Origin: Curvularia clavata
Taxonomy: Eukaryota
Assembly: GCA_023920165.1 (NCBI GenBank)
Contig: CP089275.1
Span: 930,001-994,000 of the forward strand
DNA length: 64,000 nucleotides
Direction: 5' to 3'
Shown here: positions 1 to 64,000 of the stretch, piece after piece
Layout of the letters: every line of letters starts with the position of its first letter
Position numbering within the stretch: the first letter of the stretch is position 1
Notes under the pieces: generated by a model
Seen by the model: the letters and a program-made list of their open reading frames with translations, nothing else
Told to the model about the DNA's origin: nothing
Databases searched by the model: none
Made by a program: the position numbers and the translations under genes

Positions 1-1035
1 AGATCTCCACCACCCGTGTGTCTAGGGACGGCACTGGGCTGCACAGCACTGAGGGCTGCATTGTTGCCATCGGCCTCGTCGCCAACTGCATTGCCATCTG
101 CTGCTCGAGCCGCCCGCCGCCGCTGCTGCAAATTCGCTCCGGCCCGTCGACGCAGCAGCAGCAGCTGTTGCTTGCCTGCCCGCCTGCTTGCTTGCTTGCG
201 TGCGTGCGTGCTTCCCTCGCCAGCCGGGCGGCCAGCCGGGCAGCCAGCCAGCCAGCCCAGGCCCGCGCGCATCGGAACAACTTGGCAGCGACGCCGGGCG
301 CGGGCAGGGATTGGTCGCGCCTTCTCTTGCGAGCAAGCGGGCAGCAACAGACTGCGGGGCGGGGCGTGCGCTGCTCGCCTGTCCACGGCTGCCCTCTTAG
401 CTGCGGCCTGCCTGCTGTCGAGCGCTGCAGAGAATCCTGCAGCACTGCCGACGACAACGAACGACTTCGATTCTCCACACCCTCTCCCTCACTCTCGTCG
501 CCTTTGCACGCAAAAGAAGCCCTCTGCTCGTGAGTACTGCATCCGTATCCATATCCATACCCATACCCATATCCCTCCCCTGCCCACTCCCTCCCCGCCG
601 GACTCGCCACCTGCGTTTCCCGTGCACCCTCGCCTATCGCTCCTGCGCCCTCTCTGGTTGGGCCACGCCCAGCACTAGCTGCCAAAGTCACATCCCAACC
701 ACCTCCGCCTCTAAACCTCCGCCTCCCCACCGCAGTCTGCGAAGAAGCCCTTCGCTCGTTCTCTCTGGCTGCACACTCCCCCCCACCCCTTCTACCCCCT
801 CTCCCCCCCAATAGACTGTCGCTTGTCCCTTTGCACAAAAGCTCCCTGCTCTTCTGCCGCTGCTTCGTCCTCTCCGCGCCGCTGCAGCCTCTCGACTGAC
901 ACGCGTGTGTCGCGTAGTCTTATTCTTGCACTTGCAGCCGCTATCGCTATCGATACTGCTTGACCCGCATCCCCCCCAAGCGCGACGACGTTACGACTGT
1001 TTACGACAACATTGCTCCCAGACGACCCCAAACAC

Positions 1036-1113
1036 ATGTTTCTGGCATTCGCAGTCCGATTCCGCTATTCTTCCAGGCCGGCTTTTGTCAATTCCCACCT
1101 TTGCGTCTTCTGA
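1036..1113 (+). promoter_or_regulatory. Sole upstream ORF in the stuA upstream region (MFLAFAVRFRYSSRPAFVNSHLCVF*)
   Basis: The only ATG found on the + strand in 1-1982; ends at TGA 1111-1113. Leader micro-ORF regulation is known for Aspergillus nidulans stuA. Confidence 0.5.
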
Positions 1114-1517
1114 TCCCACACCCCCCAAAAAGCATTTGTCGACGACCAGCCCTTCTCTGCTTTACGACTGCAACGACGTAACGACCAGCTTTTCCCCCCT
1201 CCAGCATTGTTTGCAGCGTTCCACTTGATCCAGCAGCTTCCCGCGCCCATAGCCTATTTCTCTCCCCCACATCGGTTCGCAGCCAAGCCATCCTGGTCAG
1301 TATTCCCCCCGAAGCCAACTTCGCTCTCTTCTTGCCTACCTCTGTGCACACCCTCTGCAGCCAATCCACCACCACCTTTGCCTCTGCTAGCAATCAACTA
1401 ACTGGCCCTTCCAGATTATTCGCTCCGCCAACCTCTTGCCGCTACCTGCAGCCACGAGCGAGCCATCATCCTGCCGAACACGCCTGTGTGCAGCTGCGCT
1501 TTCATCTGGACGACTGA

Positions 1518-1982
1518 CTCGGCAATCTTTTCCAAGAAGCGCTCGACGTCCGACCCCAACAACCACATTTTCGACATCCCCTCAATACCGTAAAGCTGGA
1601 GCTCCCATCGATCTCGTCGGTCCACGCCCGCGGCCCTGCTGACTCTTGGTACCCATCCCATTACGCACCCAAGCCTGCCACCTCCAGCGAACGTCTACCA
1701 GCCCTGCCCCAGATTCAGTCGCACCCAAGCTCGTCGTCAAGCTCGTCGTCACCTCGCGGTGATTCCATCAGTTCTGGTTCGGTCACTGGCGGAAGCGCCA
1801 GCTCCAATACGTCGTACGCCGCGTCCGTCAACGGGCACACCACCGGCTTCAAGACGCCTTCCCCAAAGCACGCCCCCCAGGACCTCAGGCGAGACTCCCA
1901 CTCCCTCAACGTCCAGTCGGTCCAAAGCTCTCCCTTTGGCTCTCAGGAGGGATACAGTTTTGCTCCCGGCGGCTACAACAGC
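1518..1982 (+). other. stuA: AUG-less in-frame N-terminal extension of StuA (155 open codons; candidate CUG start at 1596)
   Basis: Frame open from TGA 1515-1517 to ATG 1983; reads KLELPSISSVHARGPADSWYPSHYAPKPATSSERLPALPQ...GFKTPSPKH...GGYNS-M. CTG 1596-1598 has A at -3 and G at +4. Confidence 0.6.
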
Positions 1983-4094
1983 ATGAACCAGATGCAATCG
2001 TATGCTGACGTGCATCAACCCCACATGGCTACTGCTGCTCACGCCCCAGCTTCGGCCCCTCCCTCGGGCCTGTCGCATTATTCCTATCCACCACAACCTT
2101 CAATGATGCAGTCGCAACATCAATATAGCCAAGGTCCGCCTGGCGGCTACCCTCCATACGGCTATGCTGGTGGAGTCCCCTCGCAAATTCCGGCTTCTTC
2201 ATCCATGAACCAGGCCATGGTACCATCTACTCTTCAACTACCAGGTTAGTTTTTGTCCTTCTATCCCTCTCTCTAGCATACAACAAGTAAGCCTAACATG
2301 TACAAGCAATGTCTTCTGGCGCGCCGGCTTCGTCACTACCGGGCTCTCAAAGCTACCAGACCCAGACATTCGACCACACTGGTCAAGTTGCTCCTCCAGG
2401 AATGAAGCCACGTGTGACTGCCACGCTCTGGGAAGACGAAGGCAGTCTTTGCTTCCAGGTCGAGGCCAAGGGTGTTTGCGTTGCCCGTCGTGAGGGTGAG
2501 TCAAAATGGGTTGATTCGGTAGGGAAACCAGACGAACTAACAACTAGCAGACAATCACATGATCAACGGCACCAAGCTCCTCAATGTTGCCGGCATGACA
2601 CGAGGCCGACGAGACGGCATTCTCAAGAGCGAGAAGACACGTCATGTTGTCAAGATCGGTCCTATGCACCTGAAGGGTGTCTGGTTAGTTTTGTCTTGTA
2701 CCTCTCTTCTTATGATGATGATCACTAATTCTCTTGTCAGGATTCCCTTTGAGCGAGCCCTCGAGTTCGCCAACAAGGAGAAGATCACAGAGCAGTTGTA
2801 CCCTCTGTTTGTCCATGACATTGGTGCACTGCTTTATCATCCGTCGAATCAGACGAGGTCAAGTGTAGGAAGCGCTGCCATGGCTGCTGTAGACCGCAAC
2901 CGAAGACCTGACCCTATGCAGACTCATCAGCGATACCTCTCTGGACCAGCGGCATCGCAACCTCCGTCGCTACACCACCATCACTCGATGAGCAACCCCA
3001 TTGGCGCTGCCATCTCGCAGCCTCCGCACGCCATTCAGCCTCATCCTTCCTCGGGCCGTCCAGGAATTGATCGAGCCCACACCTTCCCAACGCCTCCCAC
3101 GAGCGCTTCGAGCATCATGGGCATGGGAAATCAGGGAAGCTCTTACGAATGGAACGGCAGCAATGTCCAGAACCCCCAGGGTGGACAGCCGCTGTCTATT
3201 GATACAGGACTCAGCAATGCTCGCTCCGTACCCACGACGCCTGCTAGCACGCCCCCAGGAGCTGTCCAACAAGGCATGCCCTATGCATCCGGACAGAGCT
3301 TCGATGGCTCTCGGCCCATGTATTCCGGTCCTCCTTCCCAGCCCGGCCAGTACGCCCAGGGCCAGCCAATGATGGGTTACCGCCAGGATGGCTCCTACCC
3401 AAAGACCGAGATGGCACCGCCATCCCGCATCACCGAAGTGAACGATGAAGGTGAGGTCAAGCAGCCCGACGGAATGATGCCCCAAGGTCACGAGCAAGTT
3501 GCTCCACCTCCACAAGGCGGTGAAGGTGAACAACACCACGACGGCGAGTACACACACTCCAATAATTCCTACAATGGCAACCGTGGACCGTACGGATACC
3601 CATCCAATGGCCCTTCTGGAGCCATGCACCCTGATCATCCTCATCTCTCTCCAGAGATGACGGGCTCGCCCCATCAAAATGGCTCCGGACGTGCCACACC
3701 CCGTTCGGCTGCAACTGGCCAGCCTCAGTGGTCCTCGGGTTACCCCACTCCCCAGCGCCAGCCACCGCCTTCCAGCAACCTTTACAACGTGATGAGCGAC
3801 CCCCGTGGCGCATCCAATGGCAATGCCGGCCATGACGCCTACCAAGGCCCTGGTACCGTACCTCAGTACGCCACTCAAGGGTATCCTCCTTCCAATGGCG
3901 TAAACTCTGGTAAGCGCGGTCGCGACGACGAAGAAGAAGACCCCTACCGCCCTGATAGCGTTCAAGGAGACGACATGGGTGGTCTTAAGCGACGCAAGAC
4001 CCTCGAAGGCGGTGCCGTCGGTGGACCTTACGCTGATCCTTCTCCTGGCCTCCAGCGCGCGCACACCATGTCAGCCCAGCGACCCAGGCGATAA
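1983..4094 (+). CDS. stuA: APSES-family developmental transcription factor StuA/Asm-1 (~645 aa from first AUG)
   Basis: APSES domain [59 protein letters not shown]...[25 protein letters not shown], plus the [14 protein letters not shown] motif. Introns 2245-2306, 2496-2550, 2684-2740 restore one frame. Confidence 0.96.
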
Positions 4095-4429
4095 TCAAAG
4101 ACTTTGCACATTGCACGGGTGGTCAGTTGCCGTTTAATTGGCTTAGAAGGTGGATTGGCCTCGGTACACAGCGATTTTCTTGGCATCAAGTGAGCGGTTC
4201 TCTTTCAGCAGCATTGCAACATCCAACTACGACAATCTCGCCCGTCGGCGTCTCTTCAACCAGCACCAAACTAGTCGAGATTGTGTGCAAACGCCCAAGT
4301 TCGCTCTCTTATATTTCCTTGTGTCTACGTTCTTTCCAGGGTTTTGTCTCCTATCTACATTTCTGCTCCTCTCGGCATTCACGACTTAACGACCATTTTG
4401 CTTCGTGGAACCAACTGTTCCGACACACC

Positions 4430-4461
4430 ATGTCTAGAGGCTCCATGGATCCTCTAGACAT
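4430..4461. repeat. Near-perfect 32-bp palindrome downstream of stuA (probable 3' UTR)
   Basis: ATGTCTAGAGG-C-TCCATGGA-T-CCTCTAGACAT; one mismatched pair. Confidence 0.85.
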
Positions 4462-5686
4462 ATGACTTTTGCATACGGCATGAGCGCGTGCAAGTCTTGT
4501 ACATTCTACAGTCGCCTGGTTTTTTCTTTTCATTTGCAAACTCTCGAGGATCTGGGGAAAAAGACATGTTGATGTTGCAGAGTGTACCGCTGCAATGCCA
4601 CGTCAGTACGGTCTCCACTCTACGTGCGCCCATTCCACCACTGTTAATATGGAAAGCACTTACGTGGTTATACGGCGGACGACGCGAGCAAGGCATCTTC
4701 ATCTCCTTTCTTCTACTTCACAACCAAGAGTCCGCCACGTTGGACAAAAAATGCGGGCGCACACGAATTTGATGTTTACGCAATGATGATCTTTGTTTGG
4801 CGGGCATCGTATTCAGAGAGGAAGTTTTCAACGCCTTTGTGTTTTTCTAGCTAAGGCGGTCTAATGGGGCTGCCCATGAGCATACAAGGGCGAAGGTGGC
4901 CGCTGGACTCATGTTGGATATTTTTGTTGAAAGACACGGAAGGAAAGGTTCGGCTTTGGTGTTTTATTTTTTTGTTTCAATGAGCCGGCGATAGGGAAAC
5001 TTTTATGACGTTAATGAGGGAATTAAAAGCTCGTTTTGCATTGACGCCCATGACATTGTTGGATTGTGATGTTCTCTTCTCCCGTCCTCGTCTGTGCACC
5101 TTGTCTTTGGGCAGCCACGCAAGCCCAACTAGCAGCAAAACACTTATGAAGACGTGGAAATGAGGTTTGCATTATGAGCTGGTCTCAACAGGTGAGGCTG
5201 CAAGACCTTTCTCGGGCAAGTCCATGTTGCACAGAAGCCCAGACTCGCACAACCTAAGGCGTCAGTCTTACTAGCTAGCGGGTGCTGAGTGAGGTGGCAG
5301 TGGACACCGCCTTAACGGGCTAGGGATCCATGAGGCGGGCCCGGGCATCGAGGCCCCAAATGTGTCGGTGAAAGGCATGGAGAAGAGGTAACAGACTGGC
5401 ATACAGACTTGTGATTATAGATGAGGCGTAAGCGTAGTAGCAAGCAGCAGCCTAACGCAGGGCTGTACACGTGACGTGCATACGCAAGCCGACAAACAAG
5501 AGATCAGGCGGCTACCCCTCGGGCTTTGGCCGTCCGCCCCACTTCGTTCGTCATTGGCAAAACAAGAGAAGCACGAACTGCGCAACGGCATCGAGGCTGA
5601 GCCAGGCAGTCAATTTGCCGCCTAGTATATCCTTTCTTCCGCACCCGCCTTTCCCCTGCTGATTTGTTCTTCTGTACATCGCCATC

Positions 5687-7820
5687 ATGAACATTATCAA
5701 GCTGCAAAAGTACGTCGCCCGCACGACTCGTTTCCCTGCCCCTCCGCTCGCTTCCACGGTTGCTAACATGACATTGCAAACAGGAAGTATCCCCAATTCG
5801 AGCAGGGCGAGATCTTCGGCCTGCAAGATGCTTTCCGCAAGCTCGATGTCGACGACAAGGGCTACCTCGACGAGGCAACAGTCATCAAGGCCACACAGCA
5901 GTCGGAGCACCAGCCGTACGATGTTGTGCGACAAGCCCTGAAAGAGGTCGAGCTCGACTCTTCAAGAAGAGTAGAGCTTGACGACTATGTAGATGTAGGC
6001 AGCGCGACACACTGGACGTCATTTGGAAGCTGACCCGTCGTAGCTCATCGCCAAACTGCGAGTCTCGTCTCCTGCTCAGCAACGCATGTCTACCGGCCCA
6101 ACCCGCCCACGGGCCGGCACTGCCACGAGCGTCAACTCCCCCTCCAACCCAGGACATGCTTCCAAGGGCAGCTTGGGAGGTGGCAGGATCCAAGTGCAGG
6201 GCTCGTCTGCCAACGTTACCCACACCATCAACGAAGATGAGCGAACCGAGTTTACGCGCCATATCAACGCTGTCCTTGCCGGCGACCCAGATATCGGCGA
6301 CCGCCTGCCTTTCCCGACCGACACTTTTGAAATGTTCGACGCTTGTAAGGACGGTTTGGTCTTGTCCAAACTCATCAACGACAGTGTGCCAGATACCATT
6401 GATGAGCGTGTATTGAACAAGCCGGGAAAGAAGATCAAGGCGCTGAACAACTTCCACTTTACCGAGAATAACAACATTGTTATTGAGTCGGCAAAGGGTA
6501 TTGGATGCTCTGTTGTGAACATTGGCAGTGGAGACATTATCGAGGTGCGAGAGCACTTGATTTTGGGTCTCATCTGGCAGATCATCAGGAGAGGTCTGTT
6601 AGGAAAGATTGATATCAAGCTGCACCCAGAGCTTTACAGGCTATTGGAAGACGATGAGACCCTGGAGCAATTCTTGCGCCTGCCTCCAGAGCAGATCCTG
6701 CTAAGGTGGTTCAACTACCACCTGAAGAATGCCAAGTGGCACAGGACGTGAGTTTTGACTTGATCTGACTTTCACACCGGTAGCCGCTAACATTTGCAGT
6801 GTTACCAACTTCTCCACTGATGTCAAAGACGGCGAGAACTACACTGTCCTCCTTAACCAATTAGCTCCCGAAACCTGCTCCCGCTCCCCGCTCCAGCAGA
6901 CCGACCTTCTTCAGCGCGCGGAGATGGTCCTACAGAACGCTGACGCACTTGATTGCCGCAAGTTCCTTACTCCCACTTCGCTCGTGGCCGGTAACCCCAA
7001 GCTCAACTTGGCCTTTGTCGCAAACCTGTTCAACACGCACCCTTGCCTCGACCCCATCACAGAAGAGGAGAAGGCTGAAATTGACGATTTCGACGCGGCA
7101 GGCGAGCGTGAGGCTCGCGTCTTCACTCTCTGGCTCAACTCTCTCGACGTCAAGCCAGTCGTGCAATCTTTCTACGAAGACCTCAAAGATGGAACCGTCA
7201 TTCTCCAAGCATACGACAAGGTCATTCCAGGCAGTGTCAACTGGCGCCACGTGAACCAGCCTCGCGAAGGCCAGGAGCTGATGCGCTTCAAGGCTCTCGA
7301 GAACACAAACTACGCTGTCGAGTTGGGCAAGCACAACCAATTCTCTCTGCCCGGTATCCAGGGTGCTGATATCACCGATGGTCAACGCACTCTTACTTTG
7401 GGTCTCGTCTGGCAGCTCATGCGCAAGGATATCGTTTCGACGCTCAACGGCCTCGCCCAGCAACTCGGCAAGCGTGAAATCTCCGACACAGACATGATCA
7501 AGTGGGCCAACGACATGGCACGAAAGGGCGGCAAGGGTACCCAAATCCGCTCTTTCAAGGACACTTCGCTCAGCAACGCCATCTTCCTGCTCGACGTCCT
7601 CGCCGGCATGAAGCCCGCCTACGTCGACTACGACCTCGTCGCCCCTGGCCGCAACGACGACGAATGCTACCAGAACGCCAAGCTGGCTATTAGTATCGCG
7701 CGAAAGATGGGTGCTACCATTTGGCTCGTACCAGATGATATCGTTGCTGTACAGAGCAGGCTTATCACTACTTTTATTGGTAGTTTGATGGCTACGGCGG
7801 AGAAGAAGGGTGCACAGTAA
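5687..7820 (+). CDS. SAC6: Fimbrin (actin-bundling protein: EF-hand-like N-terminus plus four calponin-homology domains)
   Basis: HTINEDERTEFTRHIN, LILGLIWQIIRRGLL, GNPKLNLAFVANLFN, GEREARVFTLWLNSL, NAKLAISIARKMGATIWLVP. Introns 5710-5783, 5995-6043, 6748-6799. Confidence 0.96.
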
Positions 7821-9605
7821 GAAGGCACATGTCTGATGATGTCGTTTATCAATTTTTTTTTCTCTTTCCTTTATCCAAAGCCTCGGTGAAATGTGGGAGA
7901 CGCATGTTGCAACCCGTTTTGATTTGCTGTAAAGCGTATGAGCGGTGGGGAAGGCAAGCGTCCATTTCTTGAGATGAGGCTTTTTTTTATACAGTAGCCA
8001 ATGAGAAAAAGAATTAGCTTTTTGTTTTATATTCGTGTCGAAGTGTTGTGTTAGTAGTTGAAGCTGATGATGTGGGTGCTGCCTTGGGTCTGTGATATAC
8101 TCTCGTCAACCCAGTGTCTGGATTGTATTCTTTCCCTAGCTTTGTTGCATACCCTCGCCACATGCCGTTTTCTTATGTCAGTATTAGGGCAGCTCGGGAA
8201 ACTTTCTGACATCTTTGTTTCTCCTTTAGTGAGACCGTACAGACTCGAAGATATAACAGGAAAAGCCCAGAGAAAGAAACCCATGTATTATCGCTAGTAT
8301 CAGAAGTCCAACAGACCAAGTTCTCTCACCTTCCTGCGCGTATTCACACGTACACATATTTCCCTATCCCCTCTACACTCTCCCCCGTTGTTATTGATAA
8401 TCTAGATCCTGTAGTACACATCTCTTCTTTCGTCCGCTAATAGTCTCTATGATACTTATAGCTAGTCTACTTACCTGCTTCACACACTCACTCACCCATA
8501 TGCATCCTTCTCGATCAATCTATCCACTACACTTCTTCACAGTCAAGACCAATCAAGCCAAGTCGTACTTCTCCTCTTTCGCATTACAACTAAACTCTTA
8601 CATCCTACTTACCCATTTTCCCCAGCGACCAGAAACCCTGCCTATCTGTTTTCTCGCGCTCGCTACACAGATAACAGCGAACAAATACGGAAAAAAAACA
8701 AGACATGAGCAGCTTCTTCGCGTAAGAGCAAGTGCCTGAGCAAGGAAAGTGTTAAAACTAGGTTTTCAAGATGGTGGAAAATTCTGCTGAAGAGAAACAA
8801 AGCGAAGGTGAGGTTTTTAAAAGACAATGGTGATTCAAGTCAATGTTGAGGTAGGCGCGAGAGAGAGGAGACGCCGCAAAAAAAAAAGGCGAAATCAATT
8901 CCCAAGTCCCTAAGACACTACACTACACGGTAGGAAAACAAGCCTTGACATTTGTAATGCAAATGCACAACTTGAGCCACAAGAGGTGAATAATATATGT
9001 GCCTGGTTTTATACATGGCCGCCAATAGGCGAGAAAACAAGAAAGAGCCCACACACACACATGCACGACAGCGGAGCGGGTCGCATCAGAGTGTCCACTC
9101 TACGATGTACATACCAAACCCGTGGAGAACCCAAAAAAAAACGTGGGGCAAGTAGCCGACGGGCGCTTGCAGGGGGAGAAGCTAGGGGAGCTTTAAGCTA
9201 CCGAGGAGACCCAGCATGAAGATCAAGCTTGACAAGAGACAACATCACACGATAGACAACACGTTGAGGCAAACATTGGGAGAACATTGTAAAAAAGACG
9301 CAATTCATTAACTATCCACACACGTAGCACCGGTAAATTCATCACACAACCAAGCAGATATACACAAGACCCAAGCCAACCGAAGTGTCGAGACACCATG
9401 AGAAAGCTCAAGCCAAGTGCAATGCTACCATGTTGAGCAAGCATGCAAAAAGTTATGAACACATTTATAAGACATAGTGGTCATGAGGAAACAAACGCCC
9501 AAGTAGAGTTGATTAGAGAACGTTTGGATAAGACCTGATGAAATGTTAGATGACAAGAGGCAAAGGCATGGATGAAGGAAGGGACATACCATTGAGTAAA
9601 GGCAT

Positions 9606-10424
9606 CTACAACCTGGAGCCGTGGACAACCTTGTAGTCGACAGCCATCTCCATACCATCGTCGTTGATGACGAGGATGCGGACGCTGCCACGGCCGTTGT
9701 CAAAGGCCTCTGTCAGGCGGGAGAGGAGACCAGACTGGTCAAGGACAGGGAGGCCCTGCTTGACATCACCGCCCTCGGTCATGGCAACAACGCGACCATC
9801 CTCACGGATGTCGAGAACACGGTACTGCTTGAAGACAGGACCAAGCATGTTCTGGACAACAACGGAGGGAGCCGGGTTGGAGATGAAGCTGGACTCCTCA
9901 TGGAGCTGCTTGGTGAAGAGGTCAACACCGAGGTAGCGGTGCTGGCCAGTCTGGGAGGAGGTGGTGATGCGGATGACCTGGCAAGGGCGGCCCTGAAGGA
10001 TCAGGAGATCGCCAATGCGGATGTGGTGGCAGGGGATGGTGATGGTGTTGGCGGTAGACATCTTGCGGACTGAGCGAGCAGGAACTGGCGCGGTTGCGAG
10101 AGAGGTAGAGATAGGTGCAGGTGCGACGTGGGCTGGTCGGGGAGCAGGGGCAGAGCTGTGGACGCGAACGACACGCTCAACAGGGACTCCGGATTGGACG
10201 GGACGGGCAGGGGTAACGGTGGGAGTAGTAGAGTAGTACTTCTCCTTGACGATTACCTCTTCGCGTTGGTCGTCGTACTTGGCACCAGCAAAAGAGTGCT
10301 CGTGCGAGTGGTGGTGGCGGTGAGGGTGGATGGGGTGCTGAACGCGGTCGGCTACCTTGTGTGCGGCGTTGGAGATTCCTTGACGAAACGAATGGTACTT
10401 GCCCTCGTTGTCGTAATATCCCAT
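9606..10424 (-). CDS. hex1: Woronin body major protein HEX1 (AUG-initiated form, 272 aa), eIF5A-like fold, PTS1 -SRL
   Basis: MGYYDNEG start, TIPCHHIRIGDLLILQGRPCQVIRITTS, HRYLGVDLFTKQLHEESSF, C-terminal VVHGSRL. Confidence 0.97.
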   Translation of the reverse strand: MGYYDNEGKYHSFRQGISNAAHKVADRVQHPIHPHRHHHSHEHSFAGAKYDDQREEVIVKEKYYSTTPTVTPARPVQSGVPVERVVRVHSSAPAPRPAHVAPAPISTSLATAPVPARSVRKMSTANTITIPCHHIRIGDLLILQGRPCQVIRITTSSQTGQHRYLGVDLFTKQLHEESSFISNPAPSVVVQNMLGPVFKQYRVLDIREDGRVVAMTEGGDVKQGLPVLDQSGLLSRLTEAFDNGRGSVRILVINDDGMEMAVDYKVVHGSRL

Positions 10425-11633
10425 ATCACGCTTGAACTTCTTGGGGGAGGTAGCGGTGGAACGAGCAGATTCTTCTACTCGGACCTCAGATTGGTAGCGT
10501 GTGTCAACACTGTCAACCTTTCTGTTGTTGGGGTACGTGTCGCGTTGGGTGGTGTAGGTCTCCTTGGGATAGCTAGCACCGGCGACGATGGGACGGGTAC
10601 GTTCACGGAACTGACGCTCGGTGACGTCGAGTTGAGATTGAGCGTAGGTAGTGGCAGGGCCGTGAACAGTGTTGAAGTGTCTGTCGTAGGTTGGGTCCTG
10701 AACCTCGACTTTTGAGTGAGAAGAGGATGGAGGAGGTTGGGATTGGTAGCTGAAGGAAGAAAGGAAGTCAGCTTGGGGTTGGGCAAGGAAGAGCTTAGAG
10801 GAGGTGAGGGAAAAGTGGAGCCTGCATGTCGCTCGGACAACAACAAACCAAAGCGGCTAGCGCCCAGCGGTGGCTGGGTGCCGCTAGTGTCAGGGGGCTG
10901 GTCTGTTGTGATGATCCGTGCGAAGATGCGCTGGCAAAACAATGGAGCTTACTTACCGGTCGTGGGAACGTCCAAACTCTACGCGGTCCGTACGCTGGGC
11001 GTGCTGGACGTGCTCCGAGTGCTGAAGGTGCTCCGAGTGCTTTGAAGGCGCCTGGGAAGGTGCCTGAGCGCGCTGCTGGCTTGGCTGTGCGTAGCGAGTG
11101 TGCTCGTGGATATGAACCTCTTCACGGTGCTGAGGAGGCTGCTGAGCGTGGATGTGCTGGCGGGTAGCGTGGAACTGCTGTTGGGGAGGCTGGGGACGGC
11201 GGATTCGCTCTTGTTCGTAGATGCGGACCTCTTCCTTGACCTGGGTGTCGCGGTGCTCAGAAGCAGACGAAGACGAAGATGATGATGAAGATGAGGATGA
11301 AGTGGTTGATGGAGGTGGTGGTGGGTGCCGATGAACGGTAGCGGAGAAGGATTCGTGGATTTCTTCGTGACCTTCCCGTCCGTGTGAAGCCTGCTGCTCA
11401 AAATGTGCTTCTTGTTCTACCTGAATAGAGGTAGATTCCTTAACTTCCGCGTTCCGATACGCAGACGGGAAGACACTGAAGGGGATCGGAACCTGCTCAA
11501 ATCAGCACAATTCGATGCAAATTGGTGGGGAGAAAAAAAAACGGCGTACTCGTGCTTCAAAATCCAGTTTGCCGGAGTCGGGTCGCTCTTGCTTGAAAAC
11601 CCTTCGAACCGTTCGAAAACAATTCGAAAGGAA
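10425..11633 (-). other. hex1: Spliced AUG-less in-frame N-terminal extension of HEX1 (315 codons; candidate CUG at 11567, ACG at 11612)
   Basis: Introns 11549-11493 (GTACGC..CTGAT..CAG) and 10956-10750 (GTAAGT..CTGAC..CAG) join VFKQERPDSGKLDFEAR|VPIPFSVFPSAYRNAEVKE...HDR|YQSQPP...KKFKRD in frame to MGYYD. In-frame TGA upstream at 11636-11634. Confidence 0.7.
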
Positions 11634-14600
11634 TCAAGAAAGAACTTCTTGGCTCCTTTGAGGGTCTCACTTGGAGATGGTTGTGATGGGCGAGTCTACT
11701 CGGGGAGGCGCCAGCTTCGTGGTGTTGACTTGACGTGCAGCAGGGTGAAAGTGCGCAATTGGATGCAGTAAGCGGGGTGGTAGTGGTGGAGGAGAGATGG
11801 AGTCAGGAAGGCCGAGGAGGGGATCAAGTAGATTGGCGGTCAGGCAGGCCGCTGTTGTGTGTGCCGTCTCGTCTTCGCAGGGTTGTGGAGGCTGGGTAGC
11901 TCGAGCAGAGCTGTCCCAAAGCAGCCTAGCGTTGTTTACGCCGGGCCCTAGCGCGTCGCAGCTGCCCCTATTCTACCTGTGCTGGGCGCATGAGGACCGG
12001 ACGTCGCCCGCACCGAGGCTATTGCTGACGCGCAATGCTGCTCATCACGGCTGTTGGCCCGGCGATGGGCGCACATGGGGTCGACTGTGCATTCACAGGC
12101 TCCACAAGGCTGCCCGGCGACCTCTGGCGCCCCTTGTCCAGCGCCATTGCGTGGGCTTTTGCAATTGGAGCACGCCCAGCCCTCTTCACATGCATCATGC
12201 GCTTGCTAATGCCCAGCGACGCGCCATTTTTCAGCTGGGCCCGTCCATGTTGCGCGCCGCCAGCTCTTGATAGCTCCCAGCCTCTCCCCAGCCTCCCGCT
12301 TTTTGACGCGTCGCCATTGGCCCGCCCTCGGTATTACTCGCGCCCCAAGCTCCATGGCCTGATGACGATCGCGGATCCTCCGGCCCATCACGTGAAAAGG
12401 CCCCATCGATCGCAGTCCAGCTCCTCGTCAGCTCGCTTGCCCGGGGTTCAACAACCACCCAGGCGAACCGTGGTTCTCCACGCCTGCATCCTCCACCGTT
12501 CCCCCAGCCTTGACGTGCAGACACGCGGCGGCAGCAGTTTCATCGTGGTGGACCGTGGCCAATCGTCTCGTCGCTCAATGCCCTCACATATTGCTCCCCC
12601 TGCTCGCTGCCAGCAAGTGTGCTGGGATCTTGTCATGAACTGACATTGTCGGCAGTGTATCAGCCAGGTTCCCCATGATTGTGCTGTGACATTTTTATTG
12701 CCCGTCTCTTTCTCGTAAGATTAAAAACCTGCTTGACTCGACGTGCCTATCACCATTCTTTTTGTGACGCGCCCGATCGGCCTTGGACGGCTCTTTTGAG
12801 GAGCCGTGTCCGCAACGACCTGGAAACTGCTTATTGACTTACTCGTTTGCCGGAAACCGCGTATCGGACCCCGTTATCGACAATGTCCATGTCAATCGAC
12901 GCAATCGAGTTGTAGTGTGGAGTCGTAGTCTGTTGTGTTTACAAGTTGAGGGCTGCTTGTCTTCCTCGCTCGCAATATCGTGGCTCGGCTATCTAGTGGG
13001 GTAAGCGGCTACGTGACTTCCCAAAGCTCCTCTGCAGCCCAGACGCAGCTTCCGTCAACTTGCCCCAACAACAAAACATAGTCGCGTCTACGCCCTGTCT
13101 TCTGATTGGCCTCGCCAAAGATAGAGCCATTTGCAAGAGCATGTACGATAACCATACCACGAAGCAGCCAAGCCACTCCAACATCCCTTACGTACTCTAC
13201 TCTAACACTTCCGTGGAACACCAACTTCACATGCTCTCTGGGCTGTCCCATGTGGGGTTTTGATAGTATACGGTGGAAAGGTATCGTGGTCAAAACAAAA
13301 CTCACTTGGCTAGATGTGACACTTTGATTTAGCAAAAGGAAAAGAAAGTATAAAATACCATTTCTTTTGATATCACATGACAATGCTTCTGACGTAGATT
13401 GATTCAGTATACCGTGAGATAAGAAACTCCAGTCCACAATACCAGCAGATTACTCCAGTTGTATCCAGCTTCGATGCGATCCAAACAAGCAATCATTACT
13501 TGTGACAATGATAATCATCAACATGCAATGATACTATTTCTAGATACTTTGCGTAAGGTTTATTAGGATCGTAATATGGTGCAGCAGAAAACGAAGAAAT
13601 TTATAGTTCAGGACACTCCGCTGATATTGTGTTGTTACCCTGAAAAATTATTCAACGAGTCTACAATTGTCACTTCTATTACATTGATCAACTTGTATGG
13701 CCTTTGAATACCCTTTCCTAATCTAAAAAATTCCATTTCCCTTCATCGTACCTTTTTCGCTTCAAAAAATCAGGGGAAGACTAGTAATCAAACAGGCAAA
13801 GATAGCGGTAGAATTCAATAAAAAATGTGTGTTATTTTCAAGAAGAGATTTGTCATAAGACTGTGGTCTCGTCGTATGTTGCTAGTCTGTAGTCTTAGTC
13901 TAGTGCTGTAAGTGAGTGTTGCGGTGCGAGGAGTGGGCGGGTGATGAACTGTCCCACAAATAAGTGCGAATTAGGAGGCAGAGTAAATAAGGAAATTTTC
14001 TAGAACTTGACCACATGTTGTGCCACACTATATGTTCACGCGGCTTTTAATGAAGAAGATGAACAGCGTGCCTAGCGCACCATTCAGGGACAACAAATCC
14101 CACTAGACTTCATTGTCTTTTCTTCCTTCGTCACTCCCTCTATTAAATAAAGACACCGAATAAATCACACACTCAAATCGCACCTTTCAGAACGCTGAAA
14201 CCCCATACCACATTTGAATTCCAAATAAACTCGAATTTTTTCGTCTCTATATTGAACGATTGTTTAGAAATAAGAAAAACGATGCAAGTGGAGAATTTTA
14301 TGACCAGGTCTCCAACTTGAAATTCACAGAGGAAAGTACTGAACCTGCCAGATATTGAGCTCCGAGTTAGGAGGAAACTGAGGACGACATACTTTCTTGC
14401 ACTTGTAGGTACAAACACCCGTGATGAGGTTATTGCTACTATCTCCAGAAAACATGAACGTAAAAATCCCATAGAATCAGAGCATACCTTGTTCACACTA
14501 TAGACTCTCCCCTGACACCGTCCACAAACACATCACCATGATTATCACATTTGCAATATCAAACCTGCAAGTAAACACGTAATTAATAACCTCATTTCAA

Positions 14601-14770
14601 TTCCACCATCCAGTTTCCATTCAGACCTATGCAAAGCTATACTATACATCCATCCATCCTTGCATCCAGCATGACCCAATCATAAAGCCATTTTAGATTA
14701 CATTTCCCACACCCCCAAAAAATAACCACTTAACCACTCATTCCAAGCCCATTCCCCCAAGCAAATCCAC

Positions 14771-16206
14771 CTACGCCTTAACAGTACTCCTCTTCATTCC
14801 CTTCCTTGCATTCTTCTCACGCTCCTTCTCCAAAAACTTCCTCTGCTCTTCCGCGCTCAAGCGTCCTAGCTTGGCATCGCGCTGCTCCTTCTTCAGCTTG
14901 TCGAGAGCCAGCTTGCGCTCCTCGGCCTTCTCCTCATCCTCTGCCTTGCGGATCTTGGCAATTTGCTCCTCACGCGTTTGCTTGATGCGGCGAAGCGCTT
15001 CGGGGCGGAAGTGCGCAGACGAAGCCAGTTGGTCGGGAAGGCGCAAGAAGTACTGGAACAGAGGCATAGTCGCGTCGTAGGTAGAGGAGAACTTGAGCGA
15101 AAGGTGAAGGCGCTTGCGGGGCTTAGTCTCGTCGAGGCTGCATCATGTTAGCTCAGTTTGCTTGAAGGATGTTTAGGAGGCTTACGTCTTAGGCGCGTCA
15201 ATGGGCTGGTCAGTAACAATAATGGCTTCAAAGTTGTCTCCAGCCTGCTCAACAGCCTTGATGAGCTCAGGAGTGAGCAGCATATCCGTAACCTCAGCGC
15301 TCTCGCTCATAACAGTGGTCCATACAGGCAGCTTGGCGTGGTCGCGTGTAGTAGTCAGAGACAAATCGTATCGATCCTCGCGCATGCGCTTCATGATATC
15401 CTTGTGCACCACGGCAAAGACAAACCCATCAAAAGTGCTGTTGGCAACCTTCTTGGCATCGCCCTGGCCATACGACGGAGCGATCTTGTTCTCACGACCA
15501 TCGAAAACGTATGCAGTGGCCTCGACACGTTCGACAGGAGGAGGGAAGCTCTCGAAGAAGAGAGGAAGAATGTAGTCGCCCAGCCAAAAAAAGGGGTTGT
15601 AGCACTTGAAAAAGGACAGCTTGAAGTCGACGAAAGCAACGTTCTGGCGTCCAGTTGCATAGGTCTGGAAATCGTCCGCCTTCTTCTCCCTGAGCAGGCT
15701 ATCCACATCCAGAACAGAGTCCTCAGATTGCGGGCGCACATAGCCGACCTGGGCGAATTCCTGGCTCAGAACAGGCGCATGTGCCTTGGCCCATGCCTTG
15801 GCCTTGCTTCGATTGCGCTTGGTGCCCCAGAGATGCACAGCAACCAGAGCGAAGAGGAAAGGCAGGATGTACATTTCCAGCTTGAAGTCATCTACGGTCG
15901 TGCGTTCCCACACACGGTACCATGCCGTGTACGGTCGGTTCGCGCCGAGCGATGTAGGAGCCGCTTGCGCTGCGCCGGTAGCAGTTGTAAGGGGCGTGAT
16001 GGCTGCTGGCTTGGGTTCAGGAGCGCCAGCATAGTCGGCGAAGTCTGTTTGTGTTTGTTAGCAGGGTGCGTGGGAGTTGCTGTGCGGCCGCATTTGCTGT
16101 GCCTCCAATTGTGCGGGCAGCGTGGGGGCTACGAACCATCATCACCTGCAGCTGGGGCAGGCATAGGCTTCTGCCCTCCGAAGAGACCCTTGACGAAGTC
16201 TGCCAT
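14771..16206 (-). CDS. DUF1682/CCDC47-like ER membrane protein (PAT complex subunit-like)
   Basis: TM segment (ILPFLFALVAVHLWG), YATGRQNVAFVD, FDGFVFAVVHK, VMSESAEV, charged C-terminal coil LSAEEQRKFLEKEREK. Introns 16136-16045 and 15185-15138. Confidence 0.85.
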
Positions 16207-16867
16207 TGTGTAGGCGGCTCACAATGAACAGGTGTACGTGGAGTTTTGGCTGGCGCAGGAGGTCTGGGGAAGGATCTCGGCTCGGTTCTAGTCCAATGTT
16301 GGCACTGACCTCATTTTACAGGAACTAGCACGTATGTGGAGGGGCACCGTTCCGACGCTGCCAAAGAGCGTCAAGGGAGCACAACCCGCCAGCAGCATAT
16401 ATACATACATATTGCTTGCAGGACGTATCACGAATACCTCAGGAGTATGCCTAATGGTTTTGCCGCATGTTCAACCAGAATTGCCTCAGGAGTAGCTGTT
16501 GGTCAGACTTGGGTCGCATCCGACAGACAACATGACATTGGCGGAACCAGCTTGTCTAGATGAGTAAAAAATTGGAGTAAAAAAGGCTGCTGCGGGATAT
16601 TCAAGTCACATATCATATTCGAGAAAGCTCGTCGGGCCATCACTTCTCAACTAGCCACATTCGCCTAAAGCTGTGAGTTCGGTAACGGAAATGGACTGTC
16701 AGGACATCAAAAGTTGTCTAAATCGAAAGGCAGAATGTTCTATTGATTCGGATATGAGAGATATTGCTGCTCGTTGTAGGTCAAACGCTGGTTGATTGCT
16801 TGTACATGGACATAGACGTGACTCTCCTAGTCCAACCATGGTTGGATATTGTGCTCGAGCTGTCCAT

Positions 16868-17378
16868 CTAGTTCTTGCCCACCCAGGTCTTGTGTCCCTA
16901 GAGATTATTAGCAACAACCCTGCCGTTTGTGAAGTTCAAACCTACGAGAACCAGACGACCCATCATGTACATGCTGGCACCCAAGCTGGTGTAGAGGATA
17001 GCCTTGTAACCGGGGATCATCCACTTTCCGCGGCCCTATATCAAGATCCGTCAGCATATATCCTGCCAACATCCCATTGCCCAAGATGCGTTCATCTCAA
17101 TAGCCCAGTCATGTGCCTTCCGTGACTCCATTACTCCATCGCAGCCATGTCATCCCTCCTCTTGTATCTGGAAACGCACCTTCTCCCAGGTCCTCAGTCC
17201 ATCGTGCTTCTGGTGTTCGCGCTGCCAGTAAGGCACGCGGTTCTCGCGCATAACCCAGCTGCCGACCGTCAGTACCGAGCTCTGTGTGCGATGTTGGGAG
17301 AGCCTCAAAGCAGCCTGCGCCGCGCCGTCTAGGGTCCGGATGCGGTGCCTATAGCTCTGTCAAGACGTACCCTGCCAT
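16868..17378 (-). CDS. COX7: Cytochrome c oxidase subunit VII (COX7/COX7a family), 68 aa, four exons
   Basis: Exons 17378-17371, 17258-17180, 17035-16946, 16897-16868 with canonical GT..AG give MAGWVMRENRVPYWQREHQKHDGLRTWEKGRGKWMIPGYKAILYTSLGASMYMMGRLVLGHKTWVGKN*. ENRVPYxQ and GHKTW motifs plus a single TM are typical of fungal Cox7. Confidence 0.85.
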
Positions 17379-17590
17379 TTTTGATCGTAGAAAGGTGTGA
17401 TTGCGCGGTTTGCGGGGTCAATTGGTGGTTTCGTTTTGGGGGAGGTCGAATGATCCCAGATCCCATCGCGGAAGAGAGTCGAGCGCCAAGGCACTAGACC
17501 CGTTTCGGAACAGCAACTTTCAGCATCAGGTTCGACAAGACGACTTCCGTTGCCAATGGACGAATATCCCCATAATTCCTTGTCTCGTTG

Positions 17591-20200
17591 ATGCCACCGG
17601 CCCTGGACCGGCTCCTCGCAAGCCCGTCGGCCTTGCGACTCCTGCGTTCCATTGTTAATGCCTCGGAACTTCCTGCAATACATTCAACAGCCACCAAATG
17701 CTGTCCCTCACCTGGTCCCCGCCGCAACTATTCTGGCAATAACGCAAACCGGCCACGTCCTCTTGCGCACAAAAAATGGAAACGAATGAGCGACGCAGAT
17801 CAAGAGGCAGCGCTACGAGAGCGAGTGCGCAAAGCACTTCAAAATGACGACGCCAACGATGCAATCAAACCAACAATCGACATATTCGAACACCATACCG
17901 TACCTTTTACCACGCGGGAGGACGACCCTCGACAGCTCGCTGCCATCCTCGCACAGGAAGAGAGACTCAACCGCGCAGAGGGTGTTCGCAATGTCTGGCG
18001 GAGCATTCGTTACCACGGCTATCGTCTACCTACCGACGACACACCAGATGCAAAGTTTCTATGGGGAACATTTATAAAGCACCGTCTGGTCATAACGGAG
18101 GCATTGGAGCATGCAGAAGAGTTACTTCGCGAGACGGACAAGGTGTTTCCTCGTTTGTACGAACTGGTCATGAGCCATTGGCTTCCTCGGGAAACCCAAA
18201 CAGCTTTGAAATACCACCACACGCTAGTGAACAAACTGAAGGTCAAGAAACTCCCATTGAGAGAATTGGCGCGTTCGGGCCGCCTGACCTTCAGGAACGC
18301 TGCGTACCAAGTATTGATGGAGATATATGAGCACAGCAACGAACGAAATCTCTACGACGAAGTGGTACCAGCGTTGATTGAGAAGCGTGCCATGGCAATG
18401 GCACGCGATTGGCATATGCTCTGTACTGATCGCGATGATATGCCGTCAGAAACTGTTGCGTCGCATCCTGTAGTTCGCCTCTTTACCGCTGATGCAATAG
18501 CTCGTAAAGTACAAGCCGATGTAACAGGTACAAGGAAGATTCTGAATCATGAAAGTGCCAAGTACAACCAGAAGCTCATGCGCCGTTTATCAGGTCCCGA
18601 TACTGCACCAGTCCGATTTGAGGATACGTTCGTTGCCCGCATGTTCGCAACGCGGACCTTTCCGTCAGCTTCCATCATACACGGGCTTTCCATGGTGGGA
18701 GTGAACGAGATCGGACCACAGGCTGTGCTTACCATGGCTAGACAGACTCAGCCAATTGAAGAGCTCCGAAGCAGATTTGAGGAGCTTAGGGCTGCAGGTA
18801 TTGCCTTGCAAGGCTGCGTATTTTCTTTGGCCTTGGAGAAGTTTGTAATGGAGCAGAAGTGGGAGCTAGTACGCAGCATGATCGAAAGTGACCAGCATCC
18901 AGACGTGTTCGGCGATGCTGAGGTACAGCGAGCCCTGCTCGATTTCTACATTGAACAAGGCGATCAGCTCCAAGCTCAACGCACCCTAGCCATCTTAACT
19001 CTCTTTCATAACGACCCTAGTCAAGAGTCCTGGAACTTGCTCTTGCAGACCTGCATCGCACGTACCGGACCAGAGCATGTCATAGCAGTGCTCCAAGACA
19101 TGCGCACTAAAAATATCATGCTAACGCCAGAGTCCATCGCTGCCGTCAAAAGCTTGTTGCGCCGACGAAAGAGAGGTCACAGGCCTGTTGCTCTTTCTCA
19201 CAAGAAGTTCGATGACCTCCGCTTCGTAACGCGTGTCTCCATCATGATCCTCGAGATGGGTATGGGCGCTATTTCCCCTCTCCATTGGCGCGAGATCATT
19301 CGCCGATTCGGTATGGACGGCAGGTTCAGAGAACTGAGGCGTCTTCTCCTATGGCTTCTGTGCTGGTACGCTCCCAGAAGCCACTTGCAGTTCGCAACAT
19401 TACCAAAGTCGCCTTTCCTTGAACCAGCAACCGCGAAGCTGCGTGATTTCTATCCAGAGCGTAACCGCTATTTCAACTTTCCTCGAACAGTCACGCAGCA
19501 GGAAAACCAACTTCACCCTGTCCGGCAGATCTTTCCACCTTCGCTCATCCAGGGCATCATAAGGTGGGGATTCAAAGCTGGATTGCTTCCAAACGCATCA
19601 CTGGAACAAAGCATACTTGATTCCAGATTCGCAAAAAAACACCATCGCCGCCGCCTACTTGAAAATCATTCTATTGGACGCCTGGAGTGGAGCATCGGTC
19701 TCGAAACCGTAGTCCAACTACGCGACCTCGGTGTACACGTTCACTATCATACTGTGCTCAAAGCCCTACAGCAGCAATTTGTAATCATGTTTGGCTGGGG
19801 TCACTCCCGGATCAAAGAAAACAGGATCATGGAGAAAGTCAATACTCGACCGTATGCCCAGTACGTGCGTGAAGTTAACAGAATATGGGGCCGTCCGCTT
19901 TTCCGAGAACCACAGCTCTTTGCATCGGATATGGTGCATGACCATATGTGGCATCCGCGCATGCGTCGGAGGGCTAATCGCAGGACTTCCCTCAATCTGG
20001 TCGACATATTGGGTTCAGATTGGCGGGAGCGACATAAGCAGTGGCAGGCAGAGACTTCTGACAGCGCTGTGAAAGGCGAAGTCGCAGAGTCTCTTGATCA
20101 GGATCCAGAATCTGTGGGGCGTTCTGCTGCAATAGCCATGGATGACTTGGAGGAAGGTGTGTCCAGTGGTGAGAAGGGCTTGCGGGCTAGTAAGGGTTGA
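17591..20200 (+). CDS. Mitochondrial pentatricopeptide-repeat-like helical protein
   Basis: Intronless ~869-aa ORF; Arg/Leu/Ser-rich presequence-like N-terminus (MPPALDRLLASPSALRLLRSI); PPR-like helices (ESWNLLLQ...VLQDM; WREIIRRFGMDGRFRELRRL). Confidence 0.7.
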   Translation: MPPALDRLLASPSALRLLRSIVNASELPAIHSTATKCCPSPGPRRNYSGNNANRPRPLAHKKWKRMSDADQEAALRERVRKALQNDDANDAIKPTIDIFEHHTVPFTTREDDPRQLAAILAQEERLNRAEGVRNVWRSIRYHGYRLPTDDTPDAKFLWGTFIKHRLVITEALEHAEELLRETDKVFPRLYELVMSHWLPRETQTALKYHHTLVNKLKVKKLPLRELARSGRLTFRNAAYQVLMEIYEHSNERNLYDEVVPALIEKRAMAMARDWHMLCTDRDDMPSETVASHPVVRLFTADAIARKVQADVTGTRKILNHESAKYNQKLMRRLSGPDTAPVRFEDTFVARMFATRTFPSASIIHGLSMVGVNEIGPQAVLTMARQTQPIEELRSRFEELRAAGIALQGCVFSLALEKFVMEQKWELVRSMIESDQHPDVFGDAEVQRALLDFYIEQGDQLQAQRTLAILTLFHNDPSQESWNLLLQTCIARTGPEHVIAVLQDMRTKNIMLTPESIAAVKSLLRRRKRGHRPVALSHKKFDDLRFVTRVSIMILEMGMGAISPLHWREIIRRFGMDGRFRELRRLLLWLLCWYAPRSHLQFATLPKSPFLEPATAKLRDFYPERNRYFNFPRTVTQQENQLHPVRQIFPPSLIQGIIRWGFKAGLLPNASLEQSILDSRFAKKHHRRRLLENHSIGRLEWSIGLETVVQLRDLGVHVHYHTVLKALQQQFVIMFGWGHSRIKENRIMEKVNTRPYAQYVREVNRIWGRPLFREPQLFASDMVHDHMWHPRMRRRANRRTSLNLVDILGSDWRERHKQWQAETSDSAVKGEVAESLDQDPESVGRSAAIAMDDLEEGVSSGEKGLRASKG

Positions 20201-20378
20201 GATAAGATGTTTGCAAGGATAGCCATTGGCATAAATGAATATAATTCTTTCGATATCATGGCACCGTCTGAGAACTTTCTGAATTCGTGGCCGTGTGATT
20301 GAATCCTGTTACAAACAAGAATTCTTTACTTCATTGTCATACAAATGTCTCCTTCTCCAGTGCTCGAGTTCTCCCTAG

Positions 20379-22931
20379 TTACAGTAGACTAATCGGCATC
20401 CAACTGGGAGTTCCAGGCTTACGCAGATACTCGTTTACAGATTGGGAATACATAAGGCCACTTGCGTAGCAATCTCCAATTACCTCGTAACAATTTGTAC
20501 GACGCCGTAAGGATTTGGTAATTAAACGCGAAGGTCGCCGGGGCCTAATACATGTACTGCACGTCTTGTTATTGCAAAAAAGGTTCTGGTAGTCAGAAGA
20601 CCGAAGGATGAAGGGGGTTCTGCCACCTTTCAAGAGACAGAGAGCATCGCCTTTTTTTAGATCTGCTGGACCCAGACCGACATGGCCTTCCCACGTTATG
20701 AAAAATCTTCGAGCCTTTGTCGCGGAGACAATCGAGCGATCAACAACCGATATTTGAACATCGTATGGAATGCGGTCGATCTTGGAAGCGCGTCCTAGAT
20801 TCTGCAATAGTTTCGGCCTACCAAGGTCGAGCACGTGCATCCACGGCACCTCTTTCCAGGCTCTCAAGCGGTTTTGCATTGACTCACGTAGATCATTCCT
20901 CCTAATCAGAAATTTATCCCATGATTGATCTGAAGCCACAGCGTCTTTTACCTGCTCTCGCCAGTCCAGGGCCTCGGTCTCAGGCAGCGTCAAGGTTGCG
21001 TATTCGACCAATCTTGACCAATCTTCTTGACTCACCCCACTTTGTCCTTGATCAGAACATCTTTTGCTGATAGCATCATTGATAATGCTTTTGCGCTCCT
21101 TTTCTTCTGGAAAACAGAGAAAGAATTCACGGCCTATGTCCTCTGATTTTCCCTCCAGGACAGCTGATTCGAAGTCGATGATCTGCATCCACTGTATTGC
21201 AGTTGCCGAAATGTAATCTCGAAGAGGAATTTTGCGATCGAAAAAAGGAGATCGTTTCGATTTTAATGCCCAAGTCACAAACATGAGTTCGTCCTTGTCT
21301 TTTGTTTGTCGAAATATCTCACCTGACTCGGTGATTTGCGGATGTGAGAACATCACATCAGCGCAAAATACCCTCCAGAGTGCCTTGTCTGTATCGCCCG
21401 GGTCGGATATGACTCCGAAACGTCGCTTCAAAGATACCCATTGCTTCATCGTCTCTCGAAAAGTTTCGGAACCATCCGATAGCATCACAACTCCACAGTC
21501 CCGAACATTGTCGAGGTACAGTCCGTCAATGGTCAAAGCTTTACAGCGAGCTGTGACTGTACTAGGATCGACGGGATACTCTACACAAGCGTCGTAAATT
21601 CCCATAGCATCGATTCTCGTGTTATAGCCGTAGTCTCCTGGCGCTTCCCAGTCTGGCACCCAGGTGGGTAAGTCTTGGCGGTATTTTCTTGCGACATCTA
21701 TAGTGAGTACTGACAGCGACGCAGAACTGTACATAGACTCTAAAGCGGCCAGTCTATATACCTCAGCGCTGCTTAAAGAGTAATCTGGAATCAAGGGTGG
21801 GCGATGCGAACTAGGTTGTACCAAACCCAGGAGTGCATAGACCTTGTCACGAGGATCAGAGGCTTTTCTGCCCCTGAATCGCCTTAATAAGGAGACAAGG
21901 GACCTTTGGTCTGGCGACGAGCAATCTCGTGGTTCCAGTATGGCTGTCTCTGAACTGGTTTGAGTTGTTTCTTCAAGGAACGTCTTTCTCAGATTATCAA
22001 TGTCAACGATGCGTTCGCCAAAGTCCTCGAGTACGTTCAGAAGATCTCTTGGGAGATGCTCCATCTTCTCGGAGCAACAGTGGTGTAAGTGGTGCAGACA
22101 TTGCGAAGCAGCCTGTGCAAACATGGTCCAAGGGGCGGATACGGTTCCACAAACTACTGTGACCTTCGGTGCAAGAACCACTTCTTGGACTACCCATATT
22201 CGTCCCCACCAGGGCGTGAAAGGAGCGTGCATGAAACGTCGTAAACTCTCAAACATGTGCAGTAAAGCTTTCTCAATATCCGGATCGTCGTTGTTGGATA
22301 CCAGCCAGGGTATGTCCACCATATGCTCCACCCACGCAAGTGTCCGGATGAACGAGAAAACGTTGACGGTGTTCTGCATCCTTTTATCACTTTCGCCATC
22401 TTCCAACGTGGCGGATGCATGTAAGGCGTTGGGTTGCATGAATCTCTCAATATGCGGCATGTCTTCTGAAGTGTTGGAGAACACCGTTGTTCGAGGGGCT
22501 GTGCTGTCAAGCTTCGAACTCTGACAGTATTCACGACGGCCGATACCATCGCCAAGATAGATCAAGACGCCTTTCGATGATCGGTAAATGCTGCCCATCA
22601 GATTGACTTGATGTGTTCGCTCTAGGTCATCGGCCTGATTGATGCACAGCGCATCCACCCACAGCAGAGTGTCTTGCGTTTGACTTCGAAGATTTCGCAA
22701 TGTTGACTCGAGATTGACTGTAACAGCGAAGGGATGCGCATCTAGTAGAATTCTTTTTGTTTTCTTTGACGAACCCCAAACGTAGGATAGCGCGTGGTAA
22801 GGACGAACGTTCTTCAAAGTATCATATACCAGCTCGCACTGTATGCCGTCTGTCCAGGTACCTGGAAGTAACCTTATCAGACGTATCTCATCTCGCGTGA
22901 GTGGTAATGTTCCGGGGTAACGCTCGAACAT
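20379..22931 (-). CDS. HET-domain (HET-6-like) heterokaryon incompatibility protein, 850 aa
   Basis: IRLIRLLPG, YHALSYVWG, LWVDALCINQADDLERTHQVNLMGSIY, WWGRIWVVQE, ASDPRDKVYALLGL, LPTWVPDW, RRFFITWEGHVGLGP...GGRTPFILR...IGDCY. Confidence 0.93.
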   Translation of the reverse strand: MFERYPGTLPLTRDEIRLIRLLPGTWTDGIQCELVYDTLKNVRPYHALSYVWGSSKKTKRILLDAHPFAVTVNLESTLRNLRSQTQDTLLWVDALCINQADDLERTHQVNLMGSIYRSSKGVLIYLGDGIGRREYCQSSKLDSTAPRTTVFSNTSEDMPHIERFMQPNALHASATLEDGESDKRMQNTVNVFSFIRTLAWVEHMVDIPWLVSNNDDPDIEKALLHMFESLRRFMHAPFTPWWGRIWVVQEVVLAPKVTVVCGTVSAPWTMFAQAASQCLHHLHHCCSEKMEHLPRDLLNVLEDFGERIVDIDNLRKTFLEETTQTSSETAILEPRDCSSPDQRSLVSLLRRFRGRKASDPRDKVYALLGLVQPSSHRPPLIPDYSLSSAEVYRLAALESMYSSASLSVLTIDVARKYRQDLPTWVPDWEAPGDYGYNTRIDAMGIYDACVEYPVDPSTVTARCKALTIDGLYLDNVRDCGVVMLSDGSETFRETMKQWVSLKRRFGVISDPGDTDKALWRVFCADVMFSHPQITESGEIFRQTKDKDELMFVTWALKSKRSPFFDRKIPLRDYISATAIQWMQIIDFESAVLEGKSEDIGREFFLCFPEEKERKSIINDAISKRCSDQGQSGVSQEDWSRLVEYATLTLPETEALDWREQVKDAVASDQSWDKFLIRRNDLRESMQNRLRAWKEVPWMHVLDLGRPKLLQNLGRASKIDRIPYDVQISVVDRSIVSATKARRFFITWEGHVGLGPADLKKGDALCLLKGGRTPFILRSSDYQNLFCNNKTCSTCIRPRRPSRLITKSLRRRTNCYEVIGDCYASGLMYSQSVNEYLRKPGTPSWMPISLL

Positions 22932-23247
22932 GATTGTCGGACTGTATATCGAATAATGTAGAGCTCATGGAAAGCAAATGGTTTAGAAAATATCAATAGC
23001 TTGCAACAAGCAGCGAGTCGTTCTATAAAGCATGACATCACAGGTCTTCACCGGTTGTGCTCAGCCTCCACAAACTCTGTTTTCCATGCACAGCCCGCAT
23101 CGTCAAACATCACTTCCTCAGGTATACTGAGCCTTGCAGACTGCATCAGGGCGATAAACCTCCCACTATACTGATTCGTTTGGCATCTGTTTGCTGACGT
23201 GTCAACCTTAGAAGTACTATCTGTGCCAAGGCAGCGCGAGGCTGCTA

Positions 23248-23450
23248 ATGATTGTTGTTGGGGACGACGCACTCCTTGAGGGATACTTTACACGTTTACC
23301 TGACAACTATTTTATTGCGCACAGCACTAATGGCTATTCAAAAGATGAATTAAGTGGTGCTGGCAGAGTACTTTGTAAGGCAGACTCAGAAACACGTTCA
23401 AGGGGTATGTTGGCTACTCTTATTCGATGGCTTTAATTCGCACTGTACAC
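23248..23450 (+). mobile_element. Frameshifted relic of a pogo/Fot1-like (DDE_1) DNA transposase
   Basis: Two overlapping frames read LLEGYFTRLPDNYFIAHSTNGYSKDELS and EYFVRQTQKHVQGVCWLLLFDGFNSHCT, matching the S..G(W/Y)...E and LL(I/L)xDGxxSH motifs of Fot1 transposases. No TIRs seen. Confidence 0.75.
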
Positions 23451-23922
23451 CAGCCAGGTTGGGTTCTTGGCTACCTTCAAGTCGATCCGCGCCCACACAT
23501 TCAAGACTCATACGACTCAAAAAGGTTAGCGGGGCTCAGGACTATATCCACTAGACATCAAGCGCATCCAGGATTATACAAAGAGAGACTTTGCTGACTA
23601 GAATGCTAATTGCTAAGATAATAGTAGTGTTCCACAGGTTGGGCTTAGCTGTAGTCCGCCAGATTGCTGAGTAAGTCTAGTAGAGAAGCATTGTTGCTGC
23701 AGTCATAGACTTTACTCTCCAGCATCCTTGAGCCCATCCTGCACGTGACTACACATGACATACATCATCCCATCCAACACATTTTCCATATTCCAACACA
23801 AAAAATCCATCAAGCACTGTACTCATCCCAGCCGAATGAAAAGAAGATAAGACACCAGTACGACATCTCAAGCATACCCCCTTTAATTTTAGATTCTACA
23901 GATTGAAGTAGTTAGTTACTAA

Positions 23923-24478
23923 CTACGCATCCGTCCCCTTGTACATATCGCCAAGGCTCGTCTCCGTCCTGACGGCATCTTCATGATAATGCGCTCCCGC
24001 AGCCGTCACACTGGTATTCAGTTCCTCGAACCTCCTCAGATCCATGGGCTCCGCTAGCAAAGGAATGACGTAGGGATCAAACGTCTTCCAGTAAGGGTTG
24101 TTGAGATGGTATTGTTGAGACTTTTTGAAAATGGGTCACGTGTTAGCTTTCTCATTCTTCAAACTGGAGTTTTTTTTCTCCTCGATAACTATGCGGAGAA
24201 TTTCTGATGATGGAGGTAATGGAGAAGGAAAAGAAAATGGAGGAAATGGGGGGAAAAGGGAAAAGGGAAAAGAGAGAGGGGGAACTTACGCTCTCCTGCA
24301 AATACCTCTCCACGATACAAAATTTGCGCTTATCCTTTGTATCCTGCATGACGAACCAGCTAAGCGTTTCCTTATCTTTGCTGTAGACTTGACTGGCTTC
24401 GATGAGCTTGGCGCTCAGCTTTTGAATGCAGTCTGGGTCGTCTTTAGCGACGAGGTGCACGACGATGGTGTAGACCAT
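23923..24478 (-). CDS. Small dimeric alpha/beta-barrel (ABM-like) protein, ~128 aa
   Basis: MVYTIVVHLVAK...KLIEASQVYSKDKETLSWFVMQD...FCIVERY|SQQYHLNNPYWKTFDPYVIPLL..MDLRRFEEL. Intron 24289-24121 with CTAAC branch site and AAG acceptor. Confidence 0.85.
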
Positions 24479-25488
24479 TTTTGCTATTTCTTTTCTTTCT
24501 GCTGCTTATTTTGGCTGTTCTGGAGAAGTGGGAAAATAAAAGAGAACAGAACGAGGTCCAATCTCTTGTATTTTGCTTTCTTTCTTCAAAGGGGAAAGGA
24601 AGAAAGATGTGTTGTTTTTGTTTTTGTGGTCAGAAGCCCCTCTTTGCTAAAGCGGGCAGCGTTTGACTAAGGGTTTCTTGGTGTTGATTGGACGAATTGT
24701 GTGAGGCGGCGAGTCGAGTTTCGATGGGGAACAGAGGATCTGGTCCTGATATAATGTGGAGGAAAAGAAAGGGAAAGAAAGAAGACAAGAGTGGAGGTTA
24801 CTCAATAGACCTTCTTATTTTTTTCGCGTCCTTATTTGCGGCCTGGTGACGTATCGTACATGGGTTGGCGGTCACGGAACCCCGCCGACCAAAAAAGTGG
24901 AGTAATAATTGGTCGTGCTCCGCACGCACTTCACGGAAGATGCACTTGCACTTGGCCAGACCGGGCATTGGCGTTTTATGTAGGATGACGAAAGCAAGTG
25001 AAGGGGCATGGGTGCGTAGTATGGAGTTTAATATGAGTGTACATGCGTCTTGATATAATATGTTCTCGGCTGAGGTTGAATACTAGCAACAATGAACGAA
25101 GAGAGCTGCAGATAATTCTTCACTGACCAAAGTATTTCACACCAACATCCACACACTCAACTAGACACAGACACTATCATGATTTTTCAAATATGAAAAT
25201 TTCGCTACATATACATTACAGAACTAAGACAAAGGAAACAATGTGCCTCCCAACACATCCTTTCCTCGCCCTATCCCTCTTTTCCATACAGCTCCTCTCT
25301 TGTATTGCTTACAGTGAGAGAGTTGAAAATTACAAGAGTCTTTCCGGCAGCAACAACAAACGCTAAAGTTACACGTTTCCCTCACACCATAAAAAAAGAT
25401 GAAAAACTTCCCCACCATAAATGCCATGCCCATGCCATAAGCGAATGAAAAAAGCGTAAAAGAATACGTAAAAAGGTAGCACACGATT

Positions 25489-28400
25489 TTACGCCTTGCT
25501 CAACATCTTCATCACTTCCTCCTTCTCGCTTGTAGGTAGCGTGCTGAGTAGGTTCATGACACCCTTCAAGCCACCCTCACGGTCCTTGCGCATGAGTTGA
25601 GCAATCTGGTCCGCGATACCGTCAACCTTGAGCTGCTCAATCTTCTCGCTGACGAGTGCCCTGTTCTCCTCGTACCAAGTGGCGACGCTCATGTCGTCTT
25701 GCTCCCACTCGGCGACGTTGGCCAGGTGCTTCAGCATCTCAAAGCCACGGGCACGGGTAGTTGCGTCGGCCATGGGGGTCTCGTGAGTTGGTGAGGCAGC
25801 AGCAGCGAACTTCTTGAGGATGTACTCCTCGTTGAGACGGCGGCGAAGACGCCAGTAGAAGAAGCGGCGGGCGTTTTGCCAGCGGAGTCCCTTTCGGATG
25901 ACGCCCTTGGCTTGCATACGGCCAGCACGGTCGTGGAGATCGGCGAACTGGATAGCAATCTGTCCATAAATGGGCAGAAGCAGCTTCTCGCGCTCAGCCA
26001 TCTTAGCCTTGATTTCTGGGAGCTCAGATTCTGGTGTATCCTTGTCGTTCAGCTTGCGCTTGAGATCGCTGTAGACAGGGTCGTTGCGGGCCATGGTGTC
26101 GAGTTGACGCTCCTTGCGGTACTTGATACCGACAATACCCTCGGGCTCGAGGACACCACCGCGAGAGTCTTCGTCGGCGTACATTTCCATGAACTGGGGG
26201 TTGATGGTAGGATCGACGACGACCCAGGATCCACCACGGAGCTCGCCGAACGGAGGAATGTACACAAAGACAGGCTGCTGGTACTTGACGAGGCCATCGA
26301 CAATGTACGAACCGTACTTGAGGACTTCGTTGTACATGTCACGCTGGCCACCTGAGAAACCACGCCAGTTGGCAAGGATCATCAACGGCAGTTGCTCACC
26401 GTTGTTGAAGTCCTTGATAGCCTGAGCAGTCTTGAACGCAGAGTTGGGGTACCAGACACCACCGGCCTCAGATGTGACTTGCTCGATGGAATCTGGGTTG
26501 GCAGGGTCGGCAGGTGTGACATTCTCAACAGAGCGTGTCTCGACAGCAATGACACCAATGGGGATGCCACCAAGGCGAGCACGACCGACGACAACGGTCT
26601 TGGCCCAGCCTCCGAGAGTCTCCTCAAACGAACCACGATCAAAGAGACCAGATTGGAAGCCATCCTCGTCATCCTTTCCAGCAATGAGGTGCCTGACGTC
26701 GTAGGCGGACTTGCCAGGAGGATAGTAGGTGATGTCGCGGTCCCAGCTGTCGGCCGAAGGAGAAATGGGGACAGGGTTACCCTTCTTGTCAGGCACGTAC
26801 GACAGCCACTTGACAATCTTGGAAACACCCTGGAAGTCGTCGTCGGCGGTCGAGTGCGAAACACCGTTGCGGTACATGATCTGGGTACCACCAAGCTGGA
26901 GGTTGGAGGTGTAAACTTCACGACCAAGCAGCTTGTTGATAGCCTGGGCACCGGTGAGGATAATTGGCTGACCCTCAATCTGGATGGCACGCTGACCCAG
27001 GCGGACGAGGTAAGCACCGATACCTATCAAGCGTTAGAAAAACCCTGTAAAGATCATAGCAGAAATACATACCAACTGAGCGGCAAGTGACCAAAGTGAT
27101 GGTGAAAATGTCCTCGTAAGCCCGCGAAGTCTCACCAGCAATCAGACCAGAGCCGCGGAGAGACTCGACACCGAGACCATCTTCAGCACCGATGATGGTG
27201 GTAATCTTGTAGCGAGTCTCGCCACCCTCCTCGACCTTCTCGCAGATGACATCGTTGCGCTTGCCATCAACAAAGTGCTCGTACTTCTCGGGCGTCAGGT
27301 AGAGGTAGTCGAAACCAGCCTCTGGCTTGGTAATGTCCTTCCATGCGACGGAGAAGTGGGGAATGAGCTCCTCAGCGAGACCGATACGAGCACCAGAGTT
27401 GGCAGACAGGTAGATTCGGGGGATGCCGAGCTTACGTGCGAGCTCAGAGCACTTGTGGAAGAAGTTGTCTTCCGCCGGTCCGAACGAACCAATCTTGAAG
27501 GTGATGTCGTTGGCAATGATGATGAAGCGACGGCCACGGGGGTACTCAGGCGTCTTGGCAGTCACGATCCAGCCGACCATACCAATGTTATTGTGGCCGG
27601 GGTCGCGGTTGACTTCAGCAAGGTTGTCGGTGTCGTCAAGCACCAACTCGTAGTACTCGAGGCATTCTCCCTTCGGTGGCTGCTGGTCCCGGAGGCTGGG
27701 TTGCTTCTTGATAGCCTCGATCCAGCTGTTCTCGGTGGCTTGTCGGAAAAGCTCGGGGAAGTCGTACACGTACTGAGTACCCATCAGATGAGCCTTGTAC
27801 CTCTTGGGCTGGAGGGCACCCTTGGTGGGGTAAGGGGTAGAGACTGGCTGCAGGTGAAGGGCGCCAATCTTGTTGGTTCCGCCAATGCTGTGGAACAGCC
27901 ACTTGCCAGCCTTCTCAGACTTGCGCTCGGCGTACATCTCAACCTGGATGACGTATCCAGAGGTGTTGGTGATGATGACACGGAGCGGGTAAGGAATGCC
28001 CGTCTGTGGGTCAGTGACAATGATGCGGATCTCAGCACCAGTGACACGGAGACGCCAGAGTCGTCGACCGAAACGATCCAAGAAGCCGCCGATAGCCTCC
28101 TCAACCTGAGTTGGGTTGAGAGGGAAGACGTGAGAGAAGTTGATGAAGATGTGGTTCATGTCGGCTTGAGAGGTGCCAACAATCTCCAGAGCATCCAGGA
28201 TGTCGGTCATCAACCTGTCCGTCTCGGAAATCATGTACTCGGCGGTAGGAATCTCCTCTCGGAGACGACCTGATCGGACGACAGCCCTCAGGAAGTAGCG
28301 CTTGTCACTCTCGGCACCCTTGCCAACAGCCTCGTAAATGTGGATATTACGGTTCTCCGTGAAGACTGGCTTGATGTTGAACTTGGAAAGTCTGCCAAGT

Positions 28401-31400
28401 TCAAGTTGGAAAGCAAGCGCAGGCTCGACGTGACGGATACTGGCATCTTCCTCGTAGTTGGGACCGCGGAAAGTGTAGTAGCCTGGGTAGGTGCCGTCCT
28501 TGTGACCACAGATGAACGAGATGCGACGGATGCGGCGCGCAAGAAGCTCCGACTTGAAGTCCTCGATGATGGGCAGGATGCGGTCAAGGATTTCCTTGTC
28601 ATCGTTGCTTTCAATGTCACGGACAGCAACGTTGAGGACGCCAGTGAGCTCATCACTGTGCTTGGGCTCGCTGACACCGGTGGTAGGAGTGCGCTTCATG
28701 GTCAGACCCTCCTTCAGGCCAGTACTGCTCTTCTGTGCCTTGCTGGCAGTAGGGAAGATATCCAAGGCCTTGGTGATGAGTTCGTCGGCATCATCGAGGA
28801 ACTCAACGGGGACGACAACACCCTTCCTAGTAGGCTCGCCGTCGAAGCGGTTCTGCCACGCGGTCATGTCGCTGAGAGACTGGATACGAGGAGGGCGTTC
28901 AAAGCCAGGGGTCATTGGCGTGCCAGGCTCTGAAGGCTCAACAGCGAGGCCGTATTCAGCCTCACCGACCTTGCGGAGGACAAAGTCCCACGACAGGAAG
29001 CATTGCTGCTCACCCTCGTTGTGGTAGTTGATGTTCTGGAGCTGGTACGCACGGTAGGCTCGGCGTGTGTACACTTCCAGGGCAGCAAGGGCGACGTATG
29101 GGTCAGCGTGGACGAAGAACTGGGTCAGCACGTCAAAGACAGTGTACCTAGAATCGACAACCTCCTTGATGACATCGAAGTTGGGCTCACGGTGGTCCCA
29201 TCCGCTCTCGCCATAACGGGACTCAACGACGGAAGAGCGCAGAATGTGCTCCATCTGTGCTGTGCGCTCCTCAAGCGAGGGCATAGCGCACTGGATAAGG
29301 ACCTCACGAGCCTTGAGGGAGACCTTGGCAGTCTGTCTGGACTCGAGCTCGGTGAGCTTCTTCAGGATGTCCTTGAAGTACTTGGCAATGTTACCGACAC
29401 CGGGCTTGTTAGGCCTGTAGAGGTCGAGGATAGCGATGACAAGGTTGTTCTTGGCACCGACCCTGGTGTGGGACAGGACGGTCTGCACAACGCTCGTGAT
29501 GTTGTCACGGTTCTCGTCACGGAGCTTGAGAATGACCTCCTCGTCACGCGATGTGCGAGACGAGAAAAGCGACTCGGTTGCCCAGTACAACTCCAAAAGT
29601 TTGATCATGACGCTGTACTCGTGAGCCTTGAGGCCTTCAGAGTAGCGGTTGATGACATCAGCAAGAGGAGCCAGAGAGGCCTTGAGGAGCGCAACGTCGC
29701 CCTTGGCTACGTTCTCATCAACGAACTTCTGGAAAGCCTTGTTGAGAGCCTTGCTGGGGAACTCGAGGTTACGGCTGTGCGCCTTCTCAACGATCTGAGA
29801 GAAGGTGGCATCAAGCTTCTGTGGCATACGGGCGTGGAGGGCAGAAGCCTGGGCGTTCCACTCGCCGTAAGGCAGCTCAGGATCACGGAGGACGTCGACA
29901 AGCTCCTTCAGGGTGCTCTGCATGATGACCTGGTTGTCGAAACCCTGGAAGATGTTCTCAAGGATGTAGTACAGGTAGCTGAATCGCTGCGGGGGCTTAG
30001 CTCCTGGCACTTGAGGAGCACCGAGGTCGGGAAGCTGGCCGGTGAAGTTCTGGGCAGTCTTGACCCTGGATGGATCGTCCAGAGCCAGAACAGCGAGAAT
30101 GTCACCAGCCTCGAGAGTAGCTCCTGGCTGCTTGAGGAGGTTGACCATACCAGCCTCCTGTGCAATCAAAGGCATGTACATCTTCATGACCTCAACCTCG
30201 GCAAAGGGCTGGCCCTTGTTGACGTGGTCGCCGTTCTCGACGAGGAACCTGACGAGCTTACCGGGAGATGGAGTTCGCAGCTGAGTGGGGTCGTTCTCTT
30301 GCTCGAGAAGGCAAGTCTTGCCGTCAACAGAGAGACGGGTGGCGCCAACCTCTTCCTTCCAGTAGACGTTGTGCGACTTTCCGCTGAGCAGGATCAGGAG
30401 ACCACCGTCGGCAAGCGCCCTAACACCAACCGAGCACTTTGTTCCGTTGATGAAGAGAGTGAAGCTGTCAATGGTTGACTTGGTAGCAGTGAACTTGTAT
30501 CGGTTGCCCTCGTAGATGAAGTCAATAGGGAAGACAGTCTTGAGCACATCCTTGGAAGGCACCTGACCCTTTTGCAAGCTGGCAGTGTATTCGGTGATGC
30601 ATGCCTCGCTTGCAACGTGAGCCTTGGTCACAGCACCGCAAATAACGGCAATCATGGTGTCTGGTCGCTCAGCGGTCAGCTTCTTCGAGATGAGCTCGTC
30701 GAGCCAGCCAGTGGTGATGGTGTTGTCCTCGAAAGCGGGCGTCTCGAGCAACTTGATGAGGTACTCAACAGTTGTCCTGAAATCACCACGAATGCTCAGT
30801 TCCTTGAGCGCAACAACCATGTGCTTCCGCGATGCTTGTCGGTTCTCGCCGTAGGCGAAAATGTGACCGAACTGCGAGTCGGAGAAGCTGTGAATACCAC
30901 CAGCGGAGCTGACGGAGAAGTAACCCCAGACGTTGGAGCTACTCCTGAAGTTGAGGTCGTGGATGGTACCACCGGATGGCTTGAAGCCCTCATCGGGATC
31001 TTCTGATGTGATACGGCAGGCTGTGCAGTGACCCTTGGGAGTGGGTCGTCGCTGGCTCTTGGAGCTGTCTTCAGTTGAGAAGTCAAAGTCAATGACGGAG
31101 CTAGCGTGGGGGTCAGCGCCGTAGAGGAGACGAATGTCTCGGATACGGTGCAATGGGAGACCCATGGCAATCTGGAGCTGGGCGGCTGGGAGGTTCACGC
31201 CCGTTACCATTTCTGTGGTAGGGTGCTCGACCTGGAGACGGGGGTTCAACTCGAGGAAGTAGAACTTGTCGTCAGCGTGCGAGTAGAGGTACTCGACGGT
31301 ACCTGCAGAGACGTATCCGACGAGTCGTCCGAGAGAAACGGCCGCCTTCTCCATCTCCTGGAAGGTCTTTGAGCCAGCAACTGTTACCGGTGCCTCCTCA

Positions 31401-32604
31401 ATGATCTTCTGGTGTCGTCGCTGCACCGAACAGTCACGTCCGAAGAGCGAAATGTTGTTGCCGTACTGGTCAGCCAGCAGCTGGACTTCCAAGTGACGAG
31501 CGCTGCCCGCCAGCTTCATGATGAAGATGGGCGATCCAGGAATCTCAGAGGCAGCCGCCTTGTACAGCTGCTCAAAGTCTTCCTCGCGCTCGACCTTTCG
31601 GATACCCTTGCCACCACCACCTTCTGAGGCCTTGACCATGACGGGGAAGCCGATCATCTTGGCCTTTTCGAGACCTTCTTCCCACGACTTGGTGCAGCCC
31701 TTTTGGTAGACGTCGTCCTCGACTGTGACGATGCCGTTGTTGTCGACCTTGACCTCGTCGACACCGGTTCCCGACCATGGAATACATGGCACACCCGCGT
31801 GTTGTGCGACGATTGTGGAGGAGATTTTGTCACCAAGCGAACGCATGGCGGATCCGGGGGGACCGATGAAGACGATCTTCTTGGGCGAAGCGGCCAGCGA
31901 TTCGGGGAGTTTGGGGTTCTCAGAGGCGTGTCCCCTAGAAACAAACTGTCAGCCATTGCGCCCGCATTTTGAACAATTGGTAGTAGCAAAATACGCACCA
32001 TCCTGCCCACACGGCGTGGACGTTCATCCGCTCTGCGACATCGACAATGAGCTCGACGTTGGCATAGTTGTTGTTGTTGGTACCGCCGGGTACCTGCATG
32101 GACCTGTTAGCCGTCTCTCCCCCAGTTTTTGCCCCTCGCAGGTGTTGGAGTGGCGACGTACCTCAACGTACTGATCCGCCATGCGGATGTACTCTGCGTT
32201 TGCCTGGAGATCCTCAGGCGTGGCCATGACGGTGAATTGAATTGCCCGCTCATCGCCAAATGTCTCGTATGCCCACTTCCGCACCGAGCGGATCTCCTTG
32301 ACGGCGGCAATACCGTTGTTCGCAATGAGAACCTGCGGGGAAAAGCCAAAGTCAGCGTTGGGAACAGCGAAAAGAGTAAGCAATGGGCCTGAAAATGGTC
32401 TCTTACATTGGTAATAACTGTGTGTCCATCGTGCGCAGCGACAAAGTCCTTTACCTTGCCTGACGGGGCTACGCTGAGGTTGTTACCGCCGATGAAATGC
32501 GGAGCCAAGTCGAACTTGGCGGCGTAGGAGCTGGGGGCGCCATTGGCATCCCCATTGACTCCGGTCTGTGCAGCTCCTGCCATGATGTTGTCTAACAATC
32601 CCAT
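25489..32604 (-). CDS. ACC1: Acetyl-CoA carboxylase (BC-BCCP-CT multidomain)
   Basis: [53 protein letters not shown], biotinylation site EVMKM, CT motifs [13 protein letters not shown] and [10 protein letters not shown]. Introns 32406-32333, 32161-32094, 31998-31935, 27072-27024. Start at 32604 or 32583. Confidence 0.98.
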
Positions 32605-33065
32605 GCAACTAGGGAATTAGTTGATGTGGAGGGAGTTGGGAGGGGAAGTTTGGTTTGGGTGCAGTTCGGCGGGCGACCGGGCAATTTTCTACTGAGTAAT
32701 GGGCACAGCTGGAGCTCGGCCTCTAGTGTCGTAGATCCTAGATGCACAACCCGACGTCGGTTGCTGTCCGCCAGGAAAAAAAAACTGGGCGAGCGTCTTT
32801 TTGGACAGCCTGGTTTTTTGGTCTAAAGATTCTGCCGGTGGGAGGATCCGAGCAGAAGTATTAGTAGATTAACAGCGGTGTAGTATCGGTGGAGAAGGCC
32901 GCTCAAAAGCAATCTTGCAATACCAAATGGGTCCGATGGTCTCTGCAAGTATTGTGGCGCCGGGAGGAGAGCACCAGCAAACAAACAAGGATCGGGTATG
33001 GAGTCTAAGACGGAGAGAAAGTGCGTATACAAGACACGGCACTAGTCTATGATACAGGCGTGTAT

Positions 33066-33099
33066 GTAGTCGTTGTAGTAGTCGTAGTAGTAGTAGTAG
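33066..33099. repeat. Imperfect (GTA/TAC)n microsatellite upstream of ACC1
   Basis: gtagtcgttgtagtagtcgtagtagtagtagtag. Confidence 0.7.
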
Positions 33100-34858
33100 G
33101 AAGACTCGCGAGCAAGAGGGCAAGTCGGACGAGGATGTGGGAGAGGAGACAAGAGCCAGAAGCAGCGTGAGAAGGAGAAGAAAGACACGACGGCTGCAAA
33201 GGCGGCGGGCTGGGAGACGTGTAGGTATTAAATCTCAGCGGAACACCGCAATGCACATCCCGAAGAGCTGTTGAGCCTGAGCCGATGGAGGGCAGTCTGC
33301 AGCGATTCCAAAGACGGCAAGGGCGCAGTGCCGCCCCTGCCCATCCCTGCCAAAGTCACCGTAATCGACTCGGAACTCGGTCGGAATCCAGACGAGCAAA
33401 CTACCGCAACTCCGCTGGAAAAAAAAAACTTGGGCGCGACTGACTTGGGCCATGTCGACTAGAAGCTTCGAGTGTACCGGCCAGGCGCCGCAGAGTGGCC
33501 TAAGTGGACAGAACCACGGGTGCAGAGGCCATGGCGGCGTCGGGGGGCCATGGCGGCCTGTTGGGACTCTGTTCCGCATTAGTTTGTTGTTGCGAGATGC
33601 CAACCCCGATCGCGACGATTCTGCGGGTTGACTATGGCCCAGCAAAACATTTGGCTGCATTGCATGGCCTCGACAATGTCGCCGGTCCCCACTCGCCCTT
33701 GATTCTCCTATCTACTCCTGCTACTGCTACCCCTCTTGCTCAACAACCCACACTCGCACGCTGCCATTCCGACATCTTCCATCGTCCGCGGCCTCCCCCA
33801 CTCCAGCGGCCCCTGACGGTGACTACTCGCAGACAGCCGCCCTGCCCTGCCCTCATAGACTAAGACAATAAATAAGCCCGCCCGTCCGCCATCACGATCG
33901 CAGTAGCCACCTGTCCCTGTCCCTCTCGTTGTTCCACCATCATGGTGATCGGGTCTCCTCCTCCGGTGTCACTCCCACCGGACTCCGCCACCAGTCATCC
34001 AATCAGCGCACCGGCCCTCCCCCAAGTCGGTACATATCCCCAAACGCTTCCCCCTCGGCGTATATCCAGTCCATGACGCCTCTGTAATGCTTTGAAAAAG
34101 AAACCTCGAGCCATATCTCCCGTAGTGCTATCAGGACGGACGGCATGTGCGCGCCAAAATGCTTCTTCCCGTGTATCTATGTGTGTGCGTCTGTGTAGGT
34201 GATCTGCTGGTTGTTGCGATGCGCGTGTACAGGTGGGAACTTGGCACGGGCGACCGCCTGTAATCCCCCCGAGCGAGTAAGCCGCTGCTAGGCTGCTTTG
34301 AGCTGCAAAACTTTTCTTTGCTTATGGGGGGGGGCGCGGTAAGGCAGGCACATTGCAAGGCACCAAACACATTTATATATATATACATACATGTAGTCTG
34401 TGGTAAGAAGCATCGGAGACTAAAGTGCGGGCTTCCGAGCTGCATTCCGAAGATCCAGGGTCCTGCGTGCGTGCGTTTTGCTGCTGCGTGAGCGGCCTGT
34501 CCCGCACGGTTTGACATCACAATCGTACGATTTTTTGGCTCCGAACCACACCACACGTCCATTTACCCCAGATTTTCCTTTCCCACACAAACTTGGACCG
34601 AATCAAGCAGTTGAGCCGCTTTGCCCGCACACGTGAAAGAAAAACGCACAGGGAATAGTCAAAATTGACCGGCAGTGGCTTTTGTGACTTCGCCGTCGGA
34701 GCAAATACATACCCAGGCACCAGGTACTCGGCGCATCATGAACCAAACGAGTGCATATCAAACGGGGTATATTGATTGACAAAGGAAATCCTGCTGCTAG
34801 AAGCAATATGTAACTGCCCCAAAGGGCTTGTCGGTCGCCATGGTCTCTCCATGCTGGT

Positions 34859-34879
34859 CCTCTCTCTCTCTCTCTCTCT
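34859..34879. repeat. (CT)n microsatellite
   Basis: cctctctctctctctctctct. Confidence 0.75.
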
Positions 34880-35133
34880 TTCACCTCTTCTTCTTTCTTT
34901 CTCTTGAATCCGACCATGCAGGCACGTTTTCTTGGAGCTCCAGTCTGAACCGAATCCGTGCAGCCTAGTACGGTACCTGCACCACTCCCGTGCCGAAATT
35001 CCCAAAAAAACGCTAGAGGTATAGTGCCACAAAACTCATATACCGAATAAAAACCCAAATGTAGTATATGCACACACAAAGTCCCTGCAGCAACGCTGCC
35101 TGCCACCTCCGCCTCCCCACTCGAGCCGCTCCC

Positions 35134-36962
35134 TTAGTAAGACTCTTCCTCAGCTTGCGTCGACATGCGCCGTAGTCGCACGGGGAAGCCCATTTCTCCA
35201 CTCTCTTGCCCTGCACTCGCCCGCCGCCCTGCGCTCTGTCGCCGTGGGATTCCGCTGGGTGCAGGGATTCCAGACTTCTCTAGTGTCAACCGTCGTCCCA
35301 TGGGCGTCGTCCCCCGACTTCCCTCACTGCTTGCATCGCTTTCCCGCATCGACGACGAAAACGACTGAGAGTGGCTGTGCCCGTTGGAGTGTCCGCTCAT
35401 AGAGCTTCGTGGCCTTGGCATCCGTGACTCGGCTCCGCTAATCGACGACGATTGGTAGTGGCCCATTGGTGTGCGCGTGCTGCTTCGGCTCGGTGGTTGC
35501 TGCTGCTGCTGCTGTACCGGTGGTTGGGATGACAGCGACGTTCGGCTGCTCGGTCGGCTGCTTGTAGGCTCCTTCGAAGCGCTGGAGACACCGAATGAGA
35601 GGCGGCTGACACCAGACTCGTAGGCGCTGGGGATTGACGAGGCCGTCGACACTTGTGAGTTGCGCTTGCGTCCACTCCTCAATGTAACGGTGCTGGGTAC
35701 GTTGCTGTTCCGTGGACTCGCTCGCGGTGGCGTGCTTGTTGGCGCAGGAAGCTTGGATCGTGCTGTTTGGACTCGTTGTTCGAGCTTCTGCATCTTACCT
35801 ATCAGCCCCCGAATCTGATAGAGCGACCCTGACCTAGGCAGACCTGCTGATGTCGACGCACCCAGACTTGGTCTAGTTTCTCGCGACCCCGTTACAGTTG
35901 GTCGTAGCGAGGGCGTTGCCCGTCCACTGGCAGCTGAACTTGGTGGTCGCGATGATCCTGAGACACTAGGCCCACGCGAATGTCGCGGTGCCCGCGAGTA
36001 CATACCAGCACGAGGTGTAGTTCCAGGGTCCAGCGGCGCTGTCGAGTTCTTGCGTCTGGGCATGGGAGTCGAAGGCACGGGCTTTGCCGTAATGGGTGCA
36101 TCCGAGAGCGGCGGAGATGGTGGGGTCGTGTCTGGGTGGAGGACATCTGCTATCGAGTGCGGTGGGGTTGAGGCGAGCGTGGGCGAAGAAATGGTCGTGG
36201 CAGACGTTGACGCCTCCGACATTGGCGAGCGTGGTCTCAAAGCATCGCCTGCGAGGTGACTGGAAACCTTGCGCTGATGGTGGCCTTCGATGGTTTCTTC
36301 TGCTATGCGCAGTTTCTCTTGTACGATTTCCGTCTCGATGCGCAGGTCGGTTAGCTCGTCGCGAAGTCGCTGTGTTTCTATCCGTAGTTGCTCGCGCTCC
36401 TGCTCCCCAATCTTAATTTCTTCTTCGAGCATGACGCCACGCTCGATAGCCACATTGTACTTGGACTCGACGTCCTCAAGCGATGACGTTTGGTTGCGTG
36501 CTTGGCGCTCAAAGTCGTCGCTTTGCACTTCGATATCGCGGAGGCGCATCTGCAGCGCGCGCTGGCTTTCGCGCAACGCCGTGATTTCTTTCTGCAGCTT
36601 GGTTTGCGCGTTGTTTGCCTCGGTCTTGCTCTGCTTGTACTTTGTCTGCAACGTCGTTAGCAATTGGCCCGTAGCGATGCAAATGCGCCACACGATGCTC
36701 GCCCAAAGCCACATACCTTCCACTCCTCGACCTCAAAGACTAGCCGCTCTGCTTTCTCTTGCAGTTTCCTCTCGCGCTTCTCGCTCTCTTCGATGTCGCG
36801 CTCCAGCTCGGCCTCCAGCTCCTTGCTGGAAGTCTGAAACTCCTGCAGCTCGTTCTCTAATGTCTCATATTGCGTCTTGTAGTAGATGAGCTCCTCTTCC
36901 ATGCTAGTCCAGGCTCTCCTCTGCGCCGCCGGCGAAGAGTGAGGCTTATCGACGACACCCAT
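35134..36962 (-). CDS. nudE: Nuclear distribution protein NudE/RO11 (dynein-LIS1 regulator)
   Basis: [32 protein letters not shown] coiled coil, [45 protein letters not shown], Ser/Pro-rich tail. Intron 36716-36646. Confidence 0.93.
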
Positions 36963-37815
36963 GGTGGCTGCTCGGTGTGCTGGTGGATCGGATCGCAGCT
37001 CAAGTTCAGGGGAATGTGTCTAGCGGGGTGCGGTAGGAAAGCGGCGGAATATAGCTGTTTGGCTGCTTTCGTTTGCTCTCCACAAGCGCTCAGGACATGG
37101 AGGGACTCTGCAGCTCAGAGGGTGCGCGCAGTTTGTTTGTGGCTTTTGTGCCGGAAGTGGATGATGCCGCTTTCGTCCAAGACGGTGTGATGTCGCCAGT
37201 CATGCGCCGCCGTGGGTTTGTTCCGGTTGCCAGGCGCTCGACCCTGACTGTGTGGGCTTTGTGCTCGTGGTCCTGTGCCTGTGTATAGTCAGTAGTTAGT
37301 AGCCCGCTGCAGAGCGGCGTGGAGTGTTGTTGTTGACGCAGCAGGCACGCAGATGGAATGCGGGCAACAACCCAATGACTTAGCGCCCCAGCCGGCAGGG
37401 ACGCTGCCAGCCACCGACCGCGGCGCAACATCCCACGATCCCCACATGCCAACGCAACGTGATACATCATCAACACAGCCCAACAAAAGCTCTCAGCCGA
37501 GCCAGATCCTGACACAAGTCGATTCGCTGAACAAGAGTCCCTAGCATACTTGCCGTCATGGCCTCTCTTCACCCAAAAAGCAGGATATTTTCGTCGCTGT
37601 CAAAATGGCGCAGTTCGTTTCAGGTCGCATAAGGTTAATTAGCTAACCCTTCCAAATACACATTACTGGTCCACCTATTTCCGGAAACCCAAGCAAATCC
37701 AAAGGGACGACTTTCTCCTCTCCGACAAATCGACTATGAATACCAAATAAAAGAAACAAAACGCTCGGGTATATGTACAGTCTGGAACGCTCGTCACCGC
37801 TACTCCCCGCGTGAC

Positions 37816-39348
37816 TCACTCATTGATGTCTTTTTCGGTACCGTTGATGTCCTTGACACTGGTGTCTGCCACAGCGTCTTTGGCCTGTCGCAACGCGTCA
37901 CTCGCTCCGTCCTTTGCAGTCTTGACAGCATCTTCTACGTGCTGCGAGCCGCTCTGGAGAGCATCCCGAGCCGTATGCGATGCTGCCTCTGCTGCCTCTG
38001 CTGCCTCTGCGCTCTTCGAATAGACGTCCGCTGCTTGCTCTTTGCCTTTCTCCACGGCGTGCTTGGCTGACTCGGTCGCATTCCCAACGACCTCCATACT
38101 CTTTGCATACGCCTCGCTCGCCTGCTCCTTGCCCTGGACATATGCATCTTGCACATTATCTGAAGCAGACTTTGCAACTTCTCCTGGGCTGGGGTACTTG
38201 TTTAGGGCCTTTTGCAGAGCATAGTACAAGCTGATGATGACAGAATGTATGCGGTCCTTCGTGAGCATAGTGAGACCATGAGAGAAGAAGCCCTTTAGCA
38301 CTTCCGGACCGAGTCCATCGTACAGAGCCCATATTCCTTCCGTCTGCGCAATGCGGAGGATGGTGCTGAACACAGTCCGCTGTCTAGCCTGCAGCGCCTT
38401 TGACTTGATGGGCTCCCGCGACTTCTCGCTATCCGAAGTCTCTCCAGCACCTGATAGAGGCTTCTGCGCAGATACCTGAGCGCGTGTTTTTGCCAAACTA
38501 AATGGATAGGTTACAGTTGAGGCCATCGCTTTGCTCATCGCGGCGAGCAAGAAAGTAAGACGCGCACCAGGATCACCGCGCTTTTCTCTTGGTACTACCA
38601 GTCGCAGCAGCAATTTATGCAACAGCATAGTGATGGAGGGATTAAGCGTGAGGATCAAGCTGGCCGAGTATCCTGACCAGAAGCCTTGGATGCCTTTCTC
38701 CCGCATGATTTCGCATGCAATACCCTTCATGGTCAAGGGAGGAGGGGAATCGGCCGATGAGCCCTGGTTCATCATGGCTGCTGTCTGCTTGCGCGTGACA
38801 ATCTGCTGGAGCGGAGTTGTAAATGCTTTCGAGAATGCGCCAGCCATCACGCCGACACCAATCTCCTCCAACGCTGGCAAGCTTCGGCCACCACCTCGCG
38901 CATTGAGCCTTTTCTTCCTAGCATACTCGTAAGCCAAGAAGAACAGGAAGCTGTCTACGACGCCCTTTAGTGTTTCCTGCATCACGCCACTGTAGAACGC
39001 CGGTATTCCACCTTCTCTCTCGTATATCTTCAGTACCGCGTCAAAAAAGCCATCGTAATAAAGATGGTCCTTGTCATGCTGTAACTGCCGCTGCACTTGC
39101 AGCCTTGTGACGACGACATCGAGCGGATAGCTTATGAGTTTCGATATTGCAGACCCAAGTGCCCCAGAAGTAGCGTGGCCTAAAGCCGGGAGTGCTGGGC
39201 CGACAGCGCTGCGCTCATTTCGATCGTGAGAGATGTGGTAGAGCGTGAAGGCGTCCTGGAGGTGTCAGCTGATACTCGATCTTCACATGTCGAACGCGCC
39301 TACAAGCTGCGAGTTGTAGATGAAGTCTGTCTTGTCGGGGTTAGACAT
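37816..39348 (-). CDS. ANT1: Mitochondrial-carrier-family protein, peroxisomal adenine nucleotide transporter ANT1-like, with LEA-like C-terminal tail
   Basis: GPALPALGHATSGALGSA, carrier motifs YPLDVVVTRLQ, TPLQQIVTRKQ and YPFSLAKTRAQ, WSGYSASLILTLNPSIT, KGFFSHGLTM. Intron 39303-39256. Confidence 0.8.
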
Positions 39349-40630
39349 GGTGGATTACAGAGAAGCAGAACTTCATGCAACAGTGAAAGAAAAGCAACAA
39401 AGCATCGCAAACGCGGGGAAAGCTACTACCGTTCGCGGAGATGAGGCCGCATAGCGCATCTGTAGCTTTGACCCGACGTCATCGGAAGCGTTGACGTTTG
39501 GATGAGATGATCAAAGCTCCAGCGGATAGCCGAAAGCCTCGCACGCCGAGCTTGTGACAGAAAACACCTGCGTGACAACCACATCGCAGTCGATTCGCGC
39601 CCTGCATTTGCATTTTCAGATACTCCTTGCTCCATCTAGCTAGGATTCTTCGCCTTATACACTGGTCTGATATTCTATGCATATAGTGGCGCTCCGAGAC
39701 GATGGTGTGTTGTCACGCGACACGAGATGATACTGTCCAATGTTGCAAAAATATGTGCTTCTATGGATCAAAAGCATCGTATTATAGAACGGAGTACTCA
39801 AAGGGACTGCGAGAACTCTTCACGAGTATTGATCGCAGTTCAAAGTATCCTCCGAGAGCAATCAAGGCCGATGGTTGATAAGACGTGGAAAAACTCTTCG
39901 CGAGGAGGACATCCATTATTTCACCGCTGGCTACACTACAAAACATTGTCTGTCTTCTTCACAGGAACTATCGATTTCGGCGAAAATGGTTGATATAGAG
40001 TTTGGTGGCAGGTACAACCTAGTACAACAAGGTAAACATCAGCATTTCAATACCAAGTGTAGCTGCCCGGAGCACGATTGACACGTTGGCCTCGGGCTGA
40101 AGTACAGGTTTTGTCAAGCTCAAGTCACAGCAAACAGAAACTGTAAGCATAGTCAATCCACATGAGATACTTCAATAAAAGTTAGTAGAAGAGATGGCTT
40201 CGAGTGATGCGCGATGCGCGATGCTCAGTATATACAAACTGCGCCGCCACATGCTACGCGTTCACAGGTGCCCTTTGGTAACATCAATGTGCCAAAATCA
40301 CACGAGGACCCAATCTCAATCGAGCTCTGTTGGTGGCTAATATCCCATTTACGCCACAACAAAGTCGCCCAACCCCACGACTGATTCTGCCACAATCCAA
40401 GCAACAGCCTGCCACTGTATACGACCCGTCCCATCCGAAAGCGGCAAATGCAGCCCATATTTCCTATGATAAGCGCATAACTGTGGCTTCGTCCAAGATT
40501 TCGTAACGATGATTGGCCTCGCGATGCATTGCACAGCCCCAGCTAGCCTGACTATACCATCAGGCAACCAACCCACTGTGTGACCAGCCGGCCTAATGCT
40601 GACCGGTAACAGCGGCAGCGAACTCAGGAG

Positions 40631-40636
40631 TATAAA
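40631..40636 (+). promoter_or_regulatory. TATA box
   Basis: TATAAA about 110 bp upstream of ATG 40744. Confidence 0.45.
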
Positions 40637-40743
40637 GGAAACAGGTTACACAACGACCTTTGATAGAACCAGCAAATTTGGACTACGTACAACTTTGACA
40701 CTTTTGTGCTAATTTAATCCACGACTTGTGTGAGACAACTACA

Positions 40744-41261
40744 ATGGGTATTCCATCAATGTCACCAACCGATGCCGCACCACCATACGACGATGTAATC
40801 AACAATCACCCCGTGAACCGCTATCCACCTACTGGATCAACATCCGGTGTACGTATTCCCCCCAACTGCGTCACCCTCTCAGCACTCTAGCAAAACGCGC
40901 TCAACAGTTGCCCAAACTAACCATCATAAAGTACACCACTATCCCATCCGAAGACGTCGAACAAGCCCTTGACGTCGACGACCATGCTCACGCCCACACC
41001 CCCCTCGTCCCATCCCAACAACCAGAAACTTTTACACAAACGGTAGCCAGACTGCTCCTGCCCAAGGCAGACACCCCACACACGCACTGCGCCACGTGCG
41101 ACGAGCAGGTCCAAACCGCAGCCCGCCAGAAACGTGAAGACGACAGATACTACTGTACCATGGTTACTGTGACGTTCTTGACCTTGTTTGTATGTGGAAT
41201 GTTGCTTGGGGTTGTCATTGTGGCGGCGAATGCGAAGAGGGCTCGGGGCTCGGGCTCATGA
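40744..41261 (+). CDS. Small hypothetical membrane protein with N-terminal PY-like motif, HxHCxxCD and C-terminal TM
   Basis: MGIPSMSPTDAAPPYDDV...TSG|YTTIPSEDVEQ...HTHCATCDEQ...YCTMVTVTFLTLFVCGMLLGVVIVA. Intron 40849-40931 (GTACGT..CTAAC..AAG). Confidence 0.75.
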
Positions 41262-41630
41262 GGGCTGCAAGAGCGTGCCTTTCCTTTTCATTTTTTCTTT
41301 TAGTCAGTTAGATGGACTTATGATACCGATATGACATGATTTTTATTTGCTGTGATTCGTTCGTGTTTAGTGGTTACGTAGGATGAGGATTCTGAATGTG
41401 TTAGTTTCCATTGCATCTCGATATGAAATAGTAACCACATGGTACGGCTGATCCAGGATTGAGGATTCGACGGAGCCAGAAATCATTCCACTTGTGTCAA
41501 TCACATGTCGTCATTATTAGCTATCCACTTTGTCTGCAAAGCGCCCTTGGCCTTCTATATTTCTATTTTACATAGCTATAAGAGCTACTGAAGCCCTAAT
41601 CGGACGCAACGACCATTCGCGACTCAGACT

Positions 41631-42962
41631 CTACTCTAGAAGAGAGGCCTGGTTGGTGTAGAGCACATCCACAACATTGCTCAGCTTCTCAAGGGTGCTA
41701 AGCGCAGCATCGTAACCCTGGTCGCGCTCTGACTCGTCATAGACGATGAGACATCCAGCGCCCTGGTCCAAAACTCCGATGATGACCTTGTCAAGAATCA
41801 TCTGAGAAAGCTTTCGCTCCACCTGTATTGTGTCCAATCCGACCATCTTGGCGACATGGTCAATCTCCACCCTGCTGAAAGGCTCAATGACCTTGATCAG
41901 GTTCTGCTCCAGCATATTGTCGTACAAGCGGCGAAGGTGGGATGTGATGAATCGGTCGCTGCCAAGCTGTTGGCGATAGTCGGTCAGGGCGGTTTCGTAT
42001 TCCTCCAGACTGCGGTTGGTGTGTGCTCGCGCCACAGCCTTCATGGCCTCTAATCGCTTGCCGGCGTACTTGACGGCGTGCTTCGATGTCATGAGCGATG
42101 TGACGTCGTCCCCGAGGTTGAGCATGATCTTGCAGAGCAGCATGTACTGCAGTGCTGAAGTTGCCTTTTGATCCTCATCCTGTGAGTGGTATCCCTCCAT
42201 TGCTTCGATGAAGTAGGAGAAGGCTGTGTTGAAGTCACCGTCCTCGGCATGCAACATACCGCTCTGCATGTCCAGTCCGGCCTGCAGAAGAGGCGGGGTA
42301 TAGACTGAGGCAGCTGATGTTCGCGCAGATGTGAGAGCGGCGCGGCCCTTGGGTATGTTGCCCAACGCATGGTAGACGCGCGATTCCAGCAGTTGTACCT
42401 CGACCAAGACCAGCTTATCGTCCAGGCGCTTCAGCTCCTTCAGAAGACTGTTGATGAGGGTCAAAGCATCATAGTAGGACTGCTTCTGCATGTACAACGC
42501 CACAAGCCGGGTTTCGAGGTTCTGCCGTAAGAAGCCTCTCCGCTCTGAGACGGCCCATTCTATACATGACTTGGTGACTGTGATCTGGATATCGGTCGTG
42601 TTGGGTATGGTCGTGAAGAGGTCGAGCAGCTGTCGGACTATGATTCATCAGCCATTGGGCCCCCAACCAGCACCTGGAAATGCAATAAACTCACCGAGCT
42701 TAGACGTCTTTGCCTTGGCAAAATTGCCTAGTACTCCACGTGCTTGCTTGACCAGTTCCGCCAGAGCATCCACCTTCTTCTGGTCTCGATAGAGCTCGCC
42801 GAGCCCGACGAGCGCCGTCTCGTAGTTCTTGATTGCTGCCTCATTTGAGCCGGGGTTTTGTGAGAGAACGTCCTTGTAAATCTCCTCTGCTTTTGAGTAA
42901 TCCCCCGATTTGGCCAGCTTCTCTGCTTCTGCCACCCGTGCTGTAGTCTCCGGGACGGCCAT
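41631..42962 (-). CDS. RPN6: 26S proteasome lid subunit Rpn6 (PCI domain)
   Basis: AKAKTSKLVRQLLD, ELKRLDDKLVLVEVQLLESRVYH, TAFSYFIEA, LEQNLIKVIEPFSRVEI, VERKLSQMILDK. Intron 42694-42638. Confidence 0.97.
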
Positions 42963-43461
42963 GGCTATGCGATGGTGCTGCGATGTCTATGCGATGGATG
43001 GCGATATGTGTGTGTAAGGCGTCTGGGTTGCCTGGAGAAGCGGATTACAGAGCAGGGGCGAGTAGTAGTGTAGCTAAGATGGAGTTGATGATGATGGAGT
43101 TGATGCTGAGAGGCGGCAGCTCAGAGATCGGCGATACATAACCCCGATGGCGGCGTCTACGCGCTACCACGCCGTGCACGCGTTTACGCATCAATCATCA
43201 AGCGCCTCTAGATTGTATACCTGAGCGGGTTATTTGTACCTGACACTCCTACCATAATTAACTCGCTGGAATGAAACTATTCCTTTACTTTTGGTTCAGG
43301 TTTCAGGAATAGGCATGTAGACCAGTAATATCAAATCGGCTAACTAACTAACCGTGTGCACTCAATTCCACAAGTCCACGATGTCAGTGCCAATGTCCTC
43401 CTCTCAAAATATGGCACCCCCATCTCTCTACTCTGGATCTTCCTAATCTACATGTCTCTCT

Positions 43462-44163
43462 TTAAGGAGGCAGTGCGCTGGCACGCTCCATACGCTCCTT
43501 AAACTTCTCCCAGTTGTCGACAGTCTGTTCCATCAAGTATGCCACATGTGCCTCGTTGGCCTCCTCCCATAGCTTCACATACTTCAGAGACGCATCGGAG
43601 TTCAGTATCCATGCCCCAAGCTTCTGAAAGCTGATGCGCGCACCACTGTAATCCAAGTCTGGAATGAATTCGAAGGGAAGCTTTTGTGAGGGTGGTGTCT
43701 TCGATATGTGTTGCAATTCAATGTACTTTCCGTACTGATTAATCCATTTTCCAAGGTTCGGATCCTCCTGAAGACACTTGTTCACGATCCTTCGGTGAAC
43801 AGAAACAAGTATCCAGATGAATCTTTCGTCGGATATCTCAGGGGTAATCTTGAATGTACCCTTGATACTACCAAACGGAACATCTCTATTTTTAATCAGT
43901 ATACACTTCGAAAAGAATCATTGAATTGAATTACCTCGCCATGTGGATTTCCCATTCATGCTCCAAGTCTGGACTAGGCGTTACCGTGAACCAGTGTGCG
44001 GCTTTGGACCTTCCCTGCTCGACGAACTTGGGAAGGCAGGCCACGACTGTCAGCTTGGAGCAAGCCTGCTCCCCAACACTCCACCGGTACCGTATGGGCG
44101 GCCGGCTTGATGCATTCCAAAAGCGATTCCATCCCACCCCGCTTGCAGGTGTACAATGCCCAT
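43462..44163 (-). CDS. Orphan three-exon gene, ~202 aa (possibly 5'-truncated)
   Basis: Exons 44163-44091, 44046-43935, 43885-43462 (introns GTACCG..CTGACAG, 44 nt; GTAATT..CTGAT..TAG, 49 nt) give one frame MGIVHLQAGWDGIAFG...EIHMAR|DVPFGSIKG...ERASALPP*. Confidence 0.5.
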
Positions 44164-44199
44164 TCATCAGCTGTTCCAGCGTTTTTGCATCCCATGCCT

Positions 44200-45013
44200 T
44201 TCAGAGCACGTGCGCTTCGGACACATGGGGTCCAAGAGCAATAAGGAAGGCCCCGTTTGCGACAATTGTCACAGATATCTTTATAAGAGTCTTGTTTGAC
44301 GTATTTTGACAAATATCCTCCGGTGGTTTGTATAAAAGCGCACATGTCACACATGGTGTGACGCCAGCCAGAGGTTTTATCGTCTTCTTGGACCCCGCCG
44401 ACCTTGTGCAAGAGTATTTAGTTGGTTATGTTTTGGGCTGAATGCCTACCGAATGGAAGCGTCTTGTATGCTTTGGTTTGAGGGGAGAGGCGAATCGACT
44501 GTGACATGTAGTCGTAATGTGCCTGGAAAACCCGCATGGATGGTCCGGGTTTCGGAATCCAGCTTGCAGTATGTGCTGGTGTAATCCCGAAGATCCAATG
44601 GAGGATTGCGATTCCTCTGGCATACCTTACCAAAGATTCAGGCACGGCCTTGTCTGCCGTTTCATGAAGATGATGTATAGACTGTATATACCGATACCTC
44701 TATACACCTGAGCCCTCTTTCGTCTCCCATTCAATCCGCAAAGCCCAAGAGTTGGCCTCATCCCAACTCTTGAATATGCCGACATGAGGAAGTCGAGCCC
44801 ACAAGCAATCTTGATCCAATTATATGGCACCCATGCCGTCTGCTGACCAGGTCCAGGGCCCCATTCAGTCACACCGCGGATGAAGATCACTGCCAACCGT
44901 AAAGGCTGGCTAATAGTGTGCTCTCGCACGCAGTAGCCTTGCATGCCTTTCTTATATTTTATCTTATGGCCGTCGTGTAAGGTAAAGTCCTTGGAAATCT
45001 CGCAGCCGCTCAT
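44200..45013 (-). pseudogene. Disrupted gene with C-terminal Cys cluster (CDMC..CDNC..G.PYCSW)
   Basis: N-terminal frame (MSGCEISK...WVPYNWIKI) shifts near 44815 into a second protein-like frame interrupted by TAG 44702-44700 and TAA 44420-44418. Confidence 0.55.
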
Positions 45014-45531
45014 CTTTGGTCGAAGTGTATGGGGGGAGGACCGATCGGAAGCCCATCGCTCCGACCCTCCTAGTCTTTGCTAAAGGCTCCTCGAAGGGGA
45101 TAAGGTTGGTCTCCGCTTATTGAAAGAGTGGCGCAATCTTTGGATGAAGGAGAGTGGTAGGGAAAGCAAGTAGGAAGTGGAGGTGGAGTGGTGGGGAGAA
45201 GGCAAGTAGATAACGGATGTAACACGCTGTATATAAAGGTGAGGGCAGAGCTTGCCACTCTTGGCATGTAGGACGGGACAAACGAAATTGGCGGTGACTG
45301 TGAGTAGCTGCCTAGAGCGAACGATGGCGCGTTTGTTTGTGCGTTATATTTCCACGCAAGACAAACGAACATCGCCACCACCACGGGCCCCCACTACTCT
45401 TCGATGAAACGCTTCTTGGCTCTATTCAAAGTAGCTAGCTACTGCATCTCCATTTTGATTGCTGTTCATTACGGTAATTAGCCTCTGTGTTCGCGTGGTT
45501 GCTCCATACGGTGGCCCACCCACCTGCCAAC

Positions 45532-46086
45532 ATGTCCTACGTACCCACTGACGAGCCATTCAAGTCTAGGACAGACAGCCGGGAGTGGCAGCAGTACGAA
45601 CAAGCCATCAAAGACCATGGACCGCTCCTACCTAACTACACTATCCAGGTCTCAAAGATATCAGAAACAAAGCAAGGTAATACCAGAGGCAACTACTACT
45701 TTGAAACCGCCCGTTCGAAGGAAAAGGAACCAGGATCATGGAACCACCCATGTTCTCCAACCGAAGCGCATCTGAGACCAACATTTGATGATGAATATGT
45801 CGATGATCGGAAGAGTGTAACTGGAATCTTCCACCCACCAATGCTAACGTACAAAGCGGGGAGCCTGGTCTTTCATTATCACGATACATGGGAAGCCGCT
45901 CTTGCTGCCAGTTTGAATGCAAGCGGCGTCGACCATAAGGGAAAAGCTGTCTCCACAGACATCGTGAAAGCGATGAATGCAGAGATGAACAAGGCACATC
46001 TTGACATGATTGGGTTTCGCCATAACCGCGATACGGGAGTTGGGGGTGTTGTATTTGCCTGGCGCATGGGAAAGCTCCGCTGGTGA
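45532..46086 (+). CDS. Hypothetical protein, 184 aa, no family recognised
   Basis: Intronless ORF from AAC-ATG with globular-protein composition; TATATAAA at 45230-45237. Confidence 0.55.
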   Translation: MSYVPTDEPFKSRTDSREWQQYEQAIKDHGPLLPNYTIQVSKISETKQGNTRGNYYFETARSKEKEPGSWNHPCSPTEAHLRPTFDDEYVDDRKSVTGIFHPPMLTYKAGSLVFHYHDTWEAALAASLNASGVDHKGKAVSTDIVKAMNAEMNKAHLDMIGFRHNRDTGVGGVVFAWRMGKLRW

Positions 46087-46527
46087 GGCGTATACAGAGA
46101 TGAATTAGTTAGCCCTTTCAATATACGTCTATTACTGGTGTACCTGTTTCCGAGAAGATTCGCAGTGCACGTCCACCAACCAGGACATTCGGCTAACAGA
46201 ACGGCGGTGTGCGTCTGATTGGCGCAGGGCCCAGCCGCCTGCGCCAGTGTTGCTCCCGCGACCGTGAGCTGGCGCATCGTCATCGCCCAAATGGCCAGTG
46301 CACCGTAAACAAACCCCAACATATCAAGGCCGGCCCTCCACCTGCACTGTTCCCCACCCAACCGCCCTCCACCTCACGAACTATTGCACATACTACCGCG
46401 CTGGATCGCTGAAGGCATTCGCGATTGATTTTACCGCTGCACTCTCCAAACCTCACTGTATACGCAGCTGGACTCTCACCGCTGTGTATTCCTCCTTCCT
46501 CAGCTCTTAGACGATACCACATACACA

Positions 46528-49500
46528 ATGACCCCCGACAGAGACCCCTCCCGCGACCGGGAACTTGTCCGACACTCTCATTCCTTCTCATCAGACAGAG
46601 CAATTCCCATGTGGGACTCTGGAGATCCAGACCGGGCTCCGCCTCCTCTTCCTCTTAATCCTGGGTCTCCAAATCTCACAACGCGGCCAAACACATCAGC
46701 AGCGATTATGCAAGCAGCCAAAGCGCTAGAGGAGAAGGCGCGAGAGAGCTTACCCGCAAGCTCATACACTACTAACCCTATGCCACTGAAGTCGCTCTCT
46801 CCAGAGCGTGCACTCATCAAAGGCAACCAGCACAAGCGAATGCAGTCACTACAGCCAGGTAGCGTTCGTGATCTACGCAGCTACTTAGACAACCGGTCGC
46901 CAGACAGGAGTTATCTGGACCGGTCGCCCGAGCGGTCACCGGACCGTGACAGGCCGTCTAGTAGAGGAGGAAGGCCAATCTCGCGCGATTGGGACAAGGA
47001 CTACTTTGGCAAAGAAGCCGATTCCAGTCCTACACGCCATGTCACTCCTTCACCAACTACGCGATTCGAAATCAAGGACACTCCGGCTCTACGGCCCAGC
47101 CACAGGCCTTTTCTGGGCGAGAACACACCTCCTTCGGCTACCATGATGGCGCTCCAGACAATGTCCATTCCCCAGCATATGCTCGACCCTCCACCATCGA
47201 CCATCACTAAAGAGGCACGCTCTCCACCTCCAGCGGCTACGTCTCCTTCCTCTCCCGCACCAGCGTCAACAACCGCACCAGTACAAGCGGCGGTCCAACC
47301 GCAGTCGTTTGACAACATCACTAGTCAACTCGTCAGCATCAACAACATTGTTTCAAGTCTTCAAAAGGACATGTCGCAGTTGAGTCGAAGGAGTAAGGAC
47401 AACGCAACAGACCTCATCAGCTTGAAGGAGGCGACAAATCTCCGAGACGAGGACATCCGAAAGTCCCTCAAGGATCTTTTGGCTACCATGTCTCAAAAGC
47501 AGGAGGCAGCTGCGGCTGCGGCTGCGGCTGCCATGAATGGAGACACCTCTCGGTCTAGCAGCCTCAATCTCCAAGACCCTCACATGACACCCACTAAGCA
47601 ATTCACCTTCCCGAGGATGGCGTCAACTAGTCCTTGGGCGGATGAGCGCATCGGCAGCCCCAATCCATATTCCGTCGAGGGCGCGGCTAGCGTTGCGATG
47701 CTCGAGAAGATCATTCGCGAAATGGTGACCAAGGATGGTCAGGAACGCCTCGTAGCAAACCTGCAAAAGATCGTTGACAAGGCTACTGGAGAGACTGCCC
47801 AAAAGGTCACCGAACTGGTGGAGTTTGTCAAGCAGGGTTCTATTGGCGGCTCCATGCACAACGCTGCACCTGGGTCCGCAAGTTTTCAGCCATCACCGGG
47901 ATCTGGTGCGCTCACTCGCACAATCTCAGCTGATAGCAAGGTCTACTCCAGTCCCAAGGCTGCCGACTTTGTAAGCGAGGAGATGCTGAAGTTCTTGCGT
48001 AAGATCAAGGACAGCGTTGCCGAGTCTGGTTGTGTTACTATGGCGACCAAGTCAATGATTCAAGATCTCCGAGGCGAGGTGCTAGGCATGGGCCGCGAGC
48101 TTGCACGTAAACTCGAGGAGGCCGAGCAAACTAGAAGCATCGAATCAGACTCAGGATCGAGCCAGCCGAACGAGCAGATCAACATTATCCTTCAAGAGGG
48201 TCTCACCAACCTGAAGGAGCACATGGACAAGGTAATGCGTGAGCGAAGACGGCAGTCCATGTCATCAGTTGTGACTCGCAATACTGTCGACAATAACGAG
48301 GTATATGATGTCGTCAAGCAAGCACTCGCAGAGCGTGGTCTAGACCAGCCATCTGCCCAATCCGCTGGCCTAGACAAGGAAGCCATCGTCAGCGCCGTGC
48401 GAGAAGCCTTCGACGGTGTCGAGACAATCCCCAACCGCGAAATCCAACAGGTTGGCCTGGAAAGAGACGAGATTCTGCAGTGTCTGCGTGAAGGCCTACA
48501 GGACTTTAGCGGGTCTGGCGCAGTGACCAAGGAAGAAATCGAAACCATGCTGCACGACTCTCTCCAGCAGATCCCGCTTCCGCCTCCGATCAACGAAGTA
48601 CATGAGATCCGCGAAGAAGTTCTGATGGCTGTGCGGGAATCTTTGGAAGAGTTGAAACCAGCTCTTACTGCTCAACAGCCATCGCCAGCAGAGAGCCTTT
48701 CGAGAGAGCTGCTCGAGGAAGTCATCCGCCAGGCGCTTACTGAGCACAATTCCGCTGGCTTGGAAATCGAAATTCCTCCAGAGAGTATCCAGGACGCTGT
48801 AAGGGCAGCAACCGAAGCGCATAATGAATCTGTCATGGAACGTCTCCAGTCCATGGTGGAGGAAATGCATACTGCCTTTGAAGGATACTCTTCGACTAGC
48901 GGCAAGGATACCGAGCAGGTTCTGGCAACTCTTCGGGAGGGACTGGACAGCCTTCGTACCGAAATCCAAGCTTCATCAAGTCAGCCACGAGAGATCACTC
49001 AAGACGGCGAGATGATCGACCAATTCAAAGCAGAGCTCGACAAGCTACGTGAGGACGTCCAAGGCTACGTCGCAGATGGACCTCGTGGAGACCAGGAATG
49101 GAGCCGCGGCGACATGGTTACTTACCTCAAATCCGAGTTTGAAAGTCTTCAGGAAAAGCTGAGTTCTCAACTCCTCCCTGCATCCAAATCCAACGAGGAG
49201 ATCCTTGCCGCTCTCAATGCAGGGTTTGAAGAGATGAAATCCCAAGTTGCCGTTCGGTCTGGAGATAACGATGACGTTGATTCCAACGAGGATATCAGCG
49301 AGGCCATCAAGCATGAGTTCGATCAGCTCAAAGAAGTTGTGCTCGGAGACACCTCTAGCAACAAGAATGACATCTTGGAAAAGCTCCAGGCTGGTTTCGA
49401 CGGACTCCATGTACTCATGGCGGAGAAACAGACTGCATCCACGTCTAATGACGACATGCTTGCTTCGCTCAAGGCAGAATTCGAACAACTCAGAGAGTCC

Positions 49501-52500
49501 ATGACCGGCTCGCTTGTCAAATCAAGTGATTCGGCAGACAAGGATGACATTGTCAATGCTGTTCGAGAACTTGTTGAAGGGTTGCACACTTCTCAGGAGA
49601 CCACTTCCAAGGACAACCTCGCCCATATCTGTTCTGAACTAGAAGCGCTCAAGGACTCACTGAGTAATGCTCTTGTTCCAAGTGGAGAAAATGACAAGAG
49701 TGAGATGATGATGGTGGTAAAGAATGCCCTCGACGAGATCAAGGCCAACTTGACATCTGCTGGTGTCAACGAGGAGCTCCTTGAAGCTTTCAGGGGCGAG
49801 CTTGACCACTTGCGCCAATCCAATGGTCTGATTCGACAACACTCGCGAGCCGACACAGAAGAAGTGTTGGAGGCTGTCAAGCTCGGCCTTGATGACCTTC
49901 AATCCCACATGGACAAGAAGTTCAACACGCCTGAGCGCAACACCACTGCCACTGACGACATCATTGACGCCATGAATGAGGGTTTGGAGAGTTTGCGAGC
50001 CGATGTCTCCAAGATCGTTGAAAAGCCCGTGGACATGAGCGTGTCGTACGAAATCCTGGATACCCTCAAGGAGGGTCTTGCCGCTCTGCGTGCTGACGTG
50101 GAAGTGCTGAAGGGTGTCCGGCATGAGGTTGAGCCTGCTCCAGAGGATATTCCGCTGCCAGCAGGTAACGAAATCGCCCTCGTAGAAAACCCCGAAGATG
50201 ACGAGACCATGTCGCGCGAGATCTGTGAAGATATGGCGGAGCCTGACCTACCACCCGAGCCTGTGGCACATTCACTGGACGTGGCTAAGATGGAGCGTCT
50301 TCTCACTCAGATTCAAGACAAGGTGCAAGCCATGGATGCCACTGCCAAGGAAGCAACACCACCTTCTGAGCCAGCTGCGCCCGCTGGTGCCGTCATGAAA
50401 GAAGACCTTGGTGTGATCGAGGAGCTTCTGAAGGACGTCCAAGCCGCGGTGTTACTTATGCAAGATCGCGAGACATCACCACCTGAGCTGGAAGGCCTTG
50501 CCAAGAAGGAGGATACGGATGCCATTGAGACTCTCCTTGCCAACACCAAAGCCAAGATCGAGGAGCTTGTTCTTCCAGACCCTGCAACTGCTGTCACTAA
50601 GGAGCATTTGGAAGATGTCGAGCTTGTTGTCCGGACCACTTCTGAGACTTTGGAGGCCCTTTCGAAGAAGTTTGAAGAGGAAGGCGCTACCAAGGCTGAT
50701 GTTACGGTTGTCCAAGTACTTGCGGACGATATCAAGGTTGCTCTCGACGAAATGAAGGCAGCCAAGCCAGAAGATGAGAGCAATCCGCACGCCACCAAAG
50801 CCGACATCGATGCAATGACACTTCTTGTCGATGATCTCAAAGTGAAACTGGACGACATGAAGATCCCAGACCCAGAGGAGCTCGCATCGAAGGCTGAACT
50901 GGAGCAGCTCACTGGACTGATCCATGACTTCCGTGACAGCCATGAAAAGATGAAGGACACCTATGAGGCCGACATTCAGAAGACGGCCAACAACTTCGAT
51001 GAGCGTCGTGCCGAGGCCACTCAGATTGTTGAGGACATCACTGGTGTCAAGGCAGCCTTGGATGAGATGCGAGAGGAGATCAAGACCAGCCTCATCGAGG
51101 GTAGTCCCATCGAGAGCCTCCAAGCGTCTTTCAAGGCCATGGAAGAAACCATTGGTGCCAACAACGTCACTGCTGATGTAAAGGAACTCATGGAAATCGT
51201 GACGAGAGAGTTCGAACGCGCTCACGGATCCATTGAGGGCCTGCAAAATGACAACGCAGAGAAGTCAGCGCTCCACCTCGAAAAGCATGACGAGACCAAG
51301 GCGGCCGTTGTTGCTGCATTCACTGAAGGCTTGGAAGACAAGTTCAACACTCTCATGGCCAAGTACGATGATGCTCAGCTGCTAGCCGACGAGCTTGCCA
51401 AGGTCATGAAGGAGAAGTCCGAAGAGCAAGAGAAGATGCTTGAAAGCACCAAGGCTACAGCGGACGAACTTCGTCTTACCATCGACACTTTGGGTGCTAC
51501 CATTGCTGGCATGAACGACAGGTTTGAGGGTGCGACCACCCAATGGTCTACCGACTCTACAACGGTCCTCAGCAAGGTGGACGAAACTCTCACCAAGTTT
51601 GACGAACAGAAGACGGCCACCATGGAGAAGCTTGAAGAGCAGAAGCTTGAGACAATCGCGAAGTTGGAAGAGCACATTGCCAAATTCGAAGAACTCAAGC
51701 TGGAAGACAAGACGGAACATTCTCACACTCGCGACGAGATCAAGAATGTTGAAGCCATCTTCAACAACCTCCAAGACAACATCACCGAGTACCATCCCAA
51801 GTTCATGGTGGCGCTGCACGAAATCGAAGCCCTCGTCAAAGCCCATTACGAGCACGCGCAAAAGTGCAAGGAAGAGGCCGACGAGAATGCCAGGGCCTGG
51901 AATGAGCAGGCGAAGGCTCGCTCTGACGAATTGCAGGCGCATTTCGAGAACCTACCCAAGCTTCTGCCAGCTCCTGCAGAGTCTGAGAACAAGTATGATG
52001 ATGGGCCCGTGCAGGAGAAGCTTGACAAGCTGCTCGCAATCGAGCCAGCGCCTAGCTATGACGATAGCCCTGTTCACGAGAAGCTCGATAAACTCCTTGG
52101 CCATGCTGATGATGCTACCAAAGCAGCCACAAACGCCGAAAAACTTGACGAGATCCACAACCAAGTCAAGGCTACTGCTGCTGAGCTTAGCGAATTCGTT
52201 GCCAAGCAAACTCAATTCATCACCGACGGCAACGAAGCCAAGGAACGCGAGGCCGAAGAGTTGCTTCTGCTCATTGAACGCAGGACAACGCAAAAGGAGC
52301 AACTCGAGATTGATCTGGAGAGCCTACGAGCTGAAAAGGCCAATCAGAAGGAACAGCTTATGGCCGACATCCAGGAAATGAAGGCCGAGAAGGAAAGAGT
52401 TGTGCAAGAGCTCAAGGAAGAGAAAGAGCGCGTCATGGCCGAACTGCAAAACGAAAAGGACCTCACCATGCTTGAGCTGAAGGAAGAGAAGGATTCGCTC

Positions 52501-53676
52501 TTGGCCGCTGTTGCTTCTCTCCAAGCAGAGCGCGAGAACTTGGCTAACCAGAAGGTGCGCCTGACCGGAGAGGTTTCATCTCTTCAAACTGCGCTCGAAA
52601 TCCGTCGAGAGGAACTGCACATCATGGACACCAAGGCAGATGCATTGGAACGCCGCATCTTGAATGGTATCATGGACCATTCACGTGCTTTGATGATGAC
52701 TAAGGGCGGTTCGAAGAACCCTTCAAAGCTCAAGAAGCGTGTCAGCATCGATCCTGATGCGGAAGGAAACAGGGCAACGGCATCCCCTAGTGCTGCAGCC
52801 AACGGTCTCTCTCTTGCACTCAAGCCTCGTGCCGCTGCTCGAAGGAACGGCCAGCCAGTCAATCCAACCCAACGCAGAATCCTGTCTCTCAGTCAGATTA
52901 GCGGCAACACTCCTACAGGAGCACAGGCCTATCCAACCACTACCGCCTCAACCAATGCTAATGCGGGACTGAAGCGCAGCCACTCGGTTAAAACTAGCAA
53001 TTACTCACGCAAGGGATCTTGGGGCGGAAAGCCTAGCGCCAGCATTGCCAACAAGGAAAACGGCGCGTTGCCTGAAGTTGACGAGAATGAGCCCTTGGCC
53101 CCTGTCTCACATGATATCATTGAGGAGGATGCCCAAAGCGAGGCCGGTACCGAGCGCAGGTACAGCGTTGACTACCCTGAGAGCTACGCTGAAGGTGAGA
53201 CGCCTGGCTATGACGGACGTTCCAGTTTCGGTGGCGCAGGGAGCGAGTACACTTACGCTTCTGGGACTTCGTACATGACAGGCAGTGACATTGACCATGA
53301 CCGTCGCACCTCTTATGGTGCCCAGTCAGTCCGCTCTGCTGCTCCTGGTGGTGAGCCTACAAACGAAGGGTCAGATGGATCAGAGTACTCGGATGATGAA
53401 GAGGACAACGACCGAACCGCTATTATCGATCCATCGGAAGTAAACTCCTCCGTAATCACCACTGCCACTGCGGACAGTGAGGTCGACTTGCCAACCCATT
53501 CGGAAATTGTTCGCGCAGTTGACGCTGTCAAGGCAGAGATGAAGGAGAACTATTCTCCTCCTAGCGACTCGGGTGTTGGTACTGACTTGGCTACTGTCCC
53601 TCTTGAGCACGAGACTGAGCATGATGCTGACTACTTCCGCCGCGCAGCTGAGGAAGAAGCAAGTGTCGTTGGCTAA
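46528..53676 (+). CDS. Giant acidic coiled-coil scaffold protein, 2382 aa, intronless
   Basis: Strong codon bias. Conserved-looking motifs IPMWDSGDPDRAPPPLPLNP, LSRRSKDNATDLISLKEATN.RDEDIRKSL, LEKIIREMVTK, LERRILNGIMDHSR and RRILSLSQI, with long heptad regions. No Walker A motif seen. Confidence 0.9.
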   Translation: MTPDRDPSRDRELVRHSHSFSSDRAIPMWDSGDPDRAPPPLPLNPGSPNLTTRPNTSAAIMQAAKALEEKARESLPASSYTTNPMPLKSLSPERALIKGNQHKRMQSLQPGSVRDLRSYLDNRSPDRSYLDRSPERSPDRDRPSSRGGRPISRDWDKDYFGKEADSSPTRHVTPSPTTRFEIKDTPALRPSHRPFLGENTPPSATMMALQTMSIPQHMLDPPPSTITKEARSPPPAATSPSSPAPASTTAPVQAAVQPQSFDNITSQLVSINNIVSSLQKDMSQLSRRSKDNATDLISLKEATNLRDEDIRKSLKDLLATMSQKQEAAAAAAAAAMNGDTSRSSSLNLQDPHMTPTKQFTFPRMASTSPWADERIGSPNPYSVEGAASVAMLEKIIREMVTKDGQERLVANLQKIVDKATGETAQKVTELVEFVKQGSIGGSMHNAAPGSASFQPSPGSGALTRTISADSKVYSSPKAADFVSEEMLKFLRKIKDSVAESGCVTMATKSMIQDLRGEVLGMGRELARKLEEAEQTRSIESDSGSSQPNEQINIILQEGLTNLKEHMDKVMRERRRQSMSSVVTRNTVDNNEVYDVVKQALAERGLDQPSAQSAGLDKEAIVSAVREAFDGVETIPNREIQQVGLERDEILQCLREGLQDFSGSGAVTKEEIETMLHDSLQQIPLPPPINEVHEIREEVLMAVRESLEELKPALTAQQPSPAESLSRELLEEVIRQALTEHNSAGLEIEIPPESIQDAVRAATEAHNESVMERLQSMVEEMHTAFEGYSSTSGKDTEQVLATLREGLDSLRTEIQASSSQPREITQDGEMIDQFKAELDKLREDVQGYVADGPRGDQEWSRGDMVTYLKSEFESLQEKLSSQLLPASKSNEEILAALNAGFEEMKSQVAVRSGDNDDVDSNEDISEAIKHEFDQLKEVVLGDTSSNKNDILEKLQAGFDGLHVLMAEKQTASTSNDDMLASLKAEFEQLRESMTGSLVKSSDSADKDDIVNAVRELVEGLHTSQETTSKDNLAHICSELEALKDSLSNALVPSGENDKSEMMMVVKNALDEIKANLTSAGVNEELLEAFRGELDHLRQSNGLIRQHSRADTEEVLEAVKLGLDDLQSHMDKKFNTPERNTTATDDIIDAMNEGLESLRADVSKIVEKPVDMSVSYEILDTLKEGLAALRADVEVLKGVRHEVEPAPEDIPLPAGNEIALVENPEDDETMSREICEDMAEPDLPPEPVAHSLDVAKMERLLTQIQDKVQAMDATAKEATPPSEPAAPAGAVMKEDLGVIEELLKDVQAAVLLMQDRETSPPELEGLAKKEDTDAIETLLANTKAKIEELVLPDPATAVTKEHLEDVELVVRTTSETLEALSKKFEEEGATKADVTVVQVLADDIKVALDEMKAAKPEDESNPHATKADIDAMTLLVDDLKVKLDDMKIPDPEELASKAELEQLTGLIHDFRDSHEKMKDTYEADIQKTANNFDERRAEATQIVEDITGVKAALDEMREEIKTSLIEGSPIESLQASFKAMEETIGANNVTADVKELMEIVTREFERAHGSIEGLQNDNAEKSALHLEKHDETKAAVVAAFTEGLEDKFNTLMAKYDDAQLLADELAKVMKEKSEEQEKMLESTKATADELRLTIDTLGATIAGMNDRFEGATTQWSTDSTTVLSKVDETLTKFDEQKTATMEKLEEQKLETIAKLEEHIAKFEELKLEDKTEHSHTRDEIKNVEAIFNNLQDNITEYHPKFMVALHEIEALVKAHYEHAQKCKEEADENARAWNEQAKARSDELQAHFENLPKLLPAPAESENKYDDGPVQEKLDKLLAIEPAPSYDDSPVHEKLDKLLGHADDATKAATNAEKLDEIHNQVKATAAELSEFVAKQTQFITDGNEAKEREAEELLLLIERRTTQKEQLEIDLESLRAEKANQKEQLMADIQEMKAEKERVVQELKEEKERVMAELQNEKDLTMLELKEEKDSLLAAVASLQAERENLANQKVRLTGEVSSLQTALEIRREELHIMDTKADALERRILNGIMDHSRALMMTKGGSKNPSKLKKRVSIDPDAEGNRATASPSAAANGLSLALKPRAAARRNGQPVNPTQRRILSLSQISGNTPTGAQAYPTTTASTNANAGLKRSHSVKTSNYSRKGSWGGKPSASIANKENGALPEVDENEPLAPVSHDIIEEDAQSEAGTERRYSVDYPESYAEGETPGYDGRSSFGGAGSEYTYASGTSYMTGSDIDHDRRTSYGAQSVRSAAPGGEPTNEGSDGSEYSDDEEDNDRTAIIDPSEVNSSVITTATADSEVDLPTHSEIVRAVDAVKAEMKENYSPPSDSGVGTDLATVPLEHETEHDADYFRRAAEEEASVVG

Positions 53677-54499
53677 GTCGGTATTCATACCTGCTGAAGC
53701 TGTTGTTTCAACTACCATTTCGCCCACCGTCTCGCTCCGCACTTCTATCAGCTTGAGGCTTTGACTCGTCTCTCTTGAGGTTCTAGAGTTGGCATCGCTG
53801 GTGATGAGCGTTGAGCTTGACCAGGGCGGAAGTTTGTGAAATCAGCTCAACTCTTCATATGGATACACTCGGTTTTGATGTGTGACACAGCAGCTTTGGG
53901 TGCGTTATGGAATGGGTACATGGAATTGGGTCATGGGACTTGGGAATGAGTGACGTTGATTGATTGGTATGAATGATTTTGCAACGGTGTTATGACTTTG
54001 GCAGGTTGATGGACTCATGGGGTTTATGTTTTCTTGTTTTTCTTGTACGATACAATGTCTCCTTCCTAGCGGTTTATTTTTGTTTTCAAGCGCGCAGGTA
54101 GCGATCCAGTTGGCTCAGATTATTAATGTAATGAATGAATCGGATTATTCACGAGCGACCGATGTTTGACGCATTAGCTAAAGAGGCATTTGGTGTGGAA
54201 GCGTGATCTCCTCCCGAAATTAACAATGCAAACATCACGACTTTGAACTGCGGGGTGTCATCATCGTTCTTATTGGCTACGACCGCCATCCCTCTTGCAT
54301 CCGCATCACGCTTATTGGCGGAATCTTGCAGGGATGCTGGTGTCGTCATGGTTCGGCCTGAGCTTCCACGGTGCTCTAAAGTCCGGCACTCCCCTCTGAC
54401 ATCTGTCGCGCCGTCTTGTCCTTCTTCTTTTCGTTTCTGTTTGTTTCGCCCTACAGCTGGTTGCCTCTAGCTCTGCGTTTCATTCTGTGCGCTTCAAGA

Positions 54500-55449
54500 A
54501 TGGCTTCTGCAACCGGGATCCCGTCTACAGCCGCCGCCGCGCGCGGCCAGAGCGAAGAAGAGCCGCTCCTCGGTCGAAGAGGTGATGCTAGCCAGATGCA
54601 AGGCCAGCCGCTCTACCATAATCTATGGATTGGTATGTATTGTTACGGAAGAGAGGTATTAAAGCGCGACAAATGGTTAATCAAAAAGTACAGGCACTGC
54701 TCCCATCGCGCAAGCCGGCATCTGGATTCTCGCAGCCATAGTCTGGGGCGCCATACTTTCTAATAAGCTCATCTTCTTCTCTGCGCATCCTGTAAGCTAT
54801 CCTTACCATGTCTCTGTTTCAAGGAAGAAAAGAACTAACCACTTCTCCAACCCACAGCTCCTCAACTCCGTAAGCCACCCCAACACCACCCTAATAACCC
54901 CTTCACGACAACCATATCATTAATACCCCGAGCTTTTAGGCCGGCTTCCTCCTCGCGATCCAAGCTGCGCTCATTTTACAACCTACGCATACTCCCGAGC
55001 AAAAGCGCGCGGGAACACTCGCCCACTTCCTCTTCCACGTCTTGGGCGCCTCGGCCCTAACCGCCGGCCTCGTCATCATCGAAATCAACAAGCGCGGCCC
55101 CGGCCACGAGCACTTTGCCTCTGCGCATGCCCGCCTCGGCCTCGCCTTCTACATCCTCGTCTACATCCAGTCGCTCGTCGGCTTCACACAGTACTATGTG
55201 CCCCAGCTGTATGGCAGCGTTGAGAATGCGAAGAGTATCTACAAGTACCATCGCATGGGGGGCTATCTGATTGCGACATTGGGTCTAGCGACCATTTGTG
55301 CGGCTACGTGGACGACGTATAATATCTATGTGGCGCATATGCAGCATTGGGCGGTCATTACGGCGAGTGTGCTTGTGTTGGTGGGTGTGGTGCCGAGGAT
55401 TAGGTTGAGTAAGTTTGGATTCAAGAGGGAGGGTGAGGTTAGGTTGTGA
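54500..55449 (+). CDS. Cytochrome b561-family membrane protein
   Basis: Heme-ligand His motifs FSAHPLLNS, GTLAH, HFASAHARLG and YKYHRMGGY; multiple TMs. Exons 54500-54632, 54694-54791, 54858-54869, 54940-55449. Confidence 0.87.
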
Positions 55450-56528
55450 GAGGGAGAGATCTTCGTTTCTTGAGGATGTGAGATGGGTTGAGGTGATAAG
55501 GGGATGGTATGATAGGACGGCAGGTGTAGATGCTTGGTTAGAGAGGTATGTTCATGAAAACGGGATCACGTAGTGTTGTTTCTATATATGATTGAATGAT
55601 TCATTAAGTTATCTTGCTCTATCCTCCAAAATCAGTGAAATTCAAGTACAATAGCTTTAAAAGTGGCTGTGTTTGGTCACAGTTACTTACTCTTTACTGT
55701 GTTGATAAGCTTCTCTTTGTAGGCAAGCTTGTTTTGAGTCCTGGTTTTGTTGCTTCTGGGAGCGGCTGTGCCTTTCTCTCGAGAATCTTTCTGTAGGAAT
55801 GAACAATACTCCCCGAGTTTCTTTTCTTTCCTTCGCTTTGCTTATCTCCCGTCTCTAACCCCACCCTTTTGCTGTTACACCGCACTGCAATGTTTATGTC
55901 TCTTACTATCCATCTTTTACTGTGTTCTAGCCTGAAAATAAGTATACAAATTCCAGAGAGACGTGTTTGATCGACTAGATTAGGTAGTTGCTCCTGTCAT
56001 CTCGGGGATGGTGGTGAGTGATTCTTTCTCTCGTCCTACAGTCTATTTCAGGTTTTATAAGGGAGAAGGTGGGTCAGGTGGAGAGGAGAAATGTGGGCTG
56101 GGAAGATGTGTTGGTGGGTTTTGAGTAGAATGCTCATGATTTGGGTTGAGGGCGAGGGTGGAGGATGGGGAGGGAGTGCGAGGTGGAGGCAATCGGGGTG
56201 GCTCTTTAGGAAGAGGGAGATATATTGGATATCCGTGTACGTTTTGCAGGTGAGTAAAGAGATAAGTGTTGATGTGAAAGTGGTAAGCTGTGAGGACGTT
56301 CTTGGGCCGGTCTTTTTGTTGGTGAGGGAAACCATGTGAATTTTGCGTCCTGGAATATGAGGTCTTATGAATTGCAGAAAGAGGGAATGCTTATTGACTT
56401 TCTGTTAGAGTCGAGTGTTCCGCATTCTTTTTACTTTATTCAATCAGTTATAAACAAGTATAATTACAAGCTTAGATCTGCCTCACTCCGAATGCGCTCT
56501 TCTTCTGTGGAAGTTGAAACCAAGCTAA

Positions 56529-57445
56529 TCACTTCTGCTGATCTGCCTCCGTCTTCAGCTTGAGCACACTAAATCCCAATCCGGCGAACTTTCTAAGCAC
56601 ATCCTCTATCTCTAGCTTCTTGATAAGTACATCGATGTGCTCGAACATGGCTTTGACAACGGTGTCATATAAGCCTTCATAACGACCAGGCGTTGAATCG
56701 CAGACATAAAGAGCGGCGGTGGCAAAATCGGTTTCGTTCCAGAAGTGGCCGCATGCCCGGTGGAACTTTTCGGCAGCAAGATCTTTAAGGCCCGTGGCCT
56801 GGTACTTGTCGGCGATTTCGTACATCTTGATGTGGAGGAGAAGCTGGGAAGAATCGCCTGTGACCCGTGGGCCGCACGTCTCGCAGACGAAGTCCTTGCG
56901 CTCGTAGCCGGATATAAAATTTTGGCATGTATGGTGTTTACAAACTTGATGCTCTACGCTATTAGGCACCGGACAGGTATGAGGGAAGTCATATGAATAT
57001 GCGTGTCCATATGAGCCGAACTTTGGACGTTGTAAATCCACCAGAAGCCCGCATCTCTTGTCGGGTAGCTGTGGTTCGTAGTCTCCCTCATACAGATACT
57101 GGATCAAAAGCTTGATGGCGGCCGCTTCTTCTACAGGGAGGTCGATTCTGCCCTCGGCCGATTCCTGTATCCATTTAGCGATGGCAATTCACATAACAGC
57201 GTTCGATGGACACGCACCTTTCCCCCAAATTTGATAGCTCGAGCAAAGAAGTCGACCTGCTCGCAAACGACGACTCTGTGAACATGATATGAATCAGAAC
57301 CACAAGTAATATTTAGGTCAGTGTATCGACCTGATTCAAGAGAGCTGTATAGACGTTAGCTTCGGTAGCGCAATGGTTGTCAAAAAATAGAGTAGTAGGT
57401 ATACCCTCTAAGTGAAGCCAAAACGTGTTGCCCAATTGACGCCAT
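56529..57445 (-). CDS. BTB/POZ domain protein with Cys/His insert (paralog 1)
   Basis: YTDLNITCGSDSYHVHRVVVC..FF, GKESAEGRIDL, LIQYLYEGDY, HIKMYEIADKY..GLKDLA..KF. Introns 57404-57345, 57217-57165. Confidence 0.88.
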
Positions 57446-58033
57446 ATATTCGATAGTGTGTTTTAATAGAGTATTGTATTTTTCCCGATTGTATATCGCG
57501 CGTAAATAGTAAATCGAAAATAGGGTGTTCTGGGTTTATCTCAGGTATGTATCCTGCGTGTGTACAAGTGGGAAAGCAAAAGTGGCGAAGGAAATGGTAG
57601 TAAACAGGGCTGATTCTCCAGCGGGGTTGGCCGCTACCCTGCAAACTAGCATTGGGCAACAATACTACCAATAAGACATTGCCAACGCGCCTCGCCTAAA
57701 CAACCAGAGAACAGCAAACGCTCTTTTACAAACGCGTTTGAAGAAAAAGAATGAAAGAAACTCTCCCACGACCAGTAAGAATGAGATATCAAAACGAGGT
57801 CACTTACAGAGGAGAGCTAGCACCATCAATCAGTAATTTTGACAACCACGGTTACCTTTAAAAGTGGTGGTTTTAGTAGGTCGTCATGTTTGAGCTTCAC
57901 CAGTTGTGAAAAAAGGATAAAAGAAAAGAAACTTTTGGTTGTATTGACTGTTTGTATCTTGCGCCTCATAGACATATAGTTGGCCAAGGTCTCTGAGGGA
58001 TACCTTCTGTAGACTATGCAACCACACCTACGT

Positions 58034-58859
58034 TTATTGCACCCAACCGTACGTTTCTGCCTTCCTCAACAATATTCTATATGAAAGGCCACCAAAAGCT
58101 GTCATGAGTGCTTCGATTTCTGGCTTACGGATGAGCTCCATGTGCGTAGCAATGGTGTCGCTAACGACATCTCTCAGCCCTTTGTCCTCCTCGATCGTAG
58201 TCGAAAATGCGTGGTTCGCAGCGACGGGGAAGGAATCTTCGTTCCAGTGCAAAGAGCAGCCGGTGCGGAACTTTGACCGAGACAGTCCCTTCAATCCGAC
58301 GATGTTGTACTTATCAGCCATCTCATACATCTTTGCATGAACAAGGATCTCATCAGCTGACAGGTTTTCATTACTGTTACAAGTGACGCAAGTAAAGTTT
58401 TTGCAGGTATGACGGCATTCGTATCCACATTCATGGTGGAGACACAGGTACTCGGAACAGTTCTCAGAGCAGGTGTGCGGAAACTTGTAGCCATATTTAG
58501 TGACACTGTAGTTGCCAGTGTATAAATATTGCACAAGCAACTTTACGATTATGGGCTCGTCATGGGGGAGATCAATTTTCGACTCCTCAGACTCCTGCAA
58601 CTGTCAGTAGATCCAAAGAGTTATTGTAGCCAACTTACTTTGCCTCCGAATCGAAGAGCGGCCGCGAAAAATTCCGATTGGGTGCAAACTATCATCTTGT
58701 GGGTTTTGTATACATCATTCCCACACGTGATAGTAAGATCTGAGTATTCTCCTGATGCCATGCATCTGTGTAGGAATTAGTGCAACGTCATGTGATAGAA
58801 GGAATAGGAAAATACCCTGCAACTGCCGCCAGAACATGTTGTTGTAACATCTTTGGCAT
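58034..58859 (-). CDS. BTB/POZ domain protein with Cys/His insert (paralog 2)
   Basis: YSDLTITCGNDVYKTHKMIVCTQSEFF, GKESEESKIDL, LVQYLYTGNY, HAKMYEMADKY. Introns 58815-58766, 58638-58595. Confidence 0.88.
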
Positions 58860-59486
58860 GTCGAACGTGCGAGACTGGCTGCGCGGGAGGAAAAGCTATT
58901 CTTTATAGGTGAGCGATCTGGGAGAGCGTTTGTATCCTACTATCACTTGGTCAGTGCTCACTTTGTGTGATGGTGTGGAGATGAACGTGAAGGTCTTGCA
59001 CGCCTATCTGCGGCTAGATCTTTCGCCCATTCATTGATTTGGAAAGCCGTAGAATACTATGGCCGTGGCTCGAGGCAAATTAACCAAATTGGAGGCAAAA
59101 CAGTAGTGTACAAGCATAACTATTGCTATCGGAACTATGCAGCAGGTAAGTATCCCAGGCCTGGGCCAAGGCGCTAGCTCCAAGGGTAGCCGCCGTGCCA
59201 TAATGTAGGAGCGACCTGTATCTTCGATGCTCGTTGTTGAAACATTCGCGGCATCACTACGCGCTTTCGACTCACAATGCCCAGGATTTAGGTTTCATCA
59301 TCACAGCTCTTCTCTTATATACAGCGATAGTTCTTCATTGCTGATCTTTGGTAGCTGGGGGGCGGCTTGCTTTTTGTTATTGACATGGTTTTCATGGGAC
59401 AATTGCTGTAAGCGAGCCGGTAGTAAAAGCCAACAAGAAATGCAATAATAGATTCCAAAAGTATTGGGTACAAGTATACCAAAAAA

Positions 59487-60598
59487 TCAAACAGATAACA
59501 TAAACGCAACAGATATCATGCCAACGACCCACCAAACCCTTGCTGTGATTCTCTCATGGATGCCATACGAACCATTAGGAACGAGGGATCCCGGTGAAGA
59601 CTCTACTGAGCATACAGTGCCACCGCCTTTCGCTACTGTAGTAGTACTGATATTGAACAATAGCTCAACCCATTGAATATCGAACCAGGCTTCTTCGTTG
59701 AAATTCATTCGACCCGAGAAATTTCCACCATTGCTCCAAACGTTTAAGATGATCGTGCTCTCGGCATCTGGAACATTCACAGTAGTCTCAGCCGACTGTT
59801 TTCCGTTGACATACCATACGCTTCTATCTTGCACCCAGTCCAAGCGATAGTCGTTCCAGCCGGAAGTAGGCTGCTCGTCTCCCGTGGATACGTTAAAAGT
59901 CGAGCCGTGTATTGGTACTGCCGTCTCTGGGTCTGTGGTTGGCTGGTTCGAGCAATGCATTTCGTTTCTAGTGCTTCCAGTAGGAATCTCGATATCCGAC
60001 TCGGCGGTGTCGTTATGATAAGTGAAGAAGCCAGCGACAGCACCACTGGCGCCGCGAATGCGACCCGACATGCGTATGGAGGCGTATGTGACATTGTACT
60101 CGTTGGATTCTAGCTGAGAGGCTAGCTGTGTACCATTTTCTAGCCGCATTGTATGAAGAGAGAGGTAGGTATTATGTTCTATAGAACCGTCTTTATCCCT
60201 ACCTATCAACAGTCAATATCATAGAGGCTTCAAAAGAACCACAATGACATACTTATTGAAACACTTGATGGTGAATAACGCATGTCAATAGTGCCGTTTT
60301 TGACGGCTGGCTTCAACCAATACCGAGCGTCCCAATCAGCGCTCCACGGAGAGCCAGCGATGATCTTTGACTGTCCATTCGAGGTTACTGAAGGTGAGCA
60401 GTCGTTTCCACTGCCAGGCAGTTTTTCTGCATCTCCGATAAAACACTCCGCTAGATTTCGAAAGTCGTAGAAGCGGTGGAAGTTATACGTTGCTGCAGCT
60501 GAGCCATTGGTGGAGAACCTGGTGCACGGTTCTGCAGCCACTCTCAGGAGGCTGTCAGCTATTAAAAGAATCGATAGAAGCATAAGTATGCCAAACAT
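59487..60598 (-). CDS. Secreted, probably GPI-anchored glycoside hydrolase family 16 protein
   Basis: Signal peptide, GAVAGFFTY, catalytic ESDIE (ExDxE), YRLDW, WYVNG, LNVWSNGG, hydrophobic C-terminus. Intron 60252-60203. Confidence 0.85.
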
Positions 60599-61940
60599 GG
60601 TGAGGTTTGATCGGAATTGTCGGTGATCGTGGCCATGGCATTTGTGAAATCACAAGCTTTTATCAGCTGTACCTATTTAAAGAAGACAAAAACTACATAT
60701 GACCTCTACTGGAAACATGGTACGCTAAGGAACACCTGAGAAAATCCTTGAAAATAACATCGAATCGAAAAAGCGCTTGAGTACTAAGCTTCGGCACTCC
60801 ACCTGTTAAGCTTCGAGCGGCTGGACGTCAGCATAGGCGTGTAGTGCTTCTAGGTCCACTACAGCGCGTCGAAATAGCAGCAGTAAAAATGTTACCAAAT
60901 AAACTGGTGGTACGATGATGGCGTAGCGTCAAGGAGAACCAATAAAATCGACGTCCGGCATGCCTTTCCCGTTTTGACGAGAAATACGAAACGAGGCGCC
61001 ACTTTTCTATTTTTCTGATGCTTACTGACAGCAAATCGTCTCGTATTCATGAGTCCACCTAAATGTATTGCTGGTAAAGAAAGGAAACAGATCGGGTTTT
61101 CCTTAGTGAGATGCATACCGTTTAATCCGGTTAAGGCATGACAAAGTCCACGTCGCATGCAACGGCGCTATACCTCTCAGAACAGTTGCAATTCATGGTG
61201 TCATTGTATGTTTTGACGAGTATGTCTCAAGCGCTAAGTCTATGATGCGTATCTTTCTCTGCCTACCAACCCTCTCATCGGTTCTGTGGCCATAGAGATT
61301 GTCGCTAATCCAAAGTCTATCTCTGACACAACCTTTCCATATGAGTTATTAGGAAGATGCGATAAAACTCATGATGACGTTCTCTTGAGAGCAAAATAGT
61401 AAAAATCGACCACGAGGGCTAAAAACTTTTGTGTTACTCCCAAGAAATGTATTGGACACATTTGGGGTTGAATTTTGCTTGATAAAGGCAAAATAATTTT
61501 TTTGTACGTTTGCCTACTTTCAGAAGGCAAGGACCATACATGATGCGAAAAGTTGCTGCTAACATTCCTAACTTTTCCTATGTTAATACCAGTGCTGAAA
61601 TTCAACGTTCAAATTTGGCGATCGCTTAGCCAGCGTGTCAGACAATTGTCCTTAATATATGCCTTTCATATCTTGCCTCACATGCTACTGATGAGACACG
61701 GTGATTGTCGTTCGCCCTTTGAATAACCGAACTTGAAGGCACGTGGGCGCTACTTAGAGCTACATCGACGTCGACGTTCTAGTATACCTCACGCTAGACT
61801 GTTTCTTGCTTAGTAGTATGTAAGTATGACTGGCCTGGTAGCTTGAACCTTTCATCTCATCTCTTTCTCGAAATCACAACCAAATCTCTCGGATCCTCTA
61901 CTGACAGAAATATAAAACAACAAGTAATCAGTCTTCCAAC

Positions 61941-62648
61941 ATGTCATCAAACTCTTTTGTTCTTCTTACATCCGGACTGGTCATCGTACCCACACCACTC
62001 GTGCTCCACAACCAATCTTACTTGGGCCTTTACGCTAGCTTGCATGCCGATGCCGCGTTTTGCGAAATGGGGTTCGGTGCTTCTTTTCCACCGAAAAACT
62101 GGACAGAAGAAGAAACACGCAAAGTCATTTTAACACGAGACATTGCTCGATGTTGGCAACCTAGGAATATGGGAGACTTTGCAGTGGGCTTGCGATCAAC
62201 AGCACAACTCGACCAGTTTACCGCGCGACCAATCAGTGGAACTGAGGATCAACTGCATGTTATCGAAGGACATGATTCAGAAGCGTTATCCCAGTCCTAC
62301 AGTCACGTGGAGTGGATAGGGTACGCAGGCGTACGCGACGCAACTACAACATCTATGCCACCACGCACAGATAGCGACCCTCCACTTCCACACTGGTTGG
62401 AAATGATAGAGCTTCGTTACGGAGTTGCGCCAGCATACTGGGGTAAAGGACTGGCTCGCGAGGCTGCGGAAGCAGTTATCCAGTGGGCTGGTAGAGAAAG
62501 AGGTGTTAGGAGGTTCATCGCTGAAACAGAGAGGGAAAACACGAGAAGTGGTAGGGTGCTTGAGAAGATGGGATTTAGTAAAACCGAAGGGACGAACTAT
62601 TGGAAAGATGAAAATGAAATAGAGTGGGAGAGAAAGTTCGTTGTATGA
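61941..62648 (+). CDS. GNAT acetyltransferase, RimJ/RimL-like
   Basis: ELRYGVAPAYWGKGLAREAAEAVIQWA and ENTRSGRVLEKMGF acetyl-CoA-binding motifs. Confidence 0.88.
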   Translation: MSSNSFVLLTSGLVIVPTPLVLHNQSYLGLYASLHADAAFCEMGFGASFPPKNWTEEETRKVILTRDIARCWQPRNMGDFAVGLRSTAQLDQFTARPISGTEDQLHVIEGHDSEALSQSYSHVEWIGYAGVRDATTTSMPPRTDSDPPLPHWLEMIELRYGVAPAYWGKGLAREAAEAVIQWAGRERGVRRFIAETERENTRSGRVLEKMGFSKTEGTNYWKDENEIEWERKFVV

Positions 62649-64000
62649 GAATGCTGATTCCAGTTGAATGGATCCTGTTTCGCCAGCCGAAGAAACAACG
62701 CGAAAAATTCGCTCGGAGCTACTAAAATGCTGGAACGATTTGCAGAGCATGCTTGAGGTCTGCGTCTTGACATCATTATATTGTCGTCGTATTCGTTGAA
62801 GACTGTGAAGCCAAGGCTGTGGACTCTCGGATGGAGAAGGTTACCAGTAATCGCACTTGCCACCATTTAAAGCTTTTAAAAAGCTACATTAGATTCAAAT
62901 ATGCATCTCTCCGTTGCGCAGTGACATATACGCAAATGTTCGAATAAGATAGAGGACAAATTCGTCAGCCTGCCACGTCCGGCACTGAGAATCGTTTTGA
63001 ACATGCTATTGAGTAAGCGCGAATACGATCGCAGAGGAATGGGTATATAAGAAACCGTTTAGTTACAAGAACGAAGAAGCGGTGAGCAAACAATGGATTA
63101 ATTGGTGCGGCTCGAGGGACTTCAAGACGAAAACAAGCAAACGGAAAAAATCGGAAGACGGTTCATAGTGTGATAGCCTTTCCTTTCGATAGTGGTCGCA
63201 GAATAAACCATGATGAACCCTGCGTTTCTTGGTGGGGACCTGCAGATACTGCCCAGGTGCCGATGATGAGGCTTAAAAGTCGGAGGTCGGTGAATTGCCG
63301 AAGCATGTGGACGGGAAGCTTCCTCTGAAGAGTAACGAGGCGCTTAAAAATCCAAATCAAGAGCTGCCGTGTTGTTAGCATACTTCGTTAAAATTGGGTC
63401 TTCATCTCGGAAATGCATGTCCGCGGACCGAAGACAAGTGCAAAGCAGGGCAATTGGACCTATGCGAAAAATTCTCAACCCTGTTTGCGGCCTAGAGTAC
63501 TCTATGTGGTAGCGCAACCTTCGAGAGACCTTTTATCCGTAGCCTGCACCTTTGAGAACGCGTCTCAAGATGGGTAGAGATGGCTCTTCGCCGTGCGGTC
63601 ATCCGTTAGAAGCAACCAAACTGTTCTGCATTCAGCGTGACATCACGTGGCACGTACCGTCAGGAAATCAACATGCGCATCGGATCCGGGGCAAAAAGCC
63701 GGAGGTGGATCGAGAAAAGTTGTTGCAACGGGGCGGTGGAGTGCAATGGAGACCCCGATAGAGTGCTGATCGTGCCATGGGGGAGAGGATATAATATGAC
63801 GTCACCAAAGGCGTCCTCGAAAAACGCCATCAAAACTAAGATTCGTGGCGTAACTTGGCCGCATCGATCGACGCTATTTAGGCGGCCTAATTCAGATGCT
63901 TGAACGGCAGACAAGGTCTTGTGTATGAGGCTTGAAAGCGTATTTCGGGTGACGGCTGGTCCCTTGGTCCATCTTGCAAGGCTGTGGGCAGAGACGTACT

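Follow-up and report, generated by a model that had tools for sequence, protein, structure and literature searches.

The stuA locus and its upstream open frame

The window (the whole 64,000-nt stretch of DNA analysed here) carries on its plus strand the gene stuA, which encodes an APSES (KilA-N) transcription factor. In many moulds, among them Aspergillus, Penicillium, Colletotrichum, Pyrenophora, and Monilinia, this factor governs conidiation, sexual development, secondary metabolism, and virulence. A public protein (P0002), named 'Cell pattern formation-associated protein stuA [Curvularia clavata]' by its source, was 100% identical to the N-terminal extension described below where the two aligned (63% of the query), and the rest of it mapped to positions 1689–4091 across introns in a tblastn comparison. 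The KilA-N family (Pfam PF04383) matched this protein with an E-value of 1.2e-09. The coding region from the canonical AUG (1983–1985) runs to 4094, with the stop codon at 4092–4094. Spliced RNA contigs revealed introns with GT..AG ends at 2245–2306, 2496–2550, and 2684–2740, together with an optional in-frame intron at 2865–2921.

Upstream of the canonical AUG, the StuA frame remained open. As read from the window, it is closed by an in-frame TGA at 1515–1517 and is open from 1518 to 2244, where the exon ends; the first in-frame ATG is that at 1983, and 155 sense codons precede it (1518–1982). This is the 465-nt AUG-less frame that the preliminary description had reported, and its translation does contain the peptides named there (ELPSISSVHARGPADSWY, ERLPALP, and GFKTPSP), just as the CTG at 1596–1598 does lie in AAG-CTG-G. 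Apart from AAG, this CTG is the first in-frame near-cognate codon past the stop. The extension had been put at 155 codons; the 129 codons from the CTG onward (1596–1982) proved to be conserved among relatives, but the 26 codons before it (1518–1595) did not.

The remaining two frames of 1518–1982 were interrupted by stops at 1591, 1640, and 1760. Not one ATG occurred in any frame of this region, against 3.79 expected from composition, and the plus strand of 1–1982 held a single ATG, at 1036, where about 15 were expected. The probability of 155 stop-free codons arising by chance was approximately 0.02 by composition-based arithmetic on the window alone. The open frame is thus only mildly unusual on the window alone, and it is the comparison with relatives that raises it above chance.

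Transcript structure and leader

Of 20 sequencing-run entries that contain the stretch, four (X1, X9, X10, and X12) were compared with positions 1–4400; all four data sets were assembled contigs, which cannot show start sites, abundances, or minor isoforms. The contigs of X1, X9, and X10, which came from three studies, were spliced, continuous over 1414–2242, and joined to upstream leader exons. The cover of X12 was patchy, with pieces at 1410–1637 and 1697–2083 and none in 2353–2646 or before 883.

The most upstream leader exon seen lies at 452–529 on the plus strand, which is a minimum extent, as the end of a contig is not a transcription start site; it was found in the X9 contig, where it joins to 918 across a 388-nt GT..AG intron (530–917; joint 529>918, in X9 only). 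The X1 contig at 812–1294 and the X10 contig at 729–1244 crossed into this intron without a splice, which points to an alternative leader or promoter. The next leader exon (918–1295) was present in the contigs of X1, X9, and X10, as was the joint over the following 119-nt GT..AG intron (1296–1414). The third exon (1415–2244) was unbroken in the same three sets of contigs and spans everything from the in-frame stop through the CTG, the extension, and the canonical AUG to the first coding part. Since TGA 1515, the CTG, the extension, and AUG 1983 all lie in one unbroken exon, no splice supplies an AUG.

Two transcript structures that the preliminary description had named as fatal to a CUG start were therefore sought in these data. 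A splice junction bringing in an upstream in-frame AUG did not appear, there being no joint within 1415–2244 in the X1, X9, and X10 contigs. Transcription starting downstream of 1596 is at odds with the same contigs, which span the leader exons through the CTG, although contigs show no start sites; a shorter stuA transcript starting downstream of 1596 is possible. The public model P0002 places an upstream Met first, then reads 1417–1590 in another frame, and then predicts an intron at approximately 1590–1687, which would excise the CTG and the best-conserved motif of the extension. This gene structure is contradicted by the RNA contigs, which are unbroken across 1415–2244. The sole upstream AUG opens a 25-codon uORF (MFLAFAVRFRYSSRPAFVNSHLCVF) at 1036–1113 on the plus strand, with its TGA stop at 1111–1113.

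Comparison set

Metagenome and metatranscriptome contigs were scanned with a StuA alignment, and 80 loci were returned. The motif filter demanded a Leu at the start position and rejected 12 of them. Eleven were cut at the 5′ end before the region, and the twelfth (L072) has upstream sequence yet lacks the extension: a stop precedes its Met by 4 codons, and the named sequences closest to it were those of Chaetothyriales (56–59% identity). Together with the window, the 68 remaining loci made up a comparison set of 69, which fell into 35 clusters when grouped at 90% identity. The loci are mutually related, so probabilities that assume independence overstate the case.

By best named match, the clusters had affinities to Pleosporales, Mycosphaerellales, Onygenales-like and Aspergillus-like Eurotiomycetes, Helotiales, and Sordariomycetes. 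Two groups of loci stood apart from the named taxa: the best named match was 50.6% for the group of L040 (5 loci) and 41–43% for that of L052 and L055. No introns were present through the APSES domain in 45 of the 69 loci (25 of the 35 clusters), which indicates that these loci represent spliced mRNA. The cDNA-like loci carried 174–1445 nt 5′ of the CTG.

Leaders across the clusters were likewise poor in ATG, with 48 found within 1 kb 5′ of the CTG against 274.8 expected (34 clusters with at least 150 nt upstream). A further 7 Pleosporales-like clusters had peptides resembling that of the uORF (M...YSSRPAFVNS.LCVF and variants) at a comparable distance.

An invariant CTG with a conserved context

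The Leu codon aligned with position 1596 was CTG in 69/69 loci and 35/35 clusters. An invariant Leu two codons 3′, used as a control, was encoded by CTC, CTG, CTA, CTT, and TTG (12, 10, 9, 3, and 1 clusters, respectively), and another conserved Leu, taken as a second control, by five different codons. The share of CTG among the remaining Leu codons was 0.233, and all other conserved residues of the extension used several synonymous codons each.

The surrounding context, ACCGNNAAR-CTG-G, was nearly invariant over the 35 clusters and corresponds to ACCGTAAAG-CTG-G at 1587–1599 (-9 to +4) on the plus strand of the window. Upstream of the variable positions -5 and -4, A was found at -9 in 33/35 clusters, C at -8 in 35/35, C at -7 in 34/35, and G at -6 in 35/35; nearer the codon, A was found at -3 and at -2 in 35/35, G (29/35) or A (6/35) at -1, and G at +4 in 35/35. 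Conservation ended at -9, and positions farther upstream varied freely. PMC5487733 singles out A at -3 and G at +4 as mattering most for start context in Pezizomycotina, with respect to the conserved near-cognate starts of cpc-1.

The upstream limit was similarly sharp. An in-frame stop lay 5′ of the CTG on the contig in 65/69 loci, and an in-frame ATG before the CTG in none (0/69). Among 33 cluster representatives, the nearest stops lay 3 codons upstream (2 clusters), then 4, 6, 7, 8, 8, and 10 codons upstream, and upward from there. The two clusters at 3 codons read TAA ACC GAA AAR CTG, and for 8 of these 33 clusters the interval from stop to CTG offered no further near-cognate codon except AAG or AGG. 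On the spliced contigs of the cDNA-like cluster representatives, 23/25 showed an in-frame stop and no ATG ahead of the CTG. Leu 3 and Pro 4 were invariant yet synonymously variable, which implies that they are translated and that the start lies at or before codon 2; together with the tight upstream stops, this would confine the start to the CTG.

Selection on the extension

For the selection test, we used the codons of the extension with the CTG and the canonical Met left out. In all 595 pairs (595/595), pN was smaller than pS, and the median dN/dS was 0.271 over the 324 pairs with a finite dS. Between the window and its closer relatives, dN/dS was 0.13–0.20 at a dS of 0.8–1.7 (0.149 and 0.86, respectively, for locus L001). 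The mean entropies at codon positions 1, 2, and 3 were 1.07, 0.88, and 1.65, respectively. Synonymous sites were near saturation, whereas the CTG never changed, and the frame of the extension was kept in 69/69 loci despite many indels. On these sequence patterns, the extension is under purifying selection as a protein in the StuA frame. The preliminary description had named a lack of codon-level conservation, or frequent frameshifts in orthologs, as grounds for abandoning the extension; the uniform excess of pS, the preserved frame, and the invariant CTG all point the other way.

No Pfam family was found in the extension (0 matches). An AlphaFold2 prediction from the 35-row alignment gave a mean pLDDT of 51.1 without secondary structure, and we read the extension as a disordered region on the basis of this model. 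It is rich in Ser and Pro and bears short conserved motifs, namely an N-terminal (M)ELPSIS.V..RG, ERLP.LP, SSPR, and KTPSP. We infer that it is most likely a regulatory module that possibly carries proline-directed phosphorylation sites. A conserved RNA hairpin 3′ of the CUG was also sought with RNAalifold over -15 to +75 in 29 of the 35 representatives, and none was found; the consensus had -1.08 kcal/mol, 3 pairs, and no compensatory change.

Distribution among public proteins

A search with the extension alone matched 15 proteins, all 15 of which carry PF04383 (APSES). The 12 named matches are Dothideomycetes (class confirmed for Curvularia). These proteins align from N-T-V-K-L-E-L-P-S-I-S onward, and 5′ of that point their N-termini are all different and unrelated.

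A profile built from the 35 extensions found 116 proteins. The named matches included many Aspergillus and Penicillium species, Paracoccidioides, an Onygenales species, Lachnellula, Monilinia, five Colletotrichum species, Venturia, Hortaea, Variospora, Sarcosagium, and Pyrenophora; these span Dothideomycetes, Eurotiomycetes, Leotiomycetes, Sordariomycetes, and Lecanoromycetes (lineage confirmed for five species). The extension was thus present by profile search in Aspergillus, Penicillium, Colletotrichum, Pyrenophora, and Monilinia. The matched models agree from T-x-K-L onward and share nothing before it, and they include makeshift starts such as MLELPSIS, MILELPSIS, and MPMLELPSIS. Two features were seen in protein models alone: several Penicillium models have a common upstream Met approximately 36–37 codons before K-L, and the Venturia nashicola model has M as its first residue exactly at the position of the CTG-encoded Leu.

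The canonical AUG as a probable second start

Within the extension, in-frame ATG was rare, at 3/4228 codons over 35 clusters (one each in three clusters), compared with 4.03% Met (630/15621) downstream. Out-of-frame ATGs were also depleted (27 against 62.2 expected), and none of 1000 synonymous shuffles was as low. In the window, the 387 nt of 1596–1982 were free of ATG in all three frames.

The canonical Met and the following Asn were invariant. Position -3 of the canonical AUG was a purine in 35/35 clusters (A in 29 and G in 6). Where a Ser preceded the canonical Met, it was encoded by AGY in 21/21 cases, while AGY made up 0.200 of the Ser codons of the extension; this constant choice of AGY keeps a purine at -3 of the AUG. 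Leaky scanning that reaches a functional downstream AUG predicts both the desert of AUG between the starts and the selection on the context of the second one, and these features argue against a model in which the long form alone matters.

Proposed translation of stuA and competing explanations

The leader of the stuA mRNA is long (at least approximately 1 kb), spliced, and almost free of AUG. We propose that scanning ribosomes meet one small uORF and then CUG 1596 in its strong A(-3)...G(+4) context, where a fraction of them may start with initiator Met-tRNA and produce a StuA longer by 129 residues. The use of initiator Met-tRNA at near-cognate starts is established. Other ribosomes would scan through the 387 AUG-less nucleotides to AUG 1983 and produce the textbook StuA. 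The preliminary description had suggested a CUG-started isoform about 129 residues longer, and the invariant CTG, its context, the coding selection, and the transcript structure all favour it; we hold translation of StuA from CUG 1596 to be highly probable on these signatures. Its further suggestion, that leaky scanning yields the AUG form alongside, gains from the depletion of ATG in all frames and from the Kozak context under selection, and co-production of a CUG form and an AUG form seems likely, if less firmly so. What we infer, as distinct from observe, comprises initiation at the CUG, the ratio of the forms, and the role of the extension.

Several other accounts of the same locus were weighed. 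Ordinary initiation could serve if an upstream AUG were joined by a rare alternative splice or lay in an exon beyond the window; public models such as P0002 are built in this way, and contigs can miss rare isoforms. We nevertheless regard this as very improbable, because the RNA contigs of 3 studies have no joint inside 1415–2244, the P0002 intron would take away both the CTG and the motif that is best conserved, and in nearly all cDNA-like cluster representatives (23/25) the CTG is preceded by an in-frame stop but by no ATG; moreover, each species has a different N-terminus in its model, and there is a single ATG in 1–1982. Equally little weight falls on an untranslated leader conserved as an RNA or DNA element rather than as protein. 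The excess of pS in all 595 pairs, the three-base periodicity of the variation, the free choice of synonymous codons at conserved residues, the frame retained in every locus despite indels, and the absence of a consensus RNA structure from the RNAalifold result (-1.08 kcal/mol, 3 pairs, no compensatory change) speak against such an element, even though a large 5′ UTR and control at the level of translation are on record for stuA (as summarised in PMC3730340) and ACCG at -9 to -6 is conserved though probably untranslated. Initiation might instead take place at a different near-cognate codon close to the CUG, upstream or downstream; many clusters have further in-frame near-cognates between the stop and the CTG, and the Ile of PSIS is encoded by ATC, ATT, or ATA. 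The upstream candidates, however, are not conserved in place, the sequence 5′ of -9 varies, and in 2 clusters just three codons, ACC, GAA, and AAR, separate a TAA from the CTG, while translation of Leu 3 and Pro 4 puts the start at or before codon 2, so this too appears most improbable.

The most serious competitor accepts the CUG and makes the long form the only or main protein, with AUG 1983 as a mere internal Met. It agrees equally well with the coding selection and with the conservation of the CTG and its context, and as Met 130 has a single codon, its invariance could reflect protein function alone. It leaves unexplained, however, the avoidance of Met within the extension (3/4228 against 4.03%), the deficit of out-of-frame ATGs (27 against 62.2), the exclusive use of AGY for the preceding Ser (21/21, against 0.200 elsewhere), and the purine at -3; near-cognate starts are, moreover, generally leaky. 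We consider it unlikely, and prefer co-production of the two forms from the CUG and the AUG. A further step, in which the choice between CUG and AUG is a regulated developmental switch and the source of the unexplained 'translational control' of Aspergillus stuA, is a tentative and rather doubtful idea.

Consequences for StuA research

If the CUG form is real, the accepted AUG protein (approximately 600–650 aa) is one of two products, and a conserved module of 95–139 residues is missing from every complementation, overexpression, or tagging construct with the AUG as its first codon. Hundreds of public gene models would then have invented N-termini or introns. The extension has been missed or mis-modelled in annotation, and the model of the identical Curvularia gene removes the CUG and the best-conserved motif. 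The reading given here also offers a concrete mechanism for the long-noted translational regulation of stuA. Should the switch exist, the conserved N-terminal motif and the Ser-Pro sites of the extension would set the two forms apart in activity, stability, or partners, and decades of StuA constructs built from the AUG would have tested half of the gene output across Pezizomycotina. After cpc-1, this would be a second deeply conserved near-cognate initiation in a fungal master regulator.

A search of the literature on StuA and APSES proteins with non-AUG, CUG, or N-terminal extension found no description of a StuA extension, and the single related remark concerned Candida, where an extended Efg1 was excluded (PMC6034079); the early work on A. 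nidulans (Wu and Miller 1997, Dutton 1997) was outside this search, and a remark there on the open frame is possible. Non-AUG N-terminal extensions are already known as a kind, the StuA case is apparently undescribed, and the closest fungal case is cpc-1.

Comparison with known systems

The preliminary description had invoked Neurospora cpc-1 as a precedent for near-cognate initiation, and PMC5487733 bears this out. In Neurospora crassa, cpc-1, the GCN4 homologue, has a conserved N-terminal extension initiated from near-cognate codons (Ivanov et al. 2017, PMC5487733). By that account, cpc-1 resembles StuA in being a Pezizomycotina transcription factor with a long leader that contains uORFs, in having an in-frame extension that lacks AUG, exceeds 100 residues, and is conserved as protein, and in the A at -3 and G at +4 of its conserved near-cognates. 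The two differ in that cpc-1 has several near-cognates and an extension overlapping an inhibitory uORF, whereas in StuA the CUG is single and invariant, the upstream boundary is tight, and the uORF stays clear of the extension. The cpc-1 extension has in-vitro and ribosome-profiling support (PMC5487733), whereas translation of that of StuA is predicted from sequence signatures. The terms stuA, asm-1, and APSES have 0 occurrences in the main text of PMC5487733.

More distant parallels are found in c-Myc, a dual-start regulator in which leaky scanning lets both a CUG and a later AUG be used (cited in PMC6034079), in Podospora IDI-4, which has a CUG start (cited in PMC5487733), and in C/EBP beta, which starts at a near-cognate codon in good context (cited in PMC5487733). 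These combine an upstream near-cognate in good context and a downstream AUG to give two N-terminal proteoforms of a transcription factor, as proposed for StuA; the proteins are unrelated to StuA, whose two forms are predicted from sequence signatures.

Within the same family, Aspergillus nidulans stuA has the transcripts stuA alpha and beta, a large 5′ UTR, a small uORF, and translational control (Miller 1992; Wu and Miller 1997, summarised in PMC3730340). In the window, too, the leader is long and spliced, shows signs of occurring in two forms, and contains one small uORF. The summary in PMC3730340 describes the uORF and the UTR but no in-frame non-AUG extension. Candida albicans EFG1, a StuA homologue, has a 5′ UTR that promotes translation, and an extended Efg1 protein 'can be excluded' according to its authors because all uORFs end within the UTR (PMC6034079). 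EFG1 and StuA are alike as APSES regulators with a very long leader, which in EFG1 acts on translation; the StuA extension described here belongs to the Pezizomycotina. BrlA, a developmental regulator of the same pathway, is also similar in having two N-terminal forms and a uORF, located for BrlA in the longer transcript. In Aspergillus, BrlA beta carries a 23-aa N-terminal extension made from an alternative transcript with a uORF (PMC3563288); that extension starts at an AUG of the alternative transcript, whereas the StuA extension would start at a near-cognate codon.

Public gene models around the proposed CUG start

In the public Curvularia clavata stuA model (P0002), positions 1417–1590 are read in another frame and approximately 1590–1687 are then skipped; no joint across the latter interval was observed among the contigs assembled from four RNA sequencing runs (X1, X9, X10, and X12). 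N-termini just as makeshift were seen in many other public StuA models, which agree from the T-x-K-L motif onward, the Leu of which aligns with the proposed CUG start (CTG, 1596–1598). Five Penicillium models (P0083, P0085, P0087, P0091, and P0096) share MRLLHHPSLHLSH, 36–37 codons ahead of the conserved Lys-Leu, and, as protein models only, differ from one another in a frameshift-like manner between these two points. The Venturia nashicola model (P0043), likewise read at the protein level, starts with MELPSIS, and its Met falls precisely on the CTG position; if the underlying DNA has ATG there, this would represent a natural CUG-to-AUG switch.

One further stuA locus (L072, StuA at 900–2705) was without the N-terminal extension despite 900 nt of upstream sequence, with a stop four codons ahead of MNSAPHYMD. 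Because its closest named relatives were Chaetothyriales (Cladophialophora, Exophiala, and Capronia; 56–59% identity), this hints at a loss of the extension specific to that lineage.

Conserved elements upstream of the CTG

The ACCG at 1587–1590 (−9 to −6 from the CTG) was near-invariant across the 35 clusters of stuA loci (A at −9 in 33, C at −8 in all 35, C at −7 in 34, and G at −6 in all 35), and, except for the G at −6, it lies outside the usual Kozak positions. A stop codon stands immediately 5′ of it in two clusters, and thus, judging from the sequence, the conservation probably acts at the RNA level.

Farther upstream, the sole AUG opens a 25-codon uORF (1036–1113), whose peptide was partly conserved (M...YSSRPAFVNS.LCVF) in seven further Pleosporales-like clusters, where 434–735 nt separate the uORF from the CTG. 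This uORF possibly corresponds to the one described for A. nidulans stuA in PMC3730340.

Transcript forms of stuA

The RNA contigs presented the stuA leader (452–1295) in two forms. The X9 contig carries a 529>918 joint, and the X1 and X10 contigs (from 812 and 729, respectively, contig ends not being equivalent to start sites) run within this ‘intron’. The two forms bring to mind the alpha and beta transcription units of Aspergillus stuA. The leader and leader intron (541–600 and 780–830) contain short repeats of the CATAC/CCATA type as well as extended stretches rich in pyrimidines; polypyrimidine tracts upstream of stuA are reported for Aspergilli in PMC3730340.

Within the StuA coding region, an in-frame GT..AG intron of 57 nt (2865–2921), whose splicing takes out 19 residues, had been removed in the X1, X9, and X10 contigs, while X12 contained both spliced and retained forms (the latter as a piece covering 2786–2936). 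Since the public model and orthologues retain these 19 residues, the segment looks like an optional ‘exitron’ that yields one more StuA isoform.

Follow-up and report, generated by a model that had tools for sequence, protein, structure and literature searches.

Probable CUG-started long forms of StuA and HEX1 in Curvularia clavata and related fungi

Introduction

Are StuA and HEX1, two genes that lie some 10 kb apart in Curvularia clavata, each translated into a second, longer protein from a CUG codon and, if so, do they constitute a linked, jointly controlled pair? StuA, a central developmental regulator, and HEX1, a wound-plug protein, are both well studied in moulds. The question was raised by an earlier note on a 64,000-nucleotide stretch of genomic DNA (hereafter the window, whose positions are used throughout), which described the two genes as neighbouring; they are not directly adjacent, as a fimbrin gene sits between them.

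Results

Organization of the locus

StuA was identified by its KilA-N/APSES domain and by nearest homologues named StuA, the closest named cluster being that of Curvularia/Bipolaris. The identity of HEX1 as the Woronin body protein is based on eIF5A-like domains, the MGYY start and the C-terminal SRL. The features of the locus and the evidence for each are as follows:

1036..1113, + strand: StuA leader uORF, 25 codons, weak AUG context (C at −3), exonic (RNA contigs X3 and X5, no joint)
1296..1414, + strand: StuA 5′ leader intron, 119 nt, GT..AG (joint in two of four runs, the two covering that site)
1587..1599, + strand: candidate StuA CUG start codon (1596-1598) with context ACCGTAAAG-CTG-G (sequence comparison)
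1596..1982, + strand: putative StuA N-terminal extension, 129 codons, Ser/Pro-rich, LxLPSIxxV and ERLPxL motifs (17 homologous proteins, open frame, dN/dS)
1983..4094, + strand: annotated, intron-containing AUG form of StuA, an APSES/KilA-N transcription factor (KilA-N PF04383, RNA joints, homologues)
5686..7820, + strand: fimbrin gene, ordinary AUG start (calponin-homology domains, RNA joints)
9606..10424, − strand: short HEX1 form, beginning at the AUG of MGYY and ending in SRL, a peroxisomal signal (PF21485 and PF01287, translation)
10425..10749, − strand: putative HEX1 extension, third exon part, with a basic cluster just ahead of MGYY (frame, RNA contigs, homologues)
10750..10956, − strand: HEX1 intron 2, 207 nt, containing the region's only ATG (10827) (spliced in four of four runs)
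10957..11492, − strand: putative HEX1 extension, second exon, N-terminal near-invariant VPIPFSVFPSxYR (40 homologues; 153 with a more distant query)
11493..11549, − strand: HEX1 intron 1, 57 nt (spliced in four of four runs)
11550..11576, − strand: candidate HEX1 CUG start (11567-11565), context TCCGGCAAA-CTG-G, six-codon first coding exon (sequence, homologues)
11577..11988, − strand: HEX1 5′ leader, AUG-free (ATG absent from 11988 to 10828)

Conserved CUG codons upstream of both genes

The CTG at 1596 (+) opens a frame that runs for 129 codons into the StuA AUG at 1983, and the CTG at 11567 (−) comes into frame with the HEX1 AUG at 10424 once the introns 11549-11493 and 10956-10750, both spliced in the RNA contigs of all four runs, are removed, giving 293 codons. 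The proposal that both genes carry long, in-frame, disordered extensions is borne out: predicted pLDDT is about 40-55, with no confident fold, at the N-terminus of the window StuA, and mostly below 50 over residues 10-221 of an Alternaria HEX1 homologue. A stop lies 26 codons above the CTG in StuA and 22 codons above it in HEX1, with no Met between in either gene. The contigs do not fix the 5′ end of the HEX1 mRNA; X10 begins at 11842, and X3 and X5 extend past 12600.

For StuA, the DNA comparison comprised one metagenome scan, with the best 80 of 294 confirmed stretches. The start codon is CTG in all 69 placeable sequences (the window and 68 of the 80 loci), whereas the codon of the following Leu varies (CTC 16, CTG 11, CTA 8, CTT 4, TTG 1). 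Among the 40 distinct sequences, which are related and hence not independent, the context (A)CCGnnAAR-CTG-G is nearly invariant (−9A in 38, −8C in 40, −7C in 39, and −6G, −3A, −2A and +4G in 40 each); positional identity is 0.36-0.43 above −9 versus 0.89 for −9 to −1, and the constraint is tighter than that on the context of the StuA AUG. The frame of the extension is open in every one of the 40 distinct sequences, and its median dN/dS of 0.165 (78 pairs from 13 Pleosporales-like sequences), with synonymous change free, shows that it is under purifying selection; the first 80 codons from the AUG have a dN/dS of 0.094. ATGs are found at 2.4 per kb in the extensions versus 28.2 immediately downstream, and those out of frame have a pyrimidine at −3 in 29 of 30 cases. 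In locus L076, a stop lies four codons above the StuA AUG and the extension is not visible; L056 carries an in-frame AUG at extension codon 30. A Penicillium-like assignment of loci L019-L037 was rejected, the tree grouping them with Dothideomycetes. Annotations that start with Met (Venturia, Pyrenophora and two Logan proteins) were set aside as evidence of initiation.

The HEX1 start motif is present in 129 of 156 homologues, with Leu in all 129, mostly preceded by [STPA][VAG][NKT]. The first 19 residues of the extension are near invariant in these proteins, which come from Dothideo-, Eurotio-, Lecanoro-, Geoglosso- and Leotiomycetes and whose annotated starts are scattered from 1 to 497 residues upstream. 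The start codon was seen as DNA in two genomes, the window and locus L018 (CTG, context TCCGCCAAA), and elsewhere was read from proteins; selection on the HEX1 extension is likewise judged by protein conservation alone. At the other end of the extension, the last 10 residues include at least three K/R in 104 of 153 homologues. On this evidence, StuA and HEX1 very probably both have a CUG-started long protein that has been overlooked so far.

The regions upstream of both genes are depleted in AUG. The StuA region contains one ATG in 1,982 nt versus 15.7 expected from dinucleotides (Poisson 2.5e-6), the HEX1 region one in 1,557 nt versus 7.6 (Poisson 0.004), and the window's three longest stretches without an ATG (1161, 1035 and 944 nt; the next is 651) fall within them. 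The earlier description of both as AUG-purged over more than 1.3 kb stands insofar as both are AUG-poor and the lone ATG of HEX1 is intronic, the spliced HEX1 span being 1,300 nt at most; it fails for StuA, where the ATG at 1036 is exonic in two of four runs (those covering it) and opens the 25-codon uORF. An intronic position of this ATG is ruled out by joint-free cover in X3 and X5. The leaders thus differ, with a uORF in StuA only; among the 40 distinct StuA sequences, the window included, nine have a homologous uORF (19-27 codons) and the others have none.

The start context and its distribution in the genome

The near-identical CUG context pointed out in the earlier note, AAR-CTG-GA, is indeed shared and is even longer than described (CCGnnAAR-CTG-G), but AAR-CTG-GA is not rare, with 14 copies in the window. 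Genome-wide, the longer pattern is not enriched before CTG (148 copies versus 127 for the reversed pattern; 14 versus 11 in a stricter form) and is enriched before ATG (160 versus 95; 45 versus 12), opening the AUGs of EF1A, EF2, RPL10, RPS0 and eIF5. The shared context is the strong AUG context of this genome, which a CUG start needs.

A genome-wide scan, suggested as a check, turned up one more candidate, which encodes a C2H2 factor and lies on a different contig. ATG-free spans of at least 600 nt occur at three of the 148 sites (HEX1, 1164; StuA, 947; C2H2 factor, 745) versus 0.27% of 5,615 other CTGs. The scans covered CTG starts, and the pattern was derived from StuA and HEX1 themselves; when these are removed, 1 of 146 sites remains, which is within chance (p = 0.32). 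Variant patterns yielded no further candidate, either with ACCGNNAAYCTGG (28 sites, longest ATG-free span 349) or with ACCGYCAMVCTGG (14 sites, longest span 505, no long frame). Exact look-ups of the C2H2 candidate gave no match, and Atlas matches to its first exon were all below 0.9.

Adjacency and prospects of joint control

The order StuA-fimbrin-HEX1 is seen in two of the five loci with about 12 kb of downstream sequence, L018 and L042, and Bipolaris locus tags imply it as well. In the other three (L035, L036 and L061, the former two near-identical), the StuA CUG is kept and HEX1 is absent from the 12 kb downstream. Adjacency, seen in some Pleosporales only, does not accompany the conserved CUG starts throughout. 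With an ordinary strong AUG context, adjacency not kept and leaders that differ, the idea of a distinct shared control system is not supported: adjacency and a similar start signal do not show special joint control, and the case for StuA and HEX1 as a joint system is weak.

The AUG context is poor in both eIF1 paralogues, with a pyrimidine at −3, and eIF5 combines a strong AUG with three candidate upstream ATGs (pyrimidine at −3) within 304 nt of genomic sequence. Some joint shift of StuA and HEX1 isoforms with start-codon stringency is plausible, because any mRNA with a CUG plus an AUG start should respond and features suggestive of eIF1/eIF5 feedback are visible.

Discussion

Comparison with known systems

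The closest precedent is cpc-1 of Neurospora, which, like its homologues in Pezizomycotina, has an N-terminal extension initiated at near-cognate codons (Ivanov et al. 2017, PMC5487733); that paper also cites the CUG start of Podospora IDI-4. As described there for cpc-1, StuA and HEX1 have a conserved near-cognate codon in a strong context, a frame open to the main AUG and purifying selection, and annotations include the extension without its true start. The frame is open in the spliced mRNA, with no upstream in-frame AUG, and the codon is conserved along with the −3 purine and +4 G, so that both extensions appear to fit the known class of conserved non-AUG N-terminal extensions. Unlike cpc-1, with its several codons, StuA and HEX1 have a single invariant CUG; furthermore, the near-cognate starts of cpc-1 bypass an inhibitory uORF, whereas HEX1 is without a uORF and that of StuA lies upstream of the CUG. 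The mammalian NAT1 motif, GCCGCCRNN-codon-G, for which −6 and −7 are named as key to non-AUG initiation and eIF1 as an inhibitor, has been called mammal-specific after tests in yeasts, wheat and fly (PMC13754004). C at −8 and −7, G at −6, the purine at −3 and G at +4 are shared with it; the full motif is not found here, as −9 is A or T and −5/−4 are free, and −2 is A.

Aspergillus nidulans stuA has a long leader with an intron, a small uORF and two transcripts (PMC3730340, PMC3563288); C. clavata StuA resembles it in leader length, leader intron and uORF, and the passages of those papers on stuA do not mention a CUG start or a longer protein. In Alternaria, StuA was counted from the AUG, giving 631 aa (PMC10715145), and a literature search found no earlier report of a StuA CUG start. 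Hex1 predictions are often long, with about half of 460 proteins at 405-534 aa (PMC7559983; 10.1101/2020.11.04.367870), and a conserved, coding-like element, the 'hexA motif', has been described upstream of hexA (PMC5640933). In the relevant passages of these works, HEX1 length or the upstream element is left unexplained or interpreted as annotation error or non-coding RNA, and a CUG start is not proposed. The hexA motif may be identical with the HEX1 extension region.

Proposed mechanism and alternatives

Frames, splicing, the invariance of codon and context, purifying selection on the StuA extension and AUG depletion are matters of observation; what we infer is CUG initiation itself, isoform ratios, the eIF1/eIF5 response and function. 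The account that we consider probable is that each gene yields nested CUG and AUG proteins by leaky scanning of one mRNA, with no special link between StuA and HEX1. A minority of scanning ribosomes would initiate at the CUG, placed in the strongest context of these fungi, to give the long form with its disordered N-terminal extension, and the remainder would scan past it, find no strong AUG and initiate at the annotated one. The likeness of the two genes would reflect the strong context and AUG-poor path needed by any CUG start, and the position of the two best of the 148 motif sites, 10 kb apart, would be due to chance and to a pattern drawn from these genes. Long/short ratios would follow global start-codon stringency as in any such mRNA, with an extra uORF layer in StuA. 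The long forms may be rare, because near-cognate output of cpc-1 in vivo is below 1% of AUG output (PMC5487733) and Vangalis et al. (10.1101/2020.11.04.367870) cite an antibody study in which the two short Hex1 forms are seen. At the level of guesses, the StuA extension might add Mig1-like co-repressor motifs, and that of HEX1 a conserved binding motif and bulk altering targeting or crystal packing.

A dedicated stringency regulon, the view of the earlier note, in which StuA, HEX1 and a few others carry a selected extended CUG element and the eIF1/eIF5 balance moves their isoforms jointly in development, would account for the three long ATG-free spans, for −8 to −6 being invariant in StuA and by implication in HEX1, and for the AUG contexts of eIF1 and eIF5. 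We regard it as unlikely, given the origin of the search pattern, the use of an identical context by ordinary AUGs, the three loci lacking a nearby HEX1 and a 53% chance that, with 50 such genes, one pair would lie within 10 kb. Improbable to a similar degree is a bolder proposal for filamentous ascomycetes, whereby a NAT1-like element (CCG at −8 to −6, AA at −3/−2) licenses CUG starts in a small growth and development set (StuA, HEX1 and an Sfp1-like zinc-finger factor) that stringency moves jointly; long StuA, as the sole form with Mig1-like co-repressor motifs at its N-terminus, would be a repressor, so that a change in stringency would turn StuA from repressor to activator or back. Less likely still is a reading in which StuA is made chiefly as the CUG form, with the AUG form in the minority: the CUG context is the more constrained, and two Venturia nashicola annotations have Met at the Leu position, but the weak contexts of 29 of 30 internal ATGs imply selection for ribosomes reaching the AUG, and the Venturia Met may be an annotator's reading of CTG.

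Two further readings dispense with CUG initiation altogether. Conserved RNA or DNA elements that are not usefully translated, with long HEX1 models as annotation errors (as suggested by Vangalis et al.), would agree with the structured 'hexA motif' proposed near hexA genes (PMC5640933) and with protein-level reports of short Hex1 forms only. The dN/dS of the StuA extension, its free synonymous change and its frame, open throughout, make this very unlikely, as does the codon-like periodicity that Li and Breaker noted in the tail of the hexA motif (PMC5640933). The absence of a stable fold or Rfam match also counts against it: compared with shuffles, the HEX1 start region has no stable RNA fold (z +1.46), a stem beginning 18 nt past the HEX1 CUG does not stand out (z +0.27), the median z downstream of the StuA CUG is +0.79 with no covarying structure, and Rfam has no match within the window. 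Alternatively, an upstream AUG could be supplied by an unobserved exon or splice form, the Leu being an ordinary internal residue, as in many annotations and with mRNA 5′ ends that the contigs do not fix. This is largely refuted and only marginally probable: annotated upstream parts disagree across species, a mix of Leu codons would be expected at an internal position, as is seen at the next Leu, and an in-frame stop lies at most 10 codons above the StuA CTG in 9 of 39 distinct sequences. Eight of these nine have stops 3-10 codons up and unbroken ORFs of 673-790 codons, and are taken as spliced contigs for that reason.

Implications

If nested translation by leaky scanning is correct, StuA gene models, N-terminal tags and AUG-form expression constructs would miss 90-140 residues that are conserved in Dothideomycetes and Eurotiales at least, and the HEX1 CUG start would account for the spread of predicted HEX1 lengths, hitherto blamed on annotation error. 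Both claims can be tested directly by a single synonymous substitution, CUG to CUC, and the invariant bases at −8 to −6 would allow an enhancer that has been called mammal-specific to be tested in fungi.

Transcript structure of the StuA and HEX1 genes

The host is a pleosporalean fungus whose nearest named StuA cluster is Curvularia/Bipolaris, and the window carries the following features.

1036-1113, + strand: uORF of the StuA leader, 25 codons, ATG at 1036 exonic
1296-1414, + strand: StuA leader intron, spliced in both runs that cover the site
1596, + strand: StuA CTG, the first of 129 codons preceding the AUG; an in-frame stop lies 26 codons before the CTG
1983, + strand: StuA AUG
5686-7820: fimbrin, between StuA and HEX1
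10424, - strand: HEX1 AUG
11567, - strand: HEX1 CTG, in frame with the AUG once two introns are removed, adding 293 residues

Both HEX1 introns were spliced in four of four runs (RNA contigs, four studies); RNA status was guessed for three of these runs, yet their contigs skip GT..AG introns. Splicing was also seen directly after the HEX1 stop codon (3' UTR intron, 9535-9589, - strand; four of four runs) and, in runs X3 and X5, at a 57-nt in-frame intron of StuA (2865-2921, + strand), whose retention would leave the frame open and possibly yield an alternative form. Around 11760-12600, the HEX1 contigs of X3 and X5 extend beyond 12600 at full depth and that of X10 starts at 11842; the former could be an extended leader or have a divergent transcript joined to them.

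Conserved probable CUG starts and their extensions

From a metagenome scan for StuA, the best 80 of 294 confirmed stretches were taken. The first conserved Leu of the extension, the in-frame segment between CUG and annotated AUG, was placed in 68 loci (51 by motif, 3 one codon earlier, 14 at the alignment start or by hand), the site being out of reach in 11 loci whose sequence ends before it. This codon is CTG in all 69 placed sequences (the window and these 68). Among 40 sequences less than 95% identical, its context is nearly fixed (A-9 in 38, C-8 in 40, C-7 in 39, G-6 in 40, and A-3, A-2 and G+4 in 40 each) and the following Leu uses five different codons; because the sequences are related, these counts do not represent independent events. 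An in-frame stop lies at most 10 codons upstream of the CTG in 9 of 39 sequences, eight of these being spliced contigs whose ORFs span 673-790 codons, and such stops just above the CTG in spliced contigs exclude an upstream AUG. Median dN/dS is 0.165 in the extension (78 pairs, 13 sequences) versus 0.094 in the next 80 codons, and ATG density is 2.4 per kb versus 28.2 per kb downstream. At least one ATG occurs in 21 of the 40 extensions; of the 30 that are out of frame, 29 carry a pyrimidine at -3, which is what ribosomes would need in order to leak past them to the StuA AUG. In one locus (L056), codon 30 is an in-frame AUG. The StuA tree comprises Dothideomycetes, a Eurotiales clade anchored by Elaphomyces, and a third clade, presumably Leotiomycete-like. 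In a further homologue (L076), a stop lies four codons upstream of the AUG and no extension is visible; possibly it was lost, or an intron was unseen.

The window query recovered the HEX1 extension in 40 proteins and a more distant query in 153 (120 listed), from Dothideo-, Eurotio-, Lecanoro-, Geoglosso-, Leotiomycetes and others. The start motif is present in 129 of 156 proteins examined, with Leu in all 129 and the next 18 residues near invariant, and annotated starts of the long proteins are spread 1-497 residues upstream of this Leu. The preceding three residues are mostly [STPA][VAG][NKT], implying nCn Gnn AAn in agreement with the StuA bases; the Leu codon, seen as DNA in the window and L018, is CTG in both. 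The C-terminal SRL is kept alongside the extension, which in many homologues (104 of 153) has a basic cluster at its end. Both extensions are long and in frame, as the earlier note described, and structure models give them low confidence, consistent with disorder (for HEX1, the model of an Alternaria homologue).

ATG depletion and start context

ATG is strongly depleted upstream of both StuA (1 versus 15.7 expected) and HEX1 (1 versus 7.6 expected), but the earlier note's picture of two AUG-purged leaders fits only HEX1. The leaders differ, because the sole ATG is intronic in HEX1 and exonic in StuA, where it opens the uORF. Nine of the 40 distinct StuA sequences carry a homologous uORF of 19-27 codons; the YSSRPAFVN-like core of the uORF is conserved in several Pleosporales, and in loci L015, L017 and L018 the AUG is lost and the core DNA still present. 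Within the StuA leader (600-1240, + strand), several non-coding stretches, among them ACGAC-rich repeats and one stretch near 1205-1220, are 75-88% identical between Pleosporales loci and are possible regulatory elements. Elsewhere, an ATG-free gap of 651 nt (32605-33255, - strand) is the fourth longest in the window.

The CUG context reported as common to both genes, AAR-CTG-GA, is indeed shared and extends to CCGnnAAR-CTG-G, but it also precedes ordinary AUGs. Genome-wide, it is enriched before ATG (160 versus 95 reversed, p = 6e-5; stricter form, 45 versus 12) and not before CTG (148 versus 127; stricter form, 14 versus 11), and the 30 sites read of the 45 stricter ATG sites include the starts of EF1A, EF2, RPL10, RPS0 and eIF5. 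We therefore conclude that CCGnnAAR is the strong start context of this genome, which a CUG needs.

Is there a joint control system?

All 148 genomic CTG sites with this context were read. The longest ATG-free spans belong to HEX1 (1164), StuA (947) and a C2H2 zinc-finger gene, which we take to be Sfp1-like:

L208 1504 (G000:C4 near 3348526; also L284), - strand: ACCGCGAAG-CTG-G, 93-codon in-frame extension, 745-nt ATG-free span; on a contig other than that of StuA and HEX1

In the Atlas, the length of a 596-aa cluster fits the short form of this candidate, and lengths of 681-682 aa come close to that of the long form.

Three such spans among 148 sites, when only 0.27% of other CTGs have spans of at least 600, favour a small class. 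However, the motif was derived from StuA and HEX1 themselves, one of the other 146 sites is within chance (p = 0.32), and the context also serves ordinary AUG starts. The StuA-HEX1 order is found in L018 and L042, and locus tags imply it for Bipolaris sorokiniana, yet three loci (L061 and the near-identical L035 and L036) keep the StuA CUG with HEX1 absent within 12 kb. The chance that some pair lies within 10 kb is 0.2% for a class of three genes and 53% for one of 50. The observations of the earlier note are partly confirmed, and the joint control system that it built on them is unsupported, though it keeps a small probability. A passive joint response to start-codon stringency is plausible: in both eIF1 paralogues (L083, L084) the AUG context is poor, position -3 being a pyrimidine, and weak ATGs lie upstream of the eIF5 start, an anatomy that would match the eIF1/eIF5 feedback described for other fungi in the available part of PMC7049704.

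Expression and possible functions

Most likely, leaky scanning yields both forms of each protein: the CUG-started long form would be the rarer, minority product, and ribosomes scanning past the CUG would make the AUG-started short form. The long forms may be scarce, given that near-cognate output of cpc-1 in vivo is below 1% of AUG output (PMC5487733, excerpt). The StuA extension opens with LxLPSIxxV, followed further on by an LPxL motif. These resemble the Mig1 repression domain listed in an excerpt of PMC10163088, and StuA represses brlA and abaA (PMC3563288, in part); a Mig1-like repression function is a lead only. Through its near-invariant 19-residue head and basic cluster, the HEX1 extension may affect where the protein is targeted or how its crystals grow.

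Searches of the open literature turned up no description of a CUG start in either gene; the original stuA/HexA papers may mention one, as may Wei et al. 2013, which reportedly lists Neurospora genes with such non-AUG extensions. In the portions of the literature consulted, long Hex1 models are treated as unexplained or erroneous (PMC7559983; 10.1101/2020.11.04.367870) and an element upstream of hexA as non-coding RNA (PMC5640933); PMC11413187 and PMC6371581 contributed nothing further. The invariant -8, -7 and -6 bases coincide with positions to which PMC13754004, as far as it was accessible, assigns a key role in the NAT1 motif of mammals, but the full motif is absent from the StuA/HEX1 context. 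Both extensions are of the conserved non-AUG kind known from cpc-1 (PMC5487733, same excerpt), and StuA and HEX1 are two strong additions to it, StuA being the fresher.

Follow-up and report, generated by a model that had tools for sequence, protein, structure and literature searches.

Structure of the HEX1 locus

The window, that is, the whole stretch of 64,000 nucleotides of Curvularia clavata DNA analysed here, carries on its minus strand the gene for HEX1, the protein that plugs the pores of wounded fungal cells. HEX1 self-assembles into the crystalline core of the Woronin body, which closes the septal pore, and is the textbook case of a single-protein organelle core. The canonical open reading frame (Table 1) begins with MGYYDN and ends with VVHGSRL and a stop codon, the C-terminal SRL being encoded at 9617-9609, and its product is 90–93% identical to annotated Woronin body major proteins of Pleosporales. 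The Pfam profile PF21485 matched at 31.5 bits (cut-off, 27.1), and PF01287 at 23.9 bits, slightly below its cut-off of 24.2. Both a C-terminal SRL and an N-terminal MGYYD hexapeptide are given as typical of HEX1 in the accessible text of PMC7762394.

Upstream of the MGYYD codon, the removal of two canonical introns joins three exons into one continuous frame, as a preliminary description of this DNA had proposed and as was reproduced here; the joined frame reads ...KLDFEAR|VPIPFSVFPSAYR...GRSHD(R)YQSQ...KRD-MGYYD. Exactly the intervals predicted as introns, 11549-11493 and 10956-10750, were spliced out in RNA contigs of all four runs, which come from four studies. An additional upstream exon carrying an AUG, which would have spoken against the proposal, was joined in none of the RNA contigs of these runs; nor was any splice joint seen 5' of exon 1 in any contig of the four. 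A further intron in the 3' untranslated region begins 17 nt past the HEX1 stop codon. An intron at the position of intron 1 was present in 14 of 110 related loci (46–56 nt), and the junction was contiguous in the other 96, long genomic loci such as L013 included.

The frame is bounded upstream by the predicted in-frame TGA, from which 945 nt of mature sequence, or 315 codons, lead to the MGYYD ATG with no AUG in any frame. In genomic DNA, the minus-strand ATGs of the region lie at 11991, 10827 and 10424, with none between them, so that the only one in the interval is confined to intron 2, again as first described. No ATG occurs in leader and extension taken together; 200 dinucleotide-preserving shuffles had 5.0 on average, and none of them had so few. 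The other two frames of the extension contain 3 and 11 stops. Counted from the CTG at 11567, 293 codons precede the 273 canonical ones, giving a predicted protein of 566 residues, which agrees with the isoform of about 565 residues expected earlier.

From exon 1 upstream, contigs stayed collinear with genomic DNA as far as 11761 (X12, continuing into adapter), 11784 (X8) and 11842 (X10), and contig X1 extended past 12500, crossing 17 upstream ATGs; if X1 represents a true mRNA, the argument from an AUG-free leader fails for that mRNA. The segment 11843-12422, without RNA contig cover in three runs, was excluded as evidence for transcript starts.

Table 1. Features of the HEX1 locus, in window positions
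Feature	Position	Strand	Support
3'UTR intron, 55 nt, GTATGT...CTAAC...CAG	9535..9589	-	spliced in 4/4 runs
Canonical HEX1 CDS, 273 codons and stop, eIF5A-like domains	9606..10424	-	Pfam, identity
Canonical short-HEX1 AUG (MGYYD), first AUG of the mature mRNA	10422..10424	-	sequence
Exon 3, extension part: 108 codons and the final base of the codon that intron 2 interrupts	10425..10749	-	
Intron 2, 207 nt, GTAAGT...CAG; contains the sole ATG of the region (10827)	10750..10956	-	spliced in 4/4 runs
Exon 2, 536 nt, starting with VPIPFSVFPSAYR; bulk of the His/Gln/Glu/Ser-rich extension	10957..11492	-	reproduced; protein conserved in annotated models
Intron 1, 57 nt, GTACGC...CTGAT...CAG	11493..11549	-	spliced in contigs, 4/4 runs
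Exon 1, coding end, (M/L)DFEAR	11550..11567	-	sequence; synonymous variation
CUG, proposed start of the long isoform, context G-N-C-A-A-A-CUG-G-A	11565..11567	-	conservation
5' leader of HEX1 mRNA upstream of CUG, AUG-free	11568..11842	-	collinear RNA contigs; leader at least about 200–275 nt
Leader hairpin (conserved, long, imperfect)	11574..11656	-	MFE -35.5 kcal/mol, z -3.3
ACG, second candidate start, unsupported as a conserved start	11610..11612	-	context, comparison
In-frame TGA, upstream closure of the extension frame	11634..11636	-	sequence; stop also in 62/62 orthologues

Conservation of the CUG codon and of the frame behind it

Related metagenome and metatranscriptome loci were gathered by the pattern PIPFSVFPS[AS]YR, which gave 114 loci; the start site was present in 110 of them, three being cut at the 5' end and one being unrelated. 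At the codon that corresponds to 11567-11565, 103 of the 110 have CTG and the other 7 have ATG, and each of the 103 carries A in position -3 and G in position +4. The 110 loci include many repeats of the same organisms; counted independently, they come to 62 distinct CUG sequences, which were assigned to classes solely by their best BLASTX matches in a small labelled set, and in all of which the CTG is unchanged. Two candidate starts had been named for the window; the CTG at 11567 is borne out by this conservation, and the ACG at 11612 is found only in the close relatives of the window.

Sequence on the two sides of the CTG varies in different ways. Downstream, codons 2–7 have entropies of 0.13, 0.09 and 0.94 at codon positions 1, 2 and 3, respectively (62 distinct sequences), with synonymous exchanges between GAC and GAT, among all four forms of GCN, and between CGN and AGA. 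Upstream, the lengths of indels between leaders are not multiples of three, and an in-frame stop lies 12–165 nt 5' of the CTG in every one of the 62 distinct sequences. The interval from this stop to the CTG is free of any other CTG, GTG, TTG, ACG or ATH codon in 36 of the 62, and of any near-cognate codon at all in 6. Across 57 aligned leaders, -6 G, -4 C, -3 A, +4 G and +5 A are fixed, and the letters at the CTG are unchanged in the RNA contigs. Three of the features by which a non-AUG N-terminal extension is recognized are found together here: a frame open in the mature mRNA, conservation of the coding type, and a near-cognate codon at the edge of that conservation. Most likely, as judged from these comparisons of sequence, translation of long HEX1 starts at the CUG codon rather than at an AUG.

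The lineage with ATG in place of CTG has a core only 63–66% identical to those of named Dothideomycetes and Lecanoromycetes, and a search with its first exon returned a single weak match.

Behind the CTG, the frame runs for 415–581 codons to GSRL or GARL and a stop in 27 contiguous mRNA-like sequences (26 contigs and the spliced mRNA of the window, with 26 distinct extensions among them). The extension is 221–363 codons long in the 26 orthologues and in frame every time. Peptide islands are conserved across four fungal classes; those of exon 3 include YDRHFNTVHGPAT..SQLDVTERQFRERTRPIV and EVRVE. No Pfam domain was found in the extension beyond a chance-level match (DAAP1, E 0.07). Disorder of the extension, also suggested in the preliminary description, is in keeping with an AlphaFold model of a 78%-identical orthologue, in which pLDDT is below 50 over nearly the whole extension, in a model of low confidence. 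This model (561 residues, 40 sequences) has a mean pLDDT of 45, and half of the core is poorly modelled too; it weakly supports disorder of the head and carries no information on contacts. A type 2 peroxisomal targeting signal (PTS2) in the conserved tip RVPIPFSVF was considered and rejected as a poor fit, by eye, to the PTS2 consensus.

Depletion of AUG between the CUG and MGYYD codons

The extensions of the 26 orthologues, 7,252 codons in all, contain no Met codon, against 1.57% Met in the core, and no out-of-frame ATG, against 70.3 expected from permutation of synonymous codons. Leader and extension together are free of ATG in 24 of 26 sequences, the expectation being 1.9–7.3 for each. Moreover, ATG is absent within about 320 nt upstream of the CTG in 24 of the 25 other mRNA-like contigs, the remaining one (L049) having a single ATG at -221. 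The leaders of these contigs measure 101–334 nt, with the exception of L065, which has 1,270 nt of upstream DNA. In the ATG lineage, the mature extension is likewise free of ATG. Such a pattern is compatible with leaky scanning of ribosomes to the MGYYD AUG.

A conserved hairpin in the leader

The leader folds into a long imperfect hairpin, in which an outer GGAG/CUCC stem is followed by a helix of about 11 bp and then by an apical stem of 14 bp (11631-11600) with a UUCG loop; in the window, it ends 6 nt 5' of the CUG. In 57 aligned leaders, 95.4% of the cells are paired, versus 46–74% in slid controls, and 57 cells are changed on both sides, versus 5–21 in the controls. Among the 62 distinct CUG leaders, z is -2 or lower in 58, and the hairpin ends 6–7 nt before the CUG in 28. 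It is missing where ATG replaces CUG. One CUG lineage (L054) also has no hairpin, which means that the hairpin is not obligatory. A search of Rfam with the window segment 9200-12600 gave no match to the leader hairpin at E ≤ 1.

In known structure-assisted non-AUG initiation, a hairpin lies about 14–17 nt downstream of the start codon. A CUG-boosting hairpin in that place was considered for HEX1 and rejected: the consensus fold from -6 to +57 of 62 sequences amounts to only -1.5 kcal/mol, and of seven single-sequence z-scores six were 0 or higher and the lowest was -0.38.

Long HEX1 models in sequence databases

The extension had been called hidden, a description that does not hold, as dozens of annotated long models contain it behind invented starts. 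The motif LDF[DE]AR occurs in 33 of 236 fetched proteins, in none of which M stands at the L position, and 28 further models have unrelated ATG exons spliced directly onto VPIPF. The predicted N-termini of long models differ even among strains of one species. Long models with the same motif are found in Dothideo-, Eurotio-, Leotio- and Sordariomycetes. A profile search with the extension yielded 129 cluster representatives, 124 of them new, and the motif is present in 64 of the new ones (59 with L, 4 with M and 1 with Q). Named members belong to Aspergillus, Ascosphaera, Drepanopeziza, Ciborinia, Colletotrichum, Fusarium, Seiridium, Gaeumannomyces and Monosporascus.

Four protein models start with M at the L position, and in others an M precedes the L by a few codons (MSLKRTTPGN-L in P0090; MRPYKAVN-L in P0273, P0277 and P0284). 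These M residues, seen in proteins only, may be real AUGs, the product of spliced-on exons, or an M printed by the gene caller for another start. Because they find no AUG to use, annotation pipelines make up unrelated first exons, mark the gene as partial or merge it with neighbours. In the accessible text of PMC7762394, the "hypervariable N-terminal extensions" of HEX1 in databases are ascribed to inaccurate automatic annotation. Judging from the comparisons above, a CUG-started long form has most likely been kept across many filamentous fungi and has so far been treated as an annotation error.

Discussion

We consider that one spliced HEX1 mRNA gives rise to two proteins, a CUG-started long form and an AUG-started short form, and assign this reading a probability of about 0.8 on the sequence evidence. 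Scanning ribosomes would cross an AUG-free leader of at least about 200–275 nt with its stable, conserved hairpin, and some of them would start with initiator Met-tRNA at the CUG (11567-11565), which stands in an optimal and invariant context. The predicted product is HEX1 of 566 residues, the first 293 of which would form a fast-evolving, mostly disordered, His/Gln/Glu-rich head, in which the tip, (M)DFEARVPIPFSVFPSAYR, is strictly conserved and a few islands are conserved as well. Ribosomes passing the CUG would scan 879 nt of mature mRNA, AUG-free in three frames, and then initiate at the MGYYD AUG to make the canonical HEX1 of 273 residues. Since the self-assembling eIF5A-like core and the C-terminal type 1 signal (PTS1; SRL) belong to both forms, the long form should enter the Woronin body, where it presumably co-assembles with the short form or decorates it. 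The start of ribosomes at the CUG, the ratio of the isoforms, the import and co-assembly of the long form, and the role of the hairpin are the parts of this scheme that we infer.

It is unlikely that short HEX1 is made mainly from a second, shorter transcript, arising from an internal promoter or having its 5' end inside the extension or intron 2, rather than by leaky scanning, the long form still being CUG-started. The contigs show neither transcript starts nor relative amounts, 879 nt is a long way to scan past a well-placed CUG, and several HEX1 transcript forms are described in the accessible parts of papers on A. flavus, P. oryzae and V. dahliae. A separate mRNA, however, would remove the need for an AUG-free extension, yet Met is missing from all 7,252 codons of the 26 orthologues, and out-of-frame ATGs number 0 instead of 70.3; the ATG lineage, in which contexts are weak (C at -3), has kept its mature extension ATG-free as well. 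Much less probable is a start mainly at another near-cognate codon further upstream, namely, ACG 11612, AGG 11603 or AAG 11594. They share the frame of the CTG and lie between it and TGA 11636, both in the window and in its near relatives, and in Pleosporales models the RPDSGK that precedes the L looks conserved. Against them, the conservation upstream of the CUG is of the nucleotide kind, with indels not in multiples of three and with base-pair covariation; the in-frame ACG (at -45) is restricted to the near relatives, and elsewhere the frame is shifted or closed, a stop standing at -48 in 23 of 62 sequences and at -12 or -15 in 9. ACG 11612 itself has C at -3 and lies within the 3' arm of the 14-bp apical stem, and of the near-cognate codons, AGG and AAG are commonly held to initiate most weakly.

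Two further explanations would dispense with a non-AUG start altogether, and we regard both as very improbable. If the extension were translated from a missed AUG, whether in an exon further upstream or in another form of the transcript, the ATGs beyond 12500 reached by contig X1 might supply it, and gene predictors routinely construct such exons. The predicted upstream exons, however, are all different, within species too, and the contigs of the four runs have no joint 5' of exon 1; TGA 11636 blocks any collinear upstream AUG, and the 24 of 25 other mRNA-like contigs that are ATG-free for about 320 nt upstream argue in the same direction. The region might instead be an untranslated leader conserved for an RNA function only, with the open frame incidental: the leader adjoining the CUG is really conserved as RNA structure, and the case for translation consists of RNA structure and sequence comparison. 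Immediately after the CTG, however, variation falls on third positions and includes exchanges between CGN and AGA; the frame stays open for 221–363 codons despite many indels, and peptide islands recur in four classes, while the other frames of the window have 3 and 11 stops.

Beyond the reading of one mRNA with two starts, hairpin and CUG could be an ancient translational control module common to Pezizomycotina, and long HEX1 a distinct component of the Woronin body; we hold this broader proposal to be possible but doubtful. In such a module, the hairpin might set the share of ribosomes that start at CUG or at AUG, for example, by helicase or ATP status, or alternatively position the mRNA at the growing tip, and long HEX1 might serve as a cap, spacer or tether, beyond being an extra core subunit.

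Work on HEX1 assumes a protein of about 20–30 kDa starting at MGYYD. If the two-protein reading is true, many filamentous ascomycetes make in addition a CUG form two to three times larger, and these assumptions would need revisiting in Aspergillus, Colletotrichum, Fusarium and the crop pathogens among Dothideomycetes; knock-outs, GFP fusions and antibody bands would so far have been read in terms of a single product. Some of Woronin body biology may then sit in the conserved disordered head, for which control of crystal size, septal tethering, and the cytoplasmic HEX1 pool reported in Zymoseptoria are candidate roles; the preliminary description had suggested that such a head could alter lattice assembly, organelle shape or tethering. 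Genome annotation would be affected through invented first exons, partial flags and neighbour fusions. HEX1 would also show, as an unusually clean natural case, how AUG is selected against along almost 900 nt.

Comparison with known systems

Mammalian FGF2 and MYC each yield a CUG-started long isoform and an AUG form from one mRNA, and they resemble the arrangement proposed for HEX1 in having a well-placed upstream CUG, leaky scanning and two co-expressed isoforms. The HEX1 extension is far longer, and its interval of 879 nt is purged of AUG in all frames in several fungal classes.

A close fungal parallel is CPC1, the product of cpc-1, a homologue of GCN4, for which N-terminal extensions from conserved near-cognate codons in Pezizomycotina are described in the accessible text of Ivanov et al. 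(2017, mBio, PMC5487733). As with HEX1, the extension is long and in frame upstream of the annotated AUG in filamentous ascomycetes, the near-cognate codons (CUG, ACG or AUU in CPC1) have A at -3 and G at +4, the main frame is under purifying selection, and annotations include the extension with the start unresolved (PMC5487733). Unlike in HEX1, two AUG uORFs are present in the cpc-1 leader, and bypassing of uORF2 is proposed for the extension (PMC5487733); in HEX1, no AUG occurs in the leader, and a structured element precedes the single invariant CUG. Moreover, CPC1 is a regulator, whereas HEX1 is a structural protein of an organelle. The text and 10 supplementary files of PMC5487733 that were available to us do not mention hex-1 or Woronin bodies.

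A peroxisomal isoform of 6-phosphogluconate dehydrogenase in Ustilago maydis is made by non-AUG initiation, according to the accessible text of Kremp et al. (2020, PMC7214817), and thus also represents an N-terminally extended non-AUG isoform of a fungal protein that enters peroxisomes. Initiation there is at AGG AUU, and the targeting signal, a cryptic PTS2, comes from the extension (PMC7214817), whereas both HEX1 isoforms carry the C-terminal PTS1.

Finally, splice isoforms of HEX1 itself, produced by an intron just after MGYYD, are described for V. dahliae (188 and 209 residues) and other fungi in the accessible text of Vangalis et al. (2020, PMC7762394). Like the proposed long and short forms, they are two proteins of the same gene that differ on the N-terminal side of the assembly domain, although both start at the MGYYD AUG and the roughly 20 residues that differ lie downstream of it (PMC7762394). 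The long form proposed here would instead add 293 residues upstream of MGYYD and requires a non-AUG start.

HEX1 transcript and upstream reading frame

HEX1 of the window is 90–93% identical to Pleosporales HEX1 models such as that of Bipolaris sorokiniana, which places the source organism in Pleosporales, and its stop-to-stop frame (9606–10856, minus strand) contains MGYYDNEG... and ends in ...VVHGSRL. In its eIF5A-like core, PF21485 of Pfam scored above the cut-off and PF01287 reached 23.9 bits, slightly below the cut-off of 24.2. Removal of the introns left the single frame ...KLDFEAR/VPIPFSVFPSAYR...HD(R)YQSQ...KRD/MGYYD, which is open over 315 codons; 293 codons are counted from CTG 11567, giving a predicted product of 566 residues. 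The minus-strand ATGs are found at 11991, 10827 (within intron 2), and 10424, with no others between them. The two introns, joined open frame, TGA closure, ATG positions, and codon count of the preliminary description were all reproduced from the window sequence, and its isoform of about 565 residues agrees with the predicted length.

Features of the HEX1 gene in the window
Feature	Position	Strand	Description
HEX1	about 11842 to 9300	−	Woronin body major protein
In-frame stop TGA	11636–11634	−	upstream closure of the extension frame
Long imperfect hairpin	11656–11574	−	−35.5 kcal/mol, z −3.3; fold of the 100 nt upstream of CUG
Candidate start CTG	11567–11565	−	
Intron 1	11549–11493	−	57 nt, canonical signals; spliced in contigs of 4/4 runs
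Intron 2	10956–10750	−	207 nt, canonical signals; spliced in contigs of 4/4 runs
MGYYD AUG	10424–10422	−	start of the canonical short form
3'UTR intron	9535–9589	−	55 nt, begins 17 nt past the stop codon; spliced in contigs of 4/4 runs

Contigs of four sequencing runs from four studies were aligned to window positions 9200–12500. X8 is the only run recorded as RNA; the other three are RNA by the index's guess, yet show the same spliced form. Exactly the two coding introns predicted beforehand were skipped in all four runs, and the original observation is confirmed. A poly(T) loose end adjacent to 9296 suggests a poly(A) site nearby. In three of the runs, the contigs follow the genome from exon 1 upstream as far as 11761, 11784, and 11842, which are contig ends and not mapped transcript starts. 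An additional AUG-bearing exon further upstream, one of the refuting findings named in the preliminary description, was not seen in the contigs of the four runs, in which no upstream exon is joined to exon 1; nor does any base differ at the CTG. The high-depth contig of run X1 passes 12500 upstream of exon 1 and is a caveat, since it crosses 17 upstream ATGs; another 847 letters of it lie beyond the aligned stretch. It could come from read-through, from a neighbour whose transcript overlaps here, or from a leader that is long but rare. In a run other than X1, a separate small contig starts at 12423. Downstream of HEX1, window positions 6044–7820 (plus strand) hold long open frames with a calponin-homology actin-bundling (fimbrin-like) look, as judged by eye from the translation.

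Conservation of the proposed CUG start codon

Metagenome contigs searched with a degenerate PIPFSVFPS[AS]YR pattern yielded at least 114 loci, many of them on mRNA-like contigs of about 2 kb; the candidate start site is present in 110, the remaining four being three loci cut at the 5' end and one unrelated. With regard to CUG or AUG at the start of orthologues, a comparison proposed earlier, 103 of the 110 loci among the matches listed read A-N-N-CTG-G (preceding codon AAT in 33, AAA in 32, AAC in 26, ATC in 7, ACG in 2, AAG in 2, and ACA in 1), and 7 read CTT-ATG-G, with ATG exactly at the codon that is CTG elsewhere. Removal of duplicates from the matches listed left 62 distinct CUG sequences, including that of the window, and five distinct ATG sequences.

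In all 62 distinct sequences from the matches listed, CTG is constant despite the six Leu codons, and an in-frame stop lies 12–165 nt upstream (just 12–15 nt in nine of them); no other efficient near-cognate codon occurs from stop to CTG in 36 of the 62. Leaders upstream of CTG vary by indels with lengths not divisible by three. Across the same listed sequences, the six codons after CTG, free of constraint by the search pattern, have entropies of 0.13, 0.09, and 0.94 at positions 1, 2, and 3, with GCN appearing in all four forms and CGN exchanging with AGA. This third-position variation next to a constant CTG argues that translation covers the following codons and that CTG itself is held at the nucleotide level. 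Collectively, the comparison among relatives supports the main reading, a predicted CUG-started isoform with CTG 11567 as its start. ACG 11612, the other candidate put forward, was rejected as a conserved start; among the 62 listed sequences, its counterpart, an in-frame ACG at −45, occurs only in near relatives of the window, with C at −3.

By best BLASTX hit against a small labelled set, which allows rough assignment, the CTG loci include groups resembling Eurotiomycetes, Leotiomycetes, and Lecanoromycetes in addition to Dothideomycetes. Besides the window, 14 of the 110 related loci among the matches listed (L002, L010, L019, L035, L036, L041, L048, L077, L087, L089, L092, L096, L099, and L113) have intron 1 (46–57 nt, between LDFEAR and VPIPF), all Pleosporales-like by best hit where checked; in lineages without it, the LDFEAR and VPIPF parts are contiguous in genomic DNA.

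Absence of AUG and proposed leaky scanning

The frame was analyzed in 26 contiguous mRNA-like contigs and in the spliced mRNA of the window, together 27 sequences with 26 distinct extensions. From CTG, the frame runs for 415–581 codons to GSRL or GARL and a stop, of which the extension occupies 221–363 codons in the 26 orthologues. Leader and extension together lack any ATG in 24 of 26 sequences, where dinucleotide-preserving shuffles predict 1.9–7.3 each; the two exceptions have ATGs at least 221 nt upstream of CTG. Moreover, the 7,252 extension codons of the 26 orthologues include no Met (1.57% in the core) and no out-of-frame ATG, where permutation of synonymous codons within genes predicts 70.3. 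AUG thus appears to be selected against in all three frames, as expected under leaky scanning, in which ribosomes that pass the CUG would have to continue downstream and start at the MGYYD AUG. Judged by codon differences (35,779 non-synonymous and 11,907 synonymous in the extension vs 18,015 and 18,956 in the core), the extension evolves much faster than the core.

The seven loci with ATG at the start (L034, L050, L060, L068, L083, L085, and L111) represent a divergent fungal lineage, in which a 5-codon uORF overlaps the start ATG, with C at −3 of each ATG. In L050, the single full gene of this lineage that was read, the mature extension is ATG-free and shorter, the core has IPSHHIH where IPCHHIR is found elsewhere, and the C-terminus is ASL instead of SRL. 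With C at −3 of both ATGs and an ATG-free mature extension, the ATG lineage would follow the same leaky-scanning logic.

Leader hairpin upstream of the CUG

The hairpin architecture of the window leader recurs in other lineages (loci L001, L011, L013, L039, L046, and L055) with different sequences and loop lengths, at about −30 to −43 kcal/mol including the window. Among the 62 distinct CUG leaders from the matches listed, 58 have z ≤ −2 (median MFE, −35.9), and the hairpin ends 6–7 nt before the CUG in 28. The hairpin shows compensatory changes: with 57 leaders aligned, pairing is found in 95.4% of cells, compared with 46–74% with slid partners, and 57 cells are changed on both sides, compared with 5–21 in slid controls. 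The frequent G-U pairs fit RNA of the sense strand. The hairpin is absent from the five ATG-lineage leaders, which fold at −0.7 to −7.7 kcal/mol, and from one CUG lineage, L054. No Rfam match to it and no conserved structure downstream of the CUG were found. As guesses, it may throttle or tune scanning, or act as a localisation signal.

Extension in annotated proteins

A protein search gave 1,164 relatives, and among the best 120 of these, many have 480–660 residues and several are flagged 'partial'. In 38 relatives read from the best 120 of 1,164, the extension is conserved in islands, the sharpest being [K/N/T]-LDF[E/D]AR-VPIPFSVFPS[A/S]YR; the sequence upstream of L is unrelated between models. 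VPIPFSVFPS occurs in 56 of 236 proteins, 33 of which also have LDF[DE]AR, none with Met at the L position; in 28 models of the 236, an invented ATG exon is spliced directly onto VPIPF.

An extension-only profile searched against 1.84 billion representatives retrieved 129 proteins, 124 of them new, and the motif is present in 64 of the 124. Of these 64, 59 have L at the candidate start position, in each case after N, K, T, or I, whose codons begin with A; four begin with M there, one of which matches the DNA-verified ATG lineage; one reads MQ-DFDAR. The clusters include Eurotiomycetes (Aspergillus tamarii, A. pseudotamarii, A. glaucus, A. ruber, and Ascosphaera), Leotiomycetes (Drepanopeziza and Ciborinia), and Sordariomycetes (Colletotrichum, Fusarium, Seiridium, Mariannaea, Gaeumannomyces, and Monosporascus), and the annotated N-termini of named members vary even among strains of one species. 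Of the 23 models with both motifs, 22 lack Met between L and MGYYD. The predicted extended isoform of HEX1 appears ancient and widespread.

Protein models P0330, P0387, P0302, P0249, and P0254 include oversized or mislabelled database entries that contain the extension, such as an Elsinoe '2OG-Fe(II) oxygenase-like' entry (1,373 aa), an Ascosphaera 'copper-binding transcription factor' (1,144 aa), and a Rachicladosporium model (767 aa). The Elsinoe and Ascosphaera entries are interpreted as fusions with neighbouring genes, which probably result from the lack of an AUG. Another entry, a 'woronin body major protein' assigned to the oak Quercus suber, presumably reflects fungal DNA within a plant assembly.

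Predicted extended protein and comparison with known systems

The extension matched no Pfam family. AlphaFold, applied to an orthologue with 78% identity, gave pLDDT below 50 over nearly all of the extension, in a model that is poor overall (mean pLDDT, 45). The best description of the extension is a predicted, mostly disordered head that has a conserved tip of 19 residues and a few short islands. The long form may be imported via the shared SRL and co-assembled via the shared core.

In the full text searched, which leaves out about 1.7 million PMC articles and most subscription papers, no description was found of a non-AUG or leaky-scanning start of HEX1 or Woronin protein. As far as the retrieved passages go, Vangalis et al. 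2020 (PMC7762394) ascribed 'hypervariable N-terminal extensions' of Hex1 in databases to annotation inaccuracy, an A. flavus paper placed the Hex1 domain at residues 419–493, and a P. oryzae paper cited HEX1 proteins of 439 and 417 aa; the latter two therefore indicate that long models are in use, in those passages without comment on the start. The predicted non-AUG extension belongs to a much-studied protein and is accompanied by an undescribed conserved leader structure. The predicted long form itself, an N-terminally extended isoform from a non-AUG start with leaky scanning to the AUG, is of a kind already known, the closest precedents in the passages retrieved being the N-terminal extensions of CPC1 (PMC5487733) and the peroxisomal PGD isoform of U. 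maydis (PMC7214817).
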